Below, in pieces: positions 1 through 64,000 of a DNA stretch of 64,000 nucleotides. The translations under genes and the position numbers were made by a program. The notes under the pieces are model-generated. The model searched no databases, had not been told where the DNA came from, and saw only the letters and a program-made list of their open reading frames with translations. The DNA comes from an uncultured delta proteobacterium. GTDB lineage: Bacteria; Myxococcota_A; Polyangia; Fen-1088. The stretch lies in contig CAWCMR010000020.1 of NCBI GenBank assembly GCA_963796685.1, positions 32,001 to 96,000 of the forward strand, written 5' to 3'. Position 1 is the first letter of the stretch; every line of letters begins with the position of its first letter.

Positions 1-2
1 AT

Positions 3-368
3 GGCTACCTTTCCCAGCGCTTGCGCAAGCGCTCCTTGGTGGTGCTCTTCACCGAGGTCATCGACGAGGTCTCGGCCAAGTCCGTGGTGCGCACGGTGCG
101 CAGCCTCGGTCCGCGCCACCTTGCCCTGTGCGTGCTCTTTCGCGACGAGACCCTCGACGCCATGGTGGAGCCCCATCGGCCGCAAGGCGAGGTGAAGACC
201 GCGGATCTGTATCAGCGCGCCGCCGCCGCAGAGGCCATTCTATGGCGCGACCGTCTGGTGCGCGATCTGCAAGAGGCGGGCGCGTTGGTCATGCACGTGT
301 CTCCGCGCAAGCTGACCCCGACCCTCATCAACCGCTACCTGCACATCAAGGCGCAGCGGCTCTTGTAG
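3..368 (+). CDS. DUF58 (MoxR-associated, vWA-like) protein, C-terminal part; 5' end outside window
   Basis: KRSLVVLFT...RHLALCVLFRD...LINRYLHIKAQRLL resembles the typical DUF58 C-terminus. Confidence 0.75.
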   Translation, partial: GYLSQRLRKRSLVVLFTEVIDEVSAKSVVRTVRSLGPRHLALCVLFRDETLDAMVEPHRPQGEVKTADLYQRAAAAEAILWRDRLVRDLQEAGALVMHVSPRKLTPTLINRYLHIKAQRLL

Positions 369-375
369 GAGACGG

Positions 376-810
376 TCAGGCTGCGGGCTTGCCTTCGAGC
401 AAGGTCTTCAGCGCTTGCAGCACCGAGCGCCAGTTGTCCGCCGAATGATCGGCGCGCTTCTGGGTGTCGACGTTGGATTGCTGGATCGTGATGCGCACTC
501 CGTCGCGGACCGGATCGAGGTCGTAGCGGACGATCTGGCGTAGCGCCGGCTTGTCTTCGAGACCGCTGAAGCCGCTCCAGTAGTTGAAGGAGAGGCTCTG
601 CATGGGCTCGAAGGAAAGCACGGTTCCGCGATCTTCGTAGGCCTTGCCCTCCCACTCGCCGCGAAAGAAGAGCGGCGAGCCCACCTTCCAGTCGGTCACG
701 AGATTGGTGCCGAAGAAGTACTGTTTCACGATCTCGGGTTTGGTGATTGCGTCCCAGACGCTCGAAAGCGGCGCCCGGATTTCCAGCGAGGCTGTCGATG
801 TGAATGGCAT
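376..810 (-). CDS. SRPBCC/AHSA1-like domain protein
   Basis: MPFTSTASLEIRAPLSSVWDAIT...YFFGT...DWKVGS...W..VL..LK.LLE; ATG at 810. Confidence 0.85.
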   Translation of the reverse strand: MPFTSTASLEIRAPLSSVWDAITKPEIVKQYFFGTNLVTDWKVGSPLFFRGEWEGKAYEDRGTVLSFEPMQSLSFNYWSGFSGLEDKPALRQIVRYDLDPVRDGVRITIQQSNVDTQKRADHSADNWRSVLQALKTLLEGKPAA

Positions 811-942
811 GGGCCAAGCCTGACAGAACCGAAGCCAGGTGTCGAAGAGGTGTCGAAGCCGCGTTGCATAGCCGGCGGTCGGCGAGGATCGGCGAGGACC
901 GGCCAGGATGGCAGGCCACGGTCGCCGAGCTACACTTCGGCC

Positions 943-1791
943 ATGACCGTCGTCTCGCAGTCGCAAGAGGTGCAGGGCGTATCCGTGCCTTCGTTCTTCT
1001 ACGGCACGGCATGGAAGGAACAGCGGACGCGGGCGCTGGCGGCCATGGCGCTGGAAACGGGCTTTCGTGCCATCGACACTGCCAATCAGCGGCGCCACTA
1101 TTTCGAAGCCGGCGTCGGCGACGCGGTCAAGTCCTTCCTCGCGGCCGGCGCGATTCCGCGCGGCGAGCTGTTCTTGCAGACCAAGTTCACCTCCGCGGCA
1201 GGTCAAGATCGCCGGCTGCCCTACGACAGCCATGCACCCGCCCGCGAGCAGGTCGTGCAATCGCTGCACAGCTCGCTCGAACACCTCGGCACCGCCTACT
1301 TGGATGCCTTTCTCCTGCACGGTCCGTCCACCCGTCGCGGTCTGGCGGACGAAGACTGGGAGGTCTGGCGCGCCATGGAGTCGCTCAAGGTCGAGGGAAA
1401 GACCCGCCTCATCGGGGTCAGCAACGTGTCGGTCGAGCAGCTCGCGCTGCTATTCGAGGGGGCGCGGGTCAAGCCCGCGTTCGTGCAGAATCGTTGCTAC
1501 GCCCGTAGCGGTTGGGACCGGGAAGTGCGCGCCTTTGCCAAGGCACATGACATGGTCTACCAGGGCTTCTCGTTGCTCACGGCGAACGCGCGCGAGATGC
1601 AAGGATTGATCATCAAGGGCAGCGCCGCTCGCCACCGGCGAACCGAGGCGCAGATTGTCTTTCGCTTTGCTCTGCAAGTCGGCATGGTTCCCGTCACCGG
1701 GACCTCCGATTGACGCCACATGCAGGAGGATCTCGACGTATTCGCCTTTGCCCTCGACCCCGACGAGGTGGCGGCCATGGAAGCGGTATGA
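943..1791 (+). CDS. Aldo/keto reductase with an in-frame TGA at 1711-1713
   Basis: YGTAWK, GFRAIDTA, LFLQTKF, YLDAFLLHGP, IGVSN motifs; the same frame continues past TGA as RHMQEDLDVFAFALDPDEVAAMEAV to a stop at 1791. Confidence 0.8.
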
Positions 1792-1822
1792 ATTGCCGTC
1801 GGCCACGGCCACGGTTAGCCGT

Positions 1823-2970
1823 CTAAGGAATGCCTTGCGCGACCAGGCCGGCGGTCCACACGTCGGCCATGGGTTGCGAGCCCGTGGCGTTGGGGTGAAC
1901 GCCATCCGAGGTGTTGGTGGAATTGGGCGTGTAGCTCCCGGCTGGCTGCAGCGCGGCCCAGACGTTCACAACGTAGATCGGCGAAACGGCAGTGCTCTTG
2001 CCGGTGGCCCAGGTCGGGATTTGGGCGTTGAGGGCTTCGACCCGGGCCTCGCAGTCCGTGCAACCGCTGGGATTCATCGGCGTGATCTGGGCGACGAAAA
2101 AGATCACCCCGGGATTCTGACCGCGGAACTGGTCGACCACGAAGCTGTAGGCGCTGGTGATGTCGGCCGGTGCGATGTTGCTCCAGACGTCGTTGGTTCC
2201 GTATTCCATCAGGACGACATCGGGCTTTTCGGCGGCCCACGCCATCAGCTCGGTGAGGCTGCCCTTGTTCTGCGAAGCCTGGGCGTTCGAGGTCAGGTAG
2301 GTCACGAGGTAGCCGCCGTGACCCTCGGTTTGGACGTTGGCCACGCCGTTGCCGCAACTCTGGTTGTTCAGTACGGTACCCACGAAGGTGAAGTCGGTGT
2401 GGCCCTTGTCGATGCAGCTCCTTGGACAGGAGCTTGGGGTAGCACGTGGTGCCGGTGATGGAATCGCCGAGCGGCATGATCTGCCATGTGCCGGCGTGGG
2501 TCGAGCCGCCCGCGCCGGTCGTGCTTGTGGCACCGCCGCTGCCCTTGGATTCCCCCGGTCGTCGTGATGCCGCCGGAGGAACTTGCTCCGCCGGTGGCAC
2601 CACCCGCGTTGCTCGCGCCACCGAAACCTGCGGCACCTCCGGTCGATGAATCGCCGCCCGTGGTGGTCACGCCGCCAGCAGAAATTGCGCCACCGCTCGC
2701 CTTGCTACCGCCCAAGGAGGTCGTGCCACCAGAAGGCGCGACACCGCCTGAGCCGAGGGTGCCACCGTTCGACATTGTCCCACCTCCGCTACCCCCGCTT
2801 GCCTGCGTGCCCCCCGATCCTGTCGCGCCACCCACGTTGGTGGCGCCGCCGCTGCCGGGCGAACCTCCGCTTGCCAGGCCATCGCCGGTTGGTTCGCGGG
2901 TACAGGCGCCAGCGAGCCAGAGCAAGCCCAGGGCAATGAAAGTCCTTTGCAGGCAAGTGTTTCTCGGCAT
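1823..2970 (-). CDS. SGNH/GDSL hydrolase lipoprotein with Gly/Ser/Thr linker; two frameshifts (~2550, ~2414)
   Basis: Lipobox LAGAC; motifs IMPLGDSIT, EGHGG, GTND, DGVHPN are spread over three reading frames. Confidence 0.8.
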
Positions 2971-3048
2971 ATCGGCACCTTTTTCAAGCCTAACGCCCGC
3001 GTGAAGGCTTGTCATTCTCCATCCAGATTCTGGTGAGATTCTGGTGAG

Positions 3049-3077
3049 CTTACAATTTCTAGGCCGCGGCGTATAAT
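3049..3077 (+). promoter_or_regulatory. Putative sigma70-type promoter of the Cys-rich gene
   Basis: CTTACA-N17-TATAAT, with AGGAG before the ATG at 3119. Confidence 0.5.
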
Positions 3078-3118
3078 GGCGCCGGTCTCCCCCCGCCAAC
3101 GTTCTTAGGAGCTTAGCC

Positions 3119-5351
3119 ATGAAGAAGAATGTGCGTTCCGGATTGCATCTCGTCTCGGTGCCGGTCGGTTTGGTCCTCGCCTTCTTCATCCTTCAAGGCT
3201 GCAAGGGATCGACCAGCTCGCCGCCGTCCGGCGGAACGGGTGGCGATCCTCCAGCGTTGGGTGGCGGGGGCGAAGCGAGCAGCGCCACAGGAGGCGGAGG
3301 CAGCGGCGGCGTGAGCAGCGGCGGCTTGGGCACCGGTGGGGTCATCGGAACAGGGGGCAACACCGGCAAGGGCGGATCGGGTTCAGGCGGCGCGGGCAAG
3401 GGAGGCTCCGGCGGGACCACCGTCGTCGGAACCGCGTGCGGTGGTCCGGGACAGATCTGCTGCTCCGGCAACAGTTGCCGGAACAACGGCTGTTGCGCCT
3501 CCAATATCTGCGTTGCCGATGGCGCCTCGTGCCTGCCTCTGCCGGGAACCTGCAGCGCCGGCTCATGTAACACCGGGGCCTGCGGCGGCCCGGGCAAACC
3601 CTGTTGCCCGACGGGAACCAGTACGAGCGCAAGCTACTGTAGCGCTCCGGGCACGAAGTGTGTCTCCGGCATTTGTGGCTTGTGCGGAAACAACGCCGGC
3701 GATACCTGCTGCTACACCACGCCCGCCTCCTCGAGCAGCAGCACGACGACCGTGTGCCTGGGCAGCGGTTTGGTTTGCAGCAGCACATCTTCTTCGAGCG
3801 GTGTCTGTGCCACCTGCGGAACGCCGGGCAGCCCCTGCTGTCCGGGCAGCAAGTGCAGCGGCAATGCCTGCTGTTACAATGAACAATGCGTGGCCGAATC
3901 GGCGTCTTGCGGGCCCACGACGGCGGGGACCGGCGGGACGACCGGCACGAACCCCGGCGTGTGCGCGGCGGGGAAGTGTGCCGGCTGCGGCGCCTCGGGA
4001 CAGCCGTGCTGCGGCTCCACCACACCCAGCTGCGGCGCCGGCCTTTCCTGTCGCAACAGCGTCTGTTCGTCCTGCGGCGACCCGGGTGAGACGTGCTGTC
4101 CCGGCAGCAACGGCACGGATCGGTGCGTGGCTGGCTCGGTGTGCAACTCCACGTCGTCCACGGGTCTGTGCGCCCTGTGCGGTACCCCGGGTGCGCCTTG
4201 TTGCCCGGGCAATACTTGCAGCAGCGGTTGCTGCTTCAACGGCAGTCTGCCTGGCCGACGGCTCCAGCTGCAGCACCAGCTCGAGCTACACCTACGGTTC
4301 GTGTACTTCCGGGCGCTGCACCTGCGGTAACGCGGGCGAGCCGTGCTGCCCGACCAGCACCTTCCCGACCAGCACCGGCTGCGCGACCTATGACCTGAGC
4401 TGCACGGGCTCCGTCGGGTACAGCTCCTCGGTGTGCGCCGCCTGCGGCAAGACCGGTGGTCCATGTTGCGCGGGCAGCACTTGCACGGACGCCGGCACCC
4501 AGTGCCTGTCCGACAGCTCGACCGGCCTTTACACCTGCAAGCAGTGCGGAGGGACGGGCCAGCCGTGCTGCTCGACATCCTCGTTGTCCACGGCCACCGC
4601 GTGCAAGGATCCCACCAACCAGTGCTTGTACAACAGCTCGACCGGCAACTACACCTGCAGAACCTGCGGGGCCTTGGGTGAGACCTGCTGCTCGACCTCC
4701 TCGTCGTCCACCACCCCCGCGTGCAAGGATGCAACCGCGGCCTGCGACAGCTCGACGAGCATTTGCCAGGTGTGCGGCTCCGCCGGCGGCCCTTGTTGCG
4801 CCAACAATACGTGTAATGACGCCAACGCGATCTGCAAAAGCTCGCGCTGCACCGTGTGTGGCACGCCGGGCACCACGACCTCGACGGCAAGCCCGTGCTG
4901 TGCGGGCAACGCCTGCACGGGCGGGTGCTGTGTTACCCGCTACAGCACGACGTTCTCGTCCGGCAATCAAGTGTGCATGGCCGCCGGCGTAGCCTGCGAC
5001 ACCCTCTATTCAAGCACGACCAACCCCGTGTGCGACGTGACCACGGTGGCTGGCGGCTCGTGTACGGGCGGCACCCCGACCACGGCTTGCGGCGGCCTCG
5101 GCCAAGCCTGTTGCGTTTCGAGCTACTCTTCTTCGACGAGCTACTACTACTGTGGCGCCCCGGGCAGCCGTTGTATTTCCAGCACCTCATCAACCACGGG
5201 TAGCACGCAGTACCTGTGCACCGCGTGCGGCGACAAGGGCCAGCGCTGTTGCACCGATTCGTCGAGCTCGACCACCAGCTCGGCGATAGGTTGCAAGTCT
5301 CCCTACCTGTGCGCTTACGACTCGAGCACCGGATACTACTACTGCAACTAG
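3119..5351 (+). CDS. Large Cys-rich repeat lipoprotein (about 15 CGxxGxxCC units); frameshift ~4244
   Basis: Lipobox ILQGC and Gly linker; repeats continue from ORF 3119..4330 into ORF 3336..5351. Confidence 0.8.
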
Positions 5352-5408
5352 TAGGGCCGAAGACGTAGCTGGAACAAACGCCCCTCGGGCGAGAGCCGAG
5401 GAACATCT

Positions 5409-5427
5409 ATGGTAGAATCCGTACCAT
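5409..5427 (+). promoter_or_regulatory. Palindromic operator over an extended -10 box of vapBC
   Basis: ATGGTA-N7-TACCAT overlapping TGnTAGAAT and the start codon. Confidence 0.55.
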
Positions 5428-5677
5428 GAACGTTACCATCGATTCTGCCGGACGCCTCGTGGTGCCCAAGGCCATTCGCGACGAGGCAGAGCTACGACCC
5501 GACATGCCGCTCACCATCAGGTGCCGCGACGGCCGCATCGAGATCGAGCCAGCCGCCCAGCCGGTGACCCGCGTGAAGAAAGGCCGCGTGGCGGTGGCGT
5601 TGGCCGCGAGCGCGCCTAACTTGTCGGCCGGAATCGTGCGACGCACGCAGCAGCGGTTGCGAGGGCGCCGGGCGTGA
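5426..5677 (+). CDS. vapB: AbrB/MazE/SpoVT-family antitoxin (VapB)
   Basis: TIDSAGRLVVPKAIR AbrB motif; overlaps the PIN gene by GTGA. Confidence 0.85.
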   Translation: MNVTIDSAGRLVVPKAIRDEAELRPDMPLTIRCRDGRIEIEPAAQPVTRVKKGRVAVALAASAPNLSAGIVRRTQQRLRGRRA

Positions 5678-6105
5678 TTCGGGAAGCCGTCGATACCAGC
5701 GTGGTCGTTGCCGCCCTGCTTGGCTGGCACGAGAGCCATGAGGCGGCGCGGAAGGCGTTGGAACGCGGACTCACGGCCGAGCGTCTCGTCCTGCCGGCAC
5801 CAACGCTCATCGAGGCCTACGCCGTCATGACACGTTTGCCATCCCCGCATCGGCTGAGCCCGGCGGATGCTGGCGCGCTCTTGCGCGACACCTTCGCAGG
5901 GGTAGACACGGTTGCCCTTGATGGCAGCGAGGTCTGGCGGCTCATCGACGATCTCGAGACGACCCAAGTCGCTGGCGGCCGCAGCTACGACGGGCACATT
6001 CTGGCGTGTGCGCGCAAAGCGGGTGCCAGAAGGCTGCTGACCCTGAACGAACGCGACTTCCACGCGCTGGGGGATGCCGCCATCGAAATCGTTCGGCCAG
6101 AGTAG
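5674..6105 (+). CDS. vapC: PIN-domain toxin (VapC)
   Basis: VDTSVVVA, E, YDGHI, LLTLNERDF PIN motifs. Confidence 0.9.
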   Translation: MIREAVDTSVVVAALLGWHESHEAARKALERGLTAERLVLPAPTLIEAYAVMTRLPSPHRLSPADAGALLRDTFAGVDTVALDGSEVWRLIDDLETTQVAGGRSYDGHILACARKAGARRLLTLNERDFHALGDAAIEIVRPE

Positions 6106-6138
6106 CGCCGCCTTCGCAAAGCCGTCGTTTCCCAAGTC

Positions 6139-6316
6139 CTACTGGCAGGTGAGCTCGAGCATGGTTCCTGGCGTCAGCGCATCGGCGCCGATGGTCTGTA
6201 CGAGATACTCGCCTGTCGCACAGGGCGCCGCGTCCGCAGTCACGGTGTAGCATGGCGCCATCGGGGCATTGTCATCGCAGACGGGGACCACGTTTGCTCC
6301 CTGCGAGTAGCCCATG
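6139..6316 (-). pseudogene. Possible C-terminal remnant of a secreted Cys-containing protein
   Basis: VVPVCDDNAPMAPCYTV...C...LELTCQ; no signal peptide or N-terminal domain. Confidence 0.3.
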
Positions 6317-6324
6317 CCTACTTT

Positions 6325-6717
6325 ATGACGATGCCTCTCTTTCCTGGGGCCGTAGGGCATCCTATCCTAGAATCTCTGCCATGGAGAGACCCTGATGGAG
6401 TCACGGACGCGCGACCGTGGTCGCGGCTTTTTCGACGGAGTGTCGGCCTCGTTTGGTGTGGTGCTCGCGTGTCGCGCATGCTTGGCGCACCGGAACTGCA
6501 AGCGTTCAGCAAGCTTGGGGGCAGGGCGAAGGTCCCGCCGTTTGTCTTCATCGCCAGCTCCGGAGACAAAGAGCTGCAGGTGGAAGCGAGACCATTCGAA
6601 GCGGTGGCGGTATTGGAGAAGCCGATCGACATGGCCAATCTCCGCGATCTTGTGAACAGTTTTCTGCATCATCCTACCGGGGAACGTGGCGGTCTGCCGG
6701 CGAATACCCGTGGCTGA
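6325..6717 (+). pseudogene. Degenerate receiver-domain fragment
   Basis: PPFVFIASSGD...AVAVLEKPIDMANLRDLV resembles the C-terminal half of REC; no acidic pocket. Confidence 0.4.
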
Positions 6718-6898
6718 GAAGGGGAGAATTGCCCGGTCCATTGGGAAATAGTCCCGACGCCTGTTGCGATGGCACATCGCATTCCGCCTGTTTCCGCCAA
6801 TCCCGCTCAAACTGAAAGCGCGTGACGACGGGTACAGGCCATGTCGGCGACGATCCGCGATGGCAACGCTCGGAGGAAACCTCGGGGCAGTAGGAAGG

Positions 6899-8002
6899 TT
6901 ACTTGGTGGGCAGCGCGACGGGACCGGCCCCGGCGATGAGCACGCGCTCGATCTCGCCCGCCGGGCCGCTGGCGCCGCCGGACTTCCATCGCTGCAGCGT
7001 GTGCCCGCTGGTATTCAACACGACGAGCTCGCTGCCGGTAGCCACCCACACCCGCCCCGACGAGTCGACGGCGATGTCGTTGATTCCGTTCGTGGAGATG
7101 GCTTCGCTCGTGCTCGCGTCGCCCGCTCCGTCGAGGCGGGCGATGACGATGGCCCTGCCGTCGGCGCTCGTGCCGGCAAGCAGGTTGGCTGCCCCCGCGC
7201 TTTGCAAATGGGCTTTGTCCGCGCGCCAGTGCGAGGGCTGCCAACCCGCTTCCGTGAACACGAAGCAGCCCGCGAGGTAGCAGGCGATCAACCCTGGTTT
7301 CGAGACGAGCAAGGAGAGCGGAAAGGCAGGCGCCGACTTTGTCTCGGTGTCGGCCTGGTCGTTCTCGGACACTGCGGGCGAATCGAGTCGGGTCCACCTA
7401 CCACCCGTCACGCGCCAAAGGCCGTTCCAACTCGCCACCCATACCGCGCGTCCGTCGGTCACGATGTCGAGCAGACGGTTGTCGTCGAAGGCGCCCGCGA
7501 GGCTGTTGCGGGTGCGAGTGGTCTTCCAGCGGATGCCGTCGTAGCGCACGACGCTGCCGTGGTCGTCGTTGATGGTCCACACGTCGGTGGGCGAGCGGAT
7601 GGCCAGCTTGGCGAAGCTCTCATGGTTGAGGGTGACCGCCTTTCCATGGACGATTCGCACCACGCCCTCGCCGCGCAAGCTTGCCCACAGCATGCCTTCG
7701 CCGTCGAGCTGCATGTCGCGCAAGGTGGCCTGCGTCTTCAGGACCGTGGATATCTCGCCGTTCCGCAGGCGCTGGATGCCGACGCCTTTCACGAAGACAT
7801 AGGCGGCGTCCGTATGTTCGTCGACTGCCACCTCGGGCGCGGCGTCTGCAACCGCGGGCCGCGGGGCCGAGCTCTTGCGCTTGGACTGCGACTTGCCGTG
7901 GCTGCTCGACATGGCCCCGAAGAGCCCGACGGCGACCACCAGCAGCCCAAGCGAAACCCTCGGACCAGGTTGGCCGCGTCGACGGTGCTCGCTCCTCCAC
8001 AT
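6899..8002 (-). CDS. Secreted/anchored beta-propeller-like protein
   Basis: N-terminal hydrophobic segment; repeated blades such as INDIAVDSSGRVWVAT and DGRAVWVASWNGLW. Confidence 0.65.
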   Translation of the reverse strand: MWRSEHRRRGQPGPRVSLGLLVVAVGLFGAMSSSHGKSQSKRKSSAPRPAVADAAPEVAVDEHTDAAYVFVKGVGIQRLRNGEISTVLKTQATLRDMQLDGEGMLWASLRGEGVVRIVHGKAVTLNHESFAKLAIRSPTDVWTINDDHGSVVRYDGIRWKTTRTRNSLAGAFDDNRLLDIVTDGRAVWVASWNGLWRVTGGRWTRLDSPAVSENDQADTETKSAPAFPLSLLVSKPGLIACYLAGCFVFTEAGWQPSHWRADKAHLQSAGAANLLAGTSADGRAIVIARLDGAGDASTSEAISTNGINDIAVDSSGRVWVATGSELVVLNTSGHTLQRWKSGGASGPAGEIERVLIAGAGPVALPTK

Positions 8003-8022
8003 CGCGGCAGTATATACCTATC

Positions 8023-8337
8023 GAAATGGGAACCCTGGGAGGGTTCCCAACCCCTCCCGCGCTCTGGCTTCGCCGGGCAAAGCCCGGCTCCGCCTACGCG
8101 GTAATGGGAACCCTGGGAGGCTCGGCACCCGCCAGCCCGCCCTACCACCCCCGCGCTACGCGCGGCCTCGCCAACCCCTCCCGCGCTCTGGCGGAGGCGC
8201 GAGGGGCGCGTCCGAAGGACGCGAGGGGGAGGGCGTGGAGGTGTAGGTCCCGAAGCACCGACGAAGTCGGTGGGCAAAGCCCGGCTCCGCCTACGCGGTA
8301 ATGGGAACCCTGGGAGGCTCGGCACCCGCCAGCCCGC
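8023..8337 (+). repeat. REP-like structured repeat cluster (interrupted by transposon)
   Basis: Three ATGGGAACCCTGGGAGG starts and multiple hairpins; homologous to 13318-13430, 23554-23949 (reverse) and 29478-29555. Confidence 0.9.
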
Positions 8338-8461
8338 GGCTTTGCCCAATGATTGAGCTTGACGCAGGAATTGCTGGGCAGGCGGGGGAATTATTGGGCA
8401 GACGTGATGCTGAACGGATGACGCGTAGCTGTGACTGGCGGGTGGGCGGTAGGGTTGAGCC

Positions 8462-9115
8462 ATGGTGGACATCTACGGCTTCCTGGTCGCCGTCCTCGAC
8501 CATTGGATCGGACTCATGAGCGGCATAGTCGCGCTTGTGTTCGCAATATGGCTTGACCGTACCAAACGGGCGTCAATTCCATCAAAGGTCTTCTGGGGAA
8601 TCGGAATCCTGTGCATTTTTGGAGCTTTCTATCAGACCTGGAAAGACGAGCATGTTGCACGTCTCAAAGCAGATGACGGTCCAAGGCTGGTCGGAGAATT
8701 ATCTGCCTTCTTTGAGTTTGGACCTGGAGAGTTGGACGGTGGGCCGGTAGTGGCTGTTTTGATGAAAATACGTAACCTCGGAACTCCAAGCAGCGCGGAC
8801 GCCTACCGGGTTTCCTTCAAGCTAGGTAACGCGGAGCGAACCATGGATATTGTCGTTGGTGATTCGCAAGAGAAGGTTGTTACGACCTTGAAGTCACGAG
8901 GATACAGGTCGACAGCAATGGACGTGGCTCTTCCCCTGCATTTTCCCGCAATCCAGCGAGGAGAAACGCTGAGCGGATACATCCTGGTCACGACCGGAGA
9001 GCTGACAAAAACAGAATTTGAGCAAGGCGAGCTGACGGTCGGATTCCGAGACGTCCTTGGACAACGGCATTTTGCGTCTGGCTCTTATCGAACCATGGCA
9101 AAACTCGGGCCGTGA
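8462..9115 (+). CDS. Hypothetical membrane protein (transposon cargo)
   Basis: 217 aa; two N-terminal hydrophobic helices, then a soluble beta-rich region. Confidence 0.7.
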   Translation: MVDIYGFLVAVLDHWIGLMSGIVALVFAIWLDRTKRASIPSKVFWGIGILCIFGAFYQTWKDEHVARLKADDGPRLVGELSAFFEFGPGELDGGPVVAVLMKIRNLGTPSSADAYRVSFKLGNAERTMDIVVGDSQEKVVTTLKSRGYRSTAMDVALPLHFPAIQRGETLSGYILVTTGELTKTEFEQGELTVGFRDVLGQRHFASGSYRTMAKLGP

Positions 9116-9382
9116 CTACGTTGGTCCTCTCCCGCAGTGCGGGCACGTCCCCTTGACCGGGTACTTCCCAGCGAGCAGGTCGTCCATCCCGACTCCGGCA
9201 AGGCGCGCTACCCGCACCATCATGGATGCGCTCACAGGGTCGTGGCCTAGGAGAACGCCGCGCATGCTCTCGTAGGTGAAGTGCAGGGCCTTGGCAAGCA
9301 GGTCGATCTTGCCGAAGCGAATCCGCAGGAAGCGGAGCGCTACCCGAACATTCCGTTGCTCCTCTGGCGTGAGGTCGCTCAT
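9116..9382 (-). CDS. Small XRE/Cro-like HTH protein with CPHCG tail
   Basis: MSDLTPEEQRNVRVAL...LAKAL...VARLAGVGMDDLLAG...CPHCG; starts 5 bp after the transposase stop. Confidence 0.7.
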   Translation of the reverse strand: MSDLTPEEQRNVRVALRFLRIRFGKIDLLAKALHFTYESMRGVLLGHDPVSASMMVRVARLAGVGMDDLLAGKYPVKGTCPHCGRGPT

Positions 9383-9387
9383 GCCGC

Positions 9388-10614
9388 TCACGCCGCCACC
9401 GTTCCCAAGAAGCTCGGCTCGATGCCCAGCCGGTGCATCGCCTGGACGAGCACCGAAAGGTTCTGGCAGAGCGCCTTGCACAGAATCTCGTTCACCTGGG
9501 CGGTGAAGGTCTTGGAGCGCACGGCATGACCGAACTTCCGCTTGACCGCCGAGAAGGTGCTCTCGATGTTGTTGCGCTTTCCGTAGGCGGCCAGGAACTC
9601 CTCTTGCTTGAACATGAAGACGGCGTGCATCTTGCGCCACGCGGGCGAGCCGTCGCTCTGGCTGTTGACCTTGAAGGGCACGAAGGGAGCGGCGCCAGCG
9701 GCTTCGATGGCGGCGAGGTTTTCGTGCGCGAGGTACGCCTTGTCGGCTGAAACCTCGGCGATGCCGAAGTGCTGCTTGGTGGCTGCGACCAATCCCGGAA
9801 GCTCGGGGCAGTCCGCGCCTTCGCTCGTGGTGACCTTGACCGATGTGATGACCTGGGTCGTGGTCCCGACCATCGCGTGCGCCTTGAGCCACGTCGCCTT
9901 CTTCATTTCCTTCCCGTACTTGGCATCGAACCAGCGGCGGTAGACGGCGGCGCTGAAACCCGTGGAGTCGACCGCGAAGCTCGTCTCGATGCTCGCCAGC
10001 GGCGCCGCGCTCTTCTCGATGAGGCTGGTCAGGATGGCCGTCATCTCAGGCTTCTCGAACGCGGCCAAGACGCTGTTGTAGTGCGGGGTTCGGGTCATGT
10101 TGCCAGCTTCGGCGCTGTCTTTGATGTCCGTGCTCGCTCGGCGAGCCGACATCGTGGTGTAGACTTTCAAGACCATCGCGTAGACCGCATCGGACATTGG
10201 GATCGGCTTGGGACCGCGGCCAGGGTGGGCTGGCGTCTGGATACCGTCGCAGAGGCCACGTAGCAGGGCCTGGACGGTCTCCTTCTCACCGACCTGGGCA
10301 GCGTTGTAGGCCGACCAGTCGCGCTCGGTGGTGTGGCTGTAGCTGAAAGATTGGGTCACGGTCTGGTTTCCGTGGGAGTCGGTCTCGACGGTCTGCGCGA
10401 ACGAAATCGCCCACTGGTGCTTGCAGCGGCAGCGGCGAAGCTCGAAGTCGGGACAGGTGCAGGTCTTTGCGGCGGTATTGACGACGTAGCCGCCAGCGTT
10501 ATGCGTCTGCGATGGGACAAGCCAGGTCACGCCAGCGATGTGCTTGATCCGGCGGTCGTTGGAAAGGATGCGTCCGCGCTCTTGCCGAAGGTCCGTTTCG
10601 TTCGTCGTGTCCAT
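9388..10614 (-). CDS. DDE transposase with N-terminal SWIM zinc finger
   Basis: SWIM CTCPDF-x-CRCKH; catalytic AVDSTGF and ADKAY; YGKRNNIESTFSAVK fits Y-2-R-3-E-6-K. Confidence 0.92.
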   Translation of the reverse strand: MDTTNETDLRQERGRILSNDRRIKHIAGVTWLVPSQTHNAGGYVVNTAAKTCTCPDFELRRCRCKHQWAISFAQTVETDSHGNQTVTQSFSYSHTTERDWSAYNAAQVGEKETVQALLRGLCDGIQTPAHPGRGPKPIPMSDAVYAMVLKVYTTMSARRASTDIKDSAEAGNMTRTPHYNSVLAAFEKPEMTAILTSLIEKSAAPLASIETSFAVDSTGFSAAVYRRWFDAKYGKEMKKATWLKAHAMVGTTTQVITSVKVTTSEGADCPELPGLVAATKQHFGIAEVSADKAYLAHENLAAIEAAGAAPFVPFKVNSQSDGSPAWRKMHAVFMFKQEEFLAAYGKRNNIESTFSAVKRKFGHAVRSKTFTAQVNEILCKALCQNLSVLVQAMHRLGIEPSFLGTVAA

Positions 10615-10622
10615 GTGGATAG

Positions 10623-10642
10623 TATTACCTAGCTAAGTAATA
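10623..10642. promoter_or_regulatory. 20-bp palindrome (putative operator) upstream of the transposase
   Basis: TATTACCTAGCTAAGTAATA, one mismatched pair, in an AT-rich divergent spacer. Confidence 0.55.
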
Positions 10643-10719
10643 TTAGCAAGGACAATCTACAGAGCAATAGTAGAAAGGTTTACTTTACTACGGAGGAGCG
10701 GGCGTGTATCCTGGCGGGC

Positions 10720-10902
10720 ATGGCTGAAATCATGATCAAGGTGCCGGGCTACCGCTGCGAGCGCTGCGGCCACGAGTGGGTGGCCAGGGCGTCGCGCAAC
10801 GCGCCGCAAGCGAAGAAAGGCGAGACTGCGCGCCCAAGGCTGTGCCCATCATGCAAGAGTGCATGGTGGGACGTAGCCCCGAAGAGCGAAGCGAAAAAGT
10901 AA
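10720..10902 (+). CDS. Small C4 zinc-ribbon protein
   Basis: CERCGHEW...CPSCKSAWW, 60 aa, divergent from the transposase. Confidence 0.7.
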   Translation: MAEIMIKVPGYRCERCGHEWVARASRNAPQAKKGETARPRLCPSCKSAWWDVAPKSEAKK

Positions 10903-10910
10903 CCCGTTGG

Positions 10911-12050
10911 TTACTTCACAAGACGGATAGAATCTCCTGGATTTCCAGGCGTCGGTTGTATCCGATACGACGCAAGCAACTCCGGCGTGTTCCAGTGGGC
11001 GAGATCGGCCAACTGGTTGACGGTGTATCCGAGGGTTTCTGTGTGGAAGTCGAGCATCTCTTGAAGCGTTCTCGGTATTTCGCGAGCTGGCTCCAACTCT
11101 GCTGGCTCACGCATTCGATACCCCATTTTTGCAATCTGAACCCATAGGTATCGAGCTTGCGGTTCTGTTATGGTGCCGAGATTCTCGGCCCGTTTTAGAA
11201 GGGCCTGCATTGATACCTTCCAATAGGGCTTCATCGAGGCCAGCTTTTGCACGGTAAGATTGTGGAGTTGGCTTCGAATTTCTTCGGCCGGCATCAGGAA
11301 CTCGGCAGCAAAGGCGTTGGCCTCGTCTTCGATGTGAGGTGACAGCGTGGCATGCATAACCATGTGCCCGATCTCGTGGGCGAGCGTCAGGCGTTCGCGA
11401 TCTTGGGGGATTGTCTCATTCACAAAGAACATCGGCGGCAAGCCGGGAACCCACCTGCTTACAGCATCAACAAGGTTGGTCCCGAAAGCGAACCTCACGA
11501 CTACCCCGCCGGCCTCCTCGATGGCGTCAACCACACTCGCGACTGGCCCCTTTGGCAAGTTCCATGAGCTTCTCACCGCATGTGCGATCTCGGATGGAGA
11601 TCCTCCGAACTCCTCCGGATCCAATCGAGGAAACTTCTCTTCTTCAAGTTCGGCGCTCTTGAGGAAAGAAAATACGTGGGCCATGCGGATGTTTATCTGA
11701 GCATGGATGCGCGCCATTTCCCGCGCTGATGTCGCCTTACGCTTGCGATGATAGAACTCGCTCGTGCTCGGCCCAAAGATGCGGAACTCTTGCGAGAAGA
11801 AGCTCTCGGGATAGTCAAGCTCCGTGGCCAATGTCGACACCAGTTGTAGGGGAACTGGAGCATGTCCAGTCTCTATCTTCGATAGCCTTCCTTGAGAAAT
11901 GTTCAGTCTTTCCGCAAGCTCCTTCTGTGTCATCCCGCGCGACTCTCGCGCAAGGACGACCATCTCGGGTGTTATCGATTTCCAGAATCCGCCATTCGAG
12001 TCGTTCCCGTCGTCACTTCTTCTTGTTTGATTCATCTGTTCTATCGACAT
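10911..12050 (-). CDS. XRE-HTH / ImmA-IrrE (M78, COG2856) metallopeptidase fusion
   Basis: ARESRGMTQKELAERLNISQGRLSKIETG; RLTLAHEIGH (HExxH); EANAFAAEFLMP; start uncertain (12050 or 12035). Confidence 0.92.
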   Translation of the reverse strand: MSIEQMNQTRRSDDGNDSNGGFWKSITPEMVVLARESRGMTQKELAERLNISQGRLSKIETGHAPVPLQLVSTLATELDYPESFFSQEFRIFGPSTSEFYHRKRKATSAREMARIHAQINIRMAHVFSFLKSAELEEEKFPRLDPEEFGGSPSEIAHAVRSSWNLPKGPVASVVDAIEEAGGVVVRFAFGTNLVDAVSRWVPGLPPMFFVNETIPQDRERLTLAHEIGHMVMHATLSPHIEDEANAFAAEFLMPAEEIRSQLHNLTVQKLASMKPYWKVSMQALLKRAENLGTITEPQARYLWVQIAKMGYRMREPAELEPAREIPRTLQEMLDFHTETLGYTVNQLADLAHWNTPELLASYRIQPTPGNPGDSIRLVK

Positions 12051-12639
12051 CCGCGGCCTCCTGTTTTCTAGGCTTGACGCGGCGTTTTGCGCCCTTATCT
12101 GGTTGTTCCTGTGGAATCGGAATAACTTGTGCCCCACTGGGCGGTACGATCTGCATTGTCCAGTGCGGAGGGTTCTTCCCGTTGGGACAGGTAAGCCATA
12201 TCTCTGACGTCAAAAGCTCCGCTTGCTTCTCCTGTCGATATCCAAGGTGTAGGTTCGTTGGATCTGGAACTCCTTCCAAGGTGAGCTGACCTGCGTTCTT
12301 CAAGAAGGAAAACGTTTGCTGGGTCATCACGTTGGAGGTGCGAAAGTTTCGATCGAGCTTCTTTAACTTGATCTGGTACTTGTCTTCAACCGTCGCCACG
12401 AAGAGTTTCGATTTTCTCTCGAAGCACCTCACCCCTTCCGGATTCCCATCTGGGAAAGCCTGCTCCATATGCCACCGCATGAGATCGTGGATGAGCGATG
12501 CAATGGACCTGCTGGACATCTTGTGCCGAAGTCCCCGATAGTCCGCGACGAACTCTTTGAGTGCCGCGTGGACCACATCATGAAGCCTCGTAAGAACAGG
12601 CTTCAGATCCTTCTTCGCGGTAGCCACAGAACGAACCAT
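12013..12639 (-). CDS. Hypothetical protein, putative toxin partner of the HTH-peptidase
   Basis: About 208 aa, RBS GAGGTG; overlaps the downstream peptidase gene; IKLKKL...SNVMTQ segment. Confidence 0.75.
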   Translation of the reverse strand: MVRSVATAKKDLKPVLTRLHDVVHAALKEFVADYRGLRHKMSSRSIASLIHDLMRWHMEQAFPDGNPEGVRCFERKSKLFVATVEDKYQIKLKKLDRNFRTSNVMTQQTFSFLKNAGQLTLEGVPDPTNLHLGYRQEKQAELLTSEIWLTCPNGKNPPHWTMQIVPPSGAQVIPIPQEQPDKGAKRRVKPRKQEAADVDRTDESNKKK

Positions 12640-12836
12640 CACTCACCTCAAATTTGTTTCATCCAAGGTACCATGGGAACACACAAACGCGCATAAAATA
12701 TTCCTAAAATATTCCATGTTGGTGTAAGTATTTGTTTTTGAAGTCTTTTTTCGCATCGCCGCAATGACATTTGGTACTATTGCGTTATGCTACCACGCCA
12801 TCTTGCGGATAGTCAGAATCGCGAGACAATGGCGAT

Positions 12837-13229
12837 ATGAGAAAGGTAGCTTGGCTTGCGCTGCCGCTGATCTTTGGCTGCACCACTCTCTCTCCGGAGC
12901 AACGCCGGGAACGAGACGAGGAGAATCAGCGGAGGGCCATGCGGCAGGAAATGGCCCAAGAACAGGCCAACAGGTGTCTTCAGGGGATGCCGATCCTTCG
13001 TGGCGATCCTCCCTACCAGTACCGCGTGATACAGGTGATCGAGGCTCAAGATGAAAGGGAACTCGTACAGGCTGCCTGCCAAGCGGGAGCGGATGCCGTG
13101 ATCTCAATCTTCACAGACAACGAAGAGACCACCACTACCGTCGGGGGCGGCCCCTATTTCGTTCGGGGTCGAACGAAGACCAAACACGCGCCGACGTTCG
13201 TCGGTCGCCTCATCGTGTACGCGCGGTGA
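12837..13229 (+). CDS. Hypothetical lipoprotein (transposon cargo)
   Basis: Lipobox IFGC; YRVIQVI...ACQAGADAVI resembles YbjQ/RcsF-like folds. Confidence 0.7.
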   Translation: MRKVAWLALPLIFGCTTLSPEQRRERDEENQRRAMRQEMAQEQANRCLQGMPILRGDPPYQYRVIQVIEAQDERELVQAACQAGADAVISIFTDNEETTTTVGGGPYFVRGRTKTKHAPTFVGRLIVYAR

Positions 13230-13317
13230 GCCTCGTTTTCTGAATTATTGGGCAGCCCGCCAAATTCGCCCGAATTAAAAGGCAGCTAGGCCGAAAAGCG
13301 AATCATTGGGCAAAGCC

Positions 13318-13430
13318 CCAGCCCGCCCTACCACCCCCGCGCTACGCGCGGCCTCGCCAACCCCTCGGCCCCTCCCCGCCACCCTCCTCCCCGCTCGCTT
13401 CGCTCGGCCTCGCGCGCTCTGGCTTCGCCA
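13318..13430 (+). repeat. Distal half of the interrupted REP-like repeat
   Basis: CCAGCCCGCCCTACCACCCCCGCGCTACGCGCGGCCTCGCCAACCCCTC is identical to 8132-8180. Confidence 0.9.
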
Positions 13431-13436
13431 TCGCGC

Positions 13437-14336
13437 CTAGGCGTTGCCGGCTCGGTAGGCGCCGGGCGAAACGCCGAAGCTCTTGCGAAAGACCTTGCAG
13501 AAGTAGTTGGCGTCACCGAACCCGCACTGCTCGGCGACTTTCTTGACCGTGAATCGGCTGCCGGCGATCAGCCGCATGGCCTCTTCAAGCCGTAGGCTGG
13601 CCAGGTAGCGACCGGGCGAGATCCCGCGCACTTTCTCGAACTGTCTGGAAAAGTGGAAGCGGCTCATCTTTGCGACACGGGCCATGTCGTCGACCCCGAT
13701 GGGCCGGGCGAGATTGAGCTGGCAGAACTTCTCGACGTCCAGGACGAAGGCCGGCACCGGTTGCGCCGACGGGGAGAGCCCACCGGCGACCTCCGTGCTC
13801 TGGCTCTGCAATGCCATGACGATGGCCCAGGCCAGCTCGGAAGATCGGTAGGACGATTCAATCTTGCCTTCAAGGGCGGTCGCGCACGCCTCCGCGGCGC
13901 GCTCCAGTGCGGGCGAGCTCTCGGCAAGCGCGATGATCGGGCCCGACTTCTCGATCATCCCCCGAACACCCCGCACGGCTTCGATCCCGCTCAGCAGGAC
14001 GTAGAAGAACTCCCAGCGTTCACCTTCCTCGATCCAATAGCGGTGCTTGTGCGGGAAGTGGAGCAGCATGGCCTGTCCCGGCTCCACGAACATTTGGTGG
14101 TCCTGGAATCGAAGTCTCCCCCGCCCACTCAGGGTGTACTGGATCAGCGCGAGCTCGGCATTGCCGCGCCGCCAGCCATCCCAATCGTAGCTGGGATCGT
14201 TCTCCTCTTTGAAGCCCGCGCTGTAGATGAGCGCTGGCAAAGGTCCGTGCAGGTTGGGAAACAGCAGGGTCTCCCGATGGCCCATTTGGTAGAGCCGCTC
14301 GATGCCTGAAAGACCCGTCAGCGTGGCTCCACTCAT
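13437..14336 (-). CDS. AraC-family transcriptional regulator
   Basis: N-terminal cupin (QYTLSGRG); C-terminal MSRFHFSRQF and CGFGDANYFCKVFRK. Confidence 0.92.
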   Translation of the reverse strand: MSGATLTGLSGIERLYQMGHRETLLFPNLHGPLPALIYSAGFKEENDPSYDWDGWRRGNAELALIQYTLSGRGRLRFQDHQMFVEPGQAMLLHFPHKHRYWIEEGERWEFFYVLLSGIEAVRGVRGMIEKSGPIIALAESSPALERAAEACATALEGKIESSYRSSELAWAIVMALQSQSTEVAGGLSPSAQPVPAFVLDVEKFCQLNLARPIGVDDMARVAKMSRFHFSRQFEKVRGISPGRYLASLRLEEAMRLIAGSRFTVKKVAEQCGFGDANYFCKVFRKSFGVSPGAYRAGNA

Positions 14337-14659
14337 GGTGGCTCCGTCCTCACACGGGGGCAGGTCTGGCCCGAGGGACTGGCCTGCAGGAAGTTCCGCG
14401 GATTGTGCGCTGAGCATAGGATTTCCTTTCAGCGCGGTGCGTGATGCGGGCGCCACGAACCCACGGGGTCGCTCGCCGCCTCGTGTTTTGCCGAGCGATT
14501 TCTCGCATGCCTCGTTCATGACCCGTTCGACCTCTCGTACCTCGCTCCCTGTGAATTCCCTCAACTCCCATCACTGATCATGGAGGTTTGCCCTTCGACG
14601 TCTTGCTGACTCGGCGGGTCTTTGACGCCCAGGCCCATGTGCCTGAGCCGACGGATGGG

Positions 14660-16222
14660 TTATAGGCGGCTGGCGTAGTCGATCTTCATCTGATCGTAGA
14701 GCGCCAGGTCGGGCTGGGCGGTGTAGGTGGTGCCCGATCGTCTGAGCAGGTCGTGCCCGGTGTTCCAGTCGCCCTGCGTGGTCGGCTCCCAGTTGAAGGT
14801 GCCGATGCCCTGGTCGTTGGCAAGGCCGTAGACCACATCGTTGATCTCGCGTTGCATGGGGCCGTACTCGGCCGCGAAGAACTTGATCTTGGGGTACTTG
14901 GTGGCGAGCCCGGTGAAGGTGTTCGTCCAGCCGGTCTTGGTATTCGTCGTGCTGTTGGGGTCGCCCTGGTACTTTTGATAGCACGACTCGCCGAAGGCAT
15001 CGAACACCACGCCCTGTTTGATGGCGTTGTCGATCCAATCGGTGGTGGTGGCCAGGGCCGCGCCCGTCTTGTCCGTCGGCTTGTCGCCACCGCGATCGAT
15101 GTGGCACGAGATGAGGATGGTGGTGTCCACGTCCTTGACGCCTTGAATGCCGGCCTTCAGCAGGGTGCCGAGGTTGGTCCAGTTGGAAGTGCTGCCAGTG
15201 ATTTTGTTGTTTCCCGTGGGCTGACCGCCGCTGTCGCAAACGTGGATCAGCATGCCGGGCGTGGTTTCGTTTCCGATTTGCACCATGTCGGGTCGGGCGC
15301 CGCCAGCGACCAGCTTGGCGATGGCGTCCTTGGTATAGTCGTGCACGGCGGTGGCCAGGTCGGCGATGGTGGTGAAGCTCTGCCACGCCACGGGGACGCA
15401 CTGCTTGCCCGGATCGGCCCAGTTGTCGCTGAAGTGGAAGTCGACCAAGAGGCCCATTCCCGCGTCCTTCACTTGCTTGCCGAAGGCCACGGTGTGGGTG
15501 ATGTCGTCGTAACCGTTGGTCTTGTCGTAGCCATCGGCCGCCCTGGGATCGACGAAGGTGCGCAAGCGGACGGCATTGAATCCGTGCGACTTCATGATGG
15601 TGAGCAGGTTGGCCCGCGTGGCATCGGGGGCAACCTCTTGATCGGTCACGTCCGCACCCAGGAAGTACGAGGCCGAGAAAGCGGTCGAGGAACCGCCTGC
15701 GCCGGTCGCGCCGCCCGTGTCAGTCACGCCGCCCGTAGCCGTCGCCCCGCCTATGCCAAGAGCGCCGCCGGTGTCTTTGGCGCCACCCGTGCTGATTGTC
15801 CCACCGGTCGCACTTGCCCCGCCTGTTCCCTTGGCGCCGCCGCTCCCGACTGCGCCGCCGCTCGCGCTGGCACCGCCCGAGCCCTTGTTTCCGCCTGTCG
15901 CCGCGTTTCCGCCGCTGCCGGTCGCACCGCCAGTTTCTATTGCTCCGCCCGAGCCCTTGGCACCGCCCGTGGCCGGGGGGGCGCCAGCTGCGCCACCCGA
16001 CCCGGTCGCCCCTCCCCGGGCCCTGCTCGAGCTGGTGGTGCCTCCCAAGCTCACCGCGCCGCCCGAACCGGTCGAGCCGCCGGCACCTCCGCTGGTCGTC
16101 GCGCCGCCAGAGCTGGTAGATCCCCCGCTGCCCCCGCTGCCGTTGGTCGAGCAGGCGGCAAGGAAGGCCGCGAGAGCAATGAGCGAGAGGGCACGAAGCC
16201 GAGGAATGGGTTGGGAATGCAT
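14660..16222 (-). CDS. GH53 arabinogalactan endo-beta-1,4-galactanase lipoprotein with Gly/Thr linker
   Basis: Lipobox LAAC; VRLRTFVDP, DFHFSDNWADPGKQ, MVQIGNET. Confidence 0.9.
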   Translation of the reverse strand: MHSQPIPRLRALSLIALAAFLAACSTNGSGGSGGSTSSGGATTSGGAGGSTGSGGAVSLGGTTSSSRARGGATGSGGAAGAPPATGGAKGSGGAIETGGATGSGGNAATGGNKGSGGASASGGAVGSGGAKGTGGASATGGTISTGGAKDTGGALGIGGATATGGVTDTGGATGAGGSSTAFSASYFLGADVTDQEVAPDATRANLLTIMKSHGFNAVRLRTFVDPRAADGYDKTNGYDDITHTVAFGKQVKDAGMGLLVDFHFSDNWADPGKQCVPVAWQSFTTIADLATAVHDYTKDAIAKLVAGGARPDMVQIGNETTPGMLIHVCDSGGQPTGNNKITGSTSNWTNLGTLLKAGIQGVKDVDTTILISCHIDRGGDKPTDKTGAALATTTDWIDNAIKQGVVFDAFGESCYQKYQGDPNSTTNTKTGWTNTFTGLATKYPKIKFFAAEYGPMQREINDVVYGLANDQGIGTFNWEPTTQGDWNTGHDLLRRSGTTYTAQPDLALYDQMKIDYASRL

Positions 16223-16379
16223 GGTTGTCTCTTGATGCGTTGCGAGTCGACGAATAGGGAATGGAAGCAGTCTGCTCCTCTTTGACAGTGGCGCGGGGTC
16301 GGAAAACCAATCACAGGCGAAGCACTTTCACTTCAGGGTAGCCGGGCAGGCGCACTGGGTCTAACCTGCGGTTCGCACC

Positions 16380-17144
16380 GTGCCAATGGACGTGAGCCAA
16401 CCCGAGGTCAGCCTTGCTCCCGACAGCGCCGAAAGCCTGCGACGGCTCTTCGACGACGAGCTGCGTTTTCGCCGTGTCTTCGTGGCCGGGGTGTTCCCGA
16501 TTCGCGAGCGGCAGCGCTGCCGCCTGGTGGTCGTGCACCCCCAGGGCGGATGCTTCTCCGTCGAGGCCGAAGTCGTCTATCTCAAAGCCGAGGAGCCCGG
16601 CGCTGGCGTCGGGCTCGATTTGGTGGGACTCGATGCCGACAAGCTCGTGGGCCTGCAGTCGTTCGTGCAGCAGGCCGCGAAGACCCAGGACGAGGACGAG
16701 GTCGAAGACGAGGTTGTCGCGGTGAAGGGCGAACCCGCTGGTCCGCGCAACGTCTACGAGCGCATTCGGCGGCTCAGCCTTCACGAGCGGGACAGGATGG
16801 CGCGACAGGGACTGCTGTCCGAACGCGTGGCGCTGGAACGCACCTTCGGTGGCAGCGTGTGGGAGGGACTTTTGCAGAACTCCTCGCTGACTGTTCCCGA
16901 GGTGGCCCAGATCGCCAAGAAAGGCACGTTGCCCCAACCCCTGGTGGCCGTGATTGTCGCCAACGGTGGCTGGTTGGCCAGCGGGGAGGTACGCCGAGCG
17001 CTGCTCGGCAATCCGCGCGTAAACGGCGCGCAACTCGATCGGGTTTTGCGGGCCACGCCCAAGCCCGAGCTGAAACAGATCGCCCAGATGTCGCCCTATC
17101 GTTCGCAAGTGCGCATGGCTGCCAAGAAGCTCCTCGGCGAATAG
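16380..17144 (+). CDS. Hypothetical protein (PilZ-like N-terminus plus helical C-terminus)
   Basis: VEAEVVY...GVGL segment; C-terminal RALLGNPR helical repeat seen in myxobacterial proteins. Confidence 0.6.
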   Translation: MPMDVSQPEVSLAPDSAESLRRLFDDELRFRRVFVAGVFPIRERQRCRLVVVHPQGGCFSVEAEVVYLKAEEPGAGVGLDLVGLDADKLVGLQSFVQQAAKTQDEDEVEDEVVAVKGEPAGPRNVYERIRRLSLHERDRMARQGLLSERVALERTFGGSVWEGLLQNSSLTVPEVAQIAKKGTLPQPLVAVIVANGGWLASGEVRRALLGNPRVNGAQLDRVLRATPKPELKQIAQMSPYRSQVRMAAKKLLGE

Positions 17145-17245
17145 TCTCACCACATTTTGCCTTGTCGCGGTACTCGACCTTGCTCGAATCCGTGCGACAA
17201 TCCCTTCCATGCTGGGCCCCGCGGCAGCGAATGGGTGAGGACTCC

Positions 17246-18151
17246 ATGACTGCACTGCTCGTTCTCGAACTCTTGCTTGGGACGTCGCTTGACAAGGCCA
17301 TCAAGGCGCCGAACGTGACCGTGGATTTCAGCGCGGTCGATCGCGAGTTGCTGGGAGAAACGGCCCTCCACGCGGCTTACAAGAACCTACTCGCGCGGCT
17401 GGCCGAGGACGGCTTTGCGATGACCGAGCCGAACCAGACCGGCGCCATCGTGGTCACGATCAGCCGCACCAGCGACCAGAATCTGAAGCTTCTCGTCGAG
17501 AGCGCCGCGGGAGCTCGATCGCGCAAGATCCACTTCGGCGAGAACGCGGGCGAACAAGAGGAATTCCAGCTCGTCCAGGCGACCATCGAGCTGGTGCGCG
17601 GCGCGCGCGACGACTTGTCCGCCATGGTCCTCCCCCCGACACAGTCCTCCGCGAGTCCCCACGCCGTCGGGGCCGAGCTTGCAGGCGCGATGCTGTGGAG
17701 CGGAGCCTCCACGGGTGTCATGGCCAACGTCGGCGCCGATGTCCGGCTTGGACCCGTGCAATTGACCTTGGGCTTGGTCGGGCACGAGCCGCTGGGCTTG
17801 CCGAGCGATCTGCGCATCTTCGAATGGGGAGCCCTTGCGGGCGCGCGCCTGGGCACACGGGCGTTTGCCCCCTGGTTGGCGTTGCAAGTGGCTCTGGACG
17901 GCGGCTTTCTGCAAGAGCGGTACGATTACACCGATGCCGCCGGGGCCAAGTCTCGCGGAGTCGTCAACGAGCCGATCGGCACCGGCAGCCTCGGCGCCGC
18001 GCTGGATGTTGCGAAGGGGCTGAGTATCGGCTTGGCGCTTGGAGCCTGGGTGACCCCGCACGCCCACGCGTACCTTGCGGCCAGCGGAACGCAGTGGAAA
18101 GCTCCGCGGTTGAGGCCTTTCGCTGGCGTGCGCCTGGAATACCTTCGCTGA
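17246..18151 (+). CDS. Hypothetical exported protein with beta-barrel-like C-terminus
   Basis: RBS GAGG; amphipathic strands ending PFAGVRLEYLR. Confidence 0.6.
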   Translation: MTALLVLELLLGTSLDKAIKAPNVTVDFSAVDRELLGETALHAAYKNLLARLAEDGFAMTEPNQTGAIVVTISRTSDQNLKLLVESAAGARSRKIHFGENAGEQEEFQLVQATIELVRGARDDLSAMVLPPTQSSASPHAVGAELAGAMLWSGASTGVMANVGADVRLGPVQLTLGLVGHEPLGLPSDLRIFEWGALAGARLGTRAFAPWLALQVALDGGFLQERYDYTDAAGAKSRGVVNEPIGTGSLGAALDVAKGLSIGLALGAWVTPHAHAYLAASGTQWKAPRLRPFAGVRLEYLR

Positions 18152-18165
18152 CGGGTCGGCAGCGA

Positions 18166-18276
18166 TCAACGAACGGCGGCGTACAGGTCTGCGATCTCCT
18201 GTTGCGACAGCGCGCGCTTGTAGACGCGGAGGTCGTCCAGCGAGCCGTCGAACAACGGATCGCGACAATCGGCCAC
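18166..18276 (-). pseudogene. LamG/concanavalin-like domain C-terminal remnant
   Basis: DPLFDGSLDDLRVYKRALSQQEIADLY*, only 36 codons. Confidence 0.6.
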
Positions 18277-18304
18277 GGGGCGCCCGCGCGGAGCCCGCGG
18301 CCGG

Positions 18305-18496
18305 CTAGGGCTCTTCCTGATAGAACAGCGTGATCGTGAGGCAATGAAACGCGCTGTCGGATGACTGCGTGACGGACTTGCTCACGATGCGACTCTTGGG
18401 GTTGGCACGTATCCACTCGGTTATTTTTTCGCCAAGGGTGTCACGATCGCGCGCCTTCGTCGCGAAGAACACCTTGGCTCCTGTGAATTGATCCAT
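18305..18496 (-). CDS. Small conserved myxobacterial-type protein
   Basis: FTGAKVFFATKARDRDTLGEKITEW...TQSSDSAFHCLTITLFY. Confidence 0.75.
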   Translation of the reverse strand: MDQFTGAKVFFATKARDRDTLGEKITEWIRANPKSRIVSKSVTQSSDSAFHCLTITLFYQEEP

Positions 18497-18785
18497 TTCG
18501 GCGGCGCTGTTTGTCATCGATTCCAACTTCAATCTGAATGCCAACTTCTGTCGCAGACACGACCTTCCGTGAGAAGGTCCTTCACTGTCAAGAAGTTCCT
18601 CGAACTGCGATGCATTCCTCTAACCACAACGAGAAGAAATCGGAAGGAATCAGGGAAAGTTGAGCGCGCCAATCCACGCGTCCACATGCGCCAGCGTCGC
18701 AAGGTCGCTCGTCGGGCTATGCTGTTATCTGCGCCGCATGGTCGATTCTGACACCACGAGACTCGCGAGAAAGTAGTCCGTGCCG

Positions 18786-19157
18786 TCAGCGGACACGCAA
18801 GGCGCTCAGACCCATCCACAGAAAACCGGCCACCAAGAGCAGGCCGCCGAGAGGCGTGATCATGCCGAGCCGGCGCGGTGCCCCCAGGGCCATGGCGAAG
18901 AGCGATCCGCTGAACAGCAGCATCCCGAGCAAGAGCACGGAGCTGGGACAAAGGAGGGTCAGTCCCGTTCGTTCGAAAAGCCCGTGCAGCATCATACCCA
19001 GGGCGGCGATGAACAAGTACTGGGTGCCGGTGTGCCACCAGCCGAGGTTTGCGGCGGGCAGGGCGGACAGGGCGTGGGCGCCGAACGCGCCCAGCAGAAC
19101 TCCAAGCGCGGCCGTGAAGGCGCCGAGTGCGAATGCGTTCAAGGACCAGTCGGGCAT
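18786..19157 (-). CDS. DUF423 (YgdD/TMEM256) membrane protein
   Basis: LGAFGAH, LFSGSL, ITPLGG motifs. Confidence 0.9.
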   Translation of the reverse strand: MPDWSLNAFALGAFTAALGVLLGAFGAHALSALPAANLGWWHTGTQYLFIAALGMMLHGLFERTGLTLLCPSSVLLLGMLLFSGSLFAMALGAPRRLGMITPLGGLLLVAGFLWMGLSALRVR

Positions 19158-19216
19158 GGCCAGATGCTGCCAGAAAAACGGCGAACGCCAACGCGAATGT
19201 GGCTTCGCACGCTCGA

Positions 19217-19651
19217 CTACACGCCCGTCTGCTTGTGCGGACGTAGTCCCTTGACCACCAGGCCGAGCCCAGCGGCGATCATGAACAGCATGATCAGCGT
19301 GTTCACGAGCGAGGTGGTTTGGAAGTAGATGTCCAGATTGACGAGGATTCCGGCCAGGATGAACAGAAGACCGCCCACCGACAGGAACCAGCCCAGCGCC
19401 GACTTGCCATTCACGAACAGAATTCCGACGCCGAAGAGCAGGGGAATGAGGCTGATGCCGAAACTGCGGCCCGCGCCCCCGAGGCCCATGAAGTTCCAAT
19501 ACGAGGAATGCACCTGCACGTGGGAGAACAGCAAGTAGAAGCCGACGGCGGCGATCAAGACGCCGATGAAAAACTCGCCCACGCCGCCAGTGGTGCCGCC
19601 TGCACCCTCGAACTTGCGTTTGCCTCCAAAGCTCGCGCCGCCGTCGCTCAT
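19217..19651 (-). CDS. Hypothetical membrane protein (about 4 TM)
   Basis: GAGGTTGGVGEFFIG followed by four hydrophobic segments. Confidence 0.75.
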   Translation of the reverse strand: MSDGGASFGGKRKFEGAGGTTGGVGEFFIGVLIAAVGFYLLFSHVQVHSSYWNFMGLGGAGRSFGISLIPLLFGVGILFVNGKSALGWFLSVGGLLFILAGILVNLDIYFQTTSLVNTLIMLFMIAAGLGLVVKGLRPHKQTGV

Positions 19652-19791
19652 GGTTGCACCATTGTACATCGGAAGGGCGCGTTCTCGCTTGTTTCCAAAC
19701 CGAGCGCGAGGCGCCTTCACAAATTTACAAAACTGGCCAGGACTCGAAACCATCCTCGGGGGACAGTAACCAGTGTCTAGGAAAGGAGGTC

Positions 19792-19968
19792 ATGAAGATG
19801 CCAGCGACAGAGATTTTCTTCCGAGCTGATGCGAATGCGACGGATGGAGCGGACGGAAGGGTGAAGCTGTGGGCGGACTCGGTGGGGGCGGCGGCCACAC
19901 AGCTCGGCGTCATCCTGACCCTCGGCATCGCCGTACATCTTGCCAGCAACCTGCTGTTCGGTCGGTAG
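19792..19968 (+). CDS. Putative small membrane protein (58 aa)
   Basis: Strong RBS AAAGGAGGT just before ATG; C-terminal hydrophobic helix. Confidence 0.45.
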   Translation: MKMPATEIFFRADANATDGADGRVKLWADSVGAAATQLGVILTLGIAVHLASNLLFGR

Positions 19969-20033
19969 ACACCGGCAGTCGGTTGGGAAAGGAGAGGCCA
20001 TAAAGAACAAGAGCGCGTGCGGTAGCGATCGCG

Positions 20034-21206
20034 CTACTGCACTTTTCCGAAGGCGCACTTCAGGTAATCGCCCTCCGGAAACACAGGCAGAGTGGGGTGA
20101 TCCAGGCCGGCGCCGGTGTAGGCTTCGAGCACGAACCGGCGCCCGGCCTGGTGGACACCCGTTTTCACCAGCGCGAGAAATTCGTCGCGCGGCACATGGC
20201 TGGAGCAGGAGGCCGCGCACAGGAGGCCGCCCGGCTTCACGGCCTGTGCAGCCAGGCGGTGCAGGCGCAAGTAGGATCGCCGCGCAGAGGGTACGCTGTT
20301 CTTCGACGGGGCGAAGCTCGGCGGATCGGAAATGACGATGTCCCAGGTCTTCTTTTCCGCGACGGCCTCTTCGAGGAAGGCGAAGGCATCGCTCGCGTGC
20401 AGGCCGGCGCAATCGAGAGCGAGGCCGTTGCGCTCGAAGTTGCGCCTCGCCGCGGCCACGGCCGGGCGGGCGATGTCCACGGTGTCGGTGCGCGTCGCTC
20501 CCGCGGACGCTGCATGGATGGAAAAACCGCCCGTGTACCCGAACAGATTGAGCACGGACTTTCCTTTGGAACGAGCCGCTACGGCCAGGCGATTGTCGCG
20601 CTGATCGAGGAAGAGTCCGCCCTTTTGACCGCGGCCCACGTCGACGATGAAGCGAACGCCGTGCTCCAGGATTTCGATCTCCTCGCCGTGCTGCGCACGG
20701 GCGTCACGGTCTATCGTCTTGCGCACCTGAAAAGTCTCGGCACCCTCGGCGGCGCACTCGGCAGCGCACTCGAAAAGAAGGCCGGGCAGGTCGGCGTAGA
20801 AGGCGCGGCTGCCTTCCCCGTCGTAGCGCACGGAGGCGACGTCGGCGTAGAGGTCGACGTGGATACCGGGCAGGCGATCCGCCTCGCCATGCACCCAGCG
20901 AAATGCGTTGGTCGCGGTCAGATCGAGCCGGGCGCGGCGCATGGCCAGGGCGGCCTTCAGCCGGCGGCGAACCAAGGCGACCCTATCTTCGATCGGAACC
21001 AGGTCGAGCACGCGGACTGCGATGGGGCCGCGGGCGTCCCAATAGCCGAACGCCACCTCGCGACCATGTCGATCGACCACTGCGACGATCTCTCCAGGTG
21101 AAATTCCTGGGCGGTGGGCCAAGGCTTCTCGGAACACCCATGGATGTCCCTGTCGCAGCGTGCGACTCAAATCCTTCCTCAACGCCAATCCAACCGGCCG
21201 GATCAT
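20034..21206 (-). CDS. rlmI: RlmI-like PUA-domain SAM-dependent rRNA methyltransferase
   Basis: GHPWVF, GEADRLPG, GQKGGLFLDQRDNR, VLNLFGYTGGFS, DPPSF, ASCS, PEGDYLK. Confidence 0.85.
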   Translation of the reverse strand: MIRPVGLALRKDLSRTLRQGHPWVFREALAHRPGISPGEIVAVVDRHGREVAFGYWDARGPIAVRVLDLVPIEDRVALVRRRLKAALAMRRARLDLTATNAFRWVHGEADRLPGIHVDLYADVASVRYDGEGSRAFYADLPGLLFECAAECAAEGAETFQVRKTIDRDARAQHGEEIEILEHGVRFIVDVGRGQKGGLFLDQRDNRLAVAARSKGKSVLNLFGYTGGFSIHAASAGATRTDTVDIARPAVAAARRNFERNGLALDCAGLHASDAFAFLEEAVAEKKTWDIVISDPPSFAPSKNSVPSARRSYLRLHRLAAQAVKPGGLLCAASCSSHVPRDEFLALVKTGVHQAGRRFVLEAYTGAGLDHPTLPVFPEGDYLKCAFGKVQ

Positions 21207-21466
21207 GACCTCGCCGCATCATACTATCACTTTTGCGACCGCGCACCCTTAAGGAGCGCGGCGGTTGGGCCGAGACAATACTGGTTGCCAGGAAGGGGGA
21301 GGGGGCTTTCGACGGGCGGCGTGGTTCGGAGGGACCTTTTCGTCTTGGAGGGGTGGGGCCGGCGGTGCCGCGACTTCGGGCGGGTAAGTTGGAGGGTGTG
21401 ACAGCCGCGGTGCCGCCGGAAGTGTTTCCTGTGATAGACGTAGTCGTTCTTGCAGAGGACGACCGC

Positions 21467-23542
21467 GTGACAAATTCGGAAAGCCAACCAACCCCCAATG
21501 CTCCCGTGCCTTCGGGCCGGCCGAGCTTCTTCGACCGTCTGAGCGATCGGCAGATGACCCTGCTGGTGATCGCGGTCGGCCTCCTTCTCTACATCCCGCT
21601 GGCCGGCACCTACGGCCTGTGGGATCCGTGGGAGACGCACTATTCGGAAGTCGCGCGTCAGATGACGAAGCGGGGCGATTTCATCAGCCTGTGGTGGCCG
21701 GGGTCGCCGCGCGACGCGGACGTGTTCTGGTCCAAGCCCGTCCTGTCCTTCTGGGTGATGAGCATCGGCATGCACATCGCGCGCATCGGATTGCCCGGCA
21801 ATCCGCCCGGCGAAATGGCGCTGCTGTCGCGCACGGAGTGGGCGGTGCGCGTGCCCTTCTGTCTGTTTGGCGTGCTTGCCATGTGGGGCATCTACATGGT
21901 CGTCGCGCGTTTCGTATCCAAACGGGCGGGCTTCATCTCGGCGCTGGTCATGGCAACCAGTCCCATGTTCGCGCTCATTGCCCGCCAAGCCATGACCGAT
22001 ATGGCTTTCGTGGGCCCCATGACCATGGCCTTGGCCTTGGGGACCATCGCGCTCCTCGACGACCGCGACGAAGTCCTGCCGCGCCGGGGCCGCGGTTTTT
22101 GGAGCTACCCCCACCACGCCTCGTTCTACACCACGGTCGGAGTGTTCTTGGTCTTGATGGTGCCCCAGCTCATCATCGATTCCGTTCAGCTCAAGGTGAA
22201 GGTTCCCATCGGCGGCCGTGAAGTCCTCATGTACGGCGCGGTGGCGATGATTCCCTATTACCTGGGGTCGCTCCTGTTCTTGTGGTTCTGCATGCGGGCG
22301 CGCTATCGAGCGCCGCTTTACCTCTACATCGCGGCCATGCTGTGCGGGGTCGCGGTGCTGGCCAAGGGCCTCGCCGGGGCCGGCCTGCCCATCATCATCT
22401 TCCTCGCCTATCTGCTCTTCACCTGGAACTGGAAGCGCCTCCAGCGCGCCCAGCTCTTGCCCGCGGTGGCGGTGTCCGCGCTGGTGATGGTGGTCGTGGC
22501 GGCCCCGTGGCACCACGCCATGATCATTCGCCACGGCTGGGCCTTTTGGAACGAGCTCTTCGGCGACAACCACTGGCGCCGCATGATGCTGGGCCGTCAC
22601 GGCGACCGTGGCACCTTCGAGTACTTCCTGCGCGAGTTGGGATACGGCGTTCTGCCTTGGGTGGCGCTGGCGCCGGCGGCGCTCACCGGCATGGTCATGC
22701 GCAAGGTGGGGAGCGAGCAGAAACAGGCGGTGTACAGGCTGGGCGCGATCTGGTTCGTCGCCGGCTACGCCCTGGTCTCGCTCTCCATGACCAAGTTCCA
22801 CCACTACGTCTTGCCGGCGATTCCCGGCCTCGCCATCGTGATCGGCTGTTTCATCAACGACGTGCTCGACAAGCAGGACGTCCGTCGCACCCGACTGGCG
22901 GCCTTGGTTGGGATTCCGCTGCTTGCCGTGATCTTCGCGGACCTGCTTCACGCCCGCAACGCCGCGCAGCGGTTTCTTTGGCTGTTCAGCTACGACTACG
23001 TGCACAGCCCGACGGGACGGCCCTGGCCGAATGAGCTCGATTTTCGCACCCCGCTCGTGGTGATGGGCTTGCTCATCGCCTTGGCGACGCTGGCTCTCGG
23101 CTGGAAGAAGCTGCTGCGTCCGGCGGTCATTGGGCTGTGCCTGGTCTCCGTGGTCTTCACCTACTTTCTCCTCGACGTGTACATGCGCGACGTCGCGCCC
23201 TTCTGGTCGCAGAAGGAAACCCTGGCCGAATACTATCGCCATCGCCGATCGCCCGACGAGAAGCTACTCGCCTACTCCATGTACTGGCGGGGCGAGACCT
23301 TTTACTCCGAAAACGAGATCTACGAAGGCCCCAAGGAAGAGCGGACCGTGTTCGACCAGGAAGGCGCCGACGAGCAGATGAAGGAATGGATCGCCAACCA
23401 CCGCGGACGGCGCGTGTTCATCATCTACGAGCGGGGTAGGCAGAACCACGTGGAGCAGCTCCTGCCCCCTGAAACGCGCTCGAGCTTCAAGGTGCTCTAC
23501 GAGAAGAACAACAAGTTCTCGCTCGCCCAGGCCGATATCTAG
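21467..23542 (+). CDS. ArnT/PMT-like (GT-C) membrane glycosyltransferase
   Basis: LWDPWETHYSEVARQM, SKPVL, LAKG, TKFHHYVLP; many TM helices; GTG start after GAGG. Confidence 0.85.
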   Translation: MTNSESQPTPNAPVPSGRPSFFDRLSDRQMTLLVIAVGLLLYIPLAGTYGLWDPWETHYSEVARQMTKRGDFISLWWPGSPRDADVFWSKPVLSFWVMSIGMHIARIGLPGNPPGEMALLSRTEWAVRVPFCLFGVLAMWGIYMVVARFVSKRAGFISALVMATSPMFALIARQAMTDMAFVGPMTMALALGTIALLDDRDEVLPRRGRGFWSYPHHASFYTTVGVFLVLMVPQLIIDSVQLKVKVPIGGREVLMYGAVAMIPYYLGSLLFLWFCMRARYRAPLYLYIAAMLCGVAVLAKGLAGAGLPIIIFLAYLLFTWNWKRLQRAQLLPAVAVSALVMVVVAAPWHHAMIIRHGWAFWNELFGDNHWRRMMLGRHGDRGTFEYFLRELGYGVLPWVALAPAALTGMVMRKVGSEQKQAVYRLGAIWFVAGYALVSLSMTKFHHYVLPAIPGLAIVIGCFINDVLDKQDVRRTRLAALVGIPLLAVIFADLLHARNAAQRFLWLFSYDYVHSPTGRPWPNELDFRTPLVVMGLLIALATLALGWKKLLRPAVIGLCLVSVVFTYFLLDVYMRDVAPFWSQKETLAEYYRHRRSPDEKLLAYSMYWRGETFYSENEIYEGPKEERTVFDQEGADEQMKEWIANHRGRRVFIIYERGRQNHVEQLLPPETRSSFKVLYEKNNKFSLAQADI

Positions 23543-23553
23543 AGCTTGTCACA

Positions 23554-23949
23554 CGAGGTCGCGCGAAGCGCGGGGGAGGCAGGGTGGGAGGCAGGTGCCG
23601 AGCCTCCCAGGGTTCCCATCACCCGCGTAGGCGGAGCCGAGCTTTGCTCGGCGAAGCCAGAGCGCGGGAGGGTTTGGCGAGGTCGCGCGAAGCGCGGGGG
23701 AGGCAGGGTGGGAGGCAGGTGCCGAGCCTCCCAGGGTTCCCATCACCCGCGTAGGCGGAGCCGAGCTTTGCTCGGCGAAGCCAGAGCGCGGGAGGGTTTG
23801 GCGAGGTCGCGCGAAGCGCGGGGGAGGCAGGGTGGGAGGCAGGTGCCGAGCCTCCCAGGGTTCCCATCACCCGCGTAGGCGGAGCCGAGCTTTGCTCGGC
23901 GAAGCCAGAGCGCGGGAGGGTTTGGGAACCCTCCCAGGGTTCCCATTTC
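23554..23949 (-). repeat. Tandem array of three identical 124-bp REP-like units plus terminal hairpin
   Basis: Units start at 23554, 23678 and 23802; ends with GGGAACCCTCCCAGGGTTCCC; lies between convergent genes. Confidence 0.95.
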
Positions 23950-24889
23950 AACGAAATATCTGCTCCGCCTCCTGTTTCACCTGGCGCAGCTCATCCCAGA
24001 GCTTTTCCAGGTCGCGGGCGCGGAAGCCCAAGTACTCGCATTCGGGCGTCGCGACCAGGTGTTCGGTTTGCTCGGCGCTGGGCAGCGATTCCCGCGCCAA
24101 CATGCGGTCGATCCTCTCCGCCAGGCGAACCAAGGCCACGAGCAACGCCACCTCGCCCCCCGCCGCGAAGGCGCGTACCGGTTGGTGGTGCCAGGCCACG
24201 ATCTTGGGGATGGGATCGGGTAGCCCCCACTTGCGCAAAATGTGGGCGCCGAGCACGGCGTGATCGAAGCCCAGCACCTCGCGCTCGCGCAGGTGGATGG
24301 TGTCCACCTCGGCCATGTCGTTGCCGTGAATCTTGAGGTAGGTGGCGGGCTGGGCCTGGATGAGCAGCAATTTGCCGAAGTCGTGCAGCAGCCCCGCGAT
24401 GTAGCTGCTGGATCCCGCGTTGGCCTTGTGCAAGGCCAGCGCCCGAACCAGCGCACCGGTCGAGGCGCAGTGATCGCGAACGGCGCGGCCGATGCCGCTC
24501 ATGTCCGAGAACATGGCCATCATCGACAGGGACGTGGCGACCTCGCCCAGCGTCCGCGAGCCCAGCACCACGATGGCTTGCTTGATGGAGACGCAGGCCT
24601 CGCGCGGGCGGAAGGCCGCCGAATTGGCCAGGCGTAGGACCTTGGTCGCCAGCGCCGGGTCTTGCTCGATGATGTCTTGCAAGCGGCCGACCTCGAAGTC
24701 TTTGTCGGCGACCTGGTCGAGCACGCGCCTCGCCACTTCCGAGAACGGGCGCAGCCCTTCCAGATCGGCCAGGGCGGCCGCGAAGCTCGCGGCAGCTTGC
24801 GCGGTGATGGCAGTTGCGTCGTCCTCGCCGAACCATAGCTCTTCGAGAATCGATTCAGAGATCTTGGTCTTGCTTGCAGGCGGTGTCAT
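23948..24889 (-). CDS. HDOD-domain protein
   Basis: DPALATKVLRLANSA, AGLLHDFGK, GFDHAVLG, WHH. Confidence 0.92.
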   Translation of the reverse strand: MTPPASKTKISESILEELWFGEDDATAITAQAAASFAAALADLEGLRPFSEVARRVLDQVADKDFEVGRLQDIIEQDPALATKVLRLANSAAFRPREACVSIKQAIVVLGSRTLGEVATSLSMMAMFSDMSGIGRAVRDHCASTGALVRALALHKANAGSSSYIAGLLHDFGKLLLIQAQPATYLKIHGNDMAEVDTIHLREREVLGFDHAVLGAHILRKWGLPDPIPKIVAWHHQPVRAFAAGGEVALLVALVRLAERIDRMLARESLPSAEQTEHLVATPECEYLGFRARDLEKLWDELRQVKQEAEQIFR

Positions 24890-25140
24890 CTTGGTCGAGC
24901 CTTTCCAGCGCCGGAGCTACACCAAGAAGATAGCATCGTCCCCGGTCCCTCGCGACGTCGGGACGCGACGAGGTCGAACGCTCCGAGACATCGAAGGACG
25001 GCGACCTCGTGCGCCTTGCCGCCGATAATTCCGGCACGCATCGTCGCTTGCGCGAGCATCAGCCGCGCGCGGCTTGCGAGGGCCGCTACCTTCGACCTAC
25101 GCGGCCTGGTGGCGAGTGGATGACGGGGGGGAGCGCGGGA

Positions 25141-25641
25141 CTAATTCGTTCTGTTCGGATCGTACGCCATGTTCAGCGGTAGCTCCGGCAGCTCCGGTGG
25201 GTACACCTGAGCTGCTTGGGTGGCAGTGGCCGTCTGGAGGATCTGAGAGCGGTTGTCGTCCCAGCCATCCACCGTGAAGGTGAAGGTTCCCTTGGTGTTC
25301 GACGTGCTCCAGCTGAACAAGCCGATGTCGGTTGGTGTCAGTCCACCCTGACAGCCCGCCGTCAGCTTTTGATTTCCCTGACTGTCGGCGAACGGCCCCT
25401 CCTTCTGAAGCACGTAGTGATCGAGCACGACCTTACCAGCCCCGTCGGTGATCGTCATCTCGCACTGGTTGATGGCGGTATTTTCCGATCCGCCAGGAAG
25501 AGGCAGCGTCGATCTTGGCGAGGCTTTGACGTGGATCCTGAAGAGCGCGTAGTCCGGGCCACAGCCGCTCAAGCCCGACAGTGATGCGATCAAAGCGCCG
25601 GTCATGAGCAGTCCCTTCGAGAGTTGCATGAATGAGCGCAT
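25141..25641 (-). CDS. Hypothetical lipoprotein
   Basis: Lipobox LSGC. Confidence 0.7.
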   Translation of the reverse strand: MRSFMQLSKGLLMTGALIASLSGLSGCGPDYALFRIHVKASPRSTLPLPGGSENTAINQCEMTITDGAGKVVLDHYVLQKEGPFADSQGNQKLTAGCQGGLTPTDIGLFSWSTSNTKGTFTFTVDGWDDNRSQILQTATATQAAQVYPPELPELPLNMAYDPNRTN

Positions 25642-25643
25642 GG

Positions 25644-26000
25644 CTATCTCCCGTCTCCGATGCAACCAAGTGGGCGCGTCCCGGCTTGACACCCTGGTGC
25701 CTTCTTCTGGAAAGGGATCACCGCTGCCGCGATCACGACGCCCGCAACGCCGACGGCCGTAGCCCAAAACCACCATTGCTCGTAGACCGGATTGAGAATG
25801 GGTTTCTTCTCGGGCTTCTTGCCCAGATCCTTCACGCCATCCGGGACCGACGTGCTGTCGTCCGTGACGATGGTCGGATCTTTGTACGAACCGCCCTCTT
25901 CTTCGTCATCATCGGCCCAGGCAGGCTGGACGACTGCAAAAAACAGCGTCGCGATGACGCTCAGGGAGAGGACCCGAGTCAGAAATGTTGTGCGCGTCAT
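25644..26000 (-). CDS. Hypothetical exported protein with PVYEQWWFW-TM anchor
   Basis: Signal peptide AWA; C-terminal WWFW plus TM motif typical of myxobacterial proteins. Confidence 0.7.
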   Translation of the reverse strand: MTRTTFLTRVLSLSVIATLFFAVVQPAWADDDEEEGGSYKDPTIVTDDSTSVPDGVKDLGKKPEKKPILNPVYEQWWFWATAVGVAGVVIAAAVIPFQKKAPGCQAGTRPLGCIGDGR

Positions 26001-26170
26001 GTCGAGAAGCATATTAACCACACGTCGTTACCGGATGGAAGAGGGGAGAAAGGGGGAATTCGCTGCCAGTGCAAAGCACCCCAACGCCACCTACCCGGGA
26101 TCGTCTGGCTTGACCCATGAGGGCCAATCAGGCGAGGAAGGAGGCGAGGAGGGCCCCAGGGGAAGAAGGC

Positions 26171-26902
26171 GTGAAACGCATCGCTCCAAAATCCTTGATC
26201 GCGAGTAGCCGCACGCTCGCCGAGCGTGTCGATGGGCTGGTCTTCGCCAAGCCGGTCGCCTACGTCTACAACCCTTTGGTGTACGCTCGCGCCCAGCACG
26301 AAACCTATCTTGCCCGCTACGGCCAGGCCCCCAAGGAAGTCATCTTGCTGGGCATGAACCCCGGGCCGTTCGGCATGGCCCAGACGGGGGTTCCCTTCGG
26401 CGACGTCGCCATGGTGCGGGACTTCCTCGGGCTGGAAAGCGCCATCGGCAGGCCCGCGCGCGAGCATCCCAAGCGGCCGGTGGAAGGCATGGCCTGCACG
26501 CGCAGCGAGGTGAGCGGTACGCGACTTTGGGGTTGGGCCAAGGACGAGCTCGGCACGGCAGAGCGCTTCTTCGAGCGCTTCTTCGTGGCGAACTACTGTC
26601 CCTTGGTCTTCATGGAGGACTCGGCCCGCAATCTCACCCCGGACAAGCTTCCCGCTGTCGAGCAGGCAGCGCTCTTCGCCGCCTGCGACGAGGCCTTGCG
26701 CGATACGGTCGCGGTTCTGCGCCCTCGCGTCGTCGTCGGGGTCGGCGTCTTCGCCACCCTGCGCGCGCGCCACGCGCTCGCCGATACCGGTCTTGCCATC
26801 GGTACCGTCTTGCACCCCAGCCCGGCCAGCCCCGCGGCCAACCGAGGCTGGGCCGCGCAGGCGCATCGCCAGCTGGCCGACCTCGGCATCGCGATTCGCT
26901 GA
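26171..26902 (+). CDS. SMUG1-family uracil-DNA glycosylase
   Basis: YVYNPL, GMNPGPFGMAQTGVPFG, SEVSG.RLW, NYCPL, LHPSPASP. Confidence 0.93.
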   Translation: MKRIAPKSLIASSRTLAERVDGLVFAKPVAYVYNPLVYARAQHETYLARYGQAPKEVILLGMNPGPFGMAQTGVPFGDVAMVRDFLGLESAIGRPAREHPKRPVEGMACTRSEVSGTRLWGWAKDELGTAERFFERFFVANYCPLVFMEDSARNLTPDKLPAVEQAALFAACDEALRDTVAVLRPRVVVGVGVFATLRARHALADTGLAIGTVLHPSPASPAANRGWAAQAHRQLADLGIAIR

Positions 26903-26992
26903 TGGGTCAGGCGCGGGTGGTCGCGGTTTGGCCGTCCGTCCTCGGCACCATGCTAGGATATTCGCCCTTCCGAGACGCAGCGAGAACCCGGC

Positions 26993-28498
26993 ATGGCTGA
27001 TTTGCGCAAGCTGAAGAACGAGGCACTGGACGCCGCCGGCAAGGGGAACTGGCGGAAGGCGGCGCGGTGCTATGCGAGCCTGGAAAAGGACGAAGAGGCC
27101 GAGCCGGGCTGGGCGCTCAAGCTGGGCGAGTGCCTGCGCAAGATGGGCAACGACCGAGAGGCCGTCAAGGCCTTGGGCCGCGCCGTCAACGGCTACGCCA
27201 AGAACGGCTTGGTGCTGAAAGCCGTAGCGGTTTGCAAGATCATTCTCAGCGTCGATCCCAATCATTCCCATGCGCAGGAATTGCTGGACTCTTTCTACGC
27301 GGCCCAACGGAGCCCCGACGATCCCGGTGTCCGGCTGCCCCGGCGCACGCCGTCGCCACCGTCGAGCGTGCAAGCGCCCGTCGCGCCCCCGGCCGTGCCC
27401 AGGGCGGCGCCTGGTCCCGTTCTCGCCCCGGCGCCGCCCGACCCCTTTGCCGTGTCGTCGACGATGAAGGTGCCTCGGCCCGTCGCCGTCGCGCCGACGG
27501 CATCCGCTGCCTTGCAGGCTTCCGCCGTCGCCGTGGCGAGCGCGCCGCCGCCCATGCGCCACCTTCGCTTGGCCGCCCTGATACCCGGATCGCGCCCATC
27601 GCAGCAGGTGCCGTCCGCGGGCGGCAGCACGGTCATGGAGATTCCCATCGACGACGATTTCGCACCCGCGGTCGCGCCGACCAACCCGCACAAAGGCGCC
27701 GGCCGAAACACCCTGGCGCGTTTCGTATTGCCCAAGACGCCGTTCTTCTCCGTGCTCTCGCGTGAGCTTTTCCGCATGGCCGTCGAGCGCGTGCGTTTGA
27801 TCCAACTCGCCGTGGGCCAGACCTTGTTTTCGCAAGGCGATCCTGGCGACGTGCTGTACGTGGTGGCGTGGGGGGAAATCGCCGTGCTGGCGCCGCAGGA
27901 AATCGCCCGGCTGTCCGAGGGCGAATTCTTCGGCGAGATCGCCCTGCTCGCCGACCGGCCACGCAACGCCACCGTGCGCGCCACCGTCGACAGCCAGGTC
28001 TTGGCCATCGATCGGGCGCTGCTCAGCGATCTGGTCACGGGCTCGCCCGAGTTGCTCAAGGTGCTGTTGCGCTTTCTGCGCGATCGCCTCGTTGCGACCC
28101 TGGCTGAAACCAGTCCGCTTTTCGCGCCGTTCACGCCCCTCGAGCGCCTGGGGCTGGCCGCGCGCTTTCACTTTCTCGAGATCGACGAGGGACTGCGCAT
28201 CCTCGAACAGGGTGGAAAGTCGCCGGGGCTCTTCGTCTTGCTCGCCGGAGAAGCCAACGCCGTGGCCGATGGACGCGTCGCGGCCCATCTGGAATCGGGC
28301 GACGCGTTCGGCGAGATTTCGCTCATCACGAACCAACCCGCGACGGCCTCCATCGAGACCCTTTGCAAGAGCTTCGTCCTGTACCTGCCACGCGCCGACT
28401 TCTCGGAAATCATCATGACCCATCCCCAGGTGCTCGAATACATCAGCGAGCTGGCCGAGGCGCGCATACGCGACATCGGTCGGATTGACATACTGTGA
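26993..28498 (+). CDS. TPR plus tandem cyclic-nucleotide-binding domain protein
   Basis: GEFFGEIALL...RNATVRA and GDAFGEISL; Pro-rich linker. Confidence 0.88.
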   Translation: MADLRKLKNEALDAAGKGNWRKAARCYASLEKDEEAEPGWALKLGECLRKMGNDREAVKALGRAVNGYAKNGLVLKAVAVCKIILSVDPNHSHAQELLDSFYAAQRSPDDPGVRLPRRTPSPPSSVQAPVAPPAVPRAAPGPVLAPAPPDPFAVSSTMKVPRPVAVAPTASAALQASAVAVASAPPPMRHLRLAALIPGSRPSQQVPSAGGSTVMEIPIDDDFAPAVAPTNPHKGAGRNTLARFVLPKTPFFSVLSRELFRMAVERVRLIQLAVGQTLFSQGDPGDVLYVVAWGEIAVLAPQEIARLSEGEFFGEIALLADRPRNATVRATVDSQVLAIDRALLSDLVTGSPELLKVLLRFLRDRLVATLAETSPLFAPFTPLERLGLAARFHFLEIDEGLRILEQGGKSPGLFVLLAGEANAVADGRVAAHLESGDAFGEISLITNQPATASIETLCKSFVLYLPRADFSEIIMTHPQVLEYISELAEARIRDIGRIDIL

Positions 28499-28608
28499 CT
28501 TCCATGCCGGTGTACGCAACCAACGCAACTCCAGCTCCACGGAAAGTCGAGTCATCCGCATCCGACGGGGTTGACTTTCCCCTCTGGCCGAAGTATTAGG
28601 AGCGCCCC

Positions 28609-29061
28609 GTGTCTACAGCAGCGCCGCGCCAACGTAAGACTGTTTCCGCCAACGATACCGTTGTGCGCTCGTGGTACATCGCCGACGTCGAGGGCAAGAC
28701 CCTGGGCCGTGCATGTGCCAAGATCGCCTCGGTTCTGCGCGGAAAGAACAAAGCCATCTTTACCCCGCATGCCAACGCGGGCGACTTCGTCGTCGTGATC
28801 AACGCGGAGAAGATTCGCCTCTCGGGCAAGAAGTGGTCGGACAAGATCTATCGCCACCACTCGCTCTTCCCGGGTGGTTTGCAAGAGTATTCCGCCAAGC
28901 AGCTCGTCGAGCGTCATCCCACCGAGCTGGTCAAGCGCGCGGTGTGGGGCATGTTGCCCAAGGGGCCGCTCGGCCGTCAAATCTACAAGAAGTTGAAGGT
29001 CTACGCGGGAACCGACCACCCGCATGCCGCCCAGCAGCCTAAGCCGTTGGCCCTTTCGTAA
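28609..29061 (+). CDS. rplM: 50S ribosomal protein L13
   Basis: WYIADVEGKTLGR, LRGKNK..FTPH, GDFVVVINAEK, GMLPK. Confidence 0.98.
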   Translation: MSTAAPRQRKTVSANDTVVRSWYIADVEGKTLGRACAKIASVLRGKNKAIFTPHANAGDFVVVINAEKIRLSGKKWSDKIYRHHSLFPGGLQEYSAKQLVERHPTELVKRAVWGMLPKGPLGRQIYKKLKVYAGTDHPHAAQQPKPLALS

Positions 29062-29076
29062 GTCCGGAGTCTCCGC

Positions 29077-29475
29077 ATGATCGATCCTCAGAAGAGCATC
29101 TATGCCACTGGCCGCCGTAAGCACGCGGTGGCGCGCGTTTGGATTCAGCCCGGCAACGGCAAGATCGCCATCAACGAGCGCACGCTCGAAGGCTACTTCG
29201 GACGCGAGACCTCGCGTATGGTGTTTCGCCAGGCGCTCGAGCTCACCGAGACCTCCGGCACGCTCGATATCTATGCCAGCGTCAAGGGCGGTGGCCTTTC
29301 CGGCCAGGCCGATGCCTTGAGGCATGGGATTTCGCGCGCCCTGTGCAAGTTCAATTCGGACCTGCGCCCGCCGCTCAAGAAGGCCGGCTACCTGACCCGC
29401 GACGCGCGCGCCAAAGAGCGCAAGAAGTACGGTCAGCGTGGCGCCCGCGCCCGCTTCCAGTTCTCGAAGAGGTAG
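29077..29475 (+). CDS. rpsI: 30S ribosomal protein S9
   Basis: [21 protein letters not shown]...QFSKR. Confidence 0.98.
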
Positions 29476-29477
29476 TC

Positions 29478-29555
29478 AATGGGAACCCTGGGAGGCTCGG
29501 CACCCGCCAGCCCGCCCTGCCACCCCCGCGTTACGCGCGGCCTCGCCAAACCCTC
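29478..29555 (+). repeat. Partial REP-like repeat copy directly after rpsI
   Basis: AATGGGAACCCTGGGAGGCTCGGCACCCGCCAGCCCGCCCT...CCTCGCCAAACCCTC. Confidence 0.9.
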
Positions 29556-29594
29556 GGGCTACCTGCCTCCATCTCGCGTCGACCTGCCTTCCAC

Positions 29595-30235
29595 CTACCT
29601 CCACAGCGTCGACATCGCGACGCCTATCACTTTGAGCAGGCGATCGGGGTAGACCCCGAGCCACACGAGCAGGATGGTGAGTGAGCCGAGGGCGAGGCGC
29701 TCGCCTAGCGCCGGTCGCACGGCGGCTGGCGCCAGCGTCGTTGTCCGAGCTCGAACATGGCCACCACTACACGCAGGTAGTAGAAGAGGCCGATGGTGCT
29801 CGCGCCGACGAGGACGAACACCGACACCCAGGCAGAGGCGGACGCGCCGGCGGCCAGCACCCAGAACTTGCCGACGAAGCCGGCGGTGAGCGGAATGCCG
29901 GCCAGGGACAGCAGCATGAGCGTGAACCCGCTCGCCAAGCCCGGACGCCGCCAGAACAGCCCGCGATAGTCCTCGATCGTCTCGGCCTCGTGTCCGGGCG
30001 TCGACAGCATCGTCACCACCGCGAAGGCTCCGAGCATGGTGACGAAATAGGCGACGAGATAGAACGAGGCGGCGTTGGCGGCCATCGGTCCGGGCGCCTG
30101 GAACGCGATCAGCAGATAGCCGAGATGCCCGATGGATGAGTAGGCCAGGATCCGCTTCACGTTCTGCTGGAACAAGGCGAGCAGGTTGCCGGTCAACATG
30201 GAGGCCACCGCGAGGGCGACGAGCAGCAGCCGCAT
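29595..30235 (-). pseudogene. nuoN: Orphan C-terminal fragment of NADH-quinone oxidoreductase subunit N, frameshifted ~29750
   Basis: [38 protein letters not shown]; LLVWLGVYP in a shifted frame; no other nuo genes. Confidence 0.8.
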
Positions 30236-30504
30236 CGTGCCCTCGACCGCTGGCTCCCGCTGATTGACTGCTTCATCTCCTCCTGCTTCAAGCATCTGCG
30301 CAAACCGGATGAGGACATCTTTCTGCTCGCGTTGAACGTGATGCGCTGTTTTGACCGCTTACGCCGAATCGGCCGTCGGGAGCTGGCTTTCGGCCATCAC
30401 GGCCGGCATGTTGATCCGTTCCCTTGTCATCGGCAGACGGCTATGCTGATTGGATGCTTGTCCGCAGCCAGGCCTCGTTCACATCACGAGGCGAACCAGG
30501 CCCG

Positions 30505-31377
30505 ATGGTGGCGTTGATGAGTGGCCTGTCGGTCGTGTTGATGTTTTCTGCCTGCGGAACGGATGGGACGGAGGCGGCCGAGGTGGGCGTCGACGTTCGA
30601 GATTCGGGTATGCCCAGTGGTCCGGATGGGCCTGCCGAGGTCGGCGAGCAGGCTGCGGCAGACAGCAGTCCCACCTGTTCGGGCTTTTGCAACGCGGTGA
30701 CGCCGTCCTATCCGACCGTGAGCCCAGACAGCAGTCAGGGCAACATCACGATGTACACGACCAACGCGAGCACGGGCGGAGCGTGCAACTACGGCGTGAC
30801 CAAGGTCATGTATTTCGTCGCGGTGAACGTGAGCATAACTCCAGGGGATGGGCAGGGACAGTGGCACAGTGGCCGTATTTGCGGCCAGTGCGTCGAGGTG
30901 ACGGCAGTGACGACCCAGGGCGCACAGTCGGTCTTGGCGCGCATCATGGACAAGTGTCCTGACAGCTACTGCGGCATGGACTTGGGTGGCGCGGCTCCCG
31001 AGGCGATCATGCTCGACGGTTTTGGTCGCTACGACGGAAGCTGGCATTTCGTTTCATGTTCGGGCCATCCTGAGGTCTCGGACGGGCCGACCAGCCTCTA
31101 CGTCAGCACAGGAGCCAGCCCCTATTGGTCGCGGGTGCAAATACGCAACCCACCGGGCGCGGTCTTGTCGATCGTCTGGCGTGATTCGCTTGGGGCGTCC
31201 GGCACGTTCTCGTACGCGAGCGATCCCGAAAACACCTTCGAGGTTCCGACGTCGGTCTTGCAATCGACGGCAACGACCGTCACGGTGACCGCTGTCTTCA
31301 GCGACGGCAGCAGCGAGTCGGTGGAGGTAGCGCCGTCACGGCTCGCTACGGAAGATACTTCGTATGGTATGAGCTGA
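30505..31377 (+). CDS. Expansin (EXLX1)-like lipoprotein, DPBB plus CBM63-like domain
   Basis: Lipobox FSAC; GGACNYG, CGQCVEV, IMDKCP...MDL, W.FVSC, YWSRVQIRN; start uncertain. Confidence 0.75.
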   Translation: MVALMSGLSVVLMFSACGTDGTEAAEVGVDVRDSGMPSGPDGPAEVGEQAAADSSPTCSGFCNAVTPSYPTVSPDSSQGNITMYTTNASTGGACNYGVTKVMYFVAVNVSITPGDGQGQWHSGRICGQCVEVTAVTTQGAQSVLARIMDKCPDSYCGMDLGGAAPEAIMLDGFGRYDGSWHFVSCSGHPEVSDGPTSLYVSTGASPYWSRVQIRNPPGAVLSIVWRDSLGASGTFSYASDPENTFEVPTSVLQSTATTVTVTAVFSDGSSESVEVAPSRLATEDTSYGMS

Positions 31378-31388
31378 AGTCGTGAGGC

Positions 31389-31965
31389 CTACGTGTCGAT
31401 GCGCCAGTACTTGCCGCCTCCGCCTTCCCTGGCCATGTAGCCGTATTCCACCAGCCAGCGCCGTAGCCGGGCGGTGTCGTCGCTGAATCTCTTGAGGAGC
31501 TCGATTCACGCGTTTCTCCGGGTAGCGTACGCCGTGGGTGAAGGACGGCAGTACGTGGCGCAGGAGCACGCGGACTTTCTTCTCCTGGGTGGGGAACGCT
31601 TCGATTCGGCCGTCGGGGGTAGTGAAGGTGGCCAGCACCTTGCGGTCGAAATCGGCAAGCCCCTGTTCATCCGCAGGGCGCGCGGGCTCTGCCTGCGCCA
31701 GCAACCTCTTGGCCAGGTCGGACAGGACACCGGTGTCGAGAGCGTAGAGGTTGTAGTAGCTTTCGCTGCGGGCAGAGACGAGCCCCGCGCGCGCCAGGCG
31801 GCTCAGGTGGTGCGACACCGTCGAAACCCCGATGCCGAGGGTAGCGCCGAGCTGCTCCACGGTGTGGGCCCGCTGAGACAACAGCCCCACGATGCGCAGA
31901 CGATTCGGCTCGCCGAGGGCCTTGAAGAATTCCACCAGGTCTTGTTCGTTGCTTGCGTTGGGCAT
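31389..31965 (-). CDS. ArsR-HTH plus DUF2087 regulator; frameshift ~31504
   Basis: FKALGEPNRLRI, TVSHHL; YPEKRVN continues as ELLKRFSDDTARLRRWLVEYGYMAR in a shifted frame. Confidence 0.85.
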
Positions 31966-31993
31966 GTCGGGGATCTTGATTTTGTAGAACTAA

Positions 31994-32009
31994 TTCGATA
32001 ATTATAGAA
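31994..32009. promoter_or_regulatory. Palindromic putative ArsR operator
   Basis: TTCGATAATTATAGAA near-perfect palindrome in a divergent spacer. Confidence 0.55.
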
Positions 32010-32041
32010 ATAGAAATGGACGACGTCAAGGCCTAGCGACC

Positions 32042-32419
32042 ATGGACCCCCAAGGCAAGACCCGCGCCGACCTCAGGCGCGCCTACAAAGAGACCCCGCG
32101 GCAGGCCGGGATCTTCCAGATCAAGAACATCCGCACGGGCAGGCTTCTTCTCGGCAGCAGCACCAACTTGCACGGGCCCCTGAACAAGCACCGCTTCATG
32201 TTGTCCATCGGCAAGCACGCCAACCCGGCTTTGCAGGAAGACTGGAACCAATTCGGCGCGGACGCGTTCGCCTTCGAAATCCTCGAGATCGTCAAACCCA
32301 GCGACGATCCACTCTTCAATCTCGACGACGAGCTCACTCTTCTCGAACAGATTTGGAGCGAGAAGCTGCACCCGTTCGGACCGGGCGGCTACAACCAGGG
32401 ACCCATTCGCCGGGACTAG
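32042..32419 (+). CDS. Small GIY-YIG-family protein
   Basis: GIFQIKN...LLGSS.NL...NKHRF...H.N..LQEDW...FEILE...YN. Confidence 0.85.
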
Positions 32420-35001
32420 CTCGGCCGACGACGAAGCACCCTTGCCAGAATCAGGACCAGCAAGCCCGCCAACCAGCCGAGATTCGAGAGTGCGACACCG
32501 GCCATTTCCATCCTGGGCGCGAACGACATCCTGATGGTGTGCGTGCCTGGCCCCACCGCGACCGCGCGCATGGTGTGGTTGGCACGCAGGATTTCTGCGG
32601 GCTTGCCGTCGAGCGTGGCTCGCCAGCCGGGGTGAAAATTGTCCGCGAGCACGACGAAACCCGCGCTTCCGCCGTGGAACTGCATCTCGACGGTATCGTC
32701 CTCGTAGCGGGTGATGGGCACGGCGGTCGGCATGAGAGTCGTGCCGGGGTCCGTATGCGCCGACCCCGGCACATCCTTTTCCAAGATCACGCGGTTCGCG
32801 AGAGCCGCGCGGGTGGACGTGCGCAGCAATTCCAGACGGGCCGCGCGGTCCGCCGCCTTGATGAAATCGGCGACGAAGAAGGCGCGCGGGAAGGCGGCCG
32901 TGTCTTCATAGATGTTCACGTCCCCGCTCGACACCAGCCGGAACCGCTTCGGGGGCGACACGATCGGGCGGCCGCAAAGGATGTAGCGCACGTTCAGGGC
33001 CTCGAGGAGAGGAGAGCCGATGGCGCGGAAGAGAACCGTTCGGTCGAATCGCTCGGGCACCGGATCGTGGGGGTGCTGGGCGAGAAACGTGACCTCGCCA
33101 TAGCGGCGCGTGTACAGGGTCGAGTAACCGCCAGCGTCTTCCAGACCGAACGGGGCAAACGAATTCGGCAGCATCTGACCGCCGGTGAAGAGCATGCGGA
33201 ATTTTCCGGGGGCCGACTCTAGAAAGCGGGTCGCCCTCGTCTCGGGAAAAGCCGAGTCGCGCGGCGTGCGTGGGTTGTAGCTCCACGCGAAGCCGGCCAG
33301 ATCGGCGAAGAGCAGCGCCACCAGACAACCGGCCGAGGCAAGCCGCCAGGGTCGCGAGCGCGAGCGCACCAGGCCGGCGAGGGCGAGGGAAGACAGGATG
33401 AGCAGGAGCAGCGGCCGGCCCAGGATGGGGCCGCCGAGGGCGAGAAACCGGTGCTGGAAATCCGGCAGCGCCACCTTGTTCGCGACGGAGGAGTCGGCCA
33501 AGAACGTCCACATCCACGGGCGCCGGACCGCGATGGCCAGGCCGAGCGCGCCGACGAGAACGGCCGCTGGGCCGGCGAGGACGCGAAGGCGCGGTGCCGG
33601 ATCCGCGAGCAGGCGATCGAGGGCCAGGGCGGCGAGGCCGGAAAAGCAGAAGCCGAAGAGGAAGAGCAGCCGGCACGGGGTCGAAAGACCCATGCCCGGC
33701 ACGAGCTTGGCCACCGGGTAGTAGAAGATGGTGCCGGCCGCGCAGAGCAGAAGAACGAGAGACGCCCCGGCGAAAAGGCGCATGGGTCGATCGCGTCCCA
33801 TGCGTCCGAGGGCGGTCGAGGCGAGCAGCAGAACCGGGATGCCGGCATAGATACACAGCTCGTTGAAGTTGTTGTATGGCTGCGGCGGGTCCGGCCTTGG
33901 CGTGAAGGCGTACCCCAAGGTCGGGCTGCCGAAGAAGTTGGGAAACACCAGCGTGACCAGGTAGCGCCAGGGCAGGGCGCCGGTCTCGCTGAACAGTTTC
34001 GAGAACGGCCATGGCGAGCGGTTGGCGTCGACGAGTTGCCCGCTCGCCTCGATGACGAAGCCGGCGGAAAGCAGCAAGAACGTGCCGGCGGCCACGGCGA
34101 AGGCGCGGACGATCCTGGCAAAATCGGCGCGCGACGCTGGTGTTCGCCAAGACTGCCAAAGGCGGTAGCCGACCGTGCAAGCCACGAACGCGCAGAGAAA
34201 GACGCCGTGCTGGGGATGGGTCAGGGCGAGCGCGGACGCAAGACAGAGTCCCAGGGCGAGCGCGGTCGTCCACGCGCGACGTTCGAGGAGAACCTCGACG
34301 AAGTAGAGTGAGGCGGGAAGACAAAGGGCCAGGGCCACGATGTGCTCGAGCTCGAACCAAACCATGACGTAGCCGTTGAACATCCAGGCCAGAGCACCGA
34401 ACAGGGCCGCCACCGGGTGCAGGCCGAGCCTTCGCCAGTAGAGAAAAGAGAAGATGCCGCACCCGGCGAGGCCAAGGAAGAGGAAGAGATCGTGGGCCAC
34501 GCTGATCGGAAACAGGGAGAAGAGCAGGTAGGGGATGGGCGACAGGTAGTTGTGGAAGGGCACCCCGCCGAGGATGGAAGGGCACCACCAAGACAATCCG
34601 CCGTGTTGCAGGGCCGTCTGAAACTGATGGTGGGCGGGGTAGAAGGTCGGTGGACTGAAGACCGTGATGGCATCCGTAAGGAGCGGGTTCCAGGAAGGGC
34701 GACCGGGCAGAGTGCTGAAATGGGACACCTGGGAGGGCTCGCCAACCATCCCGGGTTTTGGCTCCGCGGGTTTTGGCTCCGCCGGGCCAGGACCGGCTGC
34801 GCCATCGCGACCAGACCACGGGAAGTATTCACGAAGCGTGTCGAAGGGATAGAAGGTCGTGCCTTCGACCAGCAGGGGCACGAAAAAGACGAACGCGGCA
34901 AGGAGCACCGGCAGGAGTGGAACCCACCGGCGCCAGAGTGGCGCGCGCGGGCTGCCGTCGTCGGGGGCGTCCGAGTCGTGGCCAGAGATCGGAGAGGACA
35001 T
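32416..35001 (-). CDS. YfhO-family (GT-C) membrane glycosyltransferase
   Basis: Many TM helices; [26 protein letters not shown]...RAN. Confidence 0.85.
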
Positions 35002-35312
35002 GGTGCGGGCGCCGCGAAGGCCCAGCGTGGAAGGCCGCCGGCAGGCGACGTGTGTTGGGAGAATGCCGCAGCCGCGCTGGAACACAAGAAGCTTGAACCG
35101 TCTCTCGTGCCCCATCAGGCACAAAATCCTCTGGCCAGCCCATGACATGACATATTAATGGTAAAGTCAGGATGGTGGTCCCGCCTGTTTCATGCTAGGC
35201 CATCTGCTCGTTACCGTACTTGCATAGACTTGCCCAGGGTGGGCCCGTTGCCCAACGGACCCCTTCCAGCCTAGCTGGGTTCGCCCTTGGCACCTATGGG
35301 GAACGCCCCGCG

Positions 35313-36977
35313 ATGACACAGGAAGAACAGAAACAAGACGCCCAAGAATCGACGCTGCGCTCCGGGCAGATGGTTGGCGGCAAGTACTGCGTCGATGGGC
35401 TCATCGGCAAAGGGGGGATGGCGGAGGTGTGGGCGGGCATCAACGAGCGGACCGGCAAGCGTGTCGCGCTCAAGGTCATCTTGCGCTCGTTTCTCTCCAG
35501 CGGCGACGCGGTGGAGCTGTTCCGTCGCGAGGCCATGGCCGCCAGCAGGGTGAACCACCCCAACGTGGTCAACGTCTTCGATGTCATCGACCACGAAGGC
35601 ATGATGTGCATCGTGATGGAGCTGCTGGAGGGCGAGTCGTTCGGCGCTTACCTCAAACGCAAGGGGTATCTCGGCGTCAACGAGGCGGCGACCTTGTTGC
35701 TGCCCGCCATGCGCGGCGTCGCCGCGGCCAACGCCGAGGGCGTGGTCCATCGCGATCTCAAGCCGCAGAACATCTTCATCTGCATTGGCGCCGATGGACG
35801 TTTGATCACCACCAAGGTTCTCGATTTCGGCATCTCGGTCATCCAGGAGAAATCGGTCGACGGCGCGCAGGTGACGCAGCTCCTGGCCACCCATGGCACA
35901 CCAGCCTATATGTCGCCCGAGCATATCTCCGGTGCGCCGGATATCGATGCACGCGCCGACGTCTACGGATTCGGCGTGCTCTTCTTCGAGGCGCTCACCG
36001 GCCAGTTGCCCTTCCTCGGCGATCCCGGCCCGGCCCTGCTCGTGCGCATCCTCAACGACCCCGCACCCAAGGTCACGCTTTTTCGACCCGACTTGCCCTT
36101 GCCGATGGTCGAGATCATCGAGCGCGCGATGGCCAAGGCCGCTGAAGATCGCTTTCCTTCCTTGAACGACTTCATCGCCGCCGTCGAAGATCAGGTTCTG
36201 CCGCCTTCGCCGCTCCCGCGCGCGCTGACGCCGATGGCGGGCGTGCCCTTGTTCGCGCATGCCGAGCAGCCGTCGGGCGTGGCCGATTCCGTGGTGCAGG
36301 TGCTGCATCGGGGCGAGCCGTCGGGGATGCACGAGATCAACGAGACCAAGGCTCTGTACACCCTGCCCCGCGAGCCCAAGGTCGCCGACAGGAATTCGTC
36401 CCCGTGGTTTGTGATGCAAGGGAACACCGGTGAATCTCCCGCGCTCACCACGACGCAAGTGAATATTCGACCGTCGCTGCGCCGGAGCGCCGTGCGTGCG
36501 ATGTCGGTGGCCACGTTCGTGGCCGTCGTCGTGATCGTCGCATGGCTGGCCTTTCCCTCGCCTTCGCAGTATCGCGGCGAGCAGGCGCCGCCGCGAGCCG
36601 TGCGGCCGGCGCCCACCGTTGCTGTTCCGAGCCGACCGACCGAGGCCAAGTCGCCGACACCCCTACCGGTGGTGGCGGGAGAAGATGCGGGCGGCGCCGA
36701 GAGCGTCGAAGTCGTGCCCAGCGATCGACTGGCGGCGCCGGAACCGACCCCGAGCGAGATTGCAAAGTGGAATTCCATCCGTCAGGCCGTGCCTGTCCAT
36801 GCCGGCGCTCGCCGTGCCCTTTCCGTGCAGCAGGCGGAACGTCGAGCAACCAAGGCTGCCATGTCGAGCACGCCCACGGTCACCGCCACGGCCACGCGTA
36901 CCCTCTCGCGCGCGGCCACCGGCACGGGGGGGTCATCGGCTCCCAGGGCCGGGGCGCTTACGCCCGCCGATTTCTAG
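35313..36977 (+). CDS. Membrane-anchored Ser/Thr protein kinase
   Basis: IGKGGMAEV, VALK, HRDLKPQN, DFG, GTPAYMSPE; TM segment. Confidence 0.95.
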   Translation: MTQEEQKQDAQESTLRSGQMVGGKYCVDGLIGKGGMAEVWAGINERTGKRVALKVILRSFLSSGDAVELFRREAMAASRVNHPNVVNVFDVIDHEGMMCIVMELLEGESFGAYLKRKGYLGVNEAATLLLPAMRGVAAANAEGVVHRDLKPQNIFICIGADGRLITTKVLDFGISVIQEKSVDGAQVTQLLATHGTPAYMSPEHISGAPDIDARADVYGFGVLFFEALTGQLPFLGDPGPALLVRILNDPAPKVTLFRPDLPLPMVEIIERAMAKAAEDRFPSLNDFIAAVEDQVLPPSPLPRALTPMAGVPLFAHAEQPSGVADSVVQVLHRGEPSGMHEINETKALYTLPREPKVADRNSSPWFVMQGNTGESPALTTTQVNIRPSLRRSAVRAMSVATFVAVVVIVAWLAFPSPSQYRGEQAPPRAVRPAPTVAVPSRPTEAKSPTPLPVVAGEDAGGAESVEVVPSDRLAAPEPTPSEIAKWNSIRQAVPVHAGARRALSVQQAERRATKAAMSSTPTVTATATRTLSRAATGTGGSSAPRAGALTPADF

Positions 36978-36984
36978 CAGGACG

Positions 36985-38428
36985 TCACCGGCCCCACTCG
37001 ATTTCCGCGATATCCATGGGGAGGTAGATCGAGAAGCAGCTGCCCTTGTTGCGTTCGCTCGTCACCTCGATCCAGCCGTTGTGCTCACGCACGATTCCGT
37101 AAGCCACGGACAGGCCCAGACCGGTTCCTTCGCCCACGTGCTTCGTGGTGAAGAAGGGTTCAAAGATTCTCGGCAGCACCTCGGGTGCGATGCCCACGCC
37201 CTCATCCTTCACCGAGATGATGGCGTATGTGGGCTCGTTGGCTTCGCTCCACACGGGCGGGGTCAGGTCGGCGGGCGGCTTCGCCACGGACACGCCGAGG
37301 GCGATGGTCACTTTTCCCGGGCGTTCGGAAGCCTGGATGGCGTTCACCAGCAGGTTTACCAGAACCTGCTCGATCTGCTCCGAGTTGGCCGGTGGCTTGG
37401 GCGGCACGGGCTCGGCGACGATATCGATGACCAGGTTTCGTTTGACGGCCAGGGGCTGCAGCATGGCCATGGCACCCTCGGCAATGGCGCGCAGGTCAGC
37501 GGGGTCTCGCCTGGTCAGAGGTCCAGGTGGGGAGACGGCCCGCCCGCGCGCGAAATCGAGCAACTGACGAACGATGTGCGTGATTCGGTCGATCTGTTCC
37601 CCGATGATGCGGGCGGCATCGCGGGTCTCGCGTGCCAGGGACAGGTTGGAGGCAAGCATGTTGGCGCGCATGAGGGCCACCCCCAGGGGCGTTCCGAGCT
37701 CGTGGGCGATACCCGAGGCCAACTTGCCCACGGTGGCGAGTCTGTCGGCGTGCCGGAGCTGGTCCTGCGTGCGCAGTCGTTCCTCGGTTTCCGCCGTCAA
37801 GGCCTGGCGCGTTTCCACCAAACGCACGCACATCGCGTTCATCTCCGCGGCAAGCTCGCCGATCTCGTCTCGCTGCCGGATGACCAGCTGGCTGTCGACG
37901 TCTCCCGCGCCGATGCGCGCGGCTTTTTCGACCAGCTTTTCGATGGGCCTGCCGACGAACCAGATACCCAGAACGATCGAGACGCCGCCCACGCAGATGA
38001 CCGCGATGACGGTGAGCAGGAAGCTGCGAATCACCGTATTGCGCACGTAGTCGCGGGCGAAGTCGCGCGACTCGGAAATCTCGACATGCCCCATGAGCTT
38101 CTCCCCCCACCGCGATGGGCACCTGCGTGACCAGCAGGTCCGCTTTGGCAGCGACTCCTGGCGCGCTCCCCGCGTCGACCCATCGGATGTGCAGCGCTTT
38201 CGTCGGCGGCTTGGTGGCAGCAATGAGCTGCATGGCCGCCTCGCGACCTTTGCTTGTCCACACCGCCGTGACGGAGCCCGCGAGCACCTGCGCCAGGACT
38301 TCGTGGTCCTGCGCCATGTCTTGATCGAAGGCGGCCAGCTCGCGACGCACGCGGTAGAAGGCATTTGCCGTCAACACCACGGTCAAACACACGACCATGG
38401 ATAGAACGAGCTTGCGCGCCAGTCTCAT
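36985..38428 (-). CDS. HAMP sensor histidine kinase; frameshift ~38086
   Basis: RDEIGELA, IAHELGTPL, NLLVNA, DEGVG, FFTTK, GTGLGL. Confidence 0.9.
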
Positions 38429-38437
38429 GCGCGAAGG

Positions 38438-38833
38438 TCAGGCCGTGGCAGTGGGGGAAGGGAGTCGGGCACGGACCAGGGACAGCAGCTCTTCCGGTCG
38501 GAACGGCTTGGCCAGAAGCACCGCCGACCCGAGGTGGTCGACTTGCGCACGTAGCGAGTCGTCTGGAAAAGCGGTCACGATGATGATGGGGATGCCGAGC
38601 CCGGAATTGCGAGCCGACAAGGCGACCTGGAATCCGGTCATCCAGGGCATGCGCACGTCGGTGATGAGCAGGTCGACGGGACTGTCGTCCGTCAGGAGCA
38701 GAATGAGATCGCCACCACTGGACGCGGTGGCAACGTCGACGCCCAGCCCGGACACCAATTCGGACAGCACGTTGCGCATGTCTTCGTCGTCTTCGGCGAT
38801 CACGACGCGTGGCAATCGATCTTCGGTTTGCAT
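38438..38833 (-). CDS. Single-domain response regulator
   Basis: IAEDD, LITDVRMP, VTAF, AKPF. Confidence 0.9.
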   Translation of the reverse strand: MQTEDRLPRVVIAEDDEDMRNVLSELVSGLGVDVATASSGGDLILLLTDDSPVDLLITDVRMPWMTGFQVALSARNSGLGIPIIIVTAFPDDSLRAQVDHLGSAVLLAKPFRPEELLSLVRARLPSPTATA

Positions 38834-38987
38834 GGCACCCTCTGCAAGGTTGGTATGCCCCACGAGACGGGCCGGTGCCAGGTTCCACCCTCTGATTTTG
38901 CGGGACACGGGACCGAGGCTGTCGCCTGATATCCTACCTATGCCCGTTCGCTCCACCTCATCGCGCCAGATGCGCTAAGATGCCGGC

Positions 38988-40037
38988 ATGATTCTTGGCA
39001 CGATCTCCCGGCGCTTGCCGCGCGGTCTTTGGGCGCGCGTGTTGCTGTCGATCGCGCTGGCCTGTCCCGTTGCCGGTTCCGGCGCCGTCGGGCATGCCCA
39101 GCCGCCCCTGTCACCCGAGGCTGACGCGAGGTACCGCAGCACGCTCAAGGACGCATTGGCGGAATACGACGCCAACCACTTCGAGGAGGCGCGAATCCTT
39201 TTCCGGCGCGCCCACGAGATCAACCCCAACGCGCGGACCCTGCGCAGCATCGGTATGGCCTCGTTCGAGCTGCGTGACTATGTGGCGGCCGTACGCGCCC
39301 TGTCGGCCGCCCTGGTGGACCCCCGCAAGCCGCTGAGCCCCGAGCAGCGCACCCATGCCAAGGGCTTGCTCGAGCGCAGCCGCATGTACGTGGACATCTA
39401 CACCCTGAAGATCTCGCCCCCCGATGCCCGCGTGTTGATCGACGGTCACGTGCCCGACACCGAGCCGGACGGAACCATCTTGCTGGGGTTCGGCTCACAC
39501 ACCCTGGAGGTGAGCAAGCCGGGCTTCGTGCTGCGAACCATGGTCGTGAATGTGCGTGGGGGCGAGCGTAAGGATCTCGCCATGACCCTGGAACGCAAGC
39601 AAACGGCTACGTTCGGGTCGGGCGAGTCGAACCAGCTCGAGTCGGGCCGAACGCGCACGCGGGAATCGGACCACGCGGCGTCCCTGGGCAAGGTCCATCA
39701 CGGTCCGAGTTTTTGGAATTCCAGGGCACCCTGGTACTTCGCCGCCGGAGGCACAGCTCTCCTTTCGGCGGGCGCCGGGGCGCTGTGGCTGATTCAGAAC
39801 GGCGAGCTCGGGAATTGTCACCAAGCCCCTTCGGGCCAACATTGCAACAACGAAAGTGCCATTCTGGACAGACGGAACCTGGCGGTCGGCGCCACCGTGG
39901 CAACCGGCGTCGCCGCCATCACCTTGGGGGTGATTGGGATCTTTCATCGGGACGCGGCGGACGAGACGTCGAGCTCGCGAAACGCTCTGGCCTGTACGCT
40001 GTCGCCTTCCGGATTCCTGTGCGCCAAGGGTTTCTGA
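38988..40037 (+). CDS. TPR plus PEGA-domain protein
   Basis: Signal peptide, TPR-like helices, PPDARVLIDG...GSHTLEVSKPGF. Confidence 0.8.
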   Translation: MILGTISRRLPRGLWARVLLSIALACPVAGSGAVGHAQPPLSPEADARYRSTLKDALAEYDANHFEEARILFRRAHEINPNARTLRSIGMASFELRDYVAAVRALSAALVDPRKPLSPEQRTHAKGLLERSRMYVDIYTLKISPPDARVLIDGHVPDTEPDGTILLGFGSHTLEVSKPGFVLRTMVVNVRGGERKDLAMTLERKQTATFGSGESNQLESGRTRTRESDHAASLGKVHHGPSFWNSRAPWYFAAGGTALLSAGAGALWLIQNGELGNCHQAPSGQHCNNESAILDRRNLAVGATVATGVAAITLGVIGIFHRDAADETSSSRNALACTLSPSGFLCAKGF

Positions 40038-40083
40038 GCTCGCGGCTCAAGCTCTCGGATGAACCTGTCGATGAACCGAGATC

Positions 40084-40830
40084 ATGTACCTTGCGCCCAG
40101 CGAGGCCCCGACAGCGAGCTCGATTGTGCGGTGTGGCGAGCGGGGAACGATCCTGGTCGTGGTCATGCTGATCATGGTCGTGCTGCTTGGCCTGGGCATG
40201 TCCGGGCTGTTCCTGACCAAGTCCAATGTTCAAATGCTGACCAACACCAACTTGCGCAACCAGGCGCTGTACGTGGCCGAGGCCGGGCTCGAGCGTGCCC
40301 GCGACATCCTGAACGGTCCCGTGACACCCGATCTGACCGCTCTGCTCGGCGGGGCAGGCCACATCGCCAACCCCGAGGACGAGATCCCGAACGCCTTGGA
40401 TCCGGTCTATGGATTGCCCAACGGACGCGGTGCCGTCTTGACCGACACCGCCGGGGTACCGCTCTTTCGCGTCAACTACCCGACCAGCATCTCGCACGGC
40501 GAAGCCGTTCCCGGCAATCCCCGGGTCATGCCCAACTCGCTGATGGGTATCTACACCGTCTACATCCGCAACGACACCGCGGAATGCCGAATGGGTAATT
40601 TCACCGTCGACGGAATCGCGGCAGGTGGCAACGAAGTCGTGGTGGTCCGCTCCGAGGGCACGGCGAGCGATGGCCGCACCACCGTGGTCCTGGAAATGAC
40701 CATGGGGGGAGCCGTGAGCAACGGCATCACCCAAGGCGCGGGCGGCATCGCGGCTGTTCTGTGCAATTCGGGCAAAAACGCTTGCGACGACAACAACTCC
40801 GTGCAGAACAACGTCGTCGTCAACAATTGA
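40084..40830 (+). CDS. PilX N-terminal domain protein
   Basis: ERGTILVVVMLIMVVLLGLG...QALYVAEAGLERA. Confidence 0.8.
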   Translation: MYLAPSEAPTASSIVRCGERGTILVVVMLIMVVLLGLGMSGLFLTKSNVQMLTNTNLRNQALYVAEAGLERARDILNGPVTPDLTALLGGAGHIANPEDEIPNALDPVYGLPNGRGAVLTDTAGVPLFRVNYPTSISHGEAVPGNPRVMPNSLMGIYTVYIRNDTAECRMGNFTVDGIAAGGNEVVVVRSEGTASDGRTTVVLEMTMGGAVSNGITQGAGGIAAVLCNSGKNACDDNNSVQNNVVVNN

Positions 40831-40848
40831 AATGGTAAAAGGTGGCAG

Positions 40849-41733
40849 GTGGACATGCCCCCTGACACGAAGACCATGACCCGGATCGACGCCAGCTTCA
40901 AAGTCTGTGCCTTGCTCGGCTTTCCCGCCCACCACTCGATGGGTCCGGCCATTCACAACACGGCCTTCGAGGCCATGGCGTTGCCCTTCGTTTACGTCGC
41001 CCAGGACGTCGCGCCCGCGGATCTGGCCACGGCCATGGCCGGTGCTCGCGCCCTCGGCTATCGCGGCCTTTCCATCACCATGCCGCACAAGGTGGCTGCC
41101 CTGGCGCTCGTCGACGAGGTGGACGCGATGGCGCAGGCCATTGGCTGCGTCAACACCGTGGTCAACGAGCAAGGGCGCCTGCTTGGCTACAACTCGGACG
41201 GGCAGGGCGCCCTCGACGCCTTGGCGCGCGCGGACATTGCCGTTGCCAATCGGCGGGTGCTCGTGCTCGGTTCGGGTGGGGCGGCCCGCGCGGTTGCAAT
41301 GACCGTGGCCTTGCTCGGCCGACCGGCCGACCTGGAAATTCTAGGCGTGGTCGAGGACGAGCTGGCGCGCTTGGGGCGCGACATCACGGAGAGAGCGGCC
41401 ACTCGGGTGCGCACGCGGAAGCTCGACGATGCAGTCCTCGCCGCGGCCATGGAACGGGCCGAGGTGCTGTTGCACTGCACGCCGGTGGGCATGACCCCGG
41501 ACACCCATCGGACCCTGGTTCCGAGCAGCCTTCTCCGACCCGAGCTGGCTGTGTTTGATGCGGTGTACAATCCGCGCCGGACGCTTCTGCTCGAGCAAGC
41601 AGCCGCCATCGGCTGCCGAGTGGTCGAGGGCATGGAGATGTTTCTCGGCCAGGCCATGGTGCAATTCGCGCTGTGGACGGGTCAGCCGGCCCCTGTCAAC
41701 GCTATGCGCCAGGTGATCGAGGCGCGGCTGTGA
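40849..41733 (+). CDS. aroE: Shikimate dehydrogenase
   Basis: HSMGPAIHN, ITMPHK, VNT, GYNSDG, GSGGAARA, VYNP. Confidence 0.95.
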   Translation: MDMPPDTKTMTRIDASFKVCALLGFPAHHSMGPAIHNTAFEAMALPFVYVAQDVAPADLATAMAGARALGYRGLSITMPHKVAALALVDEVDAMAQAIGCVNTVVNEQGRLLGYNSDGQGALDALARADIAVANRRVLVLGSGGAARAVAMTVALLGRPADLEILGVVEDELARLGRDITERAATRVRTRKLDDAVLAAAMERAEVLLHCTPVGMTPDTHRTLVPSSLLRPELAVFDAVYNPRRTLLLEQAAAIGCRVVEGMEMFLGQAMVQFALWTGQPAPVNAMRQVIEARL

Positions 41734-42260
41734 ACCTGGTCTTGATTGGCTATCGTGGCACGGGAAAGAGCGCGATCGCGAGCAGGCTGGCCAGCCTGCT
41801 CGGCAGGCAGGTCGTCAGCCTGGATCAGGAAATCATTGGTCTTGCCGGCATGGCCATTCCCGACATCGTGGCCGCCCATGGCTGGATCCATTTCCGGGAT
41901 CTGGAAGAGAAGGTCTGCCGCGAGTTCGGCGCCCAGGATGGCATCATCATCGACTGCGGGGGCGGCGTGGTCGAACGTGAACCCAATTTCCAAGCGCTGC
42001 GCGCGGGGGGCAAGGTCTTCTGGCTGCGCGCGACACCGACGACCATCGTGGGCCGCATCGGCGGTGACAATGCGCGTCCTTCCCTGACCGGGAGCAAGAG
42101 CTTCACCCAAGAAGTGGAAGAGGTGCTTGGACGGCGCACGCCGCTTTACGAGCGCCTGGCCCACGCGGCGATCGATACCGACGGCCGCTCGCTGGACGAT
42201 CTGGCGGCGACCATCGCGCGCCGGTTTCGGGCCGCGATCCACGAGCCGGATCCGGGCTAG
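41730..42260 (+). CDS. aroK: Shikimate kinase
   Basis: LIGYRGTGKS, FRDLE, GGG, RPSL, RTPLY. Confidence 0.95.
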   Translation: MNLVLIGYRGTGKSAIASRLASLLGRQVVSLDQEIIGLAGMAIPDIVAAHGWIHFRDLEEKVCREFGAQDGIIIDCGGGVVEREPNFQALRAGGKVFWLRATPTTIVGRIGGDNARPSLTGSKSFTQEVEEVLGRRTPLYERLAHAAIDTDGRSLDDLAATIARRFRAAIHEPDPG

Positions 42261-42415
42261 GTGCGCTTGACGCCAATGGGGGGCCCTCACCAGGTGCGAG
42301 CGATGGCCCGGAAAGATGGCCGGCATGCAACCTGGCTCGTTCGCTTGGCCTGAAATATGTGTTAGATACATAGAGGCGCCGCCTTCGCGGGTGCGATTCT
42401 GCCACAAGGAGCTGC

Positions 42416-43171
42416 ATGCTGGACTCACGCGACAATTCAGTCCTCAAGTCTCTCAAGGAGCTGCGCAAGCAGGAGGAAGATCGGGTCAAGAAAGAGCGAG
42501 CCGAGGCCGAGGCCCGCGCCGATGCCGAGCGGCGTGCAAAAGAAGACGCCGAGCGCAGGGCCAGGGAAGAGACGGAGCGGGCCAAGCGCGAGGAGGAAGA
42601 CCGCCTTCGGCGCATGGCAGAAGAAAAGGAAGCCCGCGAGCGTGAAGAGCGCATTCGCCTGGAGGAATCCGAGCGACGCGCACGTATCGAGGCCGAGACG
42701 CACCTGCAGAAAGAGCGCATGCGGCTCGAGGCCCAGGTCAAGACCGCGGTTCAGGCCAAGAAGACGCCCCTTGGGGCGATTGTCGGCATCGTGGCCGTCG
42801 TCCTGCTCATCGCGGGCGGCATCATCTACAAGATCAAGGCCGACCATGAAAAGCAGCTCGCCGCACAGCAGGCGGAAAGGGATCGCGAGCGCGAGCGGGA
42901 AAAGCTGCTCCTGGCCGAGCAGGAAAAGAAGATGGAGCTCCTGGAAGCCAGCTTCAAGAAACAGCTTGCCGAGGCCAAGAGCGATGCCGAGCGCCTTGCC
43001 ATCCAGAAGCAGTACGACGATGCCAAGGCGAGGACCCACGCGGCGAGCAGCGGCGGAAGCCGGGCCTCGGCCCGGGCCGAGAAGAAGGAGTCTTCCCCCA
43101 CTCCCGCCCCCTCTCTCATCAAGAGCAAGAAGTCCATCTCCGACGACCCGCTCGACGGCTTGAAGCTGTAG
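42416..43171 (+). CDS. Coiled-coil single-TM protein
   Basis: E/R/K-rich coils flanking one TM; ends DDPLDGL. Confidence 0.75.
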   Translation: MLDSRDNSVLKSLKELRKQEEDRVKKERAEAEARADAERRAKEDAERRAREETERAKREEEDRLRRMAEEKEAREREERIRLEESERRARIEAETHLQKERMRLEAQVKTAVQAKKTPLGAIVGIVAVVLLIAGGIIYKIKADHEKQLAAQQAERDREREREKLLLAEQEKKMELLEASFKKQLAEAKSDAERLAIQKQYDDAKARTHAASSGGSRASARAEKKESSPTPAPSLIKSKKSISDDPLDGLKL

Positions 43172-43219
43172 CGCGAACCTGCCCCCACTCCCGCCCGCGG
43201 CCGTGGTAAAAACCGCTGC

Positions 43220-43787
43220 ATGAGTGGTAGCGAGCTTTTCGAACGTCAGCGAGCCAGGCTCCTCGACCTGCTCAAGACCTTGGCCTACGAGGAACGCGAA
43301 GTCGTGCTTGCGTCGGGGCTCAAGAGTAATTTCTACATCGACTGCAAGCAGGCGGTGCTGAGCGCGGAGGGGCACTTTCTGGTGGGTTGGCTTTTCAACC
43401 GCCTCATCGGCGAGCGCGCGCCCGAGGTCGAGGCGGTGGGTGGCCTGACCATGGGTGCGGACCCGCTGGCGTCCGCGGTGGCGACCGTGAGCTACCTTGG
43501 CCCAAGGCCGTTGCATGCGTTCTACGTGCGCAAGGAGCCCAAGGGGCACGGCACGGGGCAATGGATTCGAAGGTCGCAAGCTGCTTCGCCAGGGCATGCC
43601 GGTCGCCATCTTGGAAGACGTGGTCACCACCGGCGGGTCGGCGCTCAAGGCCGTTGCCCGGGCGCGCGACTTCGGCCTCGAGGTCAGACTCATCGTCGGG
43701 CTTGTCGATCGTGAGGAGGGCGGGCGCGAGGTGCTCGAGAAAGAAGCCCCGCTGGTCACCCTGTTTCGGAGGCGCGAGTTCACGTGA
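43220..43787 (+). CDS. pyrE: Orotate phosphoribosyltransferase; frameshift ~43567
   Basis: [20 protein letters not shown], then [11 protein letters not shown] in the +1 frame. Confidence 0.92.
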
Positions 43788-44464
43788 GACGGCGGCCCTG
43801 GGCTTGGCAGTTGGCCTGCGTGCTATGGACGCTGTCGGCCGGATGCGCCACCTCGCGCCTGCCCGTCGTGGATTTTTCCGAGCGGACCAAGAGCTATCGC
43901 CCGGACGACTACCCCGCAGTATTCGAAGCGTGGACGCGCCATGGGAAGCTGGTCCTCGACGTCGGCACCGCGATGGAGATTTGGGCAACCTTCGAGAGCT
44001 GGGATTTCCGGCAGGCCTATGTGGCCAAGTACGCCAAGGTCTACGACCTGTCGGACGACGAGCGCGAGGAGCTGCTCAAGTCCCAGAAGGAGATAGCGCG
44101 TGCCGTGTACGAAATCCACCTGGTCGCCCAGAGCACGAACGATAAGTGGAACGATCTGGACCGCAGGTCGTCGCCCTGGCGGATCACCTTGCTCGACGGG
44201 ACCGGCGCCGAGCTGGCCCCCACGTCGATCAAGCTCGAGAAGCTGCCCGAGATGTACGAGTCCGAGTTCTTTCCCACGCGCACGCTCTTTTCGAAGACCT
44301 ACACCGTGAAGTTCGCTCGTCCGGTGGGCGCGAGCGCGCCCTTCATCGGTTCCCGATCCGGCCGCATCATCCTGCGCATGGACTCGCCCATCGGCAAGGT
44401 CGAGGTGACGTGGGAGGCGAAGGACGGCGGCGGCGAGCCTGAGTCTTCGTCGCAGGGGCGCTGA
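43784..44464 (+). CDS. Hypothetical lipoprotein
   Basis: Lipobox SAGC; GTGA overlap with pyrE. Confidence 0.75.
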
Positions 44465-44486
44465 AGAGGCGTCCGGAAATCGGTGG

Positions 44487-45848
44487 TCAGGGCTCGGGGG
44501 AGTAGCGCATGACCAGCAAGGTGGCGTCGTCCTGCAGGCAGCCGGCGCAGTGGTCGAAGACGGTCTGCATGATGCCGCTCGCGATCTCTTCGACCGGTAG
44601 GGCGTGGCGTTTATCGACTTCGGCGATCAGGCGGGGCATGCCGAAGCATTCGTGGCCGCACCTGGCCTCGGGAATCCCGTCGGTGTAGAGCACGACCAGG
44701 TCGCCCTCGGTGAGCGTCAGGGTGCGGCTTTCCAGGCCGCAAGGGATCTCCTCGCTGATGCCAACCCAGGTGCCGTGGGTCGGCACGGTACGCACCTCGC
44801 CCCCCTTGCCGCACACGATGATGTCCTCGTGCGCGCCGGCGTAGGCGAGGCGGCCGTCGGAAAAGAAACGGAACATGGTCAAGGTGGCGTGATCGTCACG
44901 GCCCATGCGCAGACGCAGGTTCTGATACAGCATCTTGTTGAGGGCAGGCAGAATATGATGCGGAAGGACGTCCGGGTCGTGCAGGATGAGAGCCGACAGA
45001 CCGCTTTGGATCATGAGCATGACCAGCCCGGCTTCGAGCCCGTGGCCGGCCACATCGCCGATGCCCAGCCAGCATCCGTCATGGGTGGGCCGGACATCGT
45101 AGTAGTCGCCGCCCACCGCGCTGGCAGTGGCCATGCGAGCGGCGATCTGCAGCCCGTGCACGAGATGTTCGGTGGGCAGGATCGACGTCTGGATCCGGCG
45201 CGCGATCTCGACCTCCTTGCGCAAAGACGCCAGCGCCGCCTCTCGTTCCAGCGCGGCCTCGCGACGCAGCCGCTCCTCCAGCAACCGGGCCTGTTCCGCG
45301 ACTCGATTTTCCAGTCCCTCGTTCACGCGCAGCAAGTCCTGCGATAGACGCTGGTTCTCGCGCAGGATCCGGCAATGGGCGACCGCGCGTGTGACCGCGG
45401 CGGGAAGCATGCGGATGTGGTCGGACTTGGGCACGAAGTCGAAGACACCCGCGTGGACCGATTCCAGCACGGAGGAGACGGCCCCTTCTTCGCTCAAGAT
45501 GATCACCGGCAACATGGGATCCATGGCGTAGAGGCGCCGGAACACCTCGATGCCATTCATGTCCGGCATGTTGAGATCCGAAATCACCAGGTCCAGATCC
45601 GGCGTCGAGGCCATGTGCAAAGCCTCGCCGCCACTTTGTGCCGTCAGAACCGTCCACCCCATGTCCTCGAGAAACGCGGACACGGCGTCCAGGCTGATGA
45701 AGGAGTCGTCGATGAGCAGGATCTTGCCTGGTGGGCTCGCGGTTTCCTGCGTCGAGCGCAGGAAGGCCATTCGGCTGCGCGCGGAAGGCTTGGAGGCAGG
45801 AACCTTCACCGTCTCGTTCAAGGTGCGTATGGATTCTTGATCGCTCAC
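44487..45848 (-). CDS. Receiver plus PP2C/SpoIIE phosphatase
   Basis: LIDD, SDLNMP; VGGDYYD, GDVAGHG, LYTDG, DDAT; start uncertain. Confidence 0.92.
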   Translation of the reverse strand: MSDQESIRTLNETVKVPASKPSARSRMAFLRSTQETASPPGKILLIDDSFISLDAVSAFLEDMGWTVLTAQSGGEALHMASTPDLDLVISDLNMPDMNGIEVFRRLYAMDPMLPVIILSEEGAVSSVLESVHAGVFDFVPKSDHIRMLPAAVTRAVAHCRILRENQRLSQDLLRVNEGLENRVAEQARLLEERLRREAALEREAALASLRKEVEIARRIQTSILPTEHLVHGLQIAARMATASAVGGDYYDVRPTHDGCWLGIGDVAGHGLEAGLVMLMIQSGLSALILHDPDVLPHHILPALNKMLYQNLRLRMGRDDHATLTMFRFFSDGRLAYAGAHEDIIVCGKGGEVRTVPTHGTWVGISEEIPCGLESRTLTLTEGDLVVLYTDGIPEARCGHECFGMPRLIAEVDKRHALPVEEIASGIMQTVFDHCAGCLQDDATLLVMRYSPEP

Positions 45849-46020
45849 TGCACGTCGCCGCTCATCTCGCCTGGCGAGAACCACTCATGACTCAAGATGT
45901 TGCCGGGCGGGCCTGGTTGGTCCATCGGTCGCCCGGTTGTTTTGCTTGAGGGACTGAGCTTAAGCTGTCGCGGAAGGCTAAAGGTTGCATGCGAAGGCGC
46001 CGATGGTTTGCTGAGGGCTC

Positions 46021-46740
46021 ATGTCTACACTTGTAAGCGAATCCATGCTCTCCCGGCTGCTCCAGTCCGCTCGACACAAGGTCGTGACCGGCATGGCGTC
46101 GATCGGCAAGCCGACTCCGGATGCGGCCTTGCAGCTCGCCGCAGACTTGCACACCATCGCGGGCGAGGCAGCCATGCTGGATCGGCCGGAGCTGTCCAAA
46201 GCCGCGAGCGAAGGCGAAGGGTCCGCGCGCAGGTTGGCGGCGGGCAAAGCCGACGCGCTCGTGCCCTGCATGCGCTCGCTGCGGCGGCTCGGCTACCTTT
46301 TGCAGGAGGCGTCGGAGGCCCGCGACAGCAGCTCGGGCACGGCCCAGAGGGCCGCCCCTGCGAGCCCGAGCAAGCTGCTTATCGTCGATGACAGCCAGGT
46401 CGCGGCGCTGGCCCTGGCGGACGTGTTCGAGATGCACGACTTCAGCGTGCGCGTGGCCTCGAGCATGGAGAAGGCGAACGAGTTGCTCGCCGCCTTCGCA
46501 CCCGATGTCCTGGTCAGCGACGTGCACATGCCCAACATCGACGTCGCCGAATTGTGCCGCAGGTTCCGCGCCGACGCGGGCGACCGGCGCACGGCCTTGA
46601 TCCTGGTCTCCGGGCGCGCCGAGACCGAGTTGCGCGACCGACTGTCCGACATCAAGCCGGATGCCTTCGTGTCCAAGCTGGCAGGCGCGGTGGCGGTGGT
46701 GACCCGGGTCAGCGCCATCTGCCGAGACCTGTTTGAATGA
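46021..46740 (+). CDS. Hpt-like plus receiver domain protein
   Basis: DLHTIAGEA Hpt-like motif; IVDD, SDVHMP, VSG, SK. Confidence 0.8.
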   Translation: MSTLVSESMLSRLLQSARHKVVTGMASIGKPTPDAALQLAADLHTIAGEAAMLDRPELSKAASEGEGSARRLAAGKADALVPCMRSLRRLGYLLQEASEARDSSSGTAQRAAPASPSKLLIVDDSQVAALALADVFEMHDFSVRVASSMEKANELLAAFAPDVLVSDVHMPNIDVAELCRRFRADAGDRRTALILVSGRAETELRDRLSDIKPDAFVSKLAGAVAVVTRVSAICRDLFE

Positions 46741-47285
46741 ACGCCGAGGATCTCGCGCGCGGCGAGCGCAGAGACGCCATGTCGGGGCAGAGCGGCCCTG
46801 CAAGGGAGGCCCCCGGCATCACGCTCATGCTGATGCGCCTAGGGATGCGTTGGTTTGGCGTGGACGTGCGGGCGATAGAAGAAGTAGCCTTGAAAGGTGA
46901 GGTCACGCGCGTTCCCACGGCGCCAAGCCACATTCTCGGCGTCACCAGCTTGCGCGGACGTCTGGTCACCGTGGTCGGATTGGAACAGATGATTGGCGGC
47001 ACCGGCATGCTCTCGCGCGAAAGGTCGGCGACGCTGCCGCGCCTGGTGGTCGTGCGCGATGGCGAATACGAAATGGCCCTGGTGGCCGAGGGCATCCACG
47101 GAATGACGGAATACGTGCCCGCACCGGAGCCGAGCTGGGAGCGGTCGCCCGGCGTTCCCGCGTTCGTGCGCGAAGAATTCCATTGGCGGGGAAACCGGGT
47201 GTCCTTGCTCGATGCCTCGCTCCTGATTGCGACCGCGGCGAAGCTGGCGGGAATCCTTTCACCCTCGCAAGAGTTGGAACCATGA
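46737..47285 (+). CDS. cheW: CheW
   Basis: TRVPTAPSHILGVTSLRGRLVTVV. Confidence 0.9.
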   Translation: MNAEDLARGERRDAMSGQSGPAREAPGITLMLMRLGMRWFGVDVRAIEEVALKGEVTRVPTAPSHILGVTSLRGRLVTVVGLEQMIGGTGMLSRERSATLPRLVVVRDGEYEMALVAEGIHGMTEYVPAPEPSWERSPGVPAFVREEFHWRGNRVSLLDASLLIATAAKLAGILSPSQELEP

Positions 47286-48629
47286 GAACGCTCGGCCTAC
47301 GTACCAAGCTCGTCGTCACCTACACGGGCCTGTTTCTGGCCTTCACCCTGGCCTTTGCCTGGTACCTGATCGAGCGGCAGGGGACCATCGCCTCCCAGGC
47401 GCTCGAAACCCGCGCCAAGGGTCTTTCCGGCATTCTGGCCAAGCTGATTGCGCCGGCCGTCGATCTCGATCTCGACAAGTCGCAGGCTGAAAATTCGCTG
47501 GCGGCCATCAAGGGGCACAAGGATCTGCTTTACGTCGTCGTGCTCAAGGCGGATGGCTCGGTGTACTTGCGCCACAGCGAGATGTACGTGCCCTCGGGCA
47601 GCGAGCTCCTGGAAAACTCGGATACCACCCGGGTCGAGCAGCGGGGCGAGATCCTGAACGTGCTCGAGCCCATTCGCTCGAACGGCAAGGACATCGGCAC
47701 GCTGGCGGCCGGGTTCTCGCGACAATCGATCAATCAAGAGATCCGCACCAGCACGCGCACGGTGGTGAGCTTCAGCGCGGTGATTGTGCTCATCGGGTTT
47801 CTCTCTGCTTGGGTGATTTCCGGGACCATCGCGCGGCCCATGCTGGAATTGGCCAAGAAGCTGACCCACCTGTCCCAGGACCTGGCGGGGCTCGCGCGCA
47901 GCCAGGAGACCGCGAGCAGCCAGCAGGTCTCGGCCATCGACGAGACCCGCGGCACCATGGAGGTGATGTTGGCCTCGGCGCAACAGATCGCCGAAAGCTC
48001 GTCGGCCGTGCTCGGCAACGCCGAACGCACGGTGACGGGAAACCGGGATGTCGCCCACAGGATTCAAGAGCTGAACAACCACGCCGAGCGCGTCGCGGAA
48101 ATTCTCGCCGCCATCATGCAGGTCGCCGACCGTACCGATTTGCTCGCCCTCAACGCGGCGCTGGAGGGCACCAAGGCCGGCGAGGCCGGGCGCGGATTCA
48201 CCTTGGTCGCGGCCGAGATGCGCCGCCTGGCCGAAAGCGTGATGGAGTCGGTGGCGGGCATCCGTCGGCTGATGAACGACATGCGGTCGGCTTCCCAATC
48301 CGCCGTGCAAGCTGGACAGGAAGGCATCGCGCTTTCCGAAGAGACCACGCGCTCGGCGCGCGATATCGCCCTGGTCACGCAGCAGCAGCGCAAGGCAACC
48401 GAGCAGGTCGGGCGCAGCATGGACGACATGGCGGCGACGGTCTCGGAGGCCATGTCGAGCACGCGACAGACCGCCTCCACGGCCCAGGATCTGGTCCACG
48501 CGGCCTTGCGCCTCGACCGACTGGTGGGTAGCAGCAGCAGAAGCCTCATGGAACCCCAGCGCGATCGGGCCGGCCGCGGATCCGGGAGTCCGGCGGATGA
48601 GGTCGCGGGAGAAGCTCCGGGCGGAGTAG
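47282..48629 (+). CDS. Methyl-accepting chemotaxis protein (as written, reads in-frame into CheA)
   Basis: Two TMs; TDLLALNAALEGTKAGEAGRGFTLVAAEMRRLA; TAG at 48627-48629 lies in the +1 frame. Confidence 0.85.
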
Positions 48630-48634
48630 GTCTC

Positions 48635-50839
48635 ATGGCCATCGATCAGGAGGCCCGACGGCAAAGACGTGTCGAGATGTTCCGCCAGGTGGCCGCTGAA
48701 CGCGTCGGCAAGCTCAACCTGGTGTGGATCGAGCTCGAACGAGGCTCCAGCGATCCGGCGGCATTTCTTCGCGAGGCGCACACGCTCAAGGGCGAAGCCA
48801 GCCTCACCGGTTTTGCCTTGGCCGCGAAGCTCGTCCACGCCGTGGAAGACTATGTGAAGCTGGTACGCGACCGGGGCGACGGGCCGGCGGAACGCGACGG
48901 CGATTTGATCTTGAACGGACTGGATCTGGTGTCGCGACTCGCCCAGGGCGAGCCCGATGCGTCTTCGCTGGAAGCCGACGCCTTCATCGCACGCGTGGCC
49001 GCGCTCCTCGGGAAGACCCCGGACCCGCTCGCAAGCACGCCGACGCCGATCCCGTCGGAACCGGTCAAGGCCCTACAGCCGCCGACGCCGACGCCGCTCG
49101 CGACCCGCGAGGATGCCGACGTGCGCGCAACGCCCGCGCCCGTCCAGGTACGCAAGGAAAGCTCGATTCGGGTCACCTCCGAGAAGATCGACCACCTCCG
49201 CGGCATGGTGTCCGATCTCCTGCTCTCCAGCGTTCGCTGGCGCCAGCTCACCCGAAACACGCGGCGCCTGCGCGAGGCGGCCGAGGCCATGCGGCAAGGC
49301 GGGCGGCCCCCCGCCACCGGCGACGAGGCTGCCAAGGTTTGGACGAACATCGTGGCTGGGCTTTCCGATATGGAGTCGCGCCTGCGCGACGAGACCCATG
49401 ATCTCGAACGCTTCATCGGCGATCTCGACGGCACCACGCGCGAGCTGCGCATGATTCCTCTCGCCACCTTGCTCGATCACTTTCCGGTGCCCTTGCGTCA
49501 GCTCGCCCGCTCGCTGGGGCGCCAGGTCCGCTTCGAGATCGAGGGCGAGCAGATCGAGGTCGACAAGGCGCTGCTGGAGATGCTCGATGAGCCGTTGCTG
49601 CATCTTTTGCGCAACGCCATCGACCACGGGGTCGAGCCCGCGGAGCAGCGCGTGCGGGCCGGAAAACCGGCCGAGGCCACGGTTCGCGTCACCGCGGGCA
49701 TGGTGGGGCAGCGGCTGTCCCTGCGCGTCTCCGACGACGGCGGCGGCATCGACGTGGCGGCGGTGCGCAGGCGGGCGCTGGCCACCGGCCTGCTGGATCC
49801 GGCCGTCGCCAACACCGCCAGCGAGGCCGAGATCCTGCGTACCATCTTTGCCGCCGGCCTTTCGACCCGCGAGCAAGTGTCGGAGGTTTCGGGGCGCGGA
49901 ATCGGGCTCAACATCGTTCTCGACGTGGTCGAAAATGTGGGCGGCAAGGTGGATGTTCGCTCCGAGCTCGGGCGTGGCACGACCTTCGACATCGAGGTGC
50001 CCATCACGGTGGCCATCACGCGCGTGGTGTTGTTTCGCGTGGGAATGGGCACCTATGCCTTGCCGGCGGCCTCCGTACGCAGCCTGGTCCTGTCGAGCAC
50101 GATCCAGCATGGCGAAGGTCCGGACGGGCCATCCATCCAGTTCGCCGGCGCCACCGTGCCGGTCCTCGATCTCGGCAAGGTTCTCGACGAACCCGTGACC
50201 CCGGCGGAGGAGGGGGCGCGCATCGTCATCGCGCAAAGTGGCGCCGATCTGGTGGCGTTGACCGGAACCACGGGGCACCTCGAACGCGAGGTCATGCTCA
50301 AGCCCATGGGCAAATTCTTCGAGAAGCTGTCGCTGGTGGCGGCGGCCGTGAACTTGGAAGAGGGCGCTCTTGCGCTCGTCCTCAAGGCCGCCGAGCTGGT
50401 GCTGCTTTCGCGAGCGCGGATCAAGCGGTCCACTTCCGCCGACCTGGAAGCCCGGCACGCGGCCGGCCGCGTGGCCTTGGTGGCCGATGACTCGCCGGTG
50501 GTTCGCGACATCATCGCGCAGGCGTTGCGTTCGTACGGGCTGCACGTGCTGGTGGCGTGCGACGGCGAGGAGGCGCTGGCGATGTTCGCGGCTCACGCGC
50601 GGGTGGACATCGTGGTCACCGACATCGACATGCCCCGCCTCGACGGGTTGGCATTGGTGCGCACCCTGCGCGGCCGACAAGGTTCGAGGGACGTCCCGGT
50701 GGTGGCCATCTCCATGCGCGGCGGCGAGCTGGAAAAGCGCGCCGCCATGGAGGCGGGCATGTCGGCCTACATCGACAAGAGCGACTTCAACCAAGCCCTG
50801 CTGTGGCGGACCATTCGACCGTTCGTGGCCGGGACATGA
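48635..50839 (+). CDS. cheA: CheA hybrid kinase (Hpt-HATPase-CheW-REC)
   Basis: REAHTLKG, HLLRNAIDHG, DDGGG, SGRGIGL, C-terminal REC; own GGAG RBS. Confidence 0.92.
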   Translation: MAIDQEARRQRRVEMFRQVAAERVGKLNLVWIELERGSSDPAAFLREAHTLKGEASLTGFALAAKLVHAVEDYVKLVRDRGDGPAERDGDLILNGLDLVSRLAQGEPDASSLEADAFIARVAALLGKTPDPLASTPTPIPSEPVKALQPPTPTPLATREDADVRATPAPVQVRKESSIRVTSEKIDHLRGMVSDLLLSSVRWRQLTRNTRRLREAAEAMRQGGRPPATGDEAAKVWTNIVAGLSDMESRLRDETHDLERFIGDLDGTTRELRMIPLATLLDHFPVPLRQLARSLGRQVRFEIEGEQIEVDKALLEMLDEPLLHLLRNAIDHGVEPAEQRVRAGKPAEATVRVTAGMVGQRLSLRVSDDGGGIDVAAVRRRALATGLLDPAVANTASEAEILRTIFAAGLSTREQVSEVSGRGIGLNIVLDVVENVGGKVDVRSELGRGTTFDIEVPITVAITRVVLFRVGMGTYALPAASVRSLVLSSTIQHGEGPDGPSIQFAGATVPVLDLGKVLDEPVTPAEEGARIVIAQSGADLVALTGTTGHLEREVMLKPMGKFFEKLSLVAAAVNLEEGALALVLKAAELVLLSRARIKRSTSADLEARHAAGRVALVADDSPVVRDIIAQALRSYGLHVLVACDGEEALAMFAAHARVDIVVTDIDMPRLDGLALVRTLRGRQGSRDVPVVAISMRGGELEKRAAMEAGMSAYIDKSDFNQALLWRTIRPFVAGT

Positions 50840-52305
50840 AGACCCGCGTGCTGGTGGTGGACGATTCGCCGCTCATTCGCGCGGTGCTGCGCGAAGCGTT
50901 CGAGCGGACCCACGACCTCGAAGTGGTGGGGGAGGCCGAGGACGGACGCCAGGCCGTCGCGTGCGTGCGCGAGCTTCGGCCCGACATCGTGACCATGGAC
51001 GTGGTCATGCCGGTCATGGACGGCCTTTGCGCCACCGAAGAGATCATGCGCGTGCAGCCAACCCCGATCGTCATCATCGCACGTGACGGCGGCAATGCAC
51101 GGGCCCTGGCCGTCGAGGCCCTGGGCAAGGGCGCGCTGGAGGTCTTCCCCAAACCCGCCGGCGGTTTCGACGATCCGCTCGCGCTCGAGCTGGCGGTCGC
51201 CATCAGGCGCTTGGCGAGCGCGGCCAGGCAGAGCCGGCGCTTTTTCCCGTCGGCGGTCACGTTGGCGGAGAAGATCCGCGTGCTCTTGGTGGACGATTCC
51301 TCTCTGATTCGCCAAGTGATTCGTCAGGCGCTCGCGCGGGTTCCCGACATCGAAATCGTCGCCGAGGCTGGCGACGGCATGGCAGCGGTCAGACTGGTGG
51401 CCGAGCTTCGACCGGACGTGGTGTGTCTGGACATGCTCATGCCCATCATGGGTGGCCAAGAAACGGCGCAACAGCTTCTCCGCCGTTTCTCCCGGCCCGG
51501 CATCCTGCTCGTCACCCGCGATGAAGAGGCCGCGCGAGGACTGCTTGCCGGGCAGGTGCCCGGTGCACCCATCGAGATCTTTCTCAAACCCAGCTCGGGC
51601 TTCGACGACATCGGCAGCGCGGAGTTGGCGGTTGCGATTCGTCGCCTGGCGCAGGCGTGCGGTTCCCACGCACGCTCTTCCGCCCCCCCGCATCCCCGCT
51701 TGGACCCCATCCATCCCGTGCAGGTGTCCATCGTCGGGATCGCGGGATCGACCGGGGCTCCGCGGGTCTTGCGCGACCTCGTGCGCGGGTTGCCGTCCGA
51801 TTTTCCCGTGCCCATCGTGCTCGTTCAACACACCGAGCGCGGCTATGCCGACTCCTTCGCCCATTGGTTGTCCATGGACTCACCGCTGTCCGTCCGCTTG
51901 GGGCGCGACGGCCACGTGCTGGTCGCGGGGGAAATCGTCGTGGCTCCCGACGATCTGCACATGGAGATTCATACCGGCGGCGTGGTGGCCTTGCGGGCGA
52001 CCTCGCCCGTCAGCGGATTTCGTCCTTCTGCGACGGTGTTGCTGACCTCGCTGGCCGCGGCCTACGGGCAGCATAGCCTGGGGATGGTGCTATCCGGCAT
52101 GGGCAGCGACGGCGTCGAGGGGCTGGGCGCAGTCTATTCGGCGGGCGGCTGCGCGATCGTCGAGGATCCGGACACCGCCGCGGTGCCCGGGATGCCCAAG
52201 CGAGCCCTGGTTTGCGCCACTGGCGCGCACGTCGCCCGGGCTTCACACCTGGCTTGGTTGCTCATCGAATTGGCGGGCAGCGGGCGAAACTGGAAGCACG
52301 CCTGA
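50836..52305 (+). CDS. cheB: CheB methylesterase with two tandem receiver domains
   Basis: Two V(V/L)DDS REC copies; GSTGAP, VQH, RPSA, SGMGSDG. Confidence 0.9.
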   Translation: MKTRVLVVDDSPLIRAVLREAFERTHDLEVVGEAEDGRQAVACVRELRPDIVTMDVVMPVMDGLCATEEIMRVQPTPIVIIARDGGNARALAVEALGKGALEVFPKPAGGFDDPLALELAVAIRRLASAARQSRRFFPSAVTLAEKIRVLLVDDSSLIRQVIRQALARVPDIEIVAEAGDGMAAVRLVAELRPDVVCLDMLMPIMGGQETAQQLLRRFSRPGILLVTRDEEAARGLLAGQVPGAPIEIFLKPSSGFDDIGSAELAVAIRRLAQACGSHARSSAPPHPRLDPIHPVQVSIVGIAGSTGAPRVLRDLVRGLPSDFPVPIVLVQHTERGYADSFAHWLSMDSPLSVRLGRDGHVLVAGEIVVAPDDLHMEIHTGGVVALRATSPVSGFRPSATVLLTSLAAAYGQHSLGMVLSGMGSDGVEGLGAVYSAGGCAIVEDPDTAAVPGMPKRALVCATGAHVARASHLAWLLIELAGSGRNWKHA

Positions 52306-52402
52306 CGCGCGGGACCCGGGTTGCCCGGCGGGTGAAGGCTTCGTCGCAGAAAAGGCCAAGCCCGCTTCCCTCGCAGGGCGCGTTGGCGGAAGATGCGCCT
52401 CG

Positions 52403-52849
52403 GTGTTCGACTTCCTCCGCCATGGGCTGCACGACTTTCGAGCGCTGGGTTGGCCGGTCGGGCTGGCGCTCGGGCTGGGCGTGCCCTTGGCGTCCTTTCT
52501 CCTGGGCATGGCCCTGGTGGTCGGATTGCCGTCGGACTTCTTCGTGCGACCTCCCAAGCACCGGTGGCCATCCCATCCGATTTGCAGGCTTGCGCTGCTC
52601 GTGGGGAAGAATCTTCTCGGTTTGCTCGTGTTCGTGGCCGGATTCATCATGGCCTTGCCGCTCGTGCCAGGCCCCGGCGTTCTCTTCATGCTGGTGGGAA
52701 TGGCGCTCGTGGATTTTCCCGGCAAGCGAGCCCTCGCGCGTAGACTCCTGTCCGAACGCCACGTGCTTTCGTCGGTCAACAGGATGCGGGCGCGCTTCGG
52801 CAAAGCTCCCATTCTGACCAAGGATCGCGGGGGCCAGTCTTCCGGGTAA
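52403..52849 (+). CDS. PGPGW-like membrane protein
   Basis: KNLLG...VPGPG...DFPGKR. Confidence 0.75.
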   Translation: MFDFLRHGLHDFRALGWPVGLALGLGVPLASFLLGMALVVGLPSDFFVRPPKHRWPSHPICRLALLVGKNLLGLLVFVAGFIMALPLVPGPGVLFMLVGMALVDFPGKRALARRLLSERHVLSSVNRMRARFGKAPILTKDRGGQSSG

Positions 52850-52871
52850 GAGCTGTGGTAGACAGCGGTTC

Positions 52872-53075
52872 ATGACTGGCAGTACCGCGTTCATGTGTTC
52901 CATGTGCCGCAAGCCCATTCCGGTTGGTGGCAAGGTGATTCGGTGTTCGGTTTCCACGTGCAACTCGGGCAAGATCAAGCTCGTGTTCTGCTCGCCCGCG
53001 TGCTGGGATTCACACCTTCCCGATGCCCGCCATCGCAGCGCCTACTTCATCGAGGAGACTGCGCGCCGAGAGTGA
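52872..53075 (+). CDS. Small Cys/His-rich zinc-finger protein
   Basis: CSMC, CSVSTC, FCSPACWDSH. Confidence 0.65.
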   Translation: MTGSTAFMCSMCRKPIPVGGKVIRCSVSTCNSGKIKLVFCSPACWDSHLPDARHRSAYFIEETARRE

Positions 53076-53203
53076 CGGCGAGGTTGCACCGCGGTGGCCC
53101 TGTGCGGCATCGCATGGTGATGCGACCAGCAGTGATGATGCAGTCACCGCTCCGACTCTAATTCGTTGGTTGTCTATGTTCTGAACAGTTTTGGAGGGCA
53201 CAC

Positions 53204-54313
53204 ATGAACTCAAGGAAGCTCGGTTCGACCTTGCTGGTAACGCGAACATGGTTTGCATGCGCCGCGATCACGATGCTGGCCGTCTCAGGGTGTTCAAGCG
53301 ATTCCACGCCGAAGAAGAACGATGGCGGAGTTGGCGGGTCTGGTGGTTCGGGAACCATGACCACTGGCAAGGGCGGTTCCGGAGGGGCCGGCACGGGCGG
53401 GGTCACCACCAACGGGGGGGTAAGTGGCACCGGCGGAATCGGCGCAGGTGGAACCGGAGGTACGACGAAACTCGATGGTGGACCGGGTACGGGCGGTAGC
53501 CAGGTCGATGGCGGAGGCGGCGCGGGTGGCAATCCGGTTGACAGCGGCACGGGCGGCGCGGCCATCGACGGCCCGATGGACAAGCCGATCCCCAACGACC
53601 TGGAGATTGACACACCGATTTCCAACGACGCGCCCGCGGATCTTCCGCCCGCGCTCGATACGCCTGGCGTAGACGGCGGTACCTGCGGCAACGCCGGTGA
53701 AGCCTGTTGTGCGGGCTCCACCTGCAACAGCGGCGGTTGCTGCGTGCCGGCCCGTACTGGCGGCGGAACCGAGTGCGTTGCCTCGGGCAGCGCCTGCACC
53801 GACGTGGGCGGCACCTGTTCCTCGGGCGCCTGCGTCGGCACCGATGCCGGAACTTGTGGCGGACCAGGCGATGAATGCTGCATCCGAACCGCTGGCGGCG
53901 GACCTGGCGGTGGTACCCGGATCTGCACAGGCGGCAACCTGACCTGCGGAACCGGCGATGCATCTCCCGGCATGTGCGAGGCCTGCGGTGAATTGGATCA
54001 GCCGTGCTGTGGCTCCACCGCCAACAACAGAACCTGTACCGCCGCCAACACCGAGTGCACCGGAGCGGGCAACAATCGAACGGGCACTTGCACGGCTTGC
54101 GGTGGTAACGGCGAGGTCTGCTGCGGTGGTGCCACCTGTGGCGCGTCGCTCGTGTGTCGTGGCAACGGTGGCAATGCGGCTTGCGAGCCGTGCGGCGCCG
54201 CCGGTCAGCCCTGCTGTGGCACGGGCGTGCTGGCGAACCGAACCTGCGATGCGAACCTCAAGTGTACGCCGTCGGAGGCTGGTGGCGGCACGAACAACGC
54301 AAGGTGCGAATAG
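53204..54313 (+). CDS. Cys-rich repeat lipoprotein (5 CGxxGxxCC-type units)
   Basis: RBS GGAGG; lipobox VSGC; Gly linker; Asp/Pro spacer. Confidence 0.8.
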   Translation: MNSRKLGSTLLVTRTWFACAAITMLAVSGCSSDSTPKKNDGGVGGSGGSGTMTTGKGGSGGAGTGGVTTNGGVSGTGGIGAGGTGGTTKLDGGPGTGGSQVDGGGGAGGNPVDSGTGGAAIDGPMDKPIPNDLEIDTPISNDAPADLPPALDTPGVDGGTCGNAGEACCAGSTCNSGGCCVPARTGGGTECVASGSACTDVGGTCSSGACVGTDAGTCGGPGDECCIRTAGGGPGGGTRICTGGNLTCGTGDASPGMCEACGELDQPCCGSTANNRTCTAANTECTGAGNNRTGTCTACGGNGEVCCGGATCGASLVCRGNGGNAACEPCGAAGQPCCGTGVLANRTCDANLKCTPSEAGGGTNNARCE

Positions 54314-54335
54314 TCCAGGTCTTCGCAACCTGATT

Positions 54336-54372
54336 CCCTAGGCCGAAGCTTCCAGGGAGCTTCGACCTAGGG
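54336..54372. terminator. Long hairpin between convergent genes
   Basis: CCCTAGGCCGAAGCTTCC / GGGAGCTTCGACCTAGGG; no U-tract. Confidence 0.4.
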
Positions 54373-54413
54373 CTGCTGTTCCGGATTCAGCGGCCCCGGC
54401 AGTGGTGCTCTAG

Positions 54414-54571
54414 GAGGCTGGTGTCAAACGGCTCCCGTCGCTTGGCGGGCTGCGGGCCCCGCCCGCTTCGTTGCTCGTCGGTTAAATACGTCCAGTATTC
54501 GCCCTCCTCGCGCCTCGCGGCCGGGGCTCCTCGCTCCGCCAGCGCTCGGTCCGCCATTTAACACCAGCCTC
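54414..54571. mobile_element. 158-bp MITE with CTAG target duplication
   Basis: TIR GAGGCTGGTGTCAAACGGC vs reverse complement GAGGCTGGTGTTAAATGGC (17/19); CTAG at 54410-54413 and 54572-54575. Confidence 0.8.
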
Positions 54572-55702
54572 CTAGAAGAAGGTGTAGATGAGGGTCGCTT
54601 CGGTGAGCGTGTCGACCTTGTCGGCGAATCCCAAGGTGAAGCCCGGCGCTGGCGTGGCCCCCGACGGGGTTCCGGCCGGCATGGGGCGCGGGGCCGGATT
54701 CTGGTCGTACTTGAGCGCGAAGCTGAACCCGAAGCTGAGCTGCTTGTAGAGATTCGTGGACAGTCCGACCTTCGCGTTCACGCGCGTGTCTTTGAAGGCT
54801 TTCACGCCGGGGTTTCCCGTGGCGACATCGATGGCCTTGCTTTCCTTGTTCAGGTTGAAGAGCGCCTCGACGCTGGCCGTGATGCCGGTTTCCTGGGTCA
54901 GCGACAGGGTCTCCCCGACGAGAACGCGCGCCGAATGAATGGCAACCGGATCGAGGGTGCTATCGCTGGGCTGAACGTAGCGCTCGTACGAGAAGTCGTA
55001 CCCGAGCTCGGCGACCACGATGTTCCATTGGTCCTTCAGCACCTGCCGGCTGTAGCCGACCTGGCCGCCGCCATAGAACGTCTTGCCCGCGATCTTGTCC
55101 GCGGCAGCCTGGCCGCTGGCGTACGCCGTGTTGTGCTCGGTGATAAATCGATCGTAGCGTCCCTTGGCCGCCCAGTTGTTGGTGCTGACCACCTGCTCGC
55201 GATGGATGCCCGTGATTTGGTTCGTCGAGCTGTCGACGTTGGTGACCAGGGTCTGGCTTGTCCCATAGGCCAGGCCGCCCTCCAGGGCCAGCTTGTTGTT
55301 GCCCTCTTTTCGGGAAGCGTTCAGTCCGAAGGTGAAGTTCTTCGACTGCGAGTTGCCGCTGGTGATGAGCAGGCCGCCCTTGCTCTGCGCCTTCCACTCG
55401 ACGGGATTCACGGGAGGCGTGGGCGGTGGCGGCGGGCTCGGGCAGGGAGGGGGGCAGTTGCACGTGGGCGCTGGCGCCGGCTTGGCCGCCTCGGTCGCGG
55501 GCGCGGTGTTGGCGGCCTCGTTGGCCGGCGCGGCGGGCGAGGCGGTTGGCGTTGTCGCAGCGGCAGCTTCGGGCTTGGGCGTCGCCTCGTCCTGCGCAAG
55601 CGCGCGACCGCTTGTCGGTGCAAGCGCCAGCAACGCCAAGGTGGCCGTCAGGATGGATTTTCGGGCCGAGGACGGAGAGGACGGAAGGGAATCTTGGGCC
55701 AT
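54572..55702 (-). CDS. DUF481 outer-membrane beta-barrel protein
   Basis: Signal peptide, TSGNSQS, amphipathic strands, terminal YTFF. Confidence 0.8.
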   Translation of the reverse strand: MAQDSLPSSPSSARKSILTATLALLALAPTSGRALAQDEATPKPEAAAATTPTASPAAPANEAANTAPATEAAKPAPAPTCNCPPPCPSPPPPPTPPVNPVEWKAQSKGGLLITSGNSQSKNFTFGLNASRKEGNNKLALEGGLAYGTSQTLVTNVDSSTNQITGIHREQVVSTNNWAAKGRYDRFITEHNTAYASGQAAADKIAGKTFYGGGQVGYSRQVLKDQWNIVVAELGYDFSYERYVQPSDSTLDPVAIHSARVLVGETLSLTQETGITASVEALFNLNKESKAIDVATGNPGVKAFKDTRVNAKVGLSTNLYKQLSFGFSFALKYDQNPAPRPMPAGTPSGATPAPGFTLGFADKVDTLTEATLIYTFF

Positions 55703-55834
55703 GTTAGGTCTCCGATGGTGAGTTGCAGGGGGCTCATACGATGCAAAAAGGGCGTTCCGGTTACGAAAATCGTCCTTTGGGTCAAGGAAGGCCCCAGACT
55801 GTAGCGGCGATTTACGGCAACCGCCAGCCCGGTG

Positions 55835-56662
55835 TCAGACCCACGTCTCTCGCCGAATGCCGCCGTCGAGCGCGACCACGATGGCCTTGATCGGCACCTT
55901 GCGCTTGGCCCGCGACACGGCCTCCTGGGCCAGCCTGAGCAAGCCCCCGCAGCACGGCACCTCCATGATCATCACGGAGAGGGTGTTGATCTCGGCCTCG
56001 TCGACCAGGGCGGTGAGCTTGTCGCGGTAGATGTCCATACCCTGGTCGAGCTTGGGGCAGGCGACCGCCAGCTTCTTGCCGGGCAGCCATGCCTGATTGA
56101 AGTCCGGCAGGGCAAAGGCCACGCAGTCGGCCGCCAGCAGCAGATCCGCGCCTTGAAACACCGGATTCATGGGCGAGATGAGGTGCAACTGCACCGGCCA
56201 CTGGGCGAGCTGGCTGGTGAGACCGACCCGGTGGGCGGCGGCATCGGGGACGCGCACGAAGGATCGAGGCGCGGAACCCGGACAGCCCTGGTGGGCAATC
56301 TTCTCGCGGTACTCCGGCACCGGGAGGCCAAGCTTCTCGAGATGGGCCAGCGCCTGGTCGAGGTAGGTGGTCTGGCCGTGCTCGTGCAGGTGCTTGAGAT
56401 GGGCCCTGAGCGTGGCGGCGCCTTTGGGGATGATTCCGTCCAAGGTGGTTCGCTCGTCGTAGGCGGCGGCCTCGCGCCGCTCGACGGTGATGGCGCCCTG
56501 CGGGCACTCGCCCACGCAGGCCCCCAGGCCGTCGCAGGTGATTTCGCTGACCAGCCGCGCCTTGCCCTCGATCATCTGCAAGGCCCCCTCGGGGCAGCCC
56601 TCGCAGCAAATCCCGCACCCGTCGCACTTGCTCTCGTCGATTCGAATGATCTGGCGCTCCAT
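55835..56662 (-). CDS. 4Fe-4S dicluster ferredoxin-domain protein
   Basis: CDGCGICCEGCP, CDGLGACVGECP, QWPVQL, AADC, ACPKLD, MEVPCC. Confidence 0.9.
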   Translation of the reverse strand: MERQIIRIDESKCDGCGICCEGCPEGALQMIEGKARLVSEITCDGLGACVGECPQGAITVERREAAAYDERTTLDGIIPKGAATLRAHLKHLHEHGQTTYLDQALAHLEKLGLPVPEYREKIAHQGCPGSAPRSFVRVPDAAAHRVGLTSQLAQWPVQLHLISPMNPVFQGADLLLAADCVAFALPDFNQAWLPGKKLAVACPKLDQGMDIYRDKLTALVDEAEINTLSVMIMEVPCCGGLLRLAQEAVSRAKRKVPIKAIVVALDGGIRRETWV

Positions 56663-56760
56663 CAGGTCCTCCACTGGAGCAGCATATAGGACAACTACGG
56701 TCTGCTTTCCAGTGTCGACGCAAAGGCGCCGCGTGGCAATTGGCCTCGATGCGCGCAGAA

Positions 56761-58464
56761 TCAGCGAGGCGGCCGGGCCTTGGCGTGGGCTCGAAGTCCC
56801 TGGGCTTGCTGCCAATCTGCCGCGGCGGCGTCGGTCTCGCCCATGCGGCGGTACATGTTGGCTCGGTTCCTGTAGTAGTCCGCCTCGGTCGGCCGAAGCC
56901 GGATGGCCTCGCTTGCGTCGGCCACCGCTTCGGCCAGCCTGCCCAGCCGCACGTAGGTGATGGCGCGATCGTTGAAATACGCCGAGCGCCGCTTGGTCGC
57001 GTGCTCGGCACCGACCGGCGGGGTGTAGCTCAAGGCCGCGTCGTAGTCGGCGAGCGCGCGTTGGTAGTCGCCCTGCTCGAAGTAGTACGAGGCACGATTG
57101 TTGTATGCCTCGGTATTCCACGGCTCGTAGCGGATGACCTGGCTCCACAGGGTCTCGCTGTCGTGCCACACTGCCATCTGTCGGATCGACAGCAATGAAA
57201 GCACGCCGGGAGCGAGCGCCATCGCCAGCACCAGCGCCGCGGCCTGCCAGCGCGAGGCCAAGGCTCCCGCCTTGTTCCACAGGGCCGCGAACCCAGCGCC
57301 GCCGAGCAGCGAAAGCGCGACCGCGGGCAGGTAGGTATAGCGATCCGCCATGGCCTGCGGCCCGACCTGCACGATTCCCATGACCGGCAAGAGCATGAGG
57401 AGATAGCACGCGAGCGCGGTCAGCGCGGCCCGGCTCCGTCGCGCCATCCACGCGCATCCGACTACCAGCAGGACCAGCACCGCCACCGGAACGGCGAACC
57501 GCCACGAGGCCCAGGACACGTCTTGCGGATACGAATAGAGCGGTAAGAGCTGCGACGGCCACAGGGTCTTGCCGAGGTAGCCTACCGTCGCGTGAACCGC
57601 CACCAGGGCCTTGGTCGCCAGGGGCACGCCGCGCATGGCGCGAAAGGCTCCCGCCGCGCGCTGGGCCTTCAGGGTGACGATGGCCGAGGCCGCGGCCAGG
57701 ACCAGGAAGGGGATCTTTTCCGCGAGCAGTCGCCGGATTCGCGTGTGTGCGAGACGCTGCAAGGGATAGGCATCGAGAACGAGCAGCACGAGCGGGAAGC
57801 TCACGGCCATCGGCTTGCTAAGCAGGGCGAGCAAGAAGCAGGCGAGGGCGCCGGCGAAGAAACGCTTCCTGTCTCGGCCGGCGGACTCGCTGCTCGCCTC
57901 TTCCCTTTGTCCCCCGGCGTAGCGAAGGTAGCAGAGCAGGCCCGCCAGGTAGAACGCGGCGCACAGCAGATCCTTGCGTTCCGACACCCAGGCCACCGAT
58001 TCCACGCGCAGCGGGTGCAGCCCCCACAGAAGGCCCGCCGCGATTCCCGCCACGATCTCGCGCGCGGCGCGCGCGGATCGGGCAGCCGGGCGCGCCCGGG
58101 CCAGCGCGCAGGAAAGCACGACCACCAGACCGGCGTTGAGCCCGTGAAGCAGGATGCTGGTCAGGTGGTGTCCGAACGGGCGCATGCCCCACAGGGCGCA
58201 GTCGGCCGCGTGCGACAGCTCGGTGAGCGGGTGCCAGTTCCCGCTGGCGTGAACGCTGGTAAATGTCCCGAGCAGCGAGGTCAGGGTCAAATGGAGTAGG
58301 CGCGGATTGCGGTACACGTAGATGTCGTCGTCCCAACCGACGAACCCGTTGCGCAGGACCGGGCTGCAGACCACGCACACCAGCAGCGCGACGGCCAGGG
58401 CCGCGTGGCGGACGGAAAGCCTTCCGCCGTTCCCTTCTCTCTCCACCTGGCTCATCATGAACAC
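56761..58464 (-). CDS. TMTC-like GT-C glycosyltransferase with C-terminal TPRs
   Basis: WDD, WHPL, HPLRVESVAWVSERKD, SKP, ADRYTYLP; TPRs. Confidence 0.88.
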   Translation of the reverse strand: MFMMSQVEREGNGGRLSVRHAALAVALLVCVVCSPVLRNGFVGWDDDIYVYRNPRLLHLTLTSLLGTFTSVHASGNWHPLTELSHAADCALWGMRPFGHHLTSILLHGLNAGLVVVLSCALARARPAARSARAAREIVAGIAAGLLWGLHPLRVESVAWVSERKDLLCAAFYLAGLLCYLRYAGGQREEASSESAGRDRKRFFAGALACFLLALLSKPMAVSFPLVLLVLDAYPLQRLAHTRIRRLLAEKIPFLVLAAASAIVTLKAQRAAGAFRAMRGVPLATKALVAVHATVGYLGKTLWPSQLLPLYSYPQDVSWASWRFAVPVAVLVLLVVGCAWMARRSRAALTALACYLLMLLPVMGIVQVGPQAMADRYTYLPAVALSLLGGAGFAALWNKAGALASRWQAAALVLAMALAPGVLSLLSIRQMAVWHDSETLWSQVIRYEPWNTEAYNNRASYYFEQGDYQRALADYDAALSYTPPVGAEHATKRRSAYFNDRAITYVRLGRLAEAVADASEAIRLRPTEADYYRNRANMYRRMGETDAAAADWQQAQGLRAHAKARPPR

Positions 58465-58662
58465 GCAAGCTGTACAAGAACCACAGAGCTGTCAAACCCC
58501 GATGTCATGCGGGCACCGGTGCGCACCGCGGGGAAAACGACCTGACGAGAGGAATCGACATGGCGAAGCAGGGCGGGATCGTTCTTGGTTGGTCCTTGAG
58601 CATACTCCTCCTCGGGTGTTCGGACTGACCTGGAACAACCGTAGCGATGGTATGTTCGAAGC

Positions 58663-61122
58663 ATGGGTCGCAAGACCAGCGCCTGCGTCTTTTTCGCCGT
58701 TCTTGCCAGCGCGCACGTGAATCCCACGGCGGCGCGCGCCGGTGTTGACGCCGCCGCGTCCGTCCCGAGCGATGCGGGCGCGTCTGCGACGCCGCACCCG
58801 GCCCCGGCTCCCCGTCCAGCGACAGCTTCGGCACTGCCGCCAGCGCTGACGGAAGGTATCGACAAGCTGGTGGCCGAGGCACTCGAGCAGGGAAAGCTCC
58901 CCGGCTGCGTCGTCGCCATCGGCCGCGCCAGTGGCGTCGTCTACCAGAAGGCGTTCGGGTCGCGCGCGCTCTTGCCCGACAAGGAGGCGATGACCCTGGA
59001 CACCATCTTCGACCTGGCCTCGCTGACCAAGCCCATCGCTACCGCGACGGCCCTGATGGTCCTCGTCGACCGGGGCAAGATCGACCTCGATCAGCGCGTC
59101 TCGCGCTACCTCCCCGAATTCCGCGGCCACGGCAAGGAAGACATCTCCATTCGCCAGCTCCTGACCCACGTCTCGGGCCTGCCCGCAGAGACGCCGGTCG
59201 CCGACTTCGAGCAAGGCCGTTCCGCGGCCATGAAGCACATCTTGGCGCTTTCGCTCAAGGCGCCTCCCGGCACCAAGAGTATCTATTCGGACGTTGGCTT
59301 CCTTGTCCTCGAAGAGGTGATCCGTCGCGTGACCGGCAGCGACCTGGCTACGTTCGCAAGGACCAAGATCTTTCACCCACTCGGCATGGGCGAAACGGAA
59401 TTCCTTCCCGCGGTCAATTTGCGCCCGCGCATCGCCCCCACCGAGAAGCGCGGCGACGCGTGGATGCGCGGAGAGGTTCATGACCCGCGCGCCTATCGCC
59501 TGGGCGGTATCGCCGGGAACGCCGGGCTGTTCTCGACGGCAAAGGATCTGGCCCGCTACGCGCGCATGGTCCTTGGGTCGGGCGCGCTCGACGGGGTGCG
59601 GGTGCTGTCCGCCGAGACCATGCGCAAGATGCTGGCCCCGCACGACGTTCCGGGTGGCATTCGCGCCCTGGGGTGGGACATGCAATCCGCCTACTCGGCC
59701 AACCGCGGGACCGCCTTGTCGCGCCGGGCGGTCGGGCACGGGGGGTACACCGGCACCTCGCTGTGGATCGATCCGGAAGAGGATCTGTTCGTCATCTTCC
59801 TCAGCAATCGCGTTCACCCTGACGGCAAGGGTTCGATCAACGCGCTCGCGGGGGCCATCGCGACGCTGGCCGGCTCGACGCTCGCGCCGCCCGCGGCACC
59901 CGCCGAGGGCTCCCGGCTCGCGCTCGGCATCGACGTCCTCGCCGCTGAAGACTTCGCTCCTTTGCGCGGCCTGCGCTTCGCCTTGCTGACCAACGACAGT
60001 GCCCGCACGCGCGACGGCGTGCGCACCACCGACGTGCTGGCGGCCCGTCGCGATCTCTCGCTGGTGACCTTGCTCAGCCCCGAGCACGGTCTGTCGGCCA
60101 GTCGCGACGAGCGCATCGAGGATGGCGTCGATGCCAAGACCAAGCTCCCGGTCCGCAGCCTGTACGGCGGGTCGCTGGCGCCGCGAAGCACGCGTCCGAC
60201 CGGGCCACGCTCGGTGTCCCTGCCGCCCGGAATCGACGCCGTGGTCGTCGATCTTCCCGACGTGGGCGTGCGCTTCTTCACCTATGCCTCCACCCTTCAC
60301 GCCACCATGCGGGCTGCCGCGCAGCGCGGGCTCCGGGTCATCGTGCTCGACCGTCCCGACCCCATCGACGGCGTCGACGTGGCCGGGCCCATGCTGAGGC
60401 AAACCCAAATGTCAGCGGTAAACCATCACCCGTTGCCGATTCGCCACGGAATGACCATGGGCGAGCTGGCCGAGATGATGAACGCCGACGAGCACCTCGG
60501 GCTGAGGCTCGAGGTCGTGCGCATGACCGGTTACGACCGCCGCGCCTACTTCGATGAAACCGGGCTTGTGTGGTGGCCGCCTTCGCCAAACCTGCGCACC
60601 GTCGAGCAGGCGGTGCTCTATCCCGGTGTGGCGCTCCTCGAAGCCACGAACGTCTCGGTCGGGCGCGGCACGGACATGCCCTTCGAGGTCGTGGGCGCAC
60701 CATGGATCGACGCTTCGGCGCTCGCCGCCGAGCTCGGCAAGGCCAGCCTTGCCGGTGTTTCGTTCAAGTCCATCGACTTCGTGCCCGCCGACAACCGGTA
60801 CAAGGGCGTGCCCTGTCACGGCGTGAGGATGCGTCTGAGCGATCGTTCAGCCTTCGACCCCGTGCATACGGGGATCGCGATAGCCCTCGCCTTGCGCAGG
60901 CTCCATGGCAAGGACTGGGACGCGTCGCATCTGCGGCGAATGCTGGGTGACCCGGTGGTGGCCCAGGCCGTTCTCGACCTGCGCCCGTGGCCCGAGATCG
61001 AGGCCCTGTTCAAGGAGGCTCTCGACGCCTTTCGCGTCAAGCGGGCGAAGTATTTGCTCTATGCGCTGTGGCCCAGTGGCGATGTCGCGGCGCCGCTCGA
61101 CCGTGGCAACACGCGCCCGTAG
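58663..61122 (+). CDS. Serine hydrolase (beta-lactamase fold) fused to DUF1343/NamZ exo-N-acetylmuramidase
   Basis: ASLTK (SxxK), YSD, GHGGYTG; SPEHG, DVGVRFFTY, RHGMTMGE, PSPN, GRGT. Confidence 0.9.
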   Translation: MGRKTSACVFFAVLASAHVNPTAARAGVDAAASVPSDAGASATPHPAPAPRPATASALPPALTEGIDKLVAEALEQGKLPGCVVAIGRASGVVYQKAFGSRALLPDKEAMTLDTIFDLASLTKPIATATALMVLVDRGKIDLDQRVSRYLPEFRGHGKEDISIRQLLTHVSGLPAETPVADFEQGRSAAMKHILALSLKAPPGTKSIYSDVGFLVLEEVIRRVTGSDLATFARTKIFHPLGMGETEFLPAVNLRPRIAPTEKRGDAWMRGEVHDPRAYRLGGIAGNAGLFSTAKDLARYARMVLGSGALDGVRVLSAETMRKMLAPHDVPGGIRALGWDMQSAYSANRGTALSRRAVGHGGYTGTSLWIDPEEDLFVIFLSNRVHPDGKGSINALAGAIATLAGSTLAPPAAPAEGSRLALGIDVLAAEDFAPLRGLRFALLTNDSARTRDGVRTTDVLAARRDLSLVTLLSPEHGLSASRDERIEDGVDAKTKLPVRSLYGGSLAPRSTRPTGPRSVSLPPGIDAVVVDLPDVGVRFFTYASTLHATMRAAAQRGLRVIVLDRPDPIDGVDVAGPMLRQTQMSAVNHHPLPIRHGMTMGELAEMMNADEHLGLRLEVVRMTGYDRRAYFDETGLVWWPPSPNLRTVEQAVLYPGVALLEATNVSVGRGTDMPFEVVGAPWIDASALAAELGKASLAGVSFKSIDFVPADNRYKGVPCHGVRMRLSDRSAFDPVHTGIAIALALRRLHGKDWDASHLRRMLGDPVVAQAVLDLRPWPEIEALFKEALDAFRVKRAKYLLYALWPSGDVAAPLDRGNTRP

Positions 61123-61136
61123 ACTTTCCCTCGGTC

Positions 61137-62312
61137 ATGTCTTCGATTTCCGAGTCGCCGCTCTCGCTTTCGATTCTTGCCGGCGTCACCGAGGTTTCGG
61201 CGACGGCGTGGGACGCGCTGGTGGATGACGACGATCCCTTTCTCGAGCACGCCTTTCTGGCCGCGCTGGAACGGTCGGGAAGCGTGGGGCCGGGGACCGG
61301 CTGGGAGCCGCGCATTCTCGTTGCCCGGCAGGACGGACATCTGGTCGGCGCCGTGCCGCTCTACCTCAAAGACGATAGCATGGGTGAATTCATCTGGGAC
61401 TTCGCTTGGGCGCATGGTTCGCACGGCGCCGGCATTCCCTATTATCCCAAGCTGGTCGCCGCCGTCCCCTTTACCCCCGCGTCGAGCCACCGCCTGATGG
61501 TTCACCCCAAGGCCGATCGCGCGCGCGTGGCCCGCGTGCTGGCTCAAGGGCTGCGCGAGGTGGCCGAGGAAACGGACGCCTCTTCGATCCACGTGCTCTT
61601 CTGCCGGGAGGAGGAATTGGCGGAGCTGGCGCCCGCGGGGTTCGTGCCGCGCGCAAGCTACCAGTTTCATTGGAACAATCGCTCCGAGAAGCACACGAGC
61701 TTCGACGACTATCTGGGGACGTTTCGTTCGCGCGTGCGCAAGCAGGTTCGTCACGAGCGCGCCGTGGTTGGCGACTACGGTCTGCGCATCGAGACCTTGT
61801 CGGGAAGCGAGCTGGACGACCGCGGCTGGCGGGCCCTCGACCGCTTCTATCGCTCCACGGTCGACCGCTATGGCAACGTGGCGTCGCTGACCCCGGCATT
61901 CTTCACCGAGCTTCGCCGCACCCACGCCGACCGCTTGTTGGCCGTGCTCGCCTACCGCGGCGACGAGCCCATCGCGGCCACCACCAATTTCACGCGCGGG
62001 GATCGGCTCTTCGGTCGCTACTGGGGAAGCGCAGAGCACCTGCCCATGCTGCACTTCGAGCTGTGTTTCTACCGCCTGATCGAGCACGCCATCGCGCATC
62101 GCCTGACGGTCTTCGAGGGCGGTGCCGGCGGCGAGCAGAAGCTGGCACGCGGGCTTCTGCCGCGGCGGACCTTCAGTGCCCACTGGATTCGCCATCGTGG
62201 GCTGGCCCAGGCCGTGGGCGACTACATCGTGCGCGAGGCCGCGGCCGTGCAGGCGGAGATCCACGCGTGTCTGGACCATTCGCCATTCGCGCGCGCCCGG
62301 TCATCGCCGTGA
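61137..62312 (+). CDS. FemAB-like GNAT protein (DUF482)
   Basis: YYPKL..AVPFTP, QFHW.N, GRYWG, LHFELCFY, KL.RG. Confidence 0.9.
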   Translation: MSSISESPLSLSILAGVTEVSATAWDALVDDDDPFLEHAFLAALERSGSVGPGTGWEPRILVARQDGHLVGAVPLYLKDDSMGEFIWDFAWAHGSHGAGIPYYPKLVAAVPFTPASSHRLMVHPKADRARVARVLAQGLREVAEETDASSIHVLFCREEELAELAPAGFVPRASYQFHWNNRSEKHTSFDDYLGTFRSRVRKQVRHERAVVGDYGLRIETLSGSELDDRGWRALDRFYRSTVDRYGNVASLTPAFFTELRRTHADRLLAVLAYRGDEPIAATTNFTRGDRLFGRYWGSAEHLPMLHFELCFYRLIEHAIAHRLTVFEGGAGGEQKLARGLLPRRTFSAHWIRHRGLAQAVGDYIVREAAAVQAEIHACLDHSPFARARSSP

Positions 62313-62499
62313 TGCTGTGACGGTCACTACATGCCCTGCCGCGCCAAGGGTCCCGGTCCGATTGTCGAGCGCGACCCGCCGAATTCCGTAGCAATCACGC
62401 AGGCGATGCTTGCTATACTCGCGCCCAGAGCGCGGGACAACGCCTATCGCGGGTTGCTACCGAGTCCTTGTTTCTCGAAGTGATGAGGGGACTATTCCA

Positions 62500-64000
62500 A
62501 TGATGTACACCAGCCGTTCGAGCAGCGCACTCAAGGGGCATTCGGCACTGATTTGCACGGGGGCAATTGCCTTGATTGCGGGGTTTGGCTGCACCAATGC
62601 CCAAATCGTCGACGGCTCCGGCGGCAGCGGAGCGTCGGGGCCCAAGGGCGGCGCGCATGGTGGCAGCAGCGGCTCGAATGGTGGTCAAGGCGGCGGGGTG
62701 ACCTTCTCGATGCCGGCGATTCCCGACGCGGGCCCCGATCGTCCAGGTGGCGGCAATTGCGGCGATGGCATCATCGAACGAAGCGAGCAATGCGACGACG
62801 GCAACACCGTCAGCGGAGACGGTTGCAGCCTGAGCTGCCAGATCGAGGCAAACTACGAATGCCCCAAGGAGGGCGAGCCGTGTGTCAACCTCGCGGTCTG
62901 CGGCAACGGTATCCTGACCTCGGACGAGACCTGCGACGACGGCAATACCGAGGACGGCGATGGTTGCTCCAAAGATTGCCAGACCATCGAATCCGGCTAC
63001 ATCTGCCCGGTTCCGGGAAAGAAATGCATTCCCGAGTGCGGCGACAAGACGATCATGGGTTCGGAGACCTGCGATGACGGTAACACCGCGAGCGGAGACG
63101 GTTGTTCCAGCACCTGCCAGCTCGAGCCGGGATACGCTTGCCCCACACTTGGCGAAGCGTGCGTGAAATCCGAATGCGGCAACGGCAAGATGGAATTGGG
63201 CGAGCAGTGCGACTGCGGAACCGATCCGTCGAAGCTGCCGTCCGACTGCAAGGCCGTGAACGGCCTCTTCTACGGCGATGGCAAGGGCTGCTCCAAGACC
63301 TGCACCAAGGAGCCGTCTTGTCTGGACAGCTCGGGCAAGACCCAGGCCTGCACGGCGACCTGCGGAGACGGGAACATGGATCCCGGTGAGGACTGCGACG
63401 ACGGTAACCTGGCGGATGGCGATGGTTGCTCGAGCAAGTGCAAGATTGAAGATGGATTCACCTGCACGACCACCACCGAGCAGGACTCTTCGACGTGTCA
63501 GTCGGGTTCGGGTCAGTGCCTCGAGCTTCCCGTCACCTACCGCGACTTCCAGCCCGAGAACGTCGCCTCGGGGGGCCACCCGGATTTCTTCTTCCTGGGC
63601 GCGAAGAAGTCGGGCTCCACGTCGCCCACGACCATTTGCGTTCCGAACTCGGGCGGGCCGTCGAAGGGCAATGACTCGACAGCGCGTTGCTGGGGGATCA
63701 TGGCGGACACCCTGTCCCATGGCAAACCACAGCCAGGAACCACGAAGACCTGCGCTTGCCAGTTCAGCGACTGGAACATCGCCAATACGAGCAGGATCCC
63801 CGGCAATTACACCCAGGCCGGCAACGACAGCCCGCTGTCGGATGGAGCGGGCAACTACCTCGGCGGGGCGGCCGGTTCCGCGGTCAGCGTGACCGGCAAT
63901 GCTGGCGTATCCAGCGGTACCATCACCGGCTACACCGCCAGCACCCCCGGCGGCCCGATCTGGGCGGGCACAACGCCTGCCTACAAGGATGCCACCAGCT
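62500..64000 (+). CDS. DUF4215/myxococcal Cys-rich repeat plus fibro-slime lipoprotein; runs off the window end
   Basis: Lipobox GFGC; repeated CGDG..E.CDDGN...GDGCS; VTYRDF...HPDF; absent from the ORF track because no stop is reached. Confidence 0.88.
   Translation, partial: MMYTSRSSSALKGHSALICTGAIALIAGFGCTNAQIVDGSGGSGASGPKGGAHGGSSGSNGGQGGGVTFSMPAIPDAGPDRPGGGNCGDGIIERSEQCDDGNTVSGDGCSLSCQIEANYECPKEGEPCVNLAVCGNGILTSDETCDDGNTEDGDGCSKDCQTIESGYICPVPGKKCIPECGDKTIMGSETCDDGNTASGDGCSSTCQLEPGYACPTLGEACVKSECGNGKMELGEQCDCGTDPSKLPSDCKAVNGLFYGDGKGCSKTCTKEPSCLDSSGKTQACTATCGDGNMDPGEDCDDGNLADGDGCSSKCKIEDGFTCTTTTEQDSSTCQSGSGQCLELPVTYRDFQPENVASGGHPDFFFLGAKKSGSTSPTTICVPNSGGPSKGNDSTARCWGIMADTLSHGKPQPGTTKTCACQFSDWNIANTSRIPGNYTQAGNDSPLSDGAGNYLGGAAGSAVSVTGNAGVSSGTITGYTASTPGGPIWAGTTPAYKDATS

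Follow-up and report, generated by a model that had tools for sequence, protein, structure and literature searches.

The 64,000-nucleotide stretch of DNA analysed here (the window), from an uncultured delta proteobacterium, holds at 8338-13317 a segment that the initial annotation read as a complete cargo-carrying transposon. This raises the question of whether the segment is a mobile unit with exact boundaries and, if so, whether it is an accident of a known insertion sequence (IS) or a member of a distinct family. The segment proved to be an element of 4980 bp whose 17-bp inverted ends are perfect (GGCTTTGCCCAATGATT, 17/17 complementary) and which is flanked by an exact 9-bp target duplication (CCAGCCCGC at both junctions), as first described (Table 1). 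With up to three mismatches allowed, the 17-bp end has three matches in the window versus 0.15 expected, a count that 0 of 100 shuffles reached; besides the two ends, the host repeat contains one site with 3 mismatches. With up to two mismatches, the 17-mer occurs in the whole 7.3-Mb genome only at the element's two ends, and the element is single-copy in that genome.

The element interrupts a host intergenic repeat (8267-8337 plus 13318-13366) of a family that is dispersed across the genus. Its removal was claimed to restore a repeat identical to the neighbouring copy, and the rebuilt empty site indeed equals the intact neighbour around 8132-8140 over 106 nt without mismatch (57 nt of left flank, 9 nt of target site and 40 nt of right flank). 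Empty sites, which the initial annotation had proposed to look for in related genomes, were found in two genomes of the same genus, where the same flanking gene pair lies 274 bp (G002) and 187 bp (G001) apart without the element, versus 5422 bp here. No reads in which filled and empty sites coexist were found. The G+C content is 0.48-0.645 within the element versus 0.62-0.71 outside it. The perfect ends and the absence from congeners suggest that the element was recently active. For this genome, it would represent one recent horizontal acquisition, likely one that carries a RosmerTA-type module.

Table 1. Features of the element and its insertion site (window coordinates; left and right are given in transposase orientation).
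Feature	Position	Strand	Basis
Uninterrupted neighbour copy of the host's intergenic repeat, empty-site model (site 8132-8140)	8075..8180	n/a	
Target-site duplication, copy 1, CCAGCCCGC	8329..8337	n/a	
Terminal inverted repeat, downstream of the transposase gene (right end)	8338..8354	+	
Two subterminal repeats, right end	8368..8401 (8368-8381, 8388-8401)	-	Spacing recurs in other elements
217-aa ORF, cargo bay 2	8462..9115	+	ORF call
XRE/Cro-type HTH protein, ~88 aa	9116..9382	-	tblastn, alignment, structure model
Transposase, 408 aa	9388..10614	-	Pfam, NCBIfam, alignment, structure model
Zinc-ribbon protein, 60 aa, CxxC...CxxC	10720..10902	+	Locus survey, alignment, weak Zn-ribbon matches (Pfam)
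RmrA-type antitoxin, HTH_3 + Peptidase_M78 (ImmA/IrrE), cargo bay 1	10911..12137	-	PADLOC, Pfam
209-aa protein, cargo bay 1, directly upstream of and overlapping rmrA	12013..12642	-	ORF call
130-aa ORF, cargo bay 1	12837..13229	+	ORF call
Subterminal repeats, left end	13242..13285 (13242-13255, 13272-13285)	-	Spacing recurs in other elements
Terminal inverted repeat, upstream of the transposase gene (left end)	13301..13317	-	
Target-site duplication, copy 2	13318..13326	n/a	

Read in transposase orientation, the element comprises the left end, cargo bay 1, a divergent zinc-ribbon gene, the transposase gene, an XRE-type HTH gene, cargo bay 2 and the right end. A single inverted-repeat pair and a single duplication enclose a transposase and genes unrelated to transposition, which is the generic definition of a transporter IS or unit transposon. 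The two ends are asymmetric. At the right end, two copies of the inverted repeat's inner part, reading CTGCCCAGCAATTC and CTGCCCAATAATTC on the minus strand, sit at distances of ~31 and ~51 nt from the tip and face the opposite way to the terminal copy. The left end combines the terminal repeat with direct subterminal copies ~20 nt apart; oriented as the terminal repeat is, they comprise an exact copy of the 8388-8401 repeat (13242-13255) and a degenerate one (13272-13285). The initial annotation had counted one transposase and six passenger ORFs; the transposase is intact and there are six other plausible ORFs, but the zinc-ribbon and XRE-HTH genes are better placed in the transposition module than among the passengers. 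An extra listed ORF (9116-9892, minus strand) overlaps the transposase gene, and the real gene there is its last ~88 codons only.

The transposase carries an N-terminal SWIM zinc finger (C52, C54, C64 and H66) and an IS5-type DDE domain (D216, D291 and E351; Y344-R347-E351-K358), and all of these residues are invariant across 36 aligned sequences. Pfam DDE_Tnp_1 matches at 1.4e-18, the SWIM model (PF04434) matches residues 49-70 at 20.9 bits against a cut-off of 19.6, with the CxCxnCxH signature present and zinc binding predicted, and the predicted structure matches DDE transposase structures. These matches, together with the ends and the duplication, bear out the early description of a complete cargo-carrying transposon driven by a SWIM plus IS5-type DDE enzyme. 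By sequence comparison, the nearest curated relatives are transposases of the IS903 group of the IS5 family, a likeness already seen in the initial annotation: the Y-2-R-3-E-6-K signature of IS5/IS903 is present with the DDE triad, and the ends and the 9-bp duplication match as well. The best NCBIfam model, NF033579, scores the transposase at 123.7 bits, under its cut-off of 140, and 10 of 10 other family members at 104-131 bits, again all under 140, versus 384 bits for the ISEc35 transposase (305 aa) and 352 bits for an IS5-family transposase of a Klebsiella plasmid (322 aa). Identity to the ISEc35 transposase is 25% over 304 aa. The NCBIfam IS-family models, which we take to be built on ISfinder families, all score the transposase family under cut-off.

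Two small genes accompany the transposase gene in relatives. The HTH gene lies 6 nt downstream of the transposase stop (its start codon is uncertain) and encodes a protein that ends in a CPHCG tail and whose model (pLDDT 93.6) matches the XRE-type fold; tblastn placed it directly after the transposase gene in 35/84 loci. In a quick tree, none of the 40 rows of one clade was found to have it, whereas all but one of the remaining 32 rows (29 of a sister clade and 3 basal ones) do; the contig of the sole exception stops at the transposase gene. The zinc-ribbon gene was found in 29/84 loci, where it sits upstream of the transposase gene and is read from the other strand; its four cysteines are invariant in 29 sequences. 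The zinc-ribbon gene and, in one clade, the XRE-HTH gene are, to judge from sequence, conserved parts of the transposition module and not passengers.

The remaining ORFs of the window's element are cargo. The product of 10911-12137 matches 14 RmrA models in PADLOC (best 1.9e-61) and, in Pfam, Peptidase_M78 (8.5e-17) and HTH_3 (2.6e-12); the true start of rmrA is probably inside the listed ORF. RmrA antitoxins contain a protease domain of the ImmA type, in many cases together with a small HTH at the N-terminus, and pair with varied family-less toxins (PMC10440598). The window's arrangement, an RmrA match with a family-less gene directly upstream, resembles RosmerTA, differing in that the upstream partner matches no RmrT model. 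This 209-aa protein has no match in Pfam, NCBIfam or PADLOC, RmrT models included; its only 15 homologues are all unnamed or 'hypothetical', as are all its atlas clusters. Its gene position alone makes it a candidate RmrT-like toxin partner, and the element probably carries a predicted anti-phage toxin-antitoxin pair of RosmerTA-like type. The 130-aa ORF, whose N-terminus resembles a lipoprotein signal by eye, has no family match in Pfam, NCBIfam or PADLOC, and the 217-aa ORF has neither a significant match in these three collections nor a counterpart in related elements.

To delimit relatives, we searched the flanks of homologous transposase genes for end pairs with duplications. Of the 78 loci that had a full-length match, 30 showed the strict combination, corresponding to 28 distinct elements with the window's included; the count was 0/78 in each of five flank shuffles and 0/78 with swapped flanks; it was also present in 2/2 near-complete genomes and 14/21 IMG/VR loci. 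In all, 43 further elements were delimited by GGCTTTG-type ends and 9-bp duplications (nine delimited elements require a 1-2 nt offset at one junction), and they have the variable cargo that the initial annotation had proposed to test for in homolog flanks. With the window's element included, the 44 range from 2483 to 9491 bp (median 4784). Ends tight around the transposase, which had been named as the observation that would speak against the reading, occur in 0/44, and the ends of the 43 further elements lie 2.5-9.5 kb apart. Subterminal copies were again present, at about +25/+45 relative to the left end and about 31/51 relative to the right one; few lie in the interior of the elements. No end pair was found in 48/78 loci, mostly because contigs are short, or in 7/21 IMG/VR loci. 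Among the 20 loci flanked by 3 kb or more on each side, the strict test also failed in 7, and three of these (L014, L011 and L084) have pairs under looser criteria only; some relatives may thus be decayed, larger than the available flanks or built differently. At E<=1e-30 the family spans 1314 clusters (50% identity). In a sample of the phylum, 8/401 genomes are positive, and plasmid and phage records contain no relative above 31% identity.

Comparison of the window's element with four close relatives (L004, L005, L011 and L024) reveals a common core (about 2417-4190 of the element) plus the ends where detected: the left end (1-76) is common to the window and L004 only, and the right end (4914-4980) to the window and all four. 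Because homology is confined to the ends and the three-gene core, two variable cargo bays emerge. Cargo varies among elements, and restriction-modification and other defence genes are abundant in it. A simple ORF heuristic was used to call it, only 38 Pfam families matched among 119 ORFs, and many cargo ORFs are without a known family.

These features suggest a possible route for transposition. The transposase would bind the terminal repeat's inner part and the subterminal copies, probably via its N-terminal region, and would cut at the GG tips and insert with a 9-bp stagger, like IS903; the zinc-ribbon and HTH proteins may regulate or assist cutting or insertion. The element would have arrived by horizontal transfer and inserted into the host's intergenic repeat once this lineage had separated from the sampled congeners. 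Its cargo, the RosmerTA-like pair and two orphan ORFs, would provide a defence or addiction function to the host and thereby hold the low-copy element in place.

We consider it very probable that the window's element is an autonomous unit transposon, or 'transporter IS', of a distinct large family with a SWIM plus IS5-superfamily DDE/YREK transposase, nearest to IS903. Its GGCTTTG ends, 9-bp duplication and YREK motif could also be those of an ordinary IS903-group IS that captured neighbouring genes once, an accident and not a class. We regard such an origin as highly improbable: all 44 delimited elements are at least 2.5 kb, 11/11 tested members stay in the sub-cut-off range of NF033579 in which no classical control falls, a long branch separates the family from classical IS5-family outgroups in the quick tree, and both the SWIM finger and the zinc-ribbon gene have been conserved throughout the family. 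The element might also be a dead or domesticated relic that inserted once, became immobile and was kept for its cargo or for regulatory use, as its single copy here and the one match in each positive genome of the phylum sample would allow. The perfect ends and duplication, the intact transposase ORF with all catalytic and zinc ligands, and the absence of the element from congeners at the same locus make this improbable. Near-identical transposases (L050, L053 and L055) reside in elements with cargo on different sides, and related elements occupy many different sites, which argues for ongoing mobility of the family.

A further alternative accepts the anatomy and holds that ISfinder, TnCentral or a published paper already lists the family, so that the window would add a new member only. 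The transporter IS concept is established (PMC9330008). We judge this alternative rather unlikely. Against it, source names read plain 'transposase' in the best 120 matches and in 10 clusters, the NCBIfam IS-family scores and the 31% ceiling in plasmid and phage records point the same way, and no relevant published description was found in the full-text literature (with most subscription journals, ISfinder and TnCentral outside that scope). Returning to the distinct-family reading, a broader version has in our estimate an even chance of being right. It describes a large unnamed prokaryotic unit-transposon family that would have arisen from IS903-like ISs by gaining a SWIM N-terminus, a divergent zinc-ribbon gene, an XRE-HTH partner (in one clade), multi-site asymmetric ends and two cargo bays. 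Its main role now would be to ferry restriction-modification, toxin-antitoxin and other defence genes, at low copy number, among distant bacteria and possibly archaea, and it would tend to land in intergenic repeats, some with tip-like sequence.

Within this single genome, the finding carries modest weight. More generally, defence genes move fast between microbes, and few compact vehicles are defined at base-pair resolution; here, the elements are small (2.5-9.5 kb) and exactly bounded, and each has one catalytic protein accompanied by one or two very small accessory ones. Such compactness makes the change from IS to cargo carrier, the refilling of bays and the recognition of multi-site ends by SWIM, zinc-ribbon and HTH proteins tractable. 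The conserved ends and 9-bp duplication also amount to a simple rule by which cargo can be delimited in metagenomes, and such cargo can be mined for candidate defence genes.

Among known systems, Tn3-family unit transposons have a ~1000-aa TnpA, ~38-bp inverted repeats, a 5-bp duplication and a resolvase with a res site; this assignment was rejected given the 408-aa IS5-type enzyme, 17-bp repeats and 9-bp duplication, and scans of the element's ORFs with Pfam, NCBIfam and PADLOC contain no resolvase. Two eukaryotic groups offer parallels by analogy only. PIF/Harbinger transposases are IS5-related, make 3-bp duplications and require a separate small DNA-binding protein, which the window's downstream HTH gene calls to mind; MULE transposases make 8-11-bp duplications and carry a SWIM finger C-terminal to a different catalytic domain, a counterpart to the N-terminal finger here. 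We know of no cargo bays in either group. Tn7 ends have multiple sites, and the window's family is Tn7-like in the asymmetry of its ends and their several repeated sites, in its low copy number and in its variable, defence-rich cargo. Variable cargo rich in restriction-modification and other defence genes is described for Tn7-like transposons (PMC8649781). In contrast to these, the family has no TnsA, TnsB or TnsC homologues and relies on a single IS5-type DDE enzyme, makes a 9-bp rather than 5-bp duplication, is much smaller and has no attachment-site targeting that we could see.

The closest comparison is with the IS903 group, whose defining features we take to be GGC(T)TTG ends and a 9-bp duplication, both present here. 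The ends of ISEc35 likewise begin with GGCTTTG or a near variant (GGCGTTGTTG.../GGCCTTGTTG...), and the group shares the duplication, Y-2-R-3-E-6-K and the best NCBIfam model. Classical members differ in being ~1.05 kb (the ISEc35 element) with one 305-322-aa transposase and no cargo, whereas the window's family has an extra ~100-aa SWIM-finger N-terminus and the low identity and sub-cut-off score given above, and it carries 1-8 kb of cargo along with multiple subterminal repeats and one or two accessory genes that are conserved. Transporter ISs turn up sporadically in IS families whose other members lack cargo. They enclose an IS-type transposase and passenger genes within one inverted-repeat pair and move as a unit (PMC9330008). 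The window's family differs in carrying cargo in 44/44 delimited members, together with its own accessory genes and two cargo bays.

The element in the window is a single transposon whose ends and insertion site can be read to the nucleotide. As the initial annotation had it, correctly, the 17-nt ends are perfect, CCAGCCCGC stands on both sides, and an empty site can be recognized, since the element splits one copy of a host intergenic repeat whose intact neighbouring copy has the site at 8132-8140; outward from the duplicated site the two copies agree over 57 nt on the left and 40 nt on the right (106 nt with the site itself, 0 mismatches). With up to 3 mismatches, GGCTTTGCCCAATGATT has 3 matches in the window versus 0.15 expected, a number reached in 0 of 100 shuffles, the third match being a host-repeat site with 3 mismatches. 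Across the 7.3-Mb assembly (≤2 mismatches) the 17-mer is confined to the element's two ends; solo ends and miniature derivatives are therefore absent. G+C content is 0.48-0.645 within the element versus 0.62-0.71 outside. Tandem Repeats Finder on 7800-13600 and an Rfam scan of 7000-15000 found nothing, and promoter and terminator counts were the same as in shuffles.

Features of the element and its surroundings (window positions unless another locus is named)
Feature	Position	Strand	Remarks
Host intergenic repeat	8020-8337, 13318-13435; also ~23554-23949		
Target duplication CCAGCCCGC, 9 bp	8329-8337 and 13318-13326		both sides of element
Terminal inverted repeat GGCTTTGCCCAATGATT, 17 nt	8338-8354	+	perfect complementarity to other end
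Subterminal repeat copies	8368-8381; 8388-8401		
217-aa ORF	8462-9115	+	
XRE-type HTH gene, ~88 aa	9116-9382	-	directly after transposase
Open HTH frame	9116-9892	-	
Open HTH frame, locus L004	10978-11502		
Open HTH frame, locus L005	9708-10232		
Transposase, 408 aa	9388-10614	-	Pfam DDE_Tnp_1 1.4e-18; SWIM 20.9 bits (cut-off 19.6)
Zinc-ribbon gene, 60 aa	10720-10902	+	divergent from transposase
HTH_3 + Peptidase_M78 protein, 408 aa	10911-12137	-	
209-aa protein	12013-12642	-	no family
130-aa ORF	12837-13229	+	
Subterminal repeat copies	13242-13255; 13272-13285		second copy degenerate
Terminal inverted repeat GGCTTTGCCCAATGATT, 17 nt	13301-13317	-	perfect complementarity to other end

Transposase relatives of ~400 aa number in the thousands: a word-indexed search gave 3477 at E≤0.001 among 8000 scored candidates, and a full profile search of 1.84 billion representatives gave 8719 at E≤0.001, 4217 at 1e-10 and 1314 at 1e-30, with every source name seen a plain 'transposase'. 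We surveyed 4 genome loci, the best 80 of 533 metagenome loci, 25 IMG/VR loci and two loci from near-complete genomes, and applied around each full-length match an end-pair test requiring a GGCTTTG-like tip (≤1 mismatch), 20-nt inverted ends (≤6 mismatches) and an 8-9-nt direct repeat outside (≤1 mismatch). The test was positive at 30 of 78 loci (28 distinct elements, the window's included), versus 0/78 in each of five flank shuffles and 0/78 with right flanks swapped among loci. Both near-complete genomes were also positive, with elements of 9491 and 9320 bp. The resulting 44 delimited elements span 2483-9491 bp (median 4784), and the search for distant ends with 9-bp duplications that the initial annotation had proposed thus succeeded in 44 elements including the window's, none of which has its ends tight around the 1.2-kb transposase gene. 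Failed loci are mostly short contigs; however, of 20 loci with flanks of 3 kb or more on each side, 7 also fail the strict test (13/20 positive), as do 7 of 21 IMG/VR loci (14/21 positive), so the end rule does not cover all relatives. Four loci (L011, L014, L017 and L084) have good ends but either miss a strict duplication or carry more mismatches than the limit allows, and nine elements required an offset of 1-2 nt at one junction. The 25 IMG/VR relatives (L110-L134) lie on contigs filed as viral (virus, provirus or host DNA), some of them 100-600 kb long, and 14 of the 21 full-length ones are complete elements.

Between the window's element and its nearest relatives (loci L004, L005, L011 and L024; transposases 75-79% identical), DNA homology is limited to a core and the ends. 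The core (~2417-4190 of the element; zinc-ribbon gene, transposase and HTH gene) is common to all four in part or whole; the right end (4914-4980) was detected in all four and the left end (1-76), upstream of the transposase gene, in L004 only. The 2.3 kb and 0.7 kb between core and ends are unrelated from element to element. Two of the six ORFs initially counted as passengers are thus parts of the transposition module conserved in relatives, namely the zinc-ribbon and HTH genes; the other four stand as cargo, which is distributed over two bays.

Using the window's proteins in tblastn, we located a zinc-ribbon gene upstream of the transposase gene and on the opposite strand at 29 of 84 loci, and an HTH gene just 3' of the transposase at 35 of 84. 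Four cysteines are invariant in the zinc-ribbon protein (n = 29 sequences), and the HTH alignment keeps a C-terminal CxxC. The HTH protein model (pLDDT 93.6) is a five-helix XRE/Cro-type domain, with ClgR, C.BclI, DdrO and the 434 repressor as best structure matches (TM ~0.55-0.6, E ~0.02). A quick maximum-likelihood tree puts a long branch with full support between 72 family members and two classical IS5-family transposases (outgroups). In one clade of 40 rows no HTH gene was found; of the other 32 rows (29 of a sister clade, 3 basal), 31 yielded one, and the contig of the remaining row stops at the transposase gene. In the clade of 40 it is common for the transposase gene to stop 39-63 nt short of the right tip. 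The HTH gene's frame is open for ~85-170 codons upstream, over the 3' part of the transposase gene, in 3/3 loci examined; this could be a G+C-rich shadow frame or a route to a frameshifted transposase-HTH fusion.

Among 36 aligned relatives (61-92% identical to the window's transposase), the SWIM ligands C52, C54, C64 and H66 are invariant, as are the catalytic triad D216, D291, E351 and the Y344-R347-E351-K358 signature. The AlphaFold model of the transposase (pLDDT 76.5) gave only generic DDE transposase matches in Foldseek (ISCth4, Mu, Tn5; TM ≤0.39), which are uninformative for family placement, and a complex prediction of transposase and HTH protein scored 0.09 (mark 0.32), speaking neither for nor against pairing. 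In five profile-search representatives of 460-630 aa (P0142, P0191, P0198, P0202 and P0237), the match to the profile begins only near position 90; a different or longer N-terminus seems to replace the SWIM region.

At both ends the 12-nt inner part of the terminal repeat recurs. On the left side the copies stand at about +25 and +45 (sometimes +65) from the tip and face the same way as it does; on the right side they stand ~31 and 51 nt from the tip and face the other way. Few copies occur in the interior of the elements (0-5 each, mostly 0). Such multi-site asymmetric ends are not known as a feature of IS903, and their build suggests that each end serves as an assembly site for several protein protomers or for an accessory DNA-binding protein.

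A target consensus from 44 sites has no clear motif, the duplication being merely G/C-rich. The host repeat around the window's element is a dispersed intergenic family of the genus, found in many places in genomes G000-G012 as units of ~80-200 nt, often arrayed, with tens of matches per genome; it holds a hairpin-like CCGGGCAAAGCCCGG whose reverse complement includes the first 10 nt of the transposon tip, and GGCTTTGCCC occurs 5 times in the window versus 0.26 expected. Four of the 44 elements (the window's, L004, L022 and L081) have an 8-nt tip copy, GGCTTTGC, no more than 100 nt from the junction, a density of 0.047 per 100 nt versus 0.0055 per 100 nt at 100-1500 nt, with 0 for a reversed-motif control; these small numbers may hint that end-like sequences attract insertion. 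Many insertions lie inside host repeats. Those of L004, L024/L006 and the window are in the same myxobacterial repeat family at differing positions, L030 and L014 are inserted in short tandem repeats, and three of four related elements (L044, L050 and L055) sit at a near-identical GGGGTACCCC-type palindrome, the fourth (L053) at a GGGGTGTCCC variant, inside another repeat. Such insertions could reflect target preference or just tolerated sites.

The bays of 32 elements were examined through 119 heuristic cargo ORFs no shorter than 100 aa (Pfam E≤1e-5), called with a frame-composition filter against antisense shadow ORFs of G+C-rich DNA. N6_Mtase leads with 5 ORFs; DNA_methylase, N6_N4_Mtase, Methylase_S, Eco57I, Peptidase_M78 and HTH_3 have 2 each, and DruA, RE_XamI, Vsr, RE_NgoFVII_C, AAA_21, AAA_15, DUF87/HerA, DUF3800, SocA_Panacea and P63C match once. 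With PADLOC, up to 8 ORFs matched methyltransferase models and 2 matched RmrA. Individual loci hold type IIG-like methylase-specificity fusions (L017, L070, L069 and L065), a methylase-Mrr fusion (L061), NurA, HerA and DruA together (L078), or a ParA-like ATPase with a Panacea-domain protein (L005); many cargo ORFs have no family. The bays of the 7.4-kb L004 contain nested mobile elements (8037-9479 and 12234-13459), namely an IS3-type orfA/orfB pair (HTH_Tnp_1, rve) and a 480-aa UPF0236-like transposase. Near-identical transposases in L050, L053 and L055 are accompanied by cargo on differing sides, indicating quick cargo turnover.

In the window's element, the HTH-M78 protein matches 14 PADLOC RmrA models (best 1.9e-61). 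In RosmerTA systems, RmrA is a protease-domain antitoxin partnered by varied toxins of no known family (PMC10440598). Judged by position, the 209-aa gene directly upstream of rmrA is a plausible candidate toxin partner; its product matched no model, its 15 homologues are all unnamed or 'hypothetical', and similar clusters are all hypothetical proteins. A 2120-nt contig from a sediment metagenome run (X3) covers window 10577-12674 with 200 differences (~90% identity), spanning the zinc-ribbon gene, rmrA and the 209-aa gene and reaching the start of the transposase gene; thus, a sister copy of this arrangement of cargo and transposase start exists elsewhere. A 2120-nt contig likewise carries the nearest homologue of the 209-aa protein, at 91% identity.

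The assembly, 88.6% complete in 26 contigs, has one copy each of the element and its transposase. Orthologues of the flanking genes are 5422 bp apart in the window genome, 274 bp in G002 (DNA identity 88%) and 187 bp in G001, both of the same genus; the intergenic sequence of G002 is unlike the window's, so the comparison shows the element's absence and not an exact empty site. The stretch is present in just three metagenome runs, each holding a small share (0.05-0.08), with no RNA run among the listed holders, and the contigs of these runs gave no usable bridge over the empty site (joints across the element had sides <30 nt inside the host repeat and went uncounted). That ends and duplication are perfect, that G+C is lower and that congeners lack the element together point to arrival by horizontal transfer fairly recently; these features neither date the arrival nor speak to present activity.

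Other readings of the element fare less well. The one 9-bp duplication and the conserved layout rule out that two separate elements make up a composite, and an integrase-driven island is unlikely, as no further recombinase matched among the ORFs (Pfam, NCBIfam, PADLOC).

Relatives lie on DNA of 30-68% G+C, in records labelled as Polyangia, other Proteobacteria and one Aenigmarchaeota archaeon. In a 401-genome sample of the window's phylum, 8 genomes have a match at E≤1e-40, one apiece, and relatives above 31% identity are present in none of 72,556 plasmids and none of 50,697 phages; the family thus behaves like a rare, low-copy chromosomal transposon rather than a proliferating insertion sequence. 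On the best NCBIfam model, NF033579 (IS5 family, cut-off 140 bits), all eleven members scored fall short of the cut-off (123.7 bits for the window's transposase, 104-131 for ten others), whereas ISEc35 and a Klebsiella IS5-family transposase reach 384 and 352 bits. ISEc35, ~1.05 kb long, has the ends GGCGTTGTTGCTCAAATC and GGCCTTGTTGATCAAATC and encodes a 305-aa transposase that is 25% identical, over 304 aa, to the window's transposase. The full-text literature, with most subscription journals outside coverage, yielded no description of a SWIM-DDE cargo-transposon architecture, and we consider it rather unlikely that the family is already catalogued.

The anatomy of the element is well supported; its mechanism we infer by analogy. 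Since the family shares the tip, the 9-bp stagger and the catalytic signature of IS903, it would transpose in the IS903 manner, but it stands apart from IS903/IS5 in scoring below the cut-off of the curated model and in having no ~1-kb single-gene layout. It agrees with what is generally called a transporter IS or unit transposon (PMC9330008). By analogy, it may also be likened to Tn7-like defence carriers. PIF/Harbinger elements have a separate DNA-binding partner and MULE elements have SWIM fingers, and the family appears to resemble both in these respects.
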